The translations under genes were made by a program, and so were the position numbers. A stretch of DNA of 63,034 bases, the filler included, from Octopus bimaculoides (taxonomy: Eukaryota): the NCBI RefSeq assembly GCF_001194135.2. It is 3 parts of 3 records of this genome, joined end to end, with 100 filler letters (N's around TTAATTAATTAA, not from the genome) between each part and the next. Parts side by side here need not be neighbours in the genome. Positions count along the whole stretch, not along the records: positions 1 to 29,195 come from NC_068987.1; 2 more parts are not named here. One strand, written 5' to 3'. Shown one piece after another: positions 1 through 63,034 of this stretch. The first letter of the stretch is position 1, and every line of letters starts with the position of its first letter. Below the pieces are notes generated by a model. The model worked only from the letters and a program-made list of their open reading frames with translations, was not told the origin of the DNA and did not search any database.

Positions 1-1597
1 GAATTCATAAGCAAAACAGTACCTACAACCTGCAAACATTTCTCAAACTTAATGCGCTACCCAAAGGTAGGGGAGAGGATGGCCAAGGCCACTAGATGGG
101 TTCCGGGAGACAGCCGAGGATGACAGGATGACAGAGGAATGAACTTCCGGTGGTGGGGGTGGGAGGGCGGATTACCGTCAGCGAGTAGATAGGGCTCTTA
201 ATTGTAGATTTTAAATATTTGNNNNNNNNNNAGGCGGATAGTTTTAGTATGAAGTGATATAGAGTGTGATGTGCTGAAAAAAGAAAGAAAGAGAGAACAG
301 TACTTGAAGCAGAGATAGCAGAGGTGAATATATGCCATATTGTATCCGATAGTATTTTGCTTCTGTTTTCTTGAAGAATGCCCGAATTAAGTATCTCAGC
401 CTTTGCTGTAGCAACTATTTCTGGATTATTCCCACAAGGATTACTTTACACGGATATTTACTACTGGTATGAAACTACACTTCAAGTACTGTTCTCTCTG
501 TTCTCTCATATAACAAATCTGAAAATTCAGAAAAAATTGTATTACACGTGTATAAGGGATGACCACTAGGTGGACATCCAATATGCTAGGAAGAGGTAAT
601 CAACGACCCAACCACAAAGAAAAATAATGTTCTCCAGAAAAATTTCGCAAAACGCCAGAACAGGACAAAATGAGAAATATACAGAATAAAGCATTATCTA
701 TGGCCTGCTGCAGTTTCGAACATTAACGTTTTACTTTCATNNNNNNNNNNNNNNNNNNNNNNNNNNNNNNNNNNNNNNNNNNNNNNNNNNNNNNNNNNNN
801 NNNNNNNNNNNNNNNNNNNNNNNNNNNNNNNNNNNNNNNNNNNNNNNNNNNNNNNNNNNNNNNNNNNNNNNNNNNNNNNNNNNNNNNNNNNNNNNNNNNN
901 NNNNNNNNNNNNNNNNNNNNNNNNNNNNNNNNNNNNNNNNNNNNNNNNNNNNNNNNNNNNNNNNNNNNNNNNNNNNNNNNNNNNNNNNNNNNNNNNNNNN
1001 NNNNNNNNNNNNNNNNNNNNNNNNNNNNNNNNNNNNNNNNNNNNNNNNNNNNNNNNNNNNNNNNNNNNNNNNNNNNNNNNNNNNNNNNNNNNNNNNNNNN
1101 NNNNNNNNNNNNNNNNNNNNNNNNNNNNNNNNNNNNNNNNNNNNNNNNNNNNNNNNNNNNNNNNNNNNNNNNNNNNNNNNNNNNNNNNNNNNNNNNNNNN
1201 NNNNNNNNNNNNNNNNNNNNNNNNNNNNNNNNNNNNNNNNNNNNNNNNNNNNNNNNNNNNNNNNNNNNNNNNNNNNNNNNNNNNNNNNNNNNNNNNNNNN
1301 NNNNNNNNNNNNNNNNNNNNNNNNNNNNNNNNNNNNNNNNNNNNNNNNNNNNNNNNNNNNNNNNNNNNNNNNNNNNNNNNNNNNNNNNNNNNNNNNNNNN
1401 NNNNNNNNNNNNNNNNNNNNNNNNNNNNNNNNNNNNNNNNNNNNNNNNNNNNNNNNNNNNNNNNNNNNNNNNNNNNNNNNNNNNNNNNNNNNNNNNNNNN
1501 NNNNNNNNNNNNNNNNNNNNNNNNNNNNNNNNNNNNNNNNNNNNNNNNNNNNNNNNNNNNNNNNNNNNNNNNNNNNNNNNNNNNNNNNNNNNNNNNN

Positions 1598-1716
1598 TAT
1601 GTATGTATGTATGTATGTATGTATGTATGTATGTATGTATGTATGTATGTATGTATGTATGTATGTATGTATGTATGTATGTATGTATGTATGTATGTAT
1701 GTATGTATGTATGTAT
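1598..1716. repeat. (TATG)n microsatellite abutting an N gap
   Basis: Direct reading of the sequence. Confidence 0.98.
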
Positions 1717-1744
1717 TTTTCGTTATAACTTATCATAAGTAAAA

Positions 1745-3588
1745 TTACCATTCCTGGTTCAACAACTGCAGGAGTAATGCCTAGCTAAAGATAAACCCCT
1801 ATACTTAGCTTTTGTGGACTTGGAGAAAGCCTTTGACAGACTCCCCCAATCCCTTATCTGGTGGGCAATGCGGAAACTGGAGATTGATGAATGGTTTAAT
1901 AAGGGCTGTACAGGCCCTGTACATAGAGACCGTTAGTAAGGTTAGGATTGGCAATGAGTTTTGTGAAGAATTCCGGGTAGAAGTAGGGGTCCACCAAGGT
2001 TCATCCCTCAGTCCCCTTTTATTCATCATAGTCCTCCTGGCAATAACAGAGGAATTCAAGATGGGTTGCCCCTAGGAGCACCTCTATGTTGATGACCTGG
2101 CCCTTATAGCAGAATCACTACCAGAACTAGAAAGAAATTTTGGGTGTGGAAGCTAGGTTTAGAATCAAAAGGCCTTAGAGTCAATGTAGCAAAGACCAAA
2201 GTTCTAGTAAGTAGGAAGGCGAACTCATCACACACACCCTCAGGTAGGTGGCCCTGTTCGATCTGTAGAATAGGTGTAGGTAGAAACTTCATAAGATGTA
2301 CCCAGTGTAAGCTATGGACACATAAGAGGTGCAGCAACATCAAAGGAAGATTAACCGGGAAGATAGTTTTTGTGTGCGGCAGATGCACAAGGGCAATAGA
2401 CACTACAGATGCTCAGAAAACAGATTCCATCACACTCCAGATGCTCAGAAAACAGATTCCATCACACTCCAGATGCTCAGAAAACAGATTCCATCACACT
2501 CCAGGGGGAGAAACTAGAAGTAGTTGATAGTTTCCACTACCTAGGTGACCAAGTTATTAGTGGGCGTGGATGCTCAGAGTGTTACCACTAGAATAAGAAT
2601 TGCCTGGGCAAAGTTTAGAAAGCTTCTACCCCTACTAGTGACAAAAGGTCTCTCGCTCAGAGTGAAAGGTAGATTGTATACTGCATGTATGCGAACTGCA
2701 ATGCTTCACGTCAGTGAAACATCGGCTGTTACTGCGGAGGACATGCATAGGCTCAAAAGAAATGAAGCTAGCATGATCCACTGGATGTGTAATGTCAGTG
2801 TGCACACATGACAGAGTGTAAGCGCCCTGAGAGAAATGTTGGACATAAGAAGCATCGGTTGTGGCATGTAAGAGAGACATTTGCGCTGGTATGTATTACG
2901 GATAGATGAGCAGAGATGTGTGAAGAAGTGCCACTCCCAAACAGTTGAGGGATTCCGGGGTAGAGGTAGACCCAGGAAGACATGGGATGAGGTGGTCAAG
3001 CATGACCTTCAAATGATGGGCCTCACAGAGGCAATGACGAAAGACTGAGACCTCTGGAGATATGCTGTGACTGAGAAAACCTGACAAATAAAGTGAGTTC
3101 ACGGCTGTATCCTACACCAGCTTCACAAAACCAGCCCCAGCCCATTCAAAGTACTTTGGATTGTAGGACGACCTTCTGTGCTTACCTTGGATCGTAGAGT
3201 GACCTGCTGTGCTTGAGGAGACCTATTGAATCAAGTACATCGACATCAAAATAAAAATCAAATGGAAATTGTAGCTGTGATACCTGTGTCGGTGGCACAT
3301 AAAAAGCACCATCGAACGTGACCAATACCAGCGACGCCTTGACTGGCTTCTGTGCCGGTGGCATGTAAAAAGCACCAATTGATCGTGGCCATTGCCAGCC
3401 TCCCCTGGCCCATGTGCTGGTGGCATGTAAATAGCACCCAATACACTCCCGGAGTGGTTGGCATTAGGGAGGGCATGCAGCTGTATAAACACTGCCAGAT
3501 TAGACTGGATTCTGGTGCAGCCTCCTGGCTTCCCAGACCCCGGTCGAACCGTCCAACCCATGCTAGCATGGAAAACGGATGTTAAACA

Positions 3589-3625
<37 letters not shown>

Positions 3626-3633
3626 CGATGATG
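1745..3633 (+). mobile_element. 5'-truncated, degenerate RTE-clade LINE (RT with PHD insert, long 3' UTR, (GAT)n tail)
   Basis: Translations AFVDLEKAFD, GVHQGSSLSPLLF, LYVDDLAL, LRVNVAKTKV, FHYLG and RGRPRKTW with frameshifts. 3' palindrome CCATGCTAGCATGG (3558-3571) precedes the (GAT)n tail (3589-3633). Homologous to the copy at 23689-26410. Confidence 0.93.
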
Positions 3634-3770
3634 AATAATTGAAGTAAAGTTTGACTTATCTTAAGTTTTAGGTTATTATGAATAATAAATAATAATAACA
3701 GATAAAGTAATATTTAACTATTCAAAAATTTATTTATACACCAATTGAAGAGTATTATTATCTACACACA

Positions 3771-3808
<38 letters not shown>

Positions 3809-4129
3809 ACATATATACATATGTATACCCATATATACAGATTAAGATATCTATATATAATTATATATGCTTATCAAAAGCCCACACATATTACTTTATA
3901 CTCATATATACATATACATATGTACACATATATACATTTACATAGGCTCATTACATATAAGTATGGGTATATATTCAACTGAAAACGTATATATATAATA
4001 CAGGTATAATACAGTAATAATAAAACTATTATTAAAATAATTAAATTAAATAATATACAAAGATATTTATATAAAGGAATATATATAAGAATATAAGATG
4101 GAGAATTAAATATATGCAGAAAGTATATT

Positions 4130-4560
4130 AACAATGATGTGAGTGCATATCTTATGTTGACATATAGTTGAGGATTTATCAGAATAGTTAATGAAAATGG
4201 TTACATGGAAAATATCAAATACAAAAATTATCAAGTTTAGCAATTCCGTTCTGGAATATAGGATAACTGATATAAAAGATAGCAATGGTTAGGTAAAATA
4301 GTATTAGAAAATTAATCATTATGTGTACAAAAAGTTAATCAGTAGAAATTAATTGTTATCCTTTAATTGCCAGATAAATTTACTTAATCCTGTAGAATTA
4401 GATTTTTGTCTATACTTAAAAGTATGCAAGTGGAGGACGATGTGTTTTTTAATTGCATTCTCTATCGAACCTATATAAACATGTTTTTTATTTTGAATTA
4501 TAACTGTACATTGATATGTTGCATTTTTACTTCGACTATAATTGTAAAGGAATAAAATAG
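4130..4560 (-). mobile_element. Penelope-like GIY-YIG endonuclease remnant
   Basis: Nucleotide similarity of about 4350-4540 to 7125-7310, which encodes a clear GIY-YIG domain. Confidence 0.7.
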
Positions 4561-4690
4561 AATTAGGTATATATGTTGAATATTTATTAGTTAGGTAGAG
4601 GTCGTGGCGGGGGTTTTATTATTAATAGTGTAGCTATGTTATTAGAGGGGTATGTATAAGTTATCTGGTGAGAGAGAGAAAGAAATATTG

Positions 4691-4903
4691 TTTTCTACTC
4701 TAGGCACAAGGCCTGAAATTTTGGGGGAGGGGCCAATCGACTAGATCGACCCCAGTACGCAACTGGTACTTAATTTATCGACCCTGAAAGGATGAAAGGT
4801 AAAGTCAACCTCAGCGGAATTTGAACTCAGGATGTAAAGACAGACGAAATACTGCTAAGCATTTTGCCTGGTGTGATAACGTTTCTGCCAGCTCACCACC
4901 TTA
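4691..4903 (-). mobile_element. tRNA-derived SINE, family A
   Basis: Minus strand has an A-box-like GGTGAGCTGGCAGAA, a B-box GAGTTCAAATTCC and a CTTTCATCCTTTCAGGGTCGATAAATTAAGTACC central domain. Related copies at 47864-48078 and 48213-48326. Confidence 0.85.
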
Positions 4904-5239
4904 GAGATAAAGAAATATTACTATTGAAGTAAATAAAGTAGTTAAATTAAGATTTTGAAGATACTTATATTTCAACGTGAATATATGAAATGTTTTTCTT
5001 GTTTTGAGGATAGAATAAGGTATTTCAGGACAAAAAATTATAAATTATGGTCTATAATCATTTAAGAATGATATTAAGAAAAAGGAGATATAGTTATTTC
5101 TATTGAAGAGAACAGAAGAGTTAGTTAAAATTTGAAAGATACTGATATTACTGCATTAATATATAATATAAAGTATTTATTACATTCCAAAGATTGGATA
5201 GGTTATTTCTGGAAGAAAGAGTAAACAAAACTATTGTTA

Positions 5240-6786
5240 TCTAAATCTTATCTATTATAATAAACGTGAAGTTGTGTGTCTGTGTGAAGCCTTTTTAAAA
5301 GTTTATAAAAATTCACATTTTCCACTTTTTCGTAAAAATTTTAACATCAATGGAATTTTCTTGATGTGAACTTTCCATTGCAGTAATTAGATTTTTTAAA
5401 TTCCGTTTACTTTGTGTGATTTAAGGGAGATTTGGCTGTTGTTTCTAGCAACTTTTATATTTCTTCCCTTCTACCTGTAGCGGCGTTCATCGATCACGCG
5501 CTCAACATAAGATATAGAGAGTAAGAGTGAGAGAGGGAGAGAGAGAGAGAGAGAGAGAGAGAAAGTGATACATACAAAGTCTTCTTTCTTCTTCCTCTCT
5601 CCCATTTAATAGTTTTCTTGTATCCCTCTACCTCTAACATATTTTTCATAACATAGAAACGTAAAAACACACACAACCACACATNNNNNNNNNNNNNNNN
5701 NNNNNNNNNNNNNNNNNNNNNNNNNNNNNNNNNNNNNNNNNNNNNNNNNNNNNNNNNNNNNNNNNNNNNNNNNNNNNNNNNNNNNNNNNNNNNNNNNNNN
5801 NNNNNNNNNNNNNNNNNNNNNNNNNNNNNNNNNNNNNNNNNNNNNNNNNNNNNNNNNNNNNNNNNNNNNNNNNNNNNNNNNNNNNNNNNNNNNNNNNNNN
5901 NNNNNNNNNNNNNNNNNNNNNNNNNNNNNNNNNNNNNNNNNNNNNNNNNNNNNNNNNNNNNNNNNNNNNNNNNNNNNNNNNNNNNNNNNNNNNNNNNNNN
6001 NNNNNNNNNNNNNNNNNNNNNNNNNNNNNNNNNNNNNNNNNNNNNNNNNNNNNNNNNNNNNNNNNNNNNNNNNNNNNNNNNNNNNNNNNNNNNNNNNNNN
6101 NNNNNNNNNNNNNNNNNNNNNNNNNNNNNNNNNNNNNNNNNNNNNNNNNNNNNNNNNNNNNNNNNNNNNNNNNNNNNNNNNNNNNNNNNNNNNNNNNNNN
6201 NNNNNNNNNNNNNNNNNNNNNNNNNNNNNNNNNNNNNNNNNNNNNNNNNNNNNNNNNNNNNNNNNNNNNNNNNNNNNNNNNNNNNNNNNNNNNNNNNNNN
6301 NNNNNNNNNNNNNNNNNNNNNNNNNNNNNNNNNNNNNNNNNNNNNNNNNNNNNNNNNNNNNNNNNNNNNNNNNNNNNNNNNNNNNNNNNNNNNNNNNNNN
6401 NNNNNNNNNNNNNNNNNNNNNNNNNNNNNNNNNNNNNNNNNNNNNNNNNNNNNNNNNNNNNNTTGTTTCATCACAAATTGCCGTCATAGTTCCTGCTAAA
6501 AGAGATTACCCTGCTATGTATAATCAGGGCAGCGCAAAAAGTTGTTTTGCACAAGCATTTCTATAGCCAATTAGACGGATGAAATTTACGTACGCTTAAT
6601 AATGTTACGCAAAACAGCCTTCAGACTTTCCCTATTAATTTCATCGTCTTTTGAATTATGAACATATTTACATCATAAGGGTTTTTTCGTTGTAAGGCTT
6701 TCTTTTTTAGTTGATTTTCACCTAGCAAGACTTATTGTAGATGGTGTAATAAGTCACACCCGGACAACATCGGGTTATACTGCTAG
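5240..6786 (+). mobile_element. Probable non-autonomous Helitron (spans an N gap)
   Basis: 5' A|TC followed by tctattataataaacgtgaagttgtgtgtctgtg. 3' hairpin ACCCG-gacaacat-CGGGT (6758-6775), then CTAG (6783-6786) followed by T. The two ends are separated by a gap, so a single element is not proven. Confidence 0.55.
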
Positions 6787-6934
6787 TATGAGATATAAAA
6801 TATTTATAGTGTTGACTTGATAAAAGGTGTTCATAAGTAATTATATCACATTTAAGATAACATTCAATAATAGTAGTAGGGCTAGGGGTGAGGCGGAGTG
6901 TGAAACTATAGTAGCGAGAAAGATAATAAACTCA

Positions 6935-7440
6935 TTATTTAAATTTGGAAAATACATATTTTCCCGTGTGAACACAGGAAATACTCTTCTCATCTCTAAG
7001 GTTAAGTAGGGTATTTTTAGATGAAAGAATAAAGAATACCTCAGTTATACAAAGAAGGCATCTTTTTTTTATTGACTTTATAAGATGGTGCAGAAGCAAT
7101 TACATCCCATTTAAGATCGAAATTAATATCATTATCCTTTAACTGCCAGATAAATTTACTTAATCCTGTAGAATTAGATTTCTGTCTATACCTAAAAGTA
7201 TGCAGGTGGGTCGTGATGCGTTTTTTAATTGCATTCTCTGTCAAACCTATATAAATACATTTTTTACCTTGATTTATAACTGTACATTGATATGTTACAT
7301 TTTTACTTTTACATGAATTCTTAAATAAACAATTATTTTTTATCCTGCAATCACAATTATTATAAGTGTTATTATATGTTTGTGTATTAGATGAGGAAAT
7401 ATTGTTAGTTGTTTTTGTATTATTTTTTAAGTTAGCAACA
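6935..7440 (-). mobile_element. Penelope-like element, GIY-YIG endonuclease part
   Basis: NVTYQCTV..YIGLTENAIKKRITTH..TGLSKFIWQLK, then after a frameshift CLLCITE..LNLRDEKSISCVHTGK* (stop 6935-6937). Confidence 0.88.
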
Positions 7441-8421
7441 GCGTCAAAACAAGGGAAACAGAGAGAAGGGAGCTTCATTTGATCCAATGCTCTCAACAAG
7501 GACAGATGACAAGATGGGAAGAACATGTTGTTGAGAGAAAAATAAGTTGGAATGAGATATGGCGGTGGACTACATCTCGGCTGAGTTTTCTGATTCATTC
7601 ATCCTATGATGTCTTGCCATCGCCTACAAATCTAGTAAGATGGAATGTCTCAGAGAATGATATATGCAAATGTGGAAAGGTCAGAACAGTGAAACATATT
7701 CTTTCCAACTGTTCATTAGCATTGAATAGATATACATGGAGACACAACCTGGTCCTTAAGGTTATCTTCAATGCTGTAAAGAACCAAATTGCTCTCATCA
7801 ACAGTGGAAAAAAACTGATGAAAGAACCAACTAGAGATTTCATTACCTTTGTGCGTTCAGGACAGCAGATCCATTATAAGAAGAAGGAACTTCCTGTAAG
7901 TAATGAAAAGTGGAGCGACTATTGGCAGGTAGCTGTAGATTTACCAGGGTGCCAAGGATTCTTTCCCATCCCAGTTGTGAGAAAACCAGAAAGAAAATGT
8001 TGAATCTAGTCGAGTTAACAGTTCCTCATGAAGACAACGTGGATGCTGCTTGGGCTCAAAAGATTGACCCTTATGTAAACCTCCTTGAAGAATGTGAAGA
8101 TGAAGGCTGGAAAACAGAGCATTTTCCAAACAAAGTCAGATGTAAAGGATTCGTTGGACACAGTGTGAAGTGATTTTTGTTATCATTAGGGCTAATTCAT
8201 CATATAGTGAATACCACCATGAATGATATCCAAACCACAGTAGAAAAACCTGGCCACTGGATTTGATTAAAAAGAGACGATGATCGATGGCTAGAATATT
8301 GAGTTTTATTTGATAACCAGTTGAGCTAGCAAGCAGGGCCTCATATCGGTGAGTGGGGGCTGGTGCACAATGATACAGTCGAGAGGTAAGTCCTGAAACA
8401 GTGCACACTCTCTCCTGATGA
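7441..8421 (+). mobile_element. Hero-type (RLE endonuclease) non-LTR retrotransposon 3' fragment
   Basis: CKCG..HILSNC..RYTWRHNLVL zinc knuckle, then ELTVPHE..KIDPY..LEECEDEGW..CKGF restriction-like endonuclease. Ends at CTGATGA like the second copy. Confidence 0.85.
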
Positions 8422-8429
8422 CGTATTTT

Positions 8430-9110
8430 GGTAGTTATATTCATATTATTAATTAGTTATGTTCACATTATTAATACTATTATGTTTACAGTAGTCTATT
8501 TTATTTTCATATCCAGCGTTAAATAAAGCTATATTGTAGTGATGCTCATGTTTATTAGATATAACCTCATTGGAAGATAGGTATTTTATTCTTTTACTAA
8601 TATTGGAGATTAGTGCTTTTTTTAATCAGTCTAGGGTGATTGCTTTGGAAATTTATGTATCTTAAAGTGAAGTTGGGTTTCCTAAAACGTTCATGTAAAC
8701 CAGTTGCTAAATTAAAATTAACGTCCAGAAAGTTTATTAAGTTATCGCTCTCGATAGTAATAGAAAAACCATATCTTTTAAAGAATTTGTATAATCGTTT
8801 TTTAATTATTTCTAATCGTCTATTAGAAGAATTTTTAACTATGAAAAGAGCATCATCCCAGTACAATCCTCCCCTGATTTCAGGAAATTCTTCATGCATG
8901 TTTGATAGAAGATATCTACCAACGAGATCCGTCACTTGGGCGGAGTTGGCAGCACCCATTGTAATATCAAAACAATTGGGAGTATCTTTTCTGGTCCACA
9001 ATTTATTGTTGAAATTAATCATAGATCTACCGTCTATTAGTATTACATTGATTTCTTTCATAGTAAGATTAGTACGTTTTGTAGCGAAAATAAGTGCACT
9101 ATTTTATATA
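8430..9110 (-). mobile_element. Penelope-like element, RT part
   Basis: FDITMGAANSAQVTDLVGRYLL, GLYWDDAL, NFLDV, YINFQSNHP, then RIKYLSSNE..ALFNAGY thumb. Confidence 0.88.
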
Positions 9111-9223
9111 GTGGGGTTAATGGAAGAATAGTAGTTATCTATATCTATCTGTAGAAATTTATGCCTGTCTTTATTTTGAATTTTAGAGAACCTGCTAATT
9201 GCCTCTTAGAGAAGAAGCTAATT

Positions 9224-9313
<90 letters not shown>

Positions 9314-9385
9314 CTACATGTGCATATGTGTGTGTGTGTGTGTGTATACATATTATATATACACACACATGTATGCATGCACTCA

Positions 9386-9543
9386 AAAGGCTTCTTTCAG
9401 TTTCCTTCTACCAAATTCACTCATGAGGTTTTAATATCAGCCCTGGTACTATAAAAGAAAATATCTGTCCAAGGTGCTACACAGTGGGACTGAACCCAAA
9501 ACCATGTGGTTGAGAAGCAAACTTCTTAATGACACAACCATGG
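9386..9543 (-). mobile_element. tRNA-derived SINE family B, 5' part
   Basis: Similar to 37845-37995 (gggttcagtcccactg B-box region, gaaactgaaagaagcc); adjacent to a (TA)/(CA) array. Confidence 0.8.
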
Positions 9544-9562
9544 ATCATGCAGGAGAGGGAAA

Positions 9563-10281
9563 TAGGAAAATTTAAATCTATTCTTTCCAACTGTTCACTG
9601 GTGCTAGGCAGATATACTTGGAAACATAATTTGGTTCTCAAGGTTCTTTTTAATATTGTAAAGTACCAAATTGCATATATTTACAGTAGCAACAAACCAC
9701 AAAGGAGATCTGTCAGAGATTTTATCACCTTTGTTCGTTCAAGGCAGCAGATCTATTGGAAGAAGAAAAATAGTTTTTACCAAAGATGATAACTGGAATG
9801 GTTTTAGGAGGTGGCTGCAGATAGGTGTGAGGAAAGGAAAAGAGTTTACTCTTTTTCTTTCCTCATACCTATCTTGTTGAGCTAATGGTTATCCATGAAG
9901 ATAACATTGATACTGTTCAGACTCGGAATAAAGATTAGTATTAACATGTCCTTGAAGAATGTGAGGAAGGAAGATGGAATGTGGTACATTATCTAATCAA
10001 AGTTGACTGTAAGAGGATTTCTAGGTCACAGTATGAGGTGATGCTTATTGTTGCTGGGTCTAACTGATCATAAAACAAACACCATCATGAAATACATCCA
10101 AACCTTAGTTAAGAAGGCAAACCACTGGATTTAGCTAAAATGGGATGTGGGAAGAAAAATGTTGAGCTAAGAGAAGTAATCATTTGCTCTAGCAAGTGAG
10201 GCCCCATATCTATGGTGGGAATTGGTACATAATAAAGCTGTCAAGAGAAAGGCCTTGAAATTGCACATTCTTTCCTGATGA
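9563..10281 (+). mobile_element. Second Hero-type 3' fragment, more decayed
   Basis: SILSNCSLVLGRYTWKHNLVLKVLF and RDFITFVRS; colinear with 7695-8421. Confidence 0.82.
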
Positions 10282-10498
10282 TTCCATAAACCTGTAAGAA
10301 TTTGGTATGTGGTAGCCCTTGCATAGGCAAGTTATTTTCAAATAAACTATATATNNNNNNNNNNNNNNNNNNNNNNNNNNNNNNNNNNNNNNNNNNNNNN
10401 NNNNNNNNNNNNNNNNNNNNNNNNNNNNNNNNNNNNNNNNNNNNNNNNNNNNNNNNNNNNNNNNNNNNNNNNNNNNNNNNNNNNNNNNNNNNNNNNNN

Positions 10499-11731
10499 AA
10501 TGAAATGTCCGATTTTGAACTGAAAGTTTATTTTACATTATCTCAACAAAAAGCAATCCACTTAATCAAAGTATACATCTAAATTATCAACGCAATTTTT
10601 GCCATTTTATTGGTAGCTTATTTATGCCAGCAGTGAAGAATTCTGGAGAGCAAGAGGTGATGAAATCACAAAAGGCTGTTTTTGCATCTTCTTCACATTT
10701 GAAGTTTTTTCCTTGCAAAAAGTTGTTTAATGCCTAGAAAACATGATAGTCAGCTGGTGCAAGGTCTGGTGAATATGGTGGATGACAGAGTACTTCCATG
10801 TTCAGTTCCTGTAACTTGAGTAGCATTCTTTGTGCAACATGTAGTCAAGCACTGTCATGCAAGAGAATTGGCTTGTCTCTATTGACCAATATCAGTTGTT
10901 TAATTGCAATTTCATTCACCATTTCATCCAATTGGTTGATGTATACATGCGCTGTAAGTGACTTACCAGATCTCATGAACCTGTAATGGATGACACCAGT
11001 ACTGGACCACCAAACAGACACCATTAACTCTTTTTGGTGAATATTCTTTTTTTGGGTTGTATTTTGGCACTTTGTCTCTATCTAATCACCATGCAGAACG
11101 TTTGCTATTGTTCAAATGAATCCATTTTACATCATACGTAACAATACGATGCAAAAATGCTTCGTTTTTATGCTGTGACAGCAAAGAACGGAAAATTTCA
11201 AGGCGACATGTCCTTTGATACTCATTCAGTTCATGTGGTACCCACTTGTCAGCTTCTTTACCTTGTGAATTTGTTTCCGATGGTCCAATGCAGTTGGTAT
11301 CGAAATATTAAATCTCACTGCTTACTGACGCATAGTTTGAGATGTACCCACTTCCACTACAGTTTCCAGCTCATCATTATCCACCTTCGTCTCAGGTCTA
11401 CCACAGAGTAAAGTTACCAGACCAGAACTTCTCAAACCTTCAACATACAGTGCATTCATTCACCGCATCTTTACCTAACACCTCATTGATATTTTGAGCT
11501 GTCTGGGATGTATTGGTTCCACAACGGAACTCATATTCATAAACAACACGAATTTTTTATCTATCCATGGGGTCACAAAAATTGATTTGCAAGAGAAAAC
11601 TCACAATATAATCAGACATCATGAATAGCATTTTGAAAAGTTGTAAAACGAAGAATTGTCAGGATAAAACATTTAACGACTGTCAAACTTGGTCCATAAG
11701 GAAATTGAACATTTCATTCTTAATGACCTGA
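10499..11731 (-). mobile_element. mariner transposon with disrupted transposase (about 11568 to 10562)
   Basis: Minus-strand translation MDR*KIRVVYEYEFR, LMVSVWW, HPPYSPDLAPADYHVF and KWQKCVD..YFD*. Right TIR ends at 11731 followed by TA. The inner part of the left TIR (aatgaaatgtcc) emerges from the N gap. Confidence 0.9.
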
Positions 11732-11905
11732 TACAATTTTTTTACATCTAATCAATGTGACGGGTCCATCATCATTTTAGTATTCACTTTTCCGTGCTTA
11801 CATGGACTAAACATGGGAGATTGCGCATGGAGCTGCAGTGAAGATGTATCTTTGACCAAGGCCTAATAGGAACTGAGAGTATTTCTACTGTGTAGCTCAG
11901 AACGC

Positions 11906-12005
11906 GGCTAGTGTATCAGAGTGAGGCTGCTGTATCAAATGAGGCTAGTGTATCAGAACAAGGCTACTGTATCAAAGCGAGGTTAGTGTATCAAAGTGAG
12001 GTTAG
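11906..12005. repeat. About 19-bp minisatellite, 5 degenerate copies (ggctagtgtatcaaagtga)
   Basis: Direct reading. Confidence 0.85.
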
Positions 12006-12469
12006 ATACTTCATCGATATATTCGTCTGCTGTGCAGGTCAACTGTAGTGCCTCTGGTCACATATTACTATGCCTCAGTTGTGTAGCTCTGCTACAAGGC
12101 AATTATTTACAATATCATAATACTTGACTTGTTCCCCCACTTCCCCAACACAAGAGAATCTGTTAGGTAGCATGCAAACATTAAGAGAATGTAATACAGA
12201 TTAATTGTAGTTATACTCAGAAATATTAAGTTGAATAAAAATGCATGCATATAAAAGATATAACAGCTTTTAAAAATTTTACTATATAAGTCCTTAAAGG
12301 GAAATTTACAGGTAAAATGTTTACCATTGGAAGTTATAAAATAGTTATAATTAAAATGCTGTCTATTAGAAGCATAATAATAATGATGGTTGCTTGACAA
12401 AGGAAAGGACTTAAAATTAAAGAGAGTAATAGAAAGAAAACAAAAAAGAAAAACACTAAGAAGCTGCAT

Positions 12470-14373
12470 CTATTTTTAATGGATGCATGAATATAATTTG
12501 AGTCTAGGTATGGATTTTTCTATGAAATTGCAATGGAGATATTGATGATTTTGATTTTGCCTGGGATTATGCAAATGCGTCTGTTGCTTGCAGGATATAG
12601 TTCTTCTATTGTTCTTTTTCTTCAACTCAAATTGTTTGGATGCATTGTGACAAATTTTACACCATGCTGATTGATCCAGACAATAACTTTCCCAAGATGT
12701 CAAATTATGCTGTAGAAATTTTAGTTATTGCTTCAACTTATCCTTATACCTAAGGACAGGTCTTCCTTTGTCGCAATATCCCTCCACTTGTTGACCACAC
12801 AGAAGAATTTTTGGAATGCAGTCATTTTTCATCTGAACAACATGTCCTACTCATCAGCATGCTTTGGATACTGGAGATAACACATTTTTCTAAGATTTTG
12901 ACATTGGATAGCTTATCTTGCCATTTTATGTAGCATATGTTGTGCAAACAGCATATGTGAAAGGTTTTGAGTTATTTTATATGTCTGTAGTAGGGAGTCT
13001 ATGCTTCTGCCCCATAAAAAAATGTGCTCAAAATACAAGATTTGTATTCACTTATCTTAGTTTTCCAACTGACATCATGTTCATCCCACAAATGATGGAA
13101 AGTTTTCCAAAAGCACTTGTAGTTTTAGATATTCTAACGTTGGTTTCATCATTGAGAGTACTTTTAAAGATATTTAAATGACCCAATCCATTTGAGTTGT
13201 ATGTTGTCTATCATCACATTTGAGTCTTGAGTATGTCCTACCCCAGGCCTTGGTTGGAATCAGACTTTTGTCTTCTTGATGTTGATAGTCAGTCTAAATA
13301 CATGAGCTGCCACAGCAAACCTGTTGACTGTTTCCTGAATTCCTTCAAATATGTGAGAAATCAAAGCACCAACAAACAGAAAATCATGCAGAATCTCTTC
13401 TTTGGTCTTTTTCTTTGATCTGAAACTTTGCTCTTTCAGATTTAATAAACTTCCTTCTGTGTAAAACTAGATTTTTACACCTTCATGGTAATCCCTGAAA
13501 GTATGTTGAAGGACCATTGAAAAGAATATGGAAAAGTACAGGGGCTAAAACACATCCCTGTTTGGTTCCAGTGACAACAGAAAATGCTTCTAAACATTGA
13601 CTACCAGATATCACTGTTGCCACCATTCCTTTGTGTAAGGATGCTATTACCCTTATCATTTGATCAGAAAGTCCAGCTTTTGACAAAATTTTCCAGAGCA
13701 CCTCATGATTCACTGTATCAAAGGCCTTGGCCAAGTTGACAAAGACCATGTACAAGTCAGTATTTTGTCTACGTGCTTTTTCTTGAACTTGCTGGAAGGC
13801 AAATATCATGTCAATAGTGCCTCTCCCAGCCTGAAATCCACATTGAGATTTAGGATATATGCTGTTTATTACATGTCTATTGATGTGGTTAAGGATCACT
13901 CTCGCAAGAATTTTTCCAGCTATGCACAACAAGCTTATTCCCCTGCGATTATCACATACACTCTTGTTCCCCCTTGTTTTTGTACAAGTGCATTATAGAT
14001 GCATCTTTGAACTGTTGAGGAACAGATCCAGTTTTCCAGATCAAACAGATCAATTTTCGCAGCTTACTTGCAAGTTGTCTGCCACCATGCTTGTACACCT
14101 GTATGAGAATACCATATTATTCAGGAGCTTTATCATTGAAAAGTTTTTTGATAACATTACTTATCTCTTCCAAGGAAGGATCTTTCACTAGTTCTTCAAA
14201 TGTAGGCCACTGGGAGATTTCAATGATTAGTTCAGGATCGGTAGTGGATTCTTGATTTAATACAGATTTAAAGTGTTCAACCCATCTCTTCAGAATTTCA
14301 TCTTTGCTACTTAAAAGTTTTGTTCCTCTCGTTAGAGAGAATAGGTTTTGGACGAAATACACCCTTCAGATTG
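12470..14373 (-). mobile_element. BovB-like RTE LINE, RT and C-terminal part
   Basis: IAGKILARVIL, SQCGFQAGRGTIDMIF, FVNLAKAFDTVNHE, GTKQGCVLAPVLF and a C-terminal WESYCLDQSAW. Confidence 0.9.
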
Positions 14374-14557
14374 TGTTTTAGGGAATTAGTAATGATGGTA
14401 CACACCTCCCACATGACGAATGGAATAACCTAGTCACTATAAGTAAAGAGAGTACGTATTAGATGGTCAGAGACAGTCGTGTCTTTACTGGTTTTACTAA
14501 GTATACTGCATACTAAAGTGGGTGTTATAACAATCCAATCTTATAAGGATTATAACA
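14374..14557 (+). repeat. 5' LTR (184 bp)
   Basis: Aligns end to end with 19269-19451; about 32 differences by manual count. Confidence 0.92.
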
Positions 14558-14662
14558 GTGGAGACAAGGATAAACCAATTCACATAGAGTAAATAGAAAC
14601 TGGAAGAGGAGTTAATAAACTCACAAAGTTGGTGTACAAATTTTACGAAAAATTGTAAAAGC

Positions 14663-15590
14663 ATGGAAAATTTGTTGGCAGGTTTGCTCGAGTTACAAAA
14701 ACTACAACAACAGCAGCTGAAAGAAGAAGAACAACAGCTGCAAGAGCAACAACAACAGCAGATAATATTACAGCAACAAATGCTGCAATTACTGAAGTTG
14801 TCACGAAAATCAGAAAAAGTGTTCTTGACAGACTATGTTGCAAACTTCATAACAGAGATCAAATGCAAACATAATGAAAGAGTTACCTTTGAGGCATACA
14901 ACAGAAGTTATGAGCAAATCTTTGAGAAAGAATGTAAAGATTGGGACAACGAGATGAAAACACTCTTAATCTTGAGAAAACTGGTGGCAGCAGGACATGA
15001 TCGTTACAGTAATTATGTACTCCCAAGAAAACCTTTGGACATAAACTTTAATGACACAATAGATATATTATGTAAAATTTTCAGTTAAGAAAGCTCATTG
15101 TTTAACACACAAAAGTGTCTGAACACAGAGAAAAACAAAAACGAGGACTACATCAGATATGCTGATAGAGTTAAACTGGATGAATTAACACCATATATAC
15201 TCATATGCTTGATTTTTACACAGGGACTAACTGCCAAAAAGGACGCAGAAGTTAGAACTAGAATTCTTGCAAAGATGGAACAAAACCAGGATGTAAACCT
15301 ACAGCAAGTGTCAGGAGAATGTGAAAAGATAGTCAAATTAAGACATGACTCAGGAAATTGAACGTAAAGATTGTTTTCAAGTAAAGCAGGTGCAAAATAG
15401 TCAGAATCGAGATAAAGTGTTTCCAAAGAAACACAACAAAAATCAGGAAATAAACCCATGTTTTGCATGTAGAGGTATACACCTGGGGAAAAATTGTCCA
15501 TTTAAAAAAGCAGAGTACTTTCGTTGTGGAAATATAGGACATATAGACAAAACGTCAAAACGTCAGAACGTCAGAACAAAGGAAAAAGAA
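14663..15590 (+). pseudogene. gag: Gypsy gag remnant
   Basis: Q-rich N-terminus, FEAY..YE.IF..EC, LIFTQGL..DAEVRTRIL and a degenerate zinc knuckle CFAC.G.H...CP. Confidence 0.85.
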
Positions 15591-15599
15591 TAGATAGTA

Positions 15600-18500
15600 T
15601 CTCATTGGAAGAAATTGTTAATATAACGATGAGGAAATTTGTGAAGGTGAAAATCAGAAATACAACTGTTAAAATGCAGTTGGACACTGGTAGTGATATC
15701 ACCATTATAAACAGAAAAACTTGGAAATATGTCAGTAAGTCAAAATTAATTAAATCGGAAAAGATAGCACATAGTGTTATGGGAAAAAGATTATATTTTT
15801 TCAGTGAATTTGTATGAAATGTAACATTTTGAGGTCAAATGAAAAAAGCAAAGATATATGAGTGGATGGAGCTATTCAAATTGTGGGATACGCCCATAAG
15901 TGTTCTGTGTGGAAATATAGTTGGGTCAGTCAAAGGTGCAAATGAGGCTGAAGGACTGAAACAAAGAATAAAAAAATTAATTCCAGATGTTTTTTTGAAA
16001 GAACTAGGCTGTTCTACAAAAACAAAAGCTAAGATTGCTATAAAACAAAGTGCAACACCAGTCTTTAGACCAAAACGAAATGAACCTTTTGCAGCAAGAG
16101 ACCAGGTTAACAAAGAACTGGAAAGACTGGAAAGTCTTAGTATAATTGAAAAGATAGACCACTCAGACTGAGCAGCACCGATGGTTTACATGAAAAAGAA
16201 GAATAGCAAACTAAGAATTTGTGCAGATTTTTCAACAGGGTTGAATGATTGTTTAGTTACACATAACTACCCATTGCCGAGTCCGGAGGAAGTGTTTGCA
16301 AAATTGAATGGAGGGAAATTCTCAAAATTAGATCTCTCAGCAGCATATCTACAAATGCAAGTAGAAGAATGCTCACATTTATTAACAATTAACACACACC
16401 GTGGCTTATTTAAATTTAAGTGGTTTCACTTCAGTGTAAAAGTGGTTCCTACCATATTTTAACAAGTAATGGATGCAATGTTGAGTGATTGTGATTTCGC
16501 TACTGCCTATTTAGACTATATTTTAATAAAGAGTGAATTACAGGAACAACACTTTGAACACGTTAAAAGAGTATTTGAGAAAATAAGTGAATATGGGTTC
16601 AAGTTAACAGAAGAAAAATGTGAGTTCTTGTTGAATGAAATCAAATACTTAGGACAAGTAATTGACAAAAACGGAAGAAAACTGGAACCATCAAGGGTAA
16701 TTGCAATAAAGAATATGCCCACACTGAAAAATGTAACTACACTGCAGGTATTTTGGGGTTTAGTAAGTCTAAATTCCAAACACACATAATGTAAGAGTCC
16801 CACTCATTGATCTATTGAAAAAGAATACAAAATGGTGCTGGACAGATAAGTTTCAGAAGGCATTCAATGAATTGAAAAGTATTTTAACTTTGGATCTATC
16901 ATTGACACATTTTGATCCAAAGTTGGAAACTGTACTGACTAAAGATGCAAGTGTGTACGGTGTAGGAGCCATACTTCTGTATAAATATGATGATGGCAGT
17001 AAAAAGGCTATAGCCCATGTGTCAAGGACGTTATTGCCATCTGAAAAGAACTATAGTCAGATAGAAAAAGAGGCGTTGGCAATCATATTTGGTGTCGAGA
17101 TGTTCCATGGATTTATCCATGGAAGTCGTTTCTGTTAGCAAACAGGCCATCGCCCGCTGCTGACAAAAAAGAAATCCCAACACACACAACATTGGGGCAC
17201 TACGTTATTAAATTATGACTACAGAATAGAGTATCTACCATTGAAAAAACTAGAGCATGCAGATGGTTTGTCTAGACTGATACCAAAACACTACAAGCCA
17301 TTTGAAGATACAGTAATCGTAGTTCTAAGAGCTGAAGGTGAAATAAAAAATGTAATGTGGAACATGGTACAAGAATTACTGGTAACCCTAGATGATATAA
17401 GGCAGAATGAGGTAAAAGACAAGTATATAAAGGAAACAAAAAGAACACTGTGGTCAATAAAAGAAAATAGGAACAGGTTTGGTGCGAAACAAAACCAAGC
17501 TGTGAACCCATACTCAATGTATGATGGCATACTGATGTATGCACAGAGAGTAGTGATACCAGAAACGCTACAAAAGAAAATGTTGAGAAAATTTCACATC
17601 AAACATCCTTGTATTTCAAGGATGAAAGCTTTAATGCGCAGTTACATATCCTGGCTGAAAATGGACAGAAAAATCGAAAATTTGGTGAAAGGCTGTAGAG
17701 AAAGTGCTCTAGCAGCAAAATTGCCCACTCTAAAATGTGAACCTTGGCCAAAAGTAGATGTTCTGTGGTCGAGACTACACATCAATTTCGCTGGTTCTTT
17801 AAATGGTTCATTCTATTAAGTGGTAGTTGATGGTTTTTCAAAATGGCCTGAAATTTGCAAGTGTAAAAAACCAACCTGCTCGACTGTTTGCAAGATTTGG
17901 CATCCCAAACAAGATAGTGTCTAACATCATCATCATCGTTTAACGTCCGCTTTCCATGCTAGCATGGGTTGGACGATTTTACTGAGGACTGGTGAACCCG
18001 GATGGCAACACCAGCCTCCAATCTGATTTGGCAGAGTTTCTACAGCTAGATGCCCTTCCTAATGCCAACCACCCAGAGAGTGTAATGGGTGTTTTTACGT
18101 GTCACCCGCACAAAGGCCAGTCAGGCGGTACTGGCAACCGCCACACTCAAAATGGTGTATTTTATGTGCCACCCGCACAAGAGCCAGTCCAGGGGTACTG
18201 GCAACGATCTCGTTCGAAAATCCTTACACATGTCATGGGCACAAGTGCCAGGAAGGCGACGCTGGGCACAGGTGCTATCCCANNNNNNNNNNNNNNNNNN
18301 NNNNNNNNNNNNNNNNNNNTACTGGCAACGGCCACGCTCAAAATGGTGTATTTTATGTGCCACCCGCACAAGAGCCAGTCCAGGGGTACTGGCAACGATC
18401 TCGTTCGAAAATCCTTACACATGTCATGGGCACAAGTGCCAGGAAGGCGACGCTGGGCACAGGTGCTATCCCAATTTCGCTATTCGCTTACCCCAATAAG

Positions 18501-19167
18501 TCTTCGCAAGCTGAGTTTTGTGTCCAATGAAGGAGACGACGTTGGCACGGGTGCCATGCAATTTGTGTCTAGCAAATTTTAAAAATTTTGTGAAGCATTC
18601 GCAGTAGAACATATAACTGTGGTGCCATACCATCCTAGATCTAATGGACAGGCAGAAGGATATCTTCAAAAGAGCCCTTGGAAAATCAAATAAGGAAGTC
18701 ACAGATGAGATAGCTCTACAACAGTTCTTAAGAGTATACCATGTGACACCAAATCTGAATACACCAGCAGAGCTGATGTTTGCATGGAAAGTAAATTGCT
18801 ACCTGGCAAGAAAAGGAAAAGTACCAGGTAAGACAAAGCAGGATTCTCTAAAGTTGGTGAAAAGGTGTATATGAGGGCATATAAGAATGGAAAACTGTTG
18901 GGAAGATGGTGTAATTACCAAATGCATAGGTAAAATGCTGTACTGGGTAAAAAGTAGAAAAGGCATAAATAATTGAGACACATGAATCAACTGAAAAAAA
19001 GATTCGTGGACAGTGAACCCAAGAGGTTGGAGGAACTGATGGAATGGTTATACGATATGTTCCAAGTACCAACGTCACTACACATGATTGAACCCAGGAA
19101 TACAAGTGAGAGGAAAAGAAAACATACAGAGTTCCCGAAAATAGATGCCAAGTGCAAAAAATATTAA
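15600..19167 (+). pseudogene. pol: Gypsy pol remnant (protease, RT, RNase H, integrase)
   Basis: MQLDTGSDITI (PR); LRICADFSTGLN, FSKLDLSAAYLQ and AYLDY (RT); DASVYGVGAIL and NYSQIEKEALAI (RH); HIKHP..MKALMRSY and VVDGFSKWPE (IN). Confidence 0.9.
17925..18555 (-). mobile_element. RTE-family 3' UTR fragment inserted in the Gypsy integrase
   Basis: (CAT)n tail complement, then gtttaacgtccgctttccatgctagcatgg. The flanks rejoin as the integrase motif IVSN..QFVSSKF. Confidence 0.85.
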
Positions 19168-19268
19168 ATTTTATGGAAAAAAAAACTTAAGAAAGGGAGG
19201 TGGGGGTGAATAAAAAATAATATTGTTAAATAAAAGGACATTTCCTAAGAAAAACTTAAAAGGAGAGA

Positions 19269-19451
19269 TGTTGTATGGAATTAGTAATAATGGTACACCC
19301 CTCCCAGGTGACAAATAGAATAATCTAGTCACTATAAGTAAAGAGAGTATGCAGTAGGCAGTCAGAGATAGCCATATCTTTAATCGTTTTACTAAATATA
19401 CTCTTAACCGAAGTGGGTGTTATAACAATCCAAAATTTTAAGGATTATACA
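19269..19451 (+). repeat. 3' LTR (183 bp)
   Basis: Preceded by the purine tract AAAAGGAGAGA; matches the 5' LTR. Confidence 0.92.
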
Positions 19452-19790
19452 GTACTCTTAAGTTGTGAGAGTTAGCAGCCTGTTCCAATTCCTGGGCTTT
19501 TTTTGCCCACCAAGAATTTTTCATCTTACACAGTTTTTCCTGCATAGTTTTTCTAGAGAAGATACATAGGAATCTGAGGGTTGGTGAGTTTCTGACTGCA
19601 ATGTTTCTAGGAGAGGTTTTATTTGAGAATCATTCTCAGCAAACCGATCTTGGTGCCTGTGTTTTACAGATGATTTGATGCTGTCAAATATTGTGCCACA
19701 ACATTTCAGGGTCATTGCATTCCTCTATTTCCACAAGCATTGAATTTAAATGCATTTCAAAATTTTTTGTCGTTTCTGGATTTTTTAAAG
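19452..19790 (-). mobile_element. Upstream part of the BovB-like RTE split by the Gypsy element
   Basis: KHRHQDRFAENDSQI and MKNSWWAKKAQELEQAANSHN; continues beyond the LTR element into NLKGVFRPK at 14373. Confidence 0.8.
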
Positions 19791-22700
19791 AAGTGACATT
19801 TAAGAGATCCAAAATACTTTTCATCTGTTAAGGAAACCATTAGCAGTGATGTCAGGCAAAATGCCTACTCTTTGGAACATGATAGAGATATTAGTACAGT
19901 TAATTTGTCTGAGATTGAATTTGTTAAAAATGATCAATTACTTTTGGAAACTCTATTAATGGAAATTAGAGGAAAATCTATTTCATTTCCTTCGTTTTTA
20001 AAAAAATTTAGAGTAAAAAAAGAACAAGATTTATTAGATGATATTAAGCAATTGGAAACCAGTTTTTTGGAAATCAGGAAATTAGAGAAAAAAAAAGAAA
20101 AGAATAGAGGAGATTCATAAAGTAAAAATGGAGAGCATTATTATTTGCTCAAGGGCCAAGTGAATAGATGAAAGGGAGAAGGCTAGCCAATATTTTTGCA
20201 ATCTAGAAAATAGGATCAAACAGGATTCATGTCTAACAGATACATTGGTAATAACATAAGACTGATATACAATTTGATGAATTACACAGAATCCAATGAT
20301 ATACTGGGAATGGTGTTTTTAATAGATTTTGAGAAGGCATTTGATTCTCATTTTTGGTTTTAGTGAGGACATCTGTAAGTGGTTCAATATTCTTTACAAT
20401 GATGCTAGATCTTATTTGAGTATTAATGGTACCTTGTCTCCTTGATTTCCTGTTGAGTGGGGCTGTAGACATGGTGATCCTCTCTCTCCATATATTTTCA
20501 TCCTGTGTCAAGGTCCTGGCTGGTCTTATAAGAAAGAACAGTGATATTAAAGGAATTATAGTTGACAATGGGGAGTATCTGTTGATGCAGTATGCAAAAG
20601 ATACAGAGTTCATTTTAGATGGTTCACAAAAGTCTTTTGAAGCTACAGTCGATACTTTTTTTGCTGATATATCCGGACTTAAAATTAACTATGATAAGTC
20701 CCAGGTGATAAGGATAGGTGCAAGAAGGGACAGCCCGGTCAGATACTTACCTTGTTTAAACATACAATTGAACCCAGATTATTTCAAGCTTCTGGGTGTA
20801 ATATTTTCAACAGATTTAAATGTTATGGCTAAAAAAGAATTTTGAAAATAAATTATTTGAGATTCAAGTAATAATCAATAGATGGATGAATAGAATAATT
20901 ACACCACCTGGTAGAATTGCTCATTTCAAAATTGAATCACCTCTTCCTTACTCTCCTAAATTTTATCGAGCAAATTTCTTCAGGAATTAAACAAAATGTT
21001 GTTTAAATTTCTCTGGACTGGAAAACCCGATAAGATCAAGAGAATTGTAGCATGTAAGCCTGTTAAAGAGAGCGGATTTGGTATGGTGGAAGCTTCTGCT
21101 TATGTCGCGTCTTTAAAGTTATTTTGGATGAGAAAGTTGTTGGATATTAATTATGAATCCAAATGGAAACATTTGTGCTATGCCTCCTCCCCAAAACTGC
21201 AAAGTTTAGCTGTATTTGGTAACATTTTTCTGAATAAACTCTCCAAGGATGTTAAGAATGACTTTTGGCATAATTGTATTTCTACTTTTGATAAGTTTAC
21301 AAATAAGACAGAGCCTGAATTCATAATAGAACCAATCTATTATAATAAGCACTTAAAAGTTGGTAAAGAGGTAATCTTTTGTTCTGCATAGTTTGATAAA
21401 GGTGTTAGTCAGATTCGTGATTTTATCAACTTAGATGGATTGTATCATACCCTTGCAGAATTCCAGAGTACTTTTGAACTTGATATCAATTTTCTTCATT
21501 ATAATGGTCTTATCATGGTTATTAAAAGCTACCAAGCAAGGTTAAAGATAAGCAAACCTACTTCTCTTCAACAATTAGATGATAATACAGCTATTAGAAA
21601 GCTTGTGTCAGTTAAGAAAGGAACCAAGCATTACTATTACATTTTAAGTGCATCTGGTGTTTGTTTAAAATTCAGACATAAATGGGAAGAGTATATGCTT
21701 GCTGAACTAGAATGGGAAAAAATATTTGTATAACCTATAAAGACAACAATAGGTATTAAATTGCTATGGTTTCAGTTCAGAATTATGCATAGTATTTTAA
21801 CAACTAATTCTGTCCTATTTAAGATCAAATTAGCTGAAAGCAACTTATGCACTTTTTGTCAATTTGAAGTTGAGACAATAACACACCTTTTTTTGGTATT
21901 GTACAACATGTGAAAGCTTTTTGGCAACACTTTCTTGAATTGTTGTATTGAAAATGCTTGCATGTTCACACCATGTACTTTGACCTACAGCTTATTGTGT
22001 TTGAGTTGAGAAAGAATATATATACTGATGGTGTTTTTGACTTACTATCATTGTTAGCTAAATTTTTTATATATAAAAGCAAAGTGAGAATAAGAGTATA
22101 AGATTAGGATGGGCAAAGTTCAGAGAGCTTGTGAGAATAAGATTAGGCTGGGCAAAGTTCAGAGAGCTCCCACCCCTTCTGGCAACAAAGGGCATCTCTC
22201 TTAGAGTGAAAAGCAGAGTGTCTGATGCCTGTGTGTGAACAGCTATATTGCATGACAGTGAAACATGGGCTGTGACAGCCGAGGACATGCATAAGCTTGA
22301 ACGAAATGAAGCCAGTATGCTTTGCTGGATGTGTAATGTCTGTGTGCATGTTCAACAAGGTGTAAGCATCTTGAAAGAAAAGTTAAGCATAAGAGGCATA
22401 AGATGTGGTGTGCAATAGCGATGACTGTGCTGGTATGGTCATGTGATGTGTATGGACAAGGACAGCTGTGTAAAGAAGTGCTGATCTCTAACTGTGGAGA
22501 GAACCTGTGGTAGAGATAGATTCAGGAAGACATGGGATAAGGCGGTGAAGCATGATCTTCAAACTTTGAGCCTCAAAGAGGCAACAACTAGTGACAAATC
22601 TTTGGCAATGTGCAGTGCTTGAGAGGACTCATCAAACGAAGTGCATCCATGCTGGTGGCATGTAAAGAACACGTTTCAAGCATTGGGCCTCATGGAGGCA

Positions 22701-23238
22701 AAGTGACTGAGTTCCTTTCAAGTGTTGGGCTTAACGGAGGCAATGACCAAGACCTTTGACATTATGTTGTGCTTGAGATGAAGGCCCATCAAGCTAAGCA
22801 AAATCGCAGTTGTGGTAGATACTGGTATCAAGCAAATTGGCAGCCATGCTGGTGACACATAAAAGCATACTGGTGTCATGCAAATGGAACCCATGTTGGT
22901 GGCATGTAAAAACATCCATTACACTCTTGGAGTGGTTGGCATTAGGAAGGGCAGCCGTAGAAAACCATACCAAATCAGACTGGAGTCTGGTGCAGTCTTC
23001 CAGTGTGACAGCACGGTCAAACTGTCCAACCCATGCCAGCATGGACAACGGATGTTAAATCATGATGATGATGATGATGATGATGAAAGTATTAAAAAAT
23101 GCTCTTAGCTTTAAACATTTTAAACACTTTGTACATGATAGGTATCATATTGAAAAGAACATATCTTTTAGTAAAAGTGAGCAAGATAAATTTTATAAAA
23201 AGTGGATGCTTTACTATGATTTTGCAAATGTTAAGTAA
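19790..23238 (+). mobile_element. L1/Tx1-like LINE ORF2 remnant (interrupted at 22086-23090)
   Basis: LLMEIRG, FLIDFEKAFDS, GCRHGDPLSP, QYAKDT, GLKINYDKS, FKFLWTGKPDKIKR and FQFRIMH..CTFC..ETITHLF. The C-terminus YKSKV|LKNA..IEKNI..KW* resumes after the insertion. Confidence 0.88.
22086..23085 (+). mobile_element. 5'-truncated RTE LINE (3' coding end plus UTR) with putative 5-bp TSD AAAGT
   Basis: RIRLGWAKFREL, WYGHVM and RKTWD; (GAT)n tail; AAAGT at 22081-22085 and 23086-23090. Confidence 0.88.
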
Positions 23239-23594
23239 TCCTTTTTTGGTTGTTACTTCTTGCTTCTTCATAATATTATTAATTCTAACTATGTGGAACC
23301 TCAAGAACTTATTGTAATTGTTTGAAGATTTTAGGAGCAATTGGTGAGTGAATGTGTTGTAGTGTGTAGTCTTGTCTTTCTTTTTTTTCAAAAAAGTCCT
23401 ATTTTCCACCTCTTCATAACAACTTTATATAAGACTTCACAGTCCCCTGGTTGTGCTGTCTTCAACTGTAACAAATAGAACAGGAAATAAAAAAAAAATT
23501 AATAAAAACAAAATCCAGGAACTTTTCACCACTCCCTCGTACAAAAACTACTGAACTATATTCTCTGGAACTTGGCGCAGCTCCCTGGCTTACT

Positions 23595-23658
23595 GGTTTA
23601 AAGTCAAACTGTTCAATCCAGGCCAGCATGGAAAGCGGACGTTAAATGATGATGATGA
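23595..23658 (+). mobile_element. Very short RTE-type 3' end
   Basis: ccaggccagcatggaaagcggacgttaaatgatgatgatg matches the family terminus. Confidence 0.7.
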
Positions 23659-23688
23659 ATATGAATAATGAAAGCTGGAAAACAGCTT

Positions 23689-26410
23689 CATCATCATCAT
23701 CATTATCGTTTAACGTCTGTTTTCCATGCTGCCATGGGTTGGATGGTTCGACTGGGGTCAGGACGGTTTGACGGGAAAGCCAGGAGGCTGCACCAGACTC
23801 CAGTCTGATCTGGCAATGTTTCTACAGCTGGATGCCTGCTCCGAGAGTGTAGTGGGTGCTTTTTACGTGCTACCGGTACAGGGGCCAGTGGGGGCTGGTA
23901 TTGACCACAATTAGATGGTGCTTTTTACGTAAGACCAGCATGGGAGCTAGTCAAGGCGGTGCTGGTATTGGCCACATTTAGATGGTGCTTTTCGCATGCT
24001 ACCGACACGGAGACCACAATTACAATTTCCATTTGATTGTGATTTGATTTCATTTGATGTTGATGTACTTGTACTAGGTTTCCTCAAGCACAGCATGTTG
24101 CCCTATGATCCAAGGGTACTTTGAATTGGCTGGTTATGCAACACTGGTGTAGGTTACAGCTGTGATCTCGCTTTATTTGCCGGGTCTTCTCAGTCACAGC
24201 ATATCTCCAGAGGTCTCTATCTTTTGTCATTTCCTCTGTGAAGCTCAATGCTTGAAGGTCATGCTTCTCCACCTCATCCCATGTCTTCCTGGGTCTCCCT
24301 CTACCCCGGATTCCTTCCACTGTTTGGGAATGGCACTTCTTCACACAGCTCTCCTCGTCCAGCCACAGTACATGACCATACCAATGCAAACGTCTCTCTT
24401 GCATGCCACATCCAATGCTTCTTATGGCTAACATTTCTCTCAGGGTGCTTACACTCTGTCGTGTGTGTACACTGACATTACACATCCAGTGGATCATGCT
24501 AGCTTCATTTCTTTCAAGCCTTTCAAGTCTTCAGCAGTCGTTGCCCACGCTTCACTGCCTTGAAGCATGACAGTTCACACACATGCATCATACAATCTAC
24601 CTTTCACTCTGAGCAAGAGGCTCTTTGTCAACAGTAGCTGTCTGAACTTTGCCCAGGCAATTCATATTCTAGTGGTAACGCTCTCTGAGCATCCACTCTC
24701 ATTTTTGACTTGGTCCCCTAGGTAGCGGAAACTATCAACTACTTCTAGTTTCTCCCCCTGGCATGTGATTGAATCTATTTTCTGAGCAACTGTGGAATTT
24801 ATTTCCCCAGTGCATCTGCCGCACCCGAAAGCTATCTTCCTTTGATGTTGCTGCACCTCTTATGCATCCATAGCTTACACTGGGTACATCTTATGGAGTT
24901 TCTACCTACACCTTTTCTACAGATTGAGCAGGACCTCCTACCTGAAGGGGTATGTGATGTGTTTGCCTTCCTACTTACTAGAACTTTGGTCTTTGCTACA
25001 TTGACTCTAAGGCCCTTTGACTCTAAACCTTGCTTCCACACCTGGAATCTCTTTTCTAGTTCTGGTAGTGATTCTGTTATGAGGGCCAGGTCATCACCAT
25101 AGAGGAGCTCCCAGGTTCAACCTGTCTTGAATTCCTCTGTTATTGCTTGGAGGACTATGATGAATAAGAGGGGGCTGAGGGCTGATCCTTGGTGGACCCC
25201 TACTTCTACCTGGAATTCTTCACTATACTCATTGCCAACCCTAACCTTACTAACAGAATCTCTGTATAGGGCCTATACAGCCCTTATTAACCATTCGTCA
25301 ATCCCCAGTTTCCACATCACCTACCAGATAAGGGATTGGGGGACCCTGTCAAAGGCTTTCTCCAAGTCCACAAAAGCCAAGTATAGGGGTTTATCTTTGG
25401 CCAGGTAATTCTCCTGCAGTTGCCGTACCAGGAATATAGCATCAGTGGTGCTTCTACCTGGCACAAAACTGAACTGCATCTCATCTAAGCGGACTCTCTT
25501 CCTAATTAGTTGGGCTATGACCTTTTCCATGACCTTCATCACCTGATCCAGCAGTTTGATACCCCTGTAGTTATTTCTATCTAAAGCATCACCTTTACCC
25601 TTTTAGCAGTTGACTTTGGTGCTGCTACGCCAGTCATTGGGTATGATTCCATCATGAACTACCTGGTTTACTATATAGGTGACTAGGCCATAGATATTTT
25701 AAGCATCTCAGCAGTGATTCCTGATGGGCTGGGGGCTTTTCCTGGCTTCATATCTGTAATTGCTTTATCTACCAGAGTGCTATCTATTCGGATAACTGAT
25801 CCCTCTACTGGGTCAATATTTGACAGGCTCTTCTTCCCCCATTCATTCTCCATGTTCAGCAGTCTTTAATAATGGCTTCTCCAAGCCTCTTTCTTTTCCG
25901 AATCATTAAAAACAAGTGCACCATCATCCATGCGGACACATTTCTCTCCTGTGACATCACAATTTTTTCTCACACACTGTCTTGCTATCCAAAATACTTC
26001 AGTTCTTTGGTCCTCACGTCGTTGGACATTAGCAAACTTCTTCTTTTCAGCTTTGCCCTTGGCTATGTATATCTGTTGCCCAGCCTCCCTTCTGGCTATC
26101 TGGTACAGTTCCCTGCTACCCCCACACTTCCAGGCCTGTTTCTTTGTTCTAATGGCTTTGTCTACTGTATTATTCCACCACCATGTTACTCTAGGTCTGG
26201 AAGGGACTTTGCACCATCTGCAGACTTGGTCTGTGGCACTCAGTAAGCTGTCCCATAGGAATTTCCAACTACCTTTTATGTCTGAGGTCTGTAGCTCCTC
26301 CTCCCTCTCATCAAATTTCTTGATGAGGATGTCCCTAAATCCCTGACCATGTGAAGGGTTCTTTAGCTTCCAAATCCTTCTTTTCTGGATTAGTCTGCTT
26401 CTTGGCATTC
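23689..26410 (-). mobile_element. Long 5'-truncated RTE LINE copy (linker, RT with PHD insert, 3' UTR)
   Basis: TWWWNNTVDKAI, QFSFVPGRSTTDAIFLVRQLQE, FVDLEKAFDRVP, VVDSFRYLG and GRGRPRKTWDEV; (CAT)n tail complement at about 23689. Confidence 0.93.
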
Positions 26411-26459
26411 TGTGAACTAAAATTTGAGGATCATACGAAATCTTTCATACTAGTCTCCA

Positions 26460-27330
26460 CAGATAACTCTTAAGGACTATATGGGTGATTTTACCCTTCT
26501 ATCTAATTAATATACCCTTCAAAGTTGGTTATAAGTAAGATAATCAAAATAATATTGGACTAGGTTATACTAGATCTAAGCTAAAACTTAGTCTGTGGAC
26601 TACTATTATTGAAGTGATTGAGTGGTTTAGGAAAATACTAAAAAAGAACCATTGTAAATTTATCCAAGTAGATATACTCTAGCATTTCTCCAATATTGTT
26701 AAACAAGCCTCTTATATTTGCCTTGAAAATCTCTAAGGTATCTAGGAGGAAAGTCAACATAATTCTTACTAACTGATGGACTGTTATAGATTTTGATGGT
26801 AAATTATAGACTAGAAGGGAATGATCAATTGTTATGACATTACTGTGGGGTTTAATGACTCAGCTCACTTGACAGACCTGGCTGGGATACATATTTTGCA
26901 TACACTAAATATGGATTTTTGTAGGGAAGAAGCTCTTTTCTCTGTTCACAACAGTAGTAATGGGGAAATAGAACATTATAGAAAAAGAATTAGATTTTTT
27001 AAGAATAGAGGTTCATTCATCACTATTAACAATAATTTTAGAGCAGCTAATTTTTAAGATGTGACACTTGAATTAGATAATGGAAGTCTCATCCATATTA
27101 TAAGTCAAAAGAAAATTTAAATTATGTAAACAGACATTCAAGCATCCAAAAGTAGTGATTAACTCAATAATGGATAATGTTTCTAATAGGATATTGATTT
27201 TATCTGCTCATGAGGAGCTATTCTAGCAATATGAGGTGCTAAGAAGGGTAAGGCACAAAGAAAAATTTAGATATATCCTAATTTGGGATAGTACTAATGA
27301 TAATCCTAATATTAGCAAATCAAGGAATGG
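26460..27330 (+). mobile_element. Decayed Penelope-like RT
   Basis: IEWFRKI...KFIQVDI, CYDITVGFNDSAHLTDLAGIHIL and NF*DVTL; same type as 8430-9110. Confidence 0.7.
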
Positions 27331-27344
27331 ACACCATGATTATG

Positions 27345-28420
27345 ATATATCCATCCATCCATTTATCTTCTCTGCCCATTATTCCTGGGAAGGTTATGGG
27401 GTTACAGTAATGATCTCTTAAATAGGAAGAGTAGTCACTTGACCTGGCGAGGCACCCTGATTCCCAAGCTATGCACCCTGTTGAGTAACTTTACTTCAGA
27501 GATCCTTCAAAGGAATCCCATTTTGGCCACTTGTATTTGTAATCATACTCTTTCTTTCAGTACCCAACATTCATTACCATAGGTGAGGATAGGCACACAA
27601 TCCGAATCAAAAGAAGTGAGGTTTACTTTTCTTTCTACCCATTTTCCCTCTTCTGAGGACAGAATGTTAGAGCTGGCATACAACTGTAATAGCATCTGCA
27701 ATTCTAACATCCAATTCAGCCTCCTGCCTTCCATCAATTGTGAATGCATCCCTGACATACTTATCCACTTGCCTCAGTGATGTTCCACTAACATGCAGAG
27801 TGCATTGGAACGAGTCCCTTGAGAGGACCAATGTCTCTGTCTTCACAGGACTTATTTTCTTCCCTGCCTTACAGCACTTGGCAGTAAACCTGTTCAGTGC
27901 ATGCTGGAGATCACTTTCTGATGAATCAAGTAGCACCATATTGTCTGCAAATATCAGTTGATTAATTCCACCAACAGGTGTGCATGTTATTGCAGTTCAT
28001 AATAATTATAAAAAGGAATGATAACAATATGCATTCCTGCTGAGGTTCAACATCCACATTAAAAGTTTTCTACTTTGCACCATTTATTTGGTCACAAACA
28101 TCCGACCACTTGTTTAGAGACTGCGTAGCAATCAGAAGTCGTCCATTGATCCCAAACTCTTGCAAAATGCTCCACAGCATGTCCCATGGTTATATGCTTT
28201 TTCAAGGTTTACAATGCAAACATACACCTTTTGGCACAATTTCTTGGAGACCTGTTGTAGAAGTGAAAATCTGATCGGCTATATTACATACAGAATGAAC
28301 AGCCCGTTATGAACAGAAGCTTTGAAAACATCCTCCTAGAGGTAATACAGTGGAGAAAATGCAACATACCCAGGATGAGACACTGTACCCTAAACAGTAG
28401 GTCAGTGCATGTTAAAGTGT
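27345..28420 (-). mobile_element. Decayed RTE LINE of a different (Rex3/Expander-like) type
   Basis: ADNMVLLDSSESDLQHAL, KISPVKTETLVL, LEKAY and PILTYGNECWVL. Confidence 0.75.
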
Positions 28421-29161
28421 GCAGTATGGTCTTCAACTAAGTAGAGATGTGGTATATATGGAATATTGGATCTAGAGATCAAATCAAGTCATTGGATTGA
28501 CTACATTGATTATTTCAGTCAACTCCTCCATCACAGCTGATGAAAATACATGCACTCACATAGACAAATATGCAATCACACAGATATGTAACAATTTATA
28601 CATTCAAACATGCACTCACACACAAACAAACATACATAAATATGAACTCACACGTGTACTTAATGTATACAGACACAATCACTCACAAACTTAAACAAGC
28701 ACACACATAAGTACCATTTTTTACTTGAATTTCAACAAAAACAAAACAAGTTTTTATTCTTTTTAAACTTTATTTTTTAAAAGCCAAAACAATTTATGAT
28801 GTGTTTATTAATAATATAGAATTCAAAAAATAATAAATTGATATTTGATAAAAATAGAATGAATTATTGTTTATAGTTTTGATTTGAATGTCAACATTAA
28901 AATTTGTTTCAAATCTCCCCACCCTCTTTGTAAAGCAGGACAGTGGAGACATACAAGAAAACTGAACAAAAGCAAACATGGAGGGTTGTTAGACCAGAAT
29001 GAGGGTAAAAGAGGAGTAGATAGACAGCCGACAACTGACGAAGGGTCGTTCTCCGTGTTACTTGTCCTGTTTTCCATTTGTCTCTCTCATTGCTTGCATT
29101 TAAACACATTTGTTTTCATATATCATGTTTACTGTTAGTGATGTCCTGTACCCATATATGC

Positions 29162-29195
<34 letters not shown>

Positions 29196-29295
29196 NNNNN
29201 NNNNNNNNNNNNNNNNNNNNNNNNNNNNNNNNNNNNNNNTTAATTAATTAANNNNNNNNNNNNNNNNNNNNNNNNNNNNNNNNNNNNNNNNNNNN
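29196..29295. other. Artificial scaffold join: N44-TTAATTAATTAA-N44
   Basis: Exactly 100 bp; the 12-mer has stops in all six frames; identical structure at 44898-44997. Confidence 0.93.
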
Positions 29296-29899
29296 GGTGG
29301 TGGTGGTGGTGGTGGTGGTGGTGTTGGTGGTGATGGCACTGGTATTGTTGTTGGCAATGGTGATCGCAGTGGTGTTCATTGCGTTTGGTTATTCTTCATT
29401 GTCTTCTATCTCTCTTCATTATTCAGATATACATTAAATAAAGTTTTATTCGCAAAATATTCATGAACACCAGTCAGGGAATAAGATTGTAGACTACGTA
29501 AAATACCAGACGTAATCCATTCTCCCTTGATTCAAATCGTACGCTTATTTCTCTCATCAGTAACATAGTTTTCAATCCGTTTCCATTTAGTCGTTGACGA
29601 TCCACAGCTGGTTGAAGTTTCAATATACAGTTGCCACCTTATCTATGTTGTTTGTTGGCCTACCTATTCACACTGGCCAGTTGGTGATCATGTATTTCAT
29701 GCTAAATCAGTAATCAATCTGAATGAAAGTGTAACACAAGGAAATATAGTAGTGTAGATGGTTGAGGGAAGAACTCCTTCGATAATAGAAGATCCAACGA
29801 ATAAAAAATGGAGTCGAAAATGATTGACCAATCACCTCCAAGAAAATTTCTTGTATGCCAATACCCTCGAAAGCTATACAGAGTTGAAGTAAACACGGG

Positions 29900-30520
29900 A
29901 AAGATTTGCAATAGTGACTGAGAAGTACAAGACTAAAGCCAAAACTGAAAGAAACTTAATTGTAACACAGTGTCAAAGCTTCATCACCAGATACTATCAA
30001 AAGCATATAATGAAGTAGAATATATCAAGTGCAGAATATGTGAAGGGGAAGAAACAATATCGTCTCTCATATGCCAGTCTTAACTAAGGAAGAATACACG
30101 TGTAGACATATATATTGCAAGTTATGCTGGCTCAATGAAATACAAACAGAAATGAGGTAGTATAAGCATACACCGGAAAAGATCTTTGAGAATGCCAAAG
30201 CAACTATAATCTGGGATATGCCAATGCACATATACAGAAGCCAAATACAAGAAAGCAGATGATATTGCCAAGGACCATCAGAAAAAGAAATAACTCATTA
30301 AAGAATCTATTAAAACAGATGAGATATCTCAAAGAAGGGGGAAACTTTTCCAAATATAAAGATCTGAAAATAGAGATTGAATGTGGGGGTTGAAATAATA
30401 AGTATTTTGGGAATAGTACAACAAAAAATGCAAAGAAACACACAGCTAAATTTTTCGGACTTCATGGCGTGCATAAAATAGCATAATGTACAGAAAAGAG
30501 TTTTACTAGGCACCATTTAT
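29900..30520 (+). mobile_element. Decayed R4/Dong-type RLE LINE 3' fragment
   Basis: CRICEGEETI, KHTPEKIFENAKATIIWDMP, SKYKDLKIEIE and VQKRVLLGT. Confidence 0.72.
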
Positions 30521-31127
30521 TACGTTGAACATTTTCGATCCTGATAAAAACAAAACGTTGCACATTCTGAAGGTGTACAAAGCTGCGCTCATAGAGCAGA
30601 TAAAGAACCTATAATGTATGAGCAACTCCACAACAGCAGCAGCAGCAACAACAACAACAACAACAACAACAAAACGACAACATCATCAACAACAACAACA
30701 CTAATTCTGAAATTTAATGTTTCTAGAATCAAAGCTTCTGATCAAAGCTTTCCAATATTCTTTCGGCGCAGTGTGACATTCTAAGTGATTCGATCAATAA
30801 ATCGAAGGAAAATAATCGATAAATCATTTCAAAAATTTTCGGTCTTCTATTTTATTGTGCCAATTATTGGCAAATATATTCACACATTCACACCCACATC
30901 TACATTTTGAGTCAAAGAGGAAGGCAATCTGTGTTGTTCGTACGACAATGCAAGAAATGCCAGCTAAATCTCTCTCAAATCGTACTCTATTTGTTGTAGA
31001 AAGTATATGTATGATATAGTGCTAGACAAACAAAATACGAGCTGGTCAAGGCTGGAACACCTTTGATCATGTGCTTGTTCGATCATGGCTGATTTGTGTA
31101 AATAACAGCAACAACAACAATAACAAG

Positions 31128-31213
<86 letters not shown>

Positions 31214-31284
31214 TTGAAATTTACATAAAAACAAGTGACGAAAAGAAAATCTATTAGTTTCACGCTCGGGAAAATTGAAAATGT

Positions 31285-31320
31285 CTTTACGTTTCGAGCC
31301 TACGCTCTTCAACAGAAAGG
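31285..31320 (-). ncRNA. Minimal hammerhead-like motif (variant core), Penelope-type
   Basis: Minus strand CTGTTGA-A-GAGC-gtag-GCTC-GAAAC-GTA. Stem II is perfect, A6 is changed to U and stem I is weak. Confidence 0.45.
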
Positions 31321-31440
31321 AATATGAGAAAATAAACAGAGAGAGAATGAAAAAAAACTTGTAGATTTCAGTTGTCCAGCATGGTAAAACATATATATAA
31401 ATATATATATATAAATATATATATATATAAATATATGTAA

Positions 31441-31479
<39 letters not shown>

Positions 31480-32699
31480 CTAACCAAATTACAGCTATTC
31501 ATCAGGAGACCCGTTTAGAACCGGCTAATTGGCTGAATCTTTAGAACATCAGGTTGATTGCTTTGCAGCACTCGCTCTAGTTTTCTGCGCTTTGCGTTCG
31601 AATACCACTATGATCAATATTGTTTTTCATGGTCGATAAATAAAGTAAATCCTGTTCTAAAGGCGATTCTTCCTGTTCTCACTTTCTTTCTTTCTGTCGA
31701 ACCCTCCTCCTCATTTTTTAAAAGAAATCTGTCGTAGAAATGGAGAGGGATAGACTTTACCACATTTAAAGAAATGACAGTCAAACACGTTGTGTTACGA
31801 CCGGACCCTAGACTCCATTACGGAGTTAAGGATCCAATGCACGACAACAACCATTATACTTGCAGATATACATATTATTTTAGACAATCCTGGTTTATGA
31901 AACCTATATTCAGATGTATTTTAGCCATGACTTCTCTGTTCTTTTGCATATCATGAACTACATTAACTAATATGCCTCTCCATTTTTAAGATGGTCGGGA
32001 GTCGATGTAATCGGCTTACCCCTTCCCTAAAATTGCTGGCCTTGTGCAAAATTTGAAACCAATATTATAAGCACGTCAAAGGCCAAAATTTGAAGCCAAT
32101 ATCATAAACACGTTATGAATAAACGCTTGTTTCCGTTGCTGTTACTGCTGCTGCTGCTGCTGTTGTTACTGCTGCTGTTGCATTTTTGTGTTCTTTTATT
32201 GTTTTTTTTTAGTTCTTGATGAATTCCTTCTGAGATCAAACAGTTCCGACAAGATCAGTTATTTTAATTATTTTCAGAAGTACCTTGGACTACTTTACCC
32301 AATGTCCTCTTTTTGAAACCGGTAGTGTGAGTTTCGAAAGAGATCTGACAACTATTCTGAGGAGATTGAGTGACCATATCGCGCAACAATTTTGAACTAG
32401 TTTCTGATTCTAGACCCTACAACAAATTGCCCGATCTGTCGCCATAGCCCCTTGACGAGACTGTCGAAATTATCATCAGCTTGGTAAATATTTACATAAG
32501 GATAGCCAGGAACACAACCAGAAAGTAAAACAAAAATTTTTTATTTGTTGGAAAATGACAAATGATATAAACATAATTTTGATTCACTTTTTTCAGATTA
32601 TAAGCCACTACATTCTTACAGTTAAGTTGTCTTACAAAATAAAGAAGAAAAAATTAACTTAAATAAACAATATTCTTATTATCTTGATTCTGTATATAA

Positions 32700-34150
32700 T
32701 ATTTACTATTAATCTAGTGAAATTGTCGCTGCTGTGTTAGTGCAATGAGAACATGGAATTGTGGTACTGTTACAGTATCTCACTTGTCATGTGATACATA
32801 AAATCGATCTATCCACTTTGAATTTAGGTCTCAGTAATGCAGAGAATCCTGCTACACAAACGTATGTAATTGTGAAGGACCGAAATCATCCTTTGCCCTC
32901 ATCACCAAACTAAGAGAAATCGCAGTCTGATCACATTAAAATTAAAACTACTTACATCCAACCCCATCTTTTCGAAATCAACTTTCTTGAGTCATTTTGA
33001 AAGTCAATGAAATTCCCATATCCTGGAACATTGTCATCGTCATAGATATATCAAATGAGAATAAGGTATGAGCTCAAAGAATTCTGAGTTAAGACTATAA
33101 ATACCTGAGAAGTAACCATTAAAACTGGTAATTAGAACTTCCAAAGGGCCCTTGAATTGGGGATGAATTTCCGTAAGCAATGTTTTACTATCTTCACTGA
33201 GGATATCATCAATGCTTCGGAAGTTCACTAGATACATGCTTTCAACATAGCGACTATAAATTTATAATTTCTTCTAAATGCTTCAAGCTTTCCTAAGCTT
33301 GAATAATGTTCATATACGTTTTTTAACTATGTTTGAACTATTGAGTGAAAGGCCAAAAATATTGGTAAGATACACAAGACTAACAATAATATGCTTATCT
33401 TCAGAATTTTCCTCAAGAGGGAGGAGATTGTCAATACTTGCTGAGGAATTTGAGATTTGAAATCCAAATTCTCATTTCACACAGTCTCAGCCACAACTTA
33501 GCTCGGTATGGTACAATATCCCTACATTTCACCTTAATCTCAACAGAGAATTTTTGAAATAGTCGATAGTTCAATGCACGCCCACGAATAAAGTTGGCTG
33601 CACAACTATTTCTACAACTTCTTTAAATTTCCATGGCAGTATTTTGTATATCAGAACTAGATGATATAAAACAGTATGTAGTGAACTCATGCAGAACTTT
33701 CACCTTAACCAGAGCGACGAACTTAAATTTCATGCCAAACATTGCAAGAATTCCAACTCGATAAATAGACACAATAATACCCGATTTACAAACACGGGTT
33801 GATGAAAGAGCAATTCGATCGGCTTGAACACTTCATCCATTTTGATTGTTGTATGGAGGTTATTATTCAATAAAAACTCTTTCTTGGTGTTGCACAAATA
33901 CAAGAAATTGGCTGTTGTTTGAAATGTCGCTTGTGTTATCAAGTTGTATACTGGTTTTTGAAGGACTTAGAAACATGGATTGCTATGTCCTGACTCATAA
34001 TTTTAATGATCTGGCTTACAGAGTCAGTGGACAAGCACATGTAACTAAATTACTTCATCACATTCTATTTCAGTATAATTTTAGAAACCTCCAATTCACG
34101 GGGCTTCGTTAAGTTTTCCCTGTGTGATGCGTCTTTTGTACTAATAAACG
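32700..34150 (-). mobile_element. Ancient hAT (Charlie/Buster-like) transposase relic
   Basis: Minus-strand fragments MSQDIAIHV, IQLDNTSDISNNSQFLVFV, WLR*KVL, LVYLTNIF, SFNGYF and TYVCVAGFSAL..STTIP, in the canonical hAT order. Confidence 0.75.
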
Positions 34151-35114
34151 AAACTCAGTTAAGGTTTACCACAATAACGTTTCCAGGAGGAGAAACCCAT
34201 ATGATGAAAGAGTTCCTTTCTAATGATAACAAATTCTTTTCAAATTTAAAGCATCAATTTTTTTTTTTGCTTGCTTTTCTAATTTTTGTCTCAGTGCTGA
34301 CATCTTCAGATTTCCATTTCTCATTGTAAAATTTCAAATCATACATTAGAAGGTCATTCACTTCCATCTTGTTCTGTCACGCAGGTGCAAGTAAAGCTAA
34401 CATTTTAATTAATGCACTTCTGTTTGTGTATTTATTTATTTATTTATTTATTTATTATCAGAGGGAGGATGACATTTCGCAAAAAAAAAAAGTCACTGTA
34501 AGAATAAAACGAAAAATTAAATGTCAAATATAAAATGTTAATATCCAATGAAAAATAATTGTTTAAGGGAACGGTATTATTTAAATCGATTTTATTCAAT
34601 GATGATTCAATGAAGAAATATGAACGGGTAACCTTCTATCCATGCCCTTTCTGGTAGTGAAGATATGCAAACAGACTGAAAATCTTCAAAGCGAAGAGTG
34701 ATCTAACTCTTACTGCACCAACATATAACCCTATCAAGGAAACACTGTTACCTTCGCATACTATGATGATTGTATGAGTTCCTCAATATTATCGTTTATT
34801 TAGTAGAATTATAGAAATACGATAGAAAAGTTGAATGCCATATCTTCAACCTTTGGTTCTTATAGCCTCAAGAATTATGGATATTTCCGATTAATAATCC
34901 CTAATTTAGAAACTTCCTCAATGTCATCTGCCTACAGAAATTGCTTATACAGGCAAAAGGTCATTTCGCTAGAAAGAAATATATTCAATCGGTTCGAATA
35001 GATTATATTAGAAGTGAAGTACGTGCTGCTATTTAACTCTAGAGCAATCTTAGCCGAGCAAAACTATGTCGTGACTCTTCAATTCTTTTTAGGGGTATCT
35101 AAGATTATAGTATA

Positions 35115-35236
35115 CGAGGGGTGTATGAAAAGTTTTGAGCTTTCAAGGCCTTTGAGTCTTGAAGTTTTGTACCATGTTTTTTTTGTTTTGTTTTGTTTTG
35201 TTTTTTTGAAGCTCAAGATTTTTCATACATCCCTCG
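35115..35236. mobile_element. 122-bp mariner-type MITE
   Basis: 17-bp TIRs CGAGGGGTGTATGAAAA / TTTTCATACATCCCTCG (1 mismatch) flanked by TA on both sides. Confidence 0.85.
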
Positions 35237-36977
35237 TATAATATGCTTTTCCATTTTATTGAGAGATAAAGTGTGGGATATCTGGTTGCTATTTCTAGCA
35301 AGTTATGCGAGGTTCCCTCGCTGGCTCAAAGATGAAGTAAACGTCGTATGAAGTGCATACTGGAACGTAGAATACATCCTCACGTCAGCCGTCTAATTGA
35401 CTAGATAAGTATATATATACTATATTTTGTACGTTTGAATATTTTTAAAGTTTTTATCGTTAACTGTCTTAAAAGACAGCGATCTATCGTATGCCTCGTT
35501 AAAGTTCTCTCGATATTTCGAAGTGGGAAATGCCAGCCAACTAGGTGCGGTTACGTTACAATGAAAGATAATAAATTGAAGGTTTTATGTAGAAAAATAT
35601 TTGGGGGAAACCGAGGCAGTTTTTCTGAATGACTGACAGCATGTAATGTTTGATGTAGGATGTACGGACATAGATAAAGTGAAGCTGTTATGAAGTAAGG
35701 TGTGTAGCTCCACGGATAATTTCGTCTGAGCGCAGGGAACATCCGGCAAGTAGGTAAGTAAAATAAGTGTAGATATGGTTGAAAGACATACCAATCTCAG
35801 GTAGATATATTTTCTTTGCCACTCCCAGCTAATATAGCTAAATGTCTTAAATACCAAAAGTTGTTCGTGTACATGTATACAGTGTGTGTATTTAAGCGTT
35901 ACGTTCAAGTGATAAGTCTGGCACATCGAATGTTTAAAACAATTTAAACATTTGTGACGTAGTTTGGTGATGTAGTTTTAAGATGAGCCGACTTCAAAGA
36001 TGGTGGACGATTCCGACTAGAAGGCACATGTAACAATGGGGAAATTCGCTGATGAGGACTCTCAGCATCACAGTCAGGATATGAGGTGGTTCAAAGCACA
36101 GTTGATTAATTAAAATAATACTTCCTAGATGCAAGAAGCAGGAGACGCATTCATTTTAAACTTGTTTGTTAACATAATTCCGAATTATCGACAGTTGTAA
36201 CAAAGTACCCCAGTAAGTGTCACATCGTACCCAGCACTCGGGGAAAATTGTTACAGCTGACACATCATTAATTCGAATCTGTCTAATTAATGCTATGTAA
36301 TTTCTGTTTTTTGCTGGTGATAATAATAAATAGAGATGTTTTACTAATTAAATCTGAAACGAAGCTTCAGCAGTGTTCATTTATGTGGGTGCCAAGGTAA
36401 AAAAAAATTTAAAAGCTGTAACAACCAGACCCGGTTTCCCCTATCTATTAATTGCATCTGTGTTGACACTAATATGGTGTGATGAACTATGTGTGATGAG
36501 AGGAGGGGAAAATGTCTTTATTTAGTTCGAACAGACAAAAATTAGAAAGGTTTTCAAAGCTTCATTTCCTCGAAACATTGAAAATTACAAGCAACCCTGC
36601 ACTACGAAGTGTTGCACGCGCGAGAACTTGCCTTAATGTAGGGTTTCGTAACGCAAAATCTAATTTACAATCGATTTCCATGTAGACGACAATGGCAAAA
36701 CACATTTCCGGTTATGGGACTCCACGTTACATTTAGGTTTTTTCATGAACGCATGAACGAAATGCTTCCGTGATGTAGAAAATCAGTTAATAAAGCGCAT
36801 CACATATTAAAACTCTTAATTAATTAGTAAAAAAAAAAAAGACATTATGAAATGGGTTTAGCAAGAAAATCAAAGAGCCACAAAATAGTTTATTATATTT
36901 ATAGATAAGAGCACTGCAAGTGCAACTGGGTTCGTTTGGAGCTATCTCTATAGAAATACGAGTCTCCTTAAAACTTT

Positions 36978-36987
36978 TTGTTGTTGC

Positions 36988-37045
<58 letters not shown>

Positions 37046-37142
37046 GCTGCTGCTGTTGCTGCTATTGCTGCTGCTTTTGTTGTTGCTGCTGTTGTTGTTG
37101 TTGCAGTTGCGGCTGATTCTGCTCTTGCTTTTCTTGTTGCGT
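36978..37142. repeat. (GTT)n/(GCT)n compound trinucleotide repeat
   Basis: Direct reading. Confidence 0.95.
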
Positions 37143-50895: not shown

Positions 50896-51235
50896 NNNNN
50901 NNNNNNNNNNNNNNNNNNNNNNNNNNNNNNNNNNNNNNNNNNNNNNNNNNNNNNNNNNNNNNNNNNNNNNNNNNNNNNNNNNNNNNNNNNNNNNNNNNNN
51001 NNNNNNNNNNNNNNNNNNNNNNNNNNNNNNNNNNNNNNNNNNNNNNNNNNNNNNNNNNNNNNNNNNNNNNNNNNNNNNNNNNNNNNNNNNNNNNNNNNNN
51101 NNNNNNNNNNNNNNNNNNNNNNNNNNNNNNNNNNNNNNNNNNNNNNNNNNNNNNNNNNNNNNNNNNNNNNNNNNNNNNNNNNNNNNNNNNNNNNNNNNNN
51201 NNNNNNNNNNNNNNNNNNNNNNNNNNNNNNNNNNN

Positions 51236-51337
51236 CGACCACTAACGTGGACAATTACTGCGCTAGAAATAGATCACATCTTGTGGACACAAGATGTAAT
51301 CTATTTCTAGCGCATTAACTGTCCACGTTAGTGGTCG
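51236..51337. repeat. 102-bp near-perfect palindrome
   Basis: 49-bp arms with 3 mismatches; 4-nt centre GGAC (51285-51288). Confidence 0.95.
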
Positions 51338-51344
51338 ACGTTAT

Positions 51345-51387
<43 letters not shown>

Positions 51388-51596
51388 CATGCTGAGTGGA
51401 AGAATCCTAAAAGATCAACTGTCAGGATCAACATGCTCTATTAAGTGTTTAAATGCAACCCATCCACGGGACGGTGTCCATGGTTGTATAATCACCTAAA
51501 GAAAAATTCATTATGGCTGAAAGTACCATTTCAAATATGAAAATGGAACTGGGCAGCGATAGTGTCCATGGAGTCCGTGTAACCAGCACAACAGAA

Positions 51597-51670
<74 letters not shown>

Positions 51671-52020
51671 GTCTGTCTCTCTGACTGCATGTCTGTCTGT
51701 CTGCCTGTCTGTTTATCTATCTATGTATCTCTATTTGAGATATATACGTATACTAGACATAACTACGTTTGGGACAGCATCTTGCATGTTGTAATTACGG
51801 TTAAGAAGATTAGTGTTAACCATATTATTCGGAAAGGTTTAACTGGGTGCTATCACTGTTACTAGAAGCTATGCTAAAAGTACTACCAATTTCTCGGCTG
51901 GAACAGATTACACCAGGAGTGTCAAATGTAGGTTGAGTTCCCCCCACCCCTAGACTAGCAACTAATTCCTCATTGATATATACATTACTGCCTAGATTAT
52001 TACTACCGTCACTTGTAAGA

Positions 52021-52113
52021 CTCTTCTTCTTCTTCTTCTTCTTCTTCTTCTTCTTCTTCTTCTTCTTCTTCTTCTTCTTCTTCTTCTTCTTCTTCTTCTT
52101 CTTCTTCTTCTTC
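52021..52113. repeat. (CTT)n microsatellite
   Basis: Direct reading. Confidence 0.97.
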
Positions 52114-52639
52114 TTTCTTCTACTATCTCTAAAATTATTACTAACCACCAAGACAATTACCAATATAGTTAACCGCACAAACCTCGTTTATTATTATGGT
52201 TTTCTAATTTTAAATTAATATACCCTCTAAATTTTCTTAAGTTATGTGCTGCAATTATTTCCGCTAAATATCTAATAGCTGAACATGCAAATTTAACTGT
52301 GTGTGGATTAATAAAAAATGCTATTATAACAGAACTGAATCCAAGTTAAGCAGGAATATATATGCTTGCACCAACTTACTCATCCATATATGCTCTCGCA
52401 CGCAAATATTTTAGTCAGAATCGTTTCGAACATAAATGAAAGACCTTTATAACGCTTGTTCGCAATTTCTTGGTTTAATCGGAAAACGATATTGAGAAGA
52501 TTTATTTCCTCTCCAGTTATTTTCCTACTTTTGGTCTTACAAGAAACCGTGATATAACTGAGTTGAAGAAAATAAATTTGATTCTTTTATATATTTTGTT
52601 AGTAATATTTTCAGAGAAGTTTCTCTTATTTCGAAAGTG

Positions 52640-53290
52640 ACTGGGAATTGAGAGGGTTGTATATATGCTTCAGATACTGGGAAAACAACTGTGGTCAGGT
52701 ATTTGAAATTACTATTCATGAAGCTTTGCTACATTCACGTGTTGCATAACCATTTATAGACGGTACATAGAAATACTTGAGAGATTCCACCAGAAATATC
52801 GAAGGTATGTATTAAACATTAGTTGGAAATATTTTACATCTTGTACAATGTGCTGGAACAGTGAGCTACTTAGTATGGAGACTGATCTCATCTAGAACCA
52901 TATGTAGTGGGTTGGGCATATCATTCATCTGAGCTTCCGGGGATGTTACTTTATTCGGAATTCATTCTCCGTTATTAACGTTCCAGACACAAATGAAAAA
53001 GAGGTTTCATGACGATAAAAGAAACAATTTTAATTTCTTAAATACCAGCATTGTTTACTAAAAACATCTCGCATCAAATAGAACAGAATAGCAGTTAATA
53101 CCAAGCAAGAACAGCTTGCTTTGAGTAAATCAGAATTGCCTTTAATAGTGAAATATAACGTACGAAAATTGAAGGATATTGAAGATCCTAAATGTAGAGT
53201 GACCTGGGATAGTCTTCCCTGTACAGTCTGTAGATGCATTACTATTTCAAAGGCCGGACTTGTCATCCATGAAAAGTCATATATTGGATG
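52640..53290 (+). mobile_element. Old BovB-like RTE 3' coding remnant
   Basis: YRRYIEILERFHQ..LNISW, WVGHII and terminal CTVC..SKAGLVIH zinc finger. Confidence 0.7.
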
Positions 53291-53589
53291 CCTTACACAG
53301 AATATGTATATGGCTTGAATGGCACCAGAAGATTAGGGCTGTCTTTTACGTTTAAAAGTGTGTTCATCTGTTGCTGAACTCCATTTGAAATCCATTTTAG
53401 ACGAATCCACAAGGACATTGCAACTGTTGTATTCCAGGAGAAATTATGCATAACATTTGTCGCAAAATTTTGAAAAAACATTAAGACAAGGCAATCATCT
53501 TACAGCTTATAGCAGAAATAATGTCACAACTGTTACTGGTATATCTCCACAATAAGAAATTGTATCTGATAGAAATTGAGTTAACGATT

Positions 53590-53621
<32 letters not shown>

Positions 53622-53973
53622 TTATANNNNNNNNNNNNNNNNNNNNNNNNNNNNNNNNNNNNNNNNNNNNNNNNNNNNNNNNNNNNNNNNNNNNNNNNNN
53701 NNNNNNNNNNNNNNNNNNNNNNNNNNNNNNNNNNNNNNNNNNNNNNNNNNNNNNNNNNNNNNNNNNNNNNNNNNNNNNNNNNNNNNNNNNNNNNNNNNNN
53801 NNNNNNNNNNNNNNNNNNNNNNNNNNNNNNNNNNNNNNNNNNNNNNNNNNNNNNNNNNNNNNNNNNNNNNNNNNNNNNNNNNNNNNNNNNNNNNNNNNNN
53901 NNNNNNNNNNNNNNNNNNNNNNNNNNNNNNNNNNNNNNNNNNNNNNNNNNNNNNNNNNNNNNNNNNNNNNNNN

Positions 53974-54004
<31 letters not shown>

Positions 54005-54018
54005 TATATACATATATC

Positions 54019-54228
54019 ATTGTTTAAGAGGACAACAAACGTTAAAGCAAGGTAAACAACTCAAGTGGTATACAATGTTATTATTGGAAAAGTAATTAAA
54101 AGCCTTACAGCAGTTTCTGTGATATCCCAGAAACAGCGGTAAGACTTTGAATTACTTTTCCAATAATAATAATGTATATCATTTGAGATGTTTACCTTGC
54201 CTTAAGGTTTGTTGTCCTCTTTAACAAT
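54019..54228. repeat. 210-bp palindrome centred on GAT|ATC, flanked by TA-rich sequence (MITE-like)
   Basis: 105-bp arms with about a dozen substitutions and no indels by manual alignment. Confidence 0.92.
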
Positions 54229-55360
54229 TATATATCTGTTATATCGGAAATCTATAATAACTCAATAACTACCACCTCAGCTATACATATTCATATGTGG
54301 GTACAGGACGTCACCAACAGTAAACAACATTAAATACGAAAACAAATGAGTTTAATACGCAAACAACGAGAGAAACAAATGTATATATGTATGTATGTAT
54401 GTATATATGTGTGTATGTATATATAAAAATGTGTGCATAAACAAAAGGGAAACAGACACAGGCGACTAACTTCTCATCAGTTATCGGCCAATGAATCAAT
54501 GGCAATTTCGCGCCTTCAACATTACTATTGATCCCATTCTCTTGGGACTAACAGCATGAAGCCACCATGAAATATAGAGCCGACGAAAAAGGGACCAAGC
54601 ATAAAAGAAAATGAACAGTCAAACNNNNNNNNNNNNNNNNNNNNNNNNNNNNNNNNNNNNNNNNNNNNNNNNNNNNNNNNNNNNNNNNNNNNNNNNNNNN
54701 NNNNNNNNNNNNNNNNNNNNNNNNNNNNNNNNNNNNNNNNNNNNNNNNNNNNNNNNNNNNNNNNNNNNNNNNNNNNNNNNNNNNNNNNNNNNNNNNNNNN
54801 NNNNNNNNNNNNNNNNNNNNNNNNNNNNNNNNNNNNNNNNNNNNNNNNNNNNNNNNNNNNNNNNNNNNNNNNNNNNNNNNNNNNNNNNNNNNNNNNNNNN
54901 NNNNNNNNNNNNNNNNNNNNNNNNNNNNNNNNNNNNNNNNNNNNNNNNNNNNNNNNNNNNNNNNNNNNNNNNNNNNNNNNNNNNNNNNNNNNNNNNNNNN
55001 NNNNNNNNNNNNNNNNNNNNNNNNNNNNNNNNNNNNNNNNNNNNNNNNNNNNNNNNNNNNNNNNNNNNNNNNNNNNNNNNNNNNNNNNNNNNNNNNNNNN
55101 NNNNNNNNNNNNNNNNNNNNNNNNNNNNNNNNNNNNNNNNNNNNNNNNNNNNNNNNNNNNNNNNNNNNNNNNNNNNNNNNNNNNNNNNNNNNNNNNNNNN
55201 NNNNNNNNNNNNNNNNNNNNNNNNNNNNNNNNNNNNNNNNNNNNNNNNNNNNNNNNNNNNNNNNNNNNNNNNNNNNNNNNNNNNNNNNNNNNNNNNNNNN
55301 NNNNNNNNNNNNNNNNNNNNNNNNNNNNNNNNNNNNNNNNNNNNNNNNNNNNNNNNNNNN

Positions 55361-55399
<39 letters not shown>

Positions 55400-55619
55400 G
55401 AGTGGGTGGAAGGGAGAGAAAGGAAGAGAAAAGGCGAGAATAGACGTCATACGAAAATATGAAAACACTTTCTGTAAACAAAATAAGAGTACCTGGCATT
55501 CCATTAAATAATAAGTTTAAAAAAACTGCAATAAATGCAGAAAGGAACAGGAAACAGACACATCTATGTAAAAATATCAAAAAAAAAATATCAACTAGAT
55601 TTGGACTGAGAGATAAAGT

Positions 55620-56165
55620 TTACTCAATGTAGCTGCAATCAGTGTCCACCACGGCCTGAAGTCTGCCTCGGTACATGCGTTCTTCACTGTGTCCCTAGGA
55701 GGATCTTCGTACACCTCCTTGATCTTGTCCACCAGCGTGGCCTTGACGCTGCAGTCAGAGCGTTTTGTGTCTTTCTTAACCGCATCTCACATGTATTAAT
55801 CTATGGGATTACAATCAGGGCAATCAGGAGACCAGAAATAGGGTCCGGTGAAGTCGTAGAAATTCTATTCTCCGACCACCACTTCTAATTCTTTTCGTAG
55901 GTATGGCAAGGAGGAGAATCCTGCTGCCACACAAATGACCTTCCAGCAGCAATCCTCCCCAGTTCACATAGCCCCCTGAAATAACCCTAATGCGTTGTTC
56001 ACAGTTGTGGAGCGATATGATGTCGTCTTCGCTGGAGACACACCCGAAGAGCATCACAATTTGGGCGAACATGGTTGTCATGATGTCCATATCACATTCT
56101 ACAGTCTTTTCAGTGTTCAGAGAGCGTTGAGCAGCAGTCATGACACCATTATGACACCTGGTGCT
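55620..56165 (-). mobile_element. DD37D (maT-like) transposase C-terminal remnant
   Basis: VMLFGCVSSE, VWQQDSPPCHT, FWSPDCPDCNP and LQAVVDTDCSYIE*. Confidence 0.8.
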
Positions 56166-56434
56166 AATAATTATGATACAGGTAACTCTTTCCCCAAATT
56201 TATATGGCTTTCAGTACTCTGTCTCAACTAACTTTTTCTAAACTACAAATTTATATTTATACTCCCAAACGCCGTTGTCTCTTCCCAAATACATCAACTT
56301 CTTCGTGAAAATAGGAGACATAAATGATAGTCAAATTTATCCCGACTACACTGTGTAAACGTGGGTGTGAATGTGTATGTATATAATGTTCCTATATTTC
56401 ACTAAGAATACATGTATGCATATGTGCTTGTGTG

Positions 56435-56468
<34 letters not shown>

Positions 56469-56770
56469 TGTGCGCGCGTGTGTGTGTGTGTTTCATGAAT
56501 GTAGCAAAACCCACATCCTTTTTATATCGTATAAATCATTTGATTATTTACTGACACAAGAAATTTGTGTCTAGAGTTATTTTTTTACATTCTTCTTCAA
56601 AATGTAGAAGACATTAACTGTACTTCCTACATGTGATTTTGTTTTACATCATTGAATGCATACCTACATATTGGGAACGAGAATAATTTGACAGCCTGGA
56701 TTATATATAATGCAAAAATAATAGAACATTGTTGTTAGGTGTGACATGCATCTACTGAAAAATGTACTAG

Positions 56771-56822
<52 letters not shown>

Positions 56823-57444
56823 CAATCATGCGTATATATNNNNNNNNNNNNNNNNNNNNNNNNNNNNNNNNNNNNNNNNNNNNNNNNNNNNNNNNNNNNN
56901 NNNNNNNNNNNNNNNNNNNNNNNNNNNNNNNNNNNNNNNNNNNNNNNNNNNNNNNNNNNNNNNNNNNNNNNNNNNNNNNNNNNNNNNNNNNNNNNNNNNN
57001 NNNNNNNNNNNNNNNNNNNNNNNNNNNNNNNNNNNNNNNNNNNNNNNNNNNNNNNNNNNNNNNNNNNNNNNNNNNNNNNNNNNNNNNNNNNNNNNNNNNN
57101 NNNNNNNNNNNNNNNNNNNNNNNNNNNNNNNNNNNNNNNNNNNNNNNNNNNNNNNNNNNNNNNNNNCAGTCAAATTAATTAGCGCTGCCAAATGTATTCA
57201 TTTAAGTGTTCCTTCAGCAGTGAGTGCATCGAAACTAATAAAATATACACGTACACACAACACATGAACAGATAGACATATATGGGCATTAATACAGATA
57301 CGTAAATATATATATATTTACACACACCCACACACACATGCACACGCGCGCACACACACATACACACATATGTGCACATACACACACATGCGTACATACA
57401 TACACACACACACACATACAAACATACATACATACACACAGAGA

Positions 57445-57694
57445 AGAGAATAGAAGACAAAATTCCATCGAAGCACGCTGTTCCTTCGTTTCTGCCATCA
57501 CAAAAATCGACGAACAGAATAGAAGCACTGTAAAACAAAGACGCACCACATGACAGTCAGATCTCACACCACGCTATCGATCGGCAAACTGCCACCTGGG
57601 GGTCGCATTAAGTGGCTTCTAGCAGTGGAATCCCGAACTACAGGAGATTTTTCCCACAAAAAAATGTATGCGGTTACTTTTGAATGCCTCCTCG
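57445..57694 (-). mobile_element. mariner 5' end with transposase start
   Basis: TA|CGAGGAGGCATTCAAAAGTAACCG terminus; MAETKEQRASMEFCLL N-terminus; truncated at a microsatellite. Confidence 0.7.
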
Positions 57695-57984
57695 TATATA
57701 AATATATATGGGGGGTGGGGAGGTGATACGCGCGAGCGCGTACATGTGTGTGTGGACAGACAAAAGAAAAAAAGCACAACGCATTCAGCATTTGTTATAT
57801 GTATTATTATTTAAAACAGGACCATTTGGCTCCATGGTTCGTGGGTCTCTGACAGAAATCGAATTCAATAATCTAAGCCTGAAAGTGACGGGTTTCTGTT
57901 AGAAGCTTGAGAAACTTTAAGTCGCATGGAGCCAAATCAGACTGTTTTAAATAATGTAAAAATATCACTATCCTCTGGTTACAT

Positions 57985-58486
57985 CCAGTTAACATCGACG
58001 GAACGATCCAGGCTAATTGACCAGATATCATTAAAGATATGGAAGAAAATATATGTAGACTAATAGATATCAGTGTTCCAACTGAAAGAGAATATATTTG
58101 TAAAGGAATTTGTCAAATTAAGTAAATATAAGGACCTGGAAATTGAAATACAAAACATAGGCATCTTAAAGCGAGAACTGTTCCTTTTATTGCGTGTACT
58201 CTAGGTTTGATAAAGGATGTCAAAAACATCTGGATATTATCCCAGGAGAACCATGTCTCAGATAAATCCAAAAGATTGTGCTAACAAGTACTGACCACAT
58301 CCTTAGGAAAAAACCCCATCAATTTAAATGTCTGTGTTATATTGCTTGAAGACATTTTGCTAGTGCCCCTATCAATTTCCCTCCCCAAGCTTTCAGTCAT
58401 ACTGTAACATCTGTTATCCTTCACTCACCCTATGAGACTGGGCGTGTCTCGGCAAGTGATTGTAACAAACCTGCAGATTAATAGTA

Positions 58487-58490
<4 letters not shown>
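57985..58490 (+). mobile_element. R4/Dong-type LINE 3' fragment ending in (TAA)n
   Basis: PDII.D.EEN.CRLIDISVPTE, KLSKYKDLEIEIQ and QKIVLTST.HIL; 3' UTR then (TAA)n. Confidence 0.8.
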
Positions 58491-58548
<58 letters not shown>

Positions 58549-58574
58549 GAAGAAGAAGAAGAAGAAGAAGAAGA

Positions 58575-58990
58575 AACCTCTGAACGTATAAAGATCTGGA
58601 AATAGAGTTGACTAGAATGCGGTGTCTAAAACAGAAAGAATTCCAATCATAGTAGGTGCATTAGGTAAGATAAAAGAATATATTGGCTTCAAAGCTGAAC
58701 ACCAGAAATATTATTTCAACAATAAACTCGCGCGTAGTGGCAGTAGTTCGGTATGGCGCTGGAATCCGGAAGTCGACAGAGGAAGAGCTAATGGAGACGT
58801 ACAGGAAGAGAATAAAGCTCTTAACGATGCATGAAACCCATCATCTATGTGCAGGCACTGATCACTATACATGAAGAAATCAAATGGAGAAAGGAAACTG
58901 ATAAATGCGGAAGACTGCTTACGCATCGAACTCGAGAGATAAAAAAACAAACAACATTTTGAAAGGATTGACGTAACTCTTCAAAGAGGT
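58575..58990 (+). mobile_element. Two juxtaposed R4/Dong-type fragments (RLE end, then RT thumb)
   Basis: YKDLEIELTRM..IPIIVGALG, then SKLNTRNIISTIN..VVRYGAG..LLTMHETHH. Confidence 0.75.
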
Positions 58991-59129
58991 AAATAGACAA
59001 TACGAAGAGTGCGGTACGATTGCAATNNNNNNNNNNNNNNNNNNNNNNNNNNNNNNNNNNNNNNNNNNNNNNNNNNNNNNNNNNNNNNNNNAATATGTAT
59101 TGCAATCGCATGACGTTCTTCATTTTGTC

Positions 59130-59204
<75 letters not shown>

Positions 59205-59205
<1 letters not shown>

Positions 59206-59480
59206 TCGAATGTGGAATCTAAAAACAAACAATTCCTATCATAGTAGGTGCCTTAGGCATGGTAAAAAATATTCAGACAATACATAACAAAACACCTGTA
59301 CTTACAAATATATATAAAATACATAACATTGCACTACTGGGCACTGCACACATCCTACGCAAAACGCTTTCAATACAGTAACAATAAGAGCATCATAGCA
59401 AACCACAGCACATACCCAAGGCACACAGAGCTGCGCTGGGTAGTGAAGTGAAAGCACGTTATAAAAATAAATCTACTGAA
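59205..59480 (+). mobile_element. R4/Dong-type extreme 3' end
   Basis: IPIIVGALG and ALLGTAHILRKTLSIQ*; 3' UTR acatacccaaggcacacagagc shared with 61020-61080; (AAC/AAT)n tail. Confidence 0.8.
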
Positions 59481-59526
59481 CAACAACAACAACAACAACA
59501 ACAACAGCAACAATAACAACAACAAA

Positions 59527-59593
<67 letters not shown>

Positions 59594-60129
59594 TGCGCTC
59601 CTGATGCAGTACCAGGCAGTGGCTCTCGTGGCTTCTCACCTTAATTGATTGGAAGTGTTATCATGCACATTGTTTTGTCGTGGTATAAAAGATGGGCTAC
59701 AACAAATATTTTGCTTAATACCACAGATTTGCTTGTGAGTTGTTTGACCATTACAAGTTGAGCATGTCCTTTGGTGGCTGACGATATGTGCATGTCTGAT
59801 CACGAGCAGAAATAGTGGGGGAGCATCATAGCTATGTGTTGAGAGAAATTCTTTGGGGCTTGGATAGTTACCCTCTGGAAACACGGATGTTTTGTCTAAC
59901 ATCCTTAAACAACACTTATTCAGGGACCTTTTCAGCGGGATGGGCTACTCGACCTGAAGAAAATTCTGGACTGAACATGCGAGGTCATGCGCTGTTTATC
60001 TTGATATGAGGTCACCATGTCGTGCAATATGGTTGTGTTGCTTATGCCTGGTGTACCCTTATCAGATAGAAAGGCATGATACGTATACTGGGCTTCGTAT
60101 AATTGATGGTATGCACTCTTCTCTCACTC
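59594..60129. repeat. About 540-bp discrete repeat unit, copy 1, bounded by (AAT)n
   Basis: Colinear with 60138-60613. Confidence 0.88.
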
Positions 60130-60137
60130 AATAATAA

Positions 60138-60613
60138 TGATGTAGTACCAGACGGTGGCTCTCATGGCTTCTGATCTTAACTGATTTGAAATGTTATCAT
60201 GTACATTGATCTGTCTTGGTATAAAAGATGGTTTACAAAAAATATTCTGCTCAATACCACAGATTTGCGTGTCAGTTGTTTAACCTTAACCAGTCGAGCA
60301 TGTGTCTTAGAGGCTGACGATATGTGCATCTCTGATCACGAGCCGAAGGAATGGAAGAGCGTCATAGCCATGTGTTGATATGAATAATTTGGGGTTTGGA
60401 TAATTAACCTTTGGAAACATGGGTGTTTCGTTCAACTCCCTTAACAACTCTTATTCATGGACTTTTTGATCGGGATGGGTTACTTGACCTGAAGAAAATT
60501 CTAACTGGATCTCCACCTGCAAGGTCATGCGCTGTTTATCAGACGGGTAATCATGATGGGTACACTGGGCTTCGTATATTTTACCCCACTGTCATTTTGA
60601 TGGCATGCACTCA
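60138..60613. repeat. About 540-bp discrete repeat unit, copy 2 (63-bp internal deletion)
   Basis: Colinear with 59594-60129. Confidence 0.88.
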
Positions 60614-60667
60614 ATTATAATAATAATAATGATAGTGATCATGATGATGACGATGATGATCATGATG

Positions 60668-60699
<32 letters not shown>

Positions 60700-60707
60700 G
60701 ATAATAA

Positions 60708-61080
60708 CTCCAGAAAAGTCCTCGGTAAACGAGAAAGCAACCATGCTCTGGGATATGCTAATACACACAGATAGAGAAGTTAAGGACAAATAGGCCGGAT
60801 ATAGTTGTCAGAAATGACTATGAAAAAAAAATTGCTTTCTAATCGATGTACTTTCAAAATACAAAGATCTGGAAATAGTATCAGAGTAAACGCGTTACGT
60901 ACGATAAAATATAATATTCAGAGAAAGACATAACAAAAATACCAGGACGTACAAGTATATAAGCATGCATAAAATAGTATTACTAGACACCGCACACATC
61001 CTACGTAAAACACTTTCAATACAGTGAAAATAAGAGCACAACAACAAACCACAGCAGATACCCAAGGCACACGGAGCTGT
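60708..61080 (+). mobile_element. Internally deleted R4/Dong-type 3' fragment
   Basis: TPEKSSVNEKATMLWDMLIHTDREV, RPDIVV, SKYKDLE and VLLDTAHILRKTLSIQ*. Confidence 0.8.
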
Positions 61081-61294
61081 GTTTTCTATATACTGTCTTC
61101 CCAGTTTTTTCGCGTTTCTTTTATAATTCAATTTCTTTAGTTCGTTATGATATGTGGTTTGCGCCTGATGGATATGTTTGAGTTGTCTCAACATACGAAA
61201 CTATAAGTAGCGCTTTAATACATGCATTGTGGCCTTTAAATAAATAACTTTTATCTCTCACCAGATCGAGTACATTTCTATCATGGATCAGTAC

Positions 61295-61336
<42 letters not shown>

Positions 61337-61880
61337 TACGCCATTTGCATGTACAAATTGGAGAAGCAGTACTTAACTCTCTTCCGGAAATAATTTTGAT
61401 AAATAATTTATCTATTATATTATTTGATATACTCTTATTCGACATTCTTGTTGAAATACTTGCCACTGGCCACTGTGTGGTACTTCTTTCAGTTTACTTT
61501 CTTTTCCTTTATGAAGATTGCTTTAGACATAAATGTTTTCTTCTCTTTCTATGAATCTTTGTATCTCGTATGCCAAATATGATGTGTTAACTATTGTGTT
61601 GGTGGCAGCTGTTTAGGCAAAAACACAAGTCCACAGCTGTTCATAATAAGATTGTCTACTCATGACTGGCATATCAATTTTGGAGAGATCTTGATTCACA
61701 AGATGCCTTTTCCTTCTTCCTTGGAGGTGGCACCAACTGCTAGTATGGGGTTAGTCTAGCGTCTCTGGTAGTGGTAACAATTTCTGGGAACCAAGAATTT
61801 ATATTCTATGTTATGTAATGTAAGCTAGATCACATTTGGTGTTCAAATATATGTCATTGGAGACACCGTGCAAATACTCG

Positions 61881-61967
<87 letters not shown>

Positions 61968-62280
61968 GTCAATGTGTGTTTGACTGTGTGAATATAATGT
62001 TATTTAGTCTGATACTCTGTATTTCTCCATTTGTGTAGTGTTTTCGTCATGTAGGAAACTAGTTGGTAGGTATTCATGCCACTCGACACGCATTACGTGA
62101 ACTATCAAACCGTTCTTTTTTTTGTTTTTGACAAGTATCGTGAAATAGAAGAACTATATAATGCACATACACAGTTATACACACTCTCTCCATTCTCTCA
62201 CTCTTCCTTTCTCTCCCTTCTCTCTTTCACCCCTCTCTTTCTTCCTTTCATTCTTTCTTTCTTTTCTTTATTTCTCTCTT

Positions 62281-62320
<40 letters not shown>

Positions 62321-63034
62321 TCTCTGACACACACACACAAATATACACAAGCTTACAGATGACAACATCCGTACACACATGCGACTTAGGTCCGGGTTGA
62401 AAAGAGATTAGTGAATGCAAAATCTTTCTCCTTCTCATATACACACACGCACGGAGCTAGCCGTTAGCCTGCTGCTGACGAGGGAATGAAATAATCAATA
62501 GTAGAGAGGCGGGGTCTGATACGCCTGTAGGCGAACAATGTAACTATCGAAGTTCATATTCACGTACAGAAAGTGAAAAGAAAATAATAAAGAAAAGATG
62601 AGACTATAAAGTAAGGAAAGTAACTGGAAAGAACTGAGACGGGGAAGCTTGTAAATCAAACGTCATCCCTTTCATGTGCATACAAATGGTCTCACAACAG
62701 GCCAGTTGCATAAGTGTGTATTGTTTCTTCCTAGCTTTCTTTTTTCCTACCTTCATTTATTTCTTTGAAGACCAGCCTAGGACATGTATTTGCATGAGCA
62801 AGTGTACTTGTATCCGTGTGCATATGGAGTCTTCATCGCCTTTCCCTCGTGTTCCTATATTCTGTCCCCCGACACCATTCTTCACGGCAAAATGGCTTTT
62901 CCTATCATGAAAACTAATACTTTAGAGGATCGCCCTGAATAAACTATTGCGTCTAGGATGACACTGAGTAGTTTTCCCGTTCACTAATGCAAACGGATAC
63001 ATACATATACATATATATGTATATATATATATAT

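What the first reader, a model, noticed from the sequence alone, without database searches (positions are those of the whole stretch)
2255..2386. Intact PHD finger embedded inside the reverse transcriptase of an RTE LINE
Seen: CSIC-x10-CTQC-x4-H-x2-C-x14-CGRC, an exact C4HC3 spacing, sits between the RT motif K..KTK and the YLG motif. The second copy (about 24808-24935, minus) keeps CSIC, CTQC, H..C and CGRC apart from a frameshift. The BovB-like RTEs are a different family. Established: PHD fingers read histone tails or bind nucleic acid and are described in ORF1 of some CR1-like elements. Inference: a PHD grafted into the RT palm/thumb could tether TPRT to chromatin or to the element RNA. 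I do not know a mechanistic description of this architecture.
Basis: partly seen in the sequence, partly recalled or inferred. Interest (0 to 1): 0.72.

Follow-up and report, generated by a model that had tools for sequence, protein, structure and literature searches.

The report
PHD zinc finger inside LINE reverse transcriptase
Two dead copies of an RTE-type jumping gene in this (probably octopus) sequence carry a zinc-binding PHD finger built into the middle of their reverse transcriptase; the finger is conserved in relatives named from cnidarians, molluscs and lancelets, and probably helps the enzyme grip its DNA or chromatin target.

Summary
Window 2255-2386 (+) encodes CSIC-x10-CTQC-x4-H-x2-C-x14-CGRC. 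It scores above Pfam's PHD cut-off. The pattern occurs once in the six reading frames and in none of 200 shuffles. It lies between RT motif 6 (LRVNVAKTK) and motif 7 (FHYLGD) of a 5'-truncated, degenerate RTE-type LINE. A second dead copy on the minus strand has the same finger, broken by a 13-nt deletion.

The finger is not a chance graft. All 120 best homologues carry it, at only 40-72% identity to the window (most 40-48%). The named ones come from Octopus, Mercenaria, Hydractinia and Branchiostoma. All eight zinc ligands are present in 90 of 90 aligned sequences. The domain is about as conserved as the RT thumb. AlphaFold models and Foldseek give a PHD fold and an L1/R2-like RT.

A plant RTE-like element is colinear with the family but has 4 codons where this family has 67 residues. 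The PHD is therefore a clean insertion at the site called motif 6a in R2, a loop that wedges into target DNA there.

The finger is strongly basic (mean net charge +6). I favour a DNA or nucleosome clamp during target-primed reverse transcription over a classical histone-tail reader. I found no published description. The function is inferred, not shown.

The parts
1751..3084 (+). Copy 1: coding remnant of the LINE, from about RT motif 2/3 to the stop. It is 5'-truncated, with frameshifts near 1896 and 2132 and several in-frame stops.
   Evidence: tblastn of intact homologues; three-frame translation; motif coordinates
1808..1837 (+). RT motif AFVDLEKAFD, which contains a catalytic Asp (motif 3/A)
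   Evidence: columns nearly invariant in alignment A1
2085..2102 (+). RT catalytic motif 5, YVDDLA here (family consensus YADD)
2174..2200 (+). RT motif 6, LRVNVAKTK
2255..2386 (+). PHD-type C4HC3 zinc finger, 44 codons, uninterrupted. The conserved W-P that precedes it is at 2249-2254.
   Evidence: Pfam PF00628 at 28.6 bits vs cut-off 24; all 8 ligands present in 90/90 homologues; AF2 model plus Foldseek give a PHD fold; 1 hit in the window vs 0 in 200 shuffles
2400..2504 (+). Copy-specific tandem duplication (32-nt unit x3.3) in the post-PHD linker. It is a lesion, not part of the family design.
   Evidence: TRF; absent from copy 2
2532..2549 (+). RT motif 7, FHYLGD (family consensus FCYLGD)
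2563..3084 (+). Thumb and C-terminal region, including the conserved GRGRPRKTW (2959-2985), then the stop
   Evidence: AT_hook weak hit, E=0.13
3085..3634 (+). 3' UTR ending in an (ATG)n microsatellite tail (3589-3634)
   Evidence: the 3' end is shared with other copies
24183..26267 (-). Copy 2: coding remnant, from the linker upstream of the RT to the end of the ORF. It is 5'-truncated, has no APE, and carries stops and frameshifts.
24812..24930 (-). Copy 2 PHD finger: CSIC...KRC at 24930-24853 and CGRC at 24823-24812, with a 13-nt frameshifting deletion between them
23690..24182 (-). Copy 2 3' UTR and (ATG)n-type tail
22131..23086 (+). Copy 3, a related subfamily (74% nt identity to copy 1). 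Only the part after motif 7 and the 3' end remain, so the PHD region was lost by 5' truncation.

Best explanation
The finding is a PHD-type, two-zinc cross-brace finger that is a fixed subdomain of the reverse transcriptase of one lineage of RTE-group LINEs. These elements have a single ORF: APE endonuclease, linker, RT, thumb and C-terminal domain. About 65 residues (a short linker, a 44-residue C4HC3 finger, a second linker) are inserted in the surface loop between RT motif 6 and motif 7. In R2 elements that position is called motif 6a, and there it wedges into the upstream target DNA during target-primed reverse transcription (TPRT). The two window copies are dead relics; the design is seen in intact relatives.

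Proposed mechanism (inferred): the finger folds on two zinc ions and sits on the RT body beside the path of the target DNA. Its conserved basic face (H-K-[KR]-C, R/K at several other columns, net charge about +6) would clamp nucleic acid, most likely target DNA upstream of the nick, possibly on a nucleosome. This would stabilise the RNP on the target during first-strand priming. It could also compensate for the apparent lack of N-terminal DNA-binding domains in these elements.

Shown: the sequence pattern, the Pfam and fold assignment, family-wide conservation, the insertion site, and its absence from a colinear plant RTE. Inferred: zinc binding, the position relative to DNA, and the function.
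For: Identity of the finger:
- Pfam PHD scores above the cut-off in the window and in intact homologues P0047, P0004 and P0001.
- A profile of 56 fingers matches PDB PHD fingers, best Pygopus at E=2.6e-7.
- An AF2 model of the window's own finger has pLDDT 83. Its Foldseek top-50 are almost all PHD fingers, with a few related cross-brace zinc fingers (two FYVE domains, Rim2); best is BPTF at TM 0.72.

Integration in the RT:
- The AF2 model of P0004 has pLDDT 90.6 and pTM 0.87, with the finger region at 95-97.
- The whole model matches L1 ORF2p and R2 at E about 1e-21 to 1e-22.
- The HMM alignment to L1 ORF2p stops just before KYLG, so the finger is extra sequence between motifs 6 and 7.

Selection:
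- 120/120 top homologues have the finger.
- The 8 ligands are present in 90/90 sequences, and P, G-V-G-x-N-S-I, W and K-[KR] are near-invariant.
- Mean column conservation is 0.68 for the finger, against 0.76 for the RT core, 0.64 for motif 7 plus thumb, and 0.49 for the flanking linkers.
- An exhaustive search found 3594 cluster representatives at E<=1e-3 and 870 at E<=1e-10.

Clean insertion: the Lolium RTE-like locus L003 is colinear with P0437 but has 4 codons in place of residues 592-658.

RTE-type architecture:
- P0437 (880 aa) carries the APE C-terminal half, the RT, the PHD and the thumb in one ORF.
- Relatives of the APE part hit Pfam Exo_endo_phos and are named 'craniofacial development protein 2-like'.

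Mechanistic lead:
- R2 RT motif 6a contacts and wedges into target DNA (PMC12180492, PMC11204384, PMC13188248).
- The finger has a net charge of +6.3 on average, +10 in the window copy.
Against: - There is no experimental datum for zinc binding, DNA or RNA binding, or any effect on TPRT.
- I could not obtain model coordinates, so the finger's position relative to the template, primer and target paths is not measured. It is inferred from topology and from the R2 precedent.
- The equivalence with R2 motif 6a rests on motif order and nomenclature, not on a residue-level superposition.
- Most characterised PHD fingers bind histone tails, not nucleic acid, and the closest solved relatives are H3K4me2/3 readers.
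- A purely structural role, or recruitment of a host protein, would fit the conservation equally well.
Confidence: 0.5

Rival explanations
1. Histone-tail reader. The finger recognises the H3 N-terminal tail, methylated or unmethylated at K4, and so couples nicking and TPRT to a chromatin state and biases where new copies land.
For: The closest solved PHD fingers, by sequence profile and by fold, are nearly all H3K4me2/3 readers: Pygopus, PHF13, PHF23, KDM5B-PHD3, Alfin-like, BPTF, PHF2 and TAF3. The W two residues before the His is present in 91/92 sequences. An aromatic residue (Y/F/W) two residues before Cys1 is present in about 82%. From memory, the same two positions (Y341 and W366 of human PYGO1) form the K4me pocket; the numbering is consistent with the alignment.
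Against: The finger is strongly basic, +6.3 on average, whereas both Pygopus PHD fingers are -6, and the H3 tail is itself basic. The loop that supplies the further pocket walls in Pygopus and BPTF is shorter here and is replaced by the invariant G-V-G-x-N-S. An aromatic residue before the His is common to PHD cores in general. No binding data exist.
Confidence: 0.2
2. RNA-side or protein-side module. The finger binds the element's own 3' UTR or template RNA, or recruits a host factor or mediates multimerisation, rather than touching target DNA.
For: The basic charge is equally compatible with RNA binding. The window copies share a conserved 3' end with an (ATG)n tail, which would fit 3'-end-specific template recognition. 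PHD fingers are versatile protein-binding modules (general knowledge).
Against: By topology the loop corresponds to a DNA-contacting loop in R2. I made no test that separates RNA from DNA binding.
Confidence: 0.2
3. Structural brace only. The two zinc sites merely stabilise a long palm loop, with no ligand of their own.
For: The ligand columns are the most conserved. The finger is modelled with very high confidence within the full-length RT model.
Against: Non-ligand surface positions (K-[KR] after the His, G-V-G-x-N-S, W, L456) are also near-invariant, and the 38 non-ligand columns still average 0.62. The colinear plant element L003, whose activity I did not test, has only a 4-codon linker there.
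Confidence: 0.08
4. Artefact: a host exon captured by one copy, or a chance Cys/His pattern in a decayed element.
For: Both window copies are pseudogenes.
Against: The finger is present in 120/120 top homologues named from three phyla, and in 3594 cluster representatives. There were 0 chance hits in 200 shuffles.
Confidence: 0.01

Closest known systems
RTE-group LINEs (RTE-1, BovB, plant RTE elements)
   Same: Single ORF with an N-terminal APE endonuclease followed by the RT. The APE is of the type annotated 'craniofacial development protein 2-like'. The thumb and C-terminus are similar (FxYLG...SETW..., GRGRPRKTW). The 3' UTR ends in a simple repeat. Colinear at 36% identity with a Lolium RTE-like element.
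   Different: About 65 extra residues carrying a PHD finger lie between RT motifs 6 and 7. The Lolium element has 4 codons there. From memory, BovB also has only a short linker (not tested).
R2 retrotransposon RT motif 6a
   Same: An elaboration of the RT loop after motif 6. In R2 this loop wedges into or contacts the upstream target DNA during TPRT (PMC12180492, PMC11204384, PMC13188248). The whole-RT model matches R2 structures at E about 1e-21.
   Different: R2's 6a is a loop, not a zinc finger. R2 also has N-terminal ZnF and Myb domains and a C-terminal RLE nuclease, which this family has not been seen to have. The positional equivalence is by motif order, not by superposition.
PHD domains in ORF1 of CR1/L2-like LINEs (Kapitonov & Jurka 2003; Metcalfe & Casane 2014, PMC4120745)
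   Same: A PHD finger recruited by a non-LTR retrotransposon. It has no functional study either.
   Different: Those fingers sit in a separate ORF1 protein of the Jockey superfamily. Here the finger is inside the catalytic RT polypeptide of the RTE group.
Pygopus PHD finger (PDB 4up0, 2vpe, 2dx8)
   Same: Best sequence-profile match (E=2.6e-7) and among the best fold matches. It shares Y-P-C-G-x-C ... I-L-C ... C-x-K-W-x-H-x-x-C-x-G.
   Different: Pygopus is acidic (-6) and binds H3K4me2 together with BCL9. The LINE finger is basic (+6), has a shorter first loop, and lacks the long insertion before Cys7.
Chromodomain-bearing Ty3/gypsy elements (chromoviruses)
   Same: The concept of a chromatin-reader-type fold fused to the integration machinery of a retroelement (general knowledge, not tested here).
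   Different: A different fold, a different enzyme (the integrase C-terminus) and a different element class.

Membership tests
PHD finger (Pfam PF00628) | C4HC3 ligand pattern with canonical spacing | tested here: met
   C-x2-C-x10-C-x2-C-x4-H-x2-C-x14-C-x2-C at 2255-2386. All 8 positions are present in 90/90 homologues.
PHD finger (Pfam PF00628) | Score above the curated Pfam threshold | tested here: met
   Window: 28.6 and 26.1 bits vs 24. P0047 33.1, P0004 30.0, P0001 24.7. Some members fall just below: P0016 23.9, P0437 23.3.
PHD finger (Pfam PF00628) | Cross-brace PHD fold (two short strands, short helix) | tested here: met
   Prediction only. The AF2 model has pLDDT 83. Foldseek top hits are BPTF (TM 0.72), Pygo1/2, ARID5 and TAF3. 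In the full-length model the region has pLDDT 95-97.
PHD finger (Pfam PF00628) | Binds two zinc ions | not testable with these tools
   Needs metal analysis of recombinant protein.
H3K4me-reader subclass of PHD fingers | Aromatic cage or half-cage and an acidic H3-binding surface | tested here: inconclusive
   Two aromatic positions are kept (W 91/92; Y/F/W about 82%). The net charge is +6.3, against -6 for Pygopus, and the first loop is shortened.
RTE group of non-LTR retrotransposons | Single ORF with N-terminal APE endonuclease followed by RT | tested here: met
   P0437 (880 aa) has the APE C-terminal half (GDFNGHVG ... QHKLL), the RT, the PHD and the thumb in one ORF. P0210 bridges APE and RT. 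The window copies themselves lack the APE (5'-truncated).
RTE group of non-LTR retrotransposons | RTE-type APE sequence | tested here: met
   Relatives of the APE part carry Pfam Exo_endo_phos and are named 'craniofacial development protein 2-like' in Mercenaria and Helianthus. That this name marks RTE/BovB-derived APE domains is from general knowledge.
RTE group of non-LTR retrotransposons | RT phylogeny places it inside the RTE group against reference clades (RTE, RTEX, Proto2, BovB) | not tested
   No Repbase reference set is available. Indirect evidence only: 36% colinear identity with a plant RTE-like element, against 15-19% to L1 and R2.
RTE group of non-LTR retrotransposons | No ORF1; short 3' UTR ending in a simple repeat | tested here: inconclusive
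   The (ATG)n tail is present. The 3' UTR is about 500 nt. Absence of ORF1 was not examined because no complete 5' end was recovered.
R2-type 'motif 6a' DNA wedge (functional analogy, not membership) | Insertion between RT motifs 6 and 7 | tested here: met
R2-type 'motif 6a' DNA wedge (functional analogy, not membership) | Contacts upstream target DNA during TPRT | not testable with these tools
   Needs biochemistry or cryo-EM.

The most novel reading that the evidence does not exclude
The RT-embedded PHD is a true chromatin reader placed at the RT's DNA-wedge site. In that case this LINE lineage would sense a histone-tail state, or the nucleosome surface, at the moment of nicking and priming. 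It would be the first non-LTR retrotransposon whose catalytic subunit itself reads chromatin to choose or license integration sites.
Probability: 0.15. Interest if true: 0.85.

Novelty: new variant of a known kind. Interest (0 to 1): 0.58.

Why it matters
Insertions of whole folded domains into the catalytic core of LINE reverse transcriptases are rare. How APE-type LINEs without ORF1 or N-terminal DNA-binding domains hold their target during TPRT is still open.

A conserved, basic zinc finger sits at the loop position that in R2 wedges into target DNA. This gives a concrete, mutable handle for testing target engagement in RTE-group elements. These elements are abundant in marine invertebrates, are reported to be expressed in octopus brain (PMC9115989), and are notorious for horizontal transfer (BovB).

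It is also of practical interest for retrotransposon-based gene-insertion tools, where extra target-holding modules on the RT are being sought.

If the finger instead reads histones, it would link LINE integration directly to chromatin state.

Tried and rejected
- **Full-length element.** The look-up of encoding contigs on P0018 and P0005 gave only 5'-truncated copies. An N-terminal protein search returned only fragments of 517 aa or less. The architecture was finally established from P0210, P0226 and P0437.
- **Pfam on N-terminal extensions.** This gave only a sub-threshold Exo_endo_phos_2 hit, E=1e-3. It was resolved through the APE homologue search.
- **Octopus RTE-2_OV paper.** I checked whether it describes this finger. 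It reports only EN, RT and a 'C2H2' finger, and the held supplement does not contain the sequence, so identity with this family is undetermined.
- **Literature.** Nine full-text searches (PHD with RTE, RTE clade, RTEX, RTE-like, RVT_1, plant homeodomain/ORF2) found no description of a PHD inside an RT. Kapitonov et al. 2009 and Kapitonov & Jurka 2003 are not held. One search for the equivalent loop in L1 ORF2p structures found nothing.
- **Model coordinates.** They are not exposed to scripts. I could not measure ligand geometry, surface exposure of the aromatic pair, or distance to a superposed R2 or L1 nucleic acid.
- **dN/dS.** I did not run it on the two window copies, because both are pseudogenes. 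I used protein-level conservation across intact ORFs instead.
- **Chance pattern or single-copy exon capture.** Rejected.

Full report
**1. The observation**

Window 2255-2386 on the + strand reads, in one open frame, CSICRIGVGRNFIRCTQCKLWTHKRCSNIKGRLTGKIVFVCGRC. This is a C4HC3 pattern with PHD spacing.
- Pfam's PHD model (PF00628) scores 28.6 bits on the 50-residue piece and 26.1 bits in a 126-residue context. The curated cut-off is 24.
- A generic PHD regular expression hits exactly once in the six-frame translation of the 29.2-kb piece, and never in 200 shuffles.
- RT motif 6 (LRVNVAKTK, 2174-2200) lies upstream and motif 7 (FHYLGD, 2532-2549) downstream. RVT_1 matches the upstream part at 52.8 bits.

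The second copy is also real. On the minus strand, 24930-24853 gives CSICRKGVGRNSIRCTQCKLWMHKRC and 24823-24812 gives CGRC. A 13-nt deletion between them shifts the frame.

Both elements are dead.
- They are 5'-truncated: copy 1 starts at about 1751 and copy 2 at about 26267, and neither has an endonuclease part.
- Both have stops and frameshifts.
- Copy 1 has a 32-nt x3.3 tandem duplication (2400-2504) directly after the finger.

A third, more divergent copy (22131-23086, +) keeps only the part after motif 7.

**2. The finger is a family character, not an accident of these copies**

A search with the stitched translation found 928 homologues at E<1e-5. The listed best 120 are 40-72% identical to the window; most are 40-48%, and the few closer ones (61-72%) include the Octopus sequences. 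Most carry precomputed RVT_1 plus PHD domains.

The named homologues come from Octopus bimaculoides, O. vulgaris, the clam Mercenaria mercenaria, the hydroid Hydractinia symbiolongicarpus and the lancelet Branchiostoma belcheri. A few sit in bacterial bins that are evidently host contamination.

The C4HC3 pattern is intact in 102 of the 120. The other 18 have the same finger with an H-x3-C or longer His-to-Cys spacing variant (for example WVHGRKKC in P0060), or with a single lesion.

In a 99-sequence alignment:
- all eight ligands are present in 90 of 90 sequences that cover the region;
- also near-invariant are the Pro before Cys1, G-V-G-x-N-S-I before Cys3, the Trp two residues before the His, K-[KR] after the His, a Leu, and an F/Y before Cys7.

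Mean column conservation:

| Region | Conservation |
|---|---|
| RT core | 0.76 |
| PHD finger | 0.68 |
| PHD finger without the 8 ligands | 0.62 |
| Motif 7 plus thumb | 0.64 |
| The two flanking linkers | 0.49 |

An exhaustive HMM search of 1.84 billion cluster representatives with the finger profile found 3594 at E<=1e-3 and 870 at E<=1e-10. Where enough flank is present, most top hits show the KTK and YLG context. The finger is therefore old, widespread and under purifying selection.

**3. Fold**

An AlphaFold2 model of an intact relative (P0004, 694 aa, with the 99-sequence alignment) has mean pLDDT 90.6 and pTM 0.87. The finger region scores 95-97.

Foldseek against the PDB matches the whole model to human LINE-1 ORF2p and to R2 proteins in TPRT complexes, at E about 1e-21 to 1e-22 and TM about 0.6.

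A model of the window's own finger has pLDDT 83. It shows the two short strands and short helix of a PHD. Its best fold matches are BPTF (TM 0.72), Pygopus 1/2, ARID5 and TAF3, and the top 50 are almost all PHD fingers, with a few related cross-brace zinc fingers (two FYVE domains, Rim2).

A sequence profile of 56 fingers matches PDB PHD fingers. Pygopus is best (E=2.6e-7), followed by PHF13, PHF23, KDM5B-PHD3, Alfin-like, BPTF, PHF2 and TAF3.

**4. Where it sits, and that it is an insertion**

The family profile aligns to L1 ORF2p up to the residues just before KYLG and stops there. It aligns to R2 proteins up to motif 6.

A Lolium perenne RTE-like locus (L003) is colinear with the near-complete family member P0437 in two blocks:
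- from the endonuclease through motif 6 (residues 1-591, 36% identity);
- from residue 659 to 859.

Between the two blocks the plant element has 12 nt (4 codons), where P0437 has 67 residues including the finger. An unrelated LINE fragment in the window (28189-27998, -) also has a short motif 6-7 linker.

The PHD with its two short linkers is therefore a clean insertion into the loop after motif 6.

**5. What kind of element**

P0437 (880 aa) contains in one ORF the C-terminal half of an APE endonuclease (GDFNGHVG ... QHKLL), the linker, the RT, the PHD, the thumb and the C-terminal region. P0210 bridges the APE and the RT.

Homologues of the APE part carry Pfam Exo_endo_phos. They are named 'craniofacial development protein 2-like' in Mercenaria and in plants. 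From general knowledge, that is the usual database label for RTE/BovB-type endonuclease domains.

The window copies end in an (ATG)n tail.

This supports 'RTE-group LINE'. A formal RT phylogeny against Repbase clades (RTE, RTEX, Proto2, BovB) could not be run.

**6. How it most likely works**

Three R2 papers report that 'RT motif 6a' wedges into, or contacts, the upstream target DNA in TPRT complexes. They suggest it locks the RNP on the correct site (PMC12180492, PMC11204384, PMC13188248). By motif order, the PHD occupies the same loop.

The finger is unusually basic. Its net charge is +6.3 on average over 56 members (range +2 to +10, window copy +10). Both Pygopus PHD fingers are -6. The basic residues sit at conserved columns.

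My best reading is that the finger is a zinc-stabilised clamp on nucleic acid. Its most likely ligand is target DNA upstream of the nick, possibly on a nucleosome. It would steady an RNP that, as far as I could see, has no N-terminal DNA-binding domains. These steps are inferred.

The histone-reader alternative is kept alive by two facts:
- the nearest solved relatives are H3K4me2/3 readers;
- two aromatic positions are retained which, from memory, form the K4me pocket in Pygopus.

It is weakened by the charge and by the shortened first loop. RNA binding, host-factor recruitment or a purely structural role cannot be excluded.

**7. Comparison with what is known, and novelty**

PHD fingers are described in ORF1 of CR1/L2-type LINEs, again without functional study (PMC4120745). 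The octopus RTE-2_OV paper lists only EN, RT and a C2H2 finger (PMC9115989).

Nine full-text searches found no description of a PHD inside a LINE RT. The library lacks most subscription journals and Repbase Reports. The RVT_1+PHD architecture is also visible in precomputed domain tables, so it may have been noticed without being analysed.

I rate it a new variant of a known kind: an RTE-group LINE lineage whose RT carries a PHD finger at the motif-6a site. Interest is moderate to fairly high, because the finding gives a directly testable handle on target engagement.

**8. Limits**

- There is no experimental evidence for zinc or ligand binding.
- The taxonomic range rests on the few named database entries.
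- The source organism of the window is inferred from 72-79% amino-acid identity to an Octopus bimaculoides protein.

Noticed in passing
window 22131-23086 (+): A third, more divergent copy (74% nt identity) of a related subfamily. It keeps only the post-motif-7 coding part, the 3' UTR and the tail, and lies tail-to-tail about 600 nt from copy 2.
   Followed up: partly
window 17925-18100 (-): A fragment that contains only the last ~170 nt of the element's 3' end, including the simple-repeat tail. It is either an extremely 5'-truncated copy or a SINE-like element that shares the LINE tail.
   Followed up: no
window 2400-2504 (+) and 24840-24825 (-): Copy-specific lesions flank or hit the finger. 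Copy 1 has a 32-nt unit repeated 3.3 times right after it. Copy 2 has a 13-nt deletion inside it.
   Followed up: yes
window 2959-2985 (+) and 24305-24279 (-): A conserved GRGRPRKTW motif near the C-terminus (family consensus RGRPRKTW) gives a weak Pfam AT_hook hit (E=0.13). It may be a second, minor-groove DNA contact in the same protein.
   Followed up: no
window 3250-3450 (+): The 3' UTR contains three loosely repeated ~65-nt units (...CCGGTGGCA[CT][AG]TAAAAAGCACC...). Copy 2 shows the same units (23880-24010).
   Followed up: no
window 14317-13486 (-), 20217-20505 (+), 28189-27998 (-): These are fragments of other, unrelated LINE reverse transcriptases. The last one covers motifs 5-7 and has a short motif 6-7 linker without any finger.
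   Followed up: partly
protein P0454 (466 aa): One predicted protein joins a BRWD/PHIP ancillary domain (Pfam BRWD_AD, 81.5 bits) to a finger of this LINE type (PHD, 29.6 bits). It could be a gene-model chimera from an intronic insertion, or a case of exaptation.
   Followed up: partly
locus L003 5151-7559 (Lolium perenne): A plant RTE-like element is colinear with the animal PHD-bearing family at 36% identity, from the APE to the C-terminus, but lacks the 67-residue finger segment.
   Followed up: yes
window 741-1597, 5685-6462, 10355-10498: There are assembly gaps (runs of N). A perfect (TGTA)29 microsatellite at 1600-1716 abuts the 5' truncation point of copy 1.
   Followed up: no
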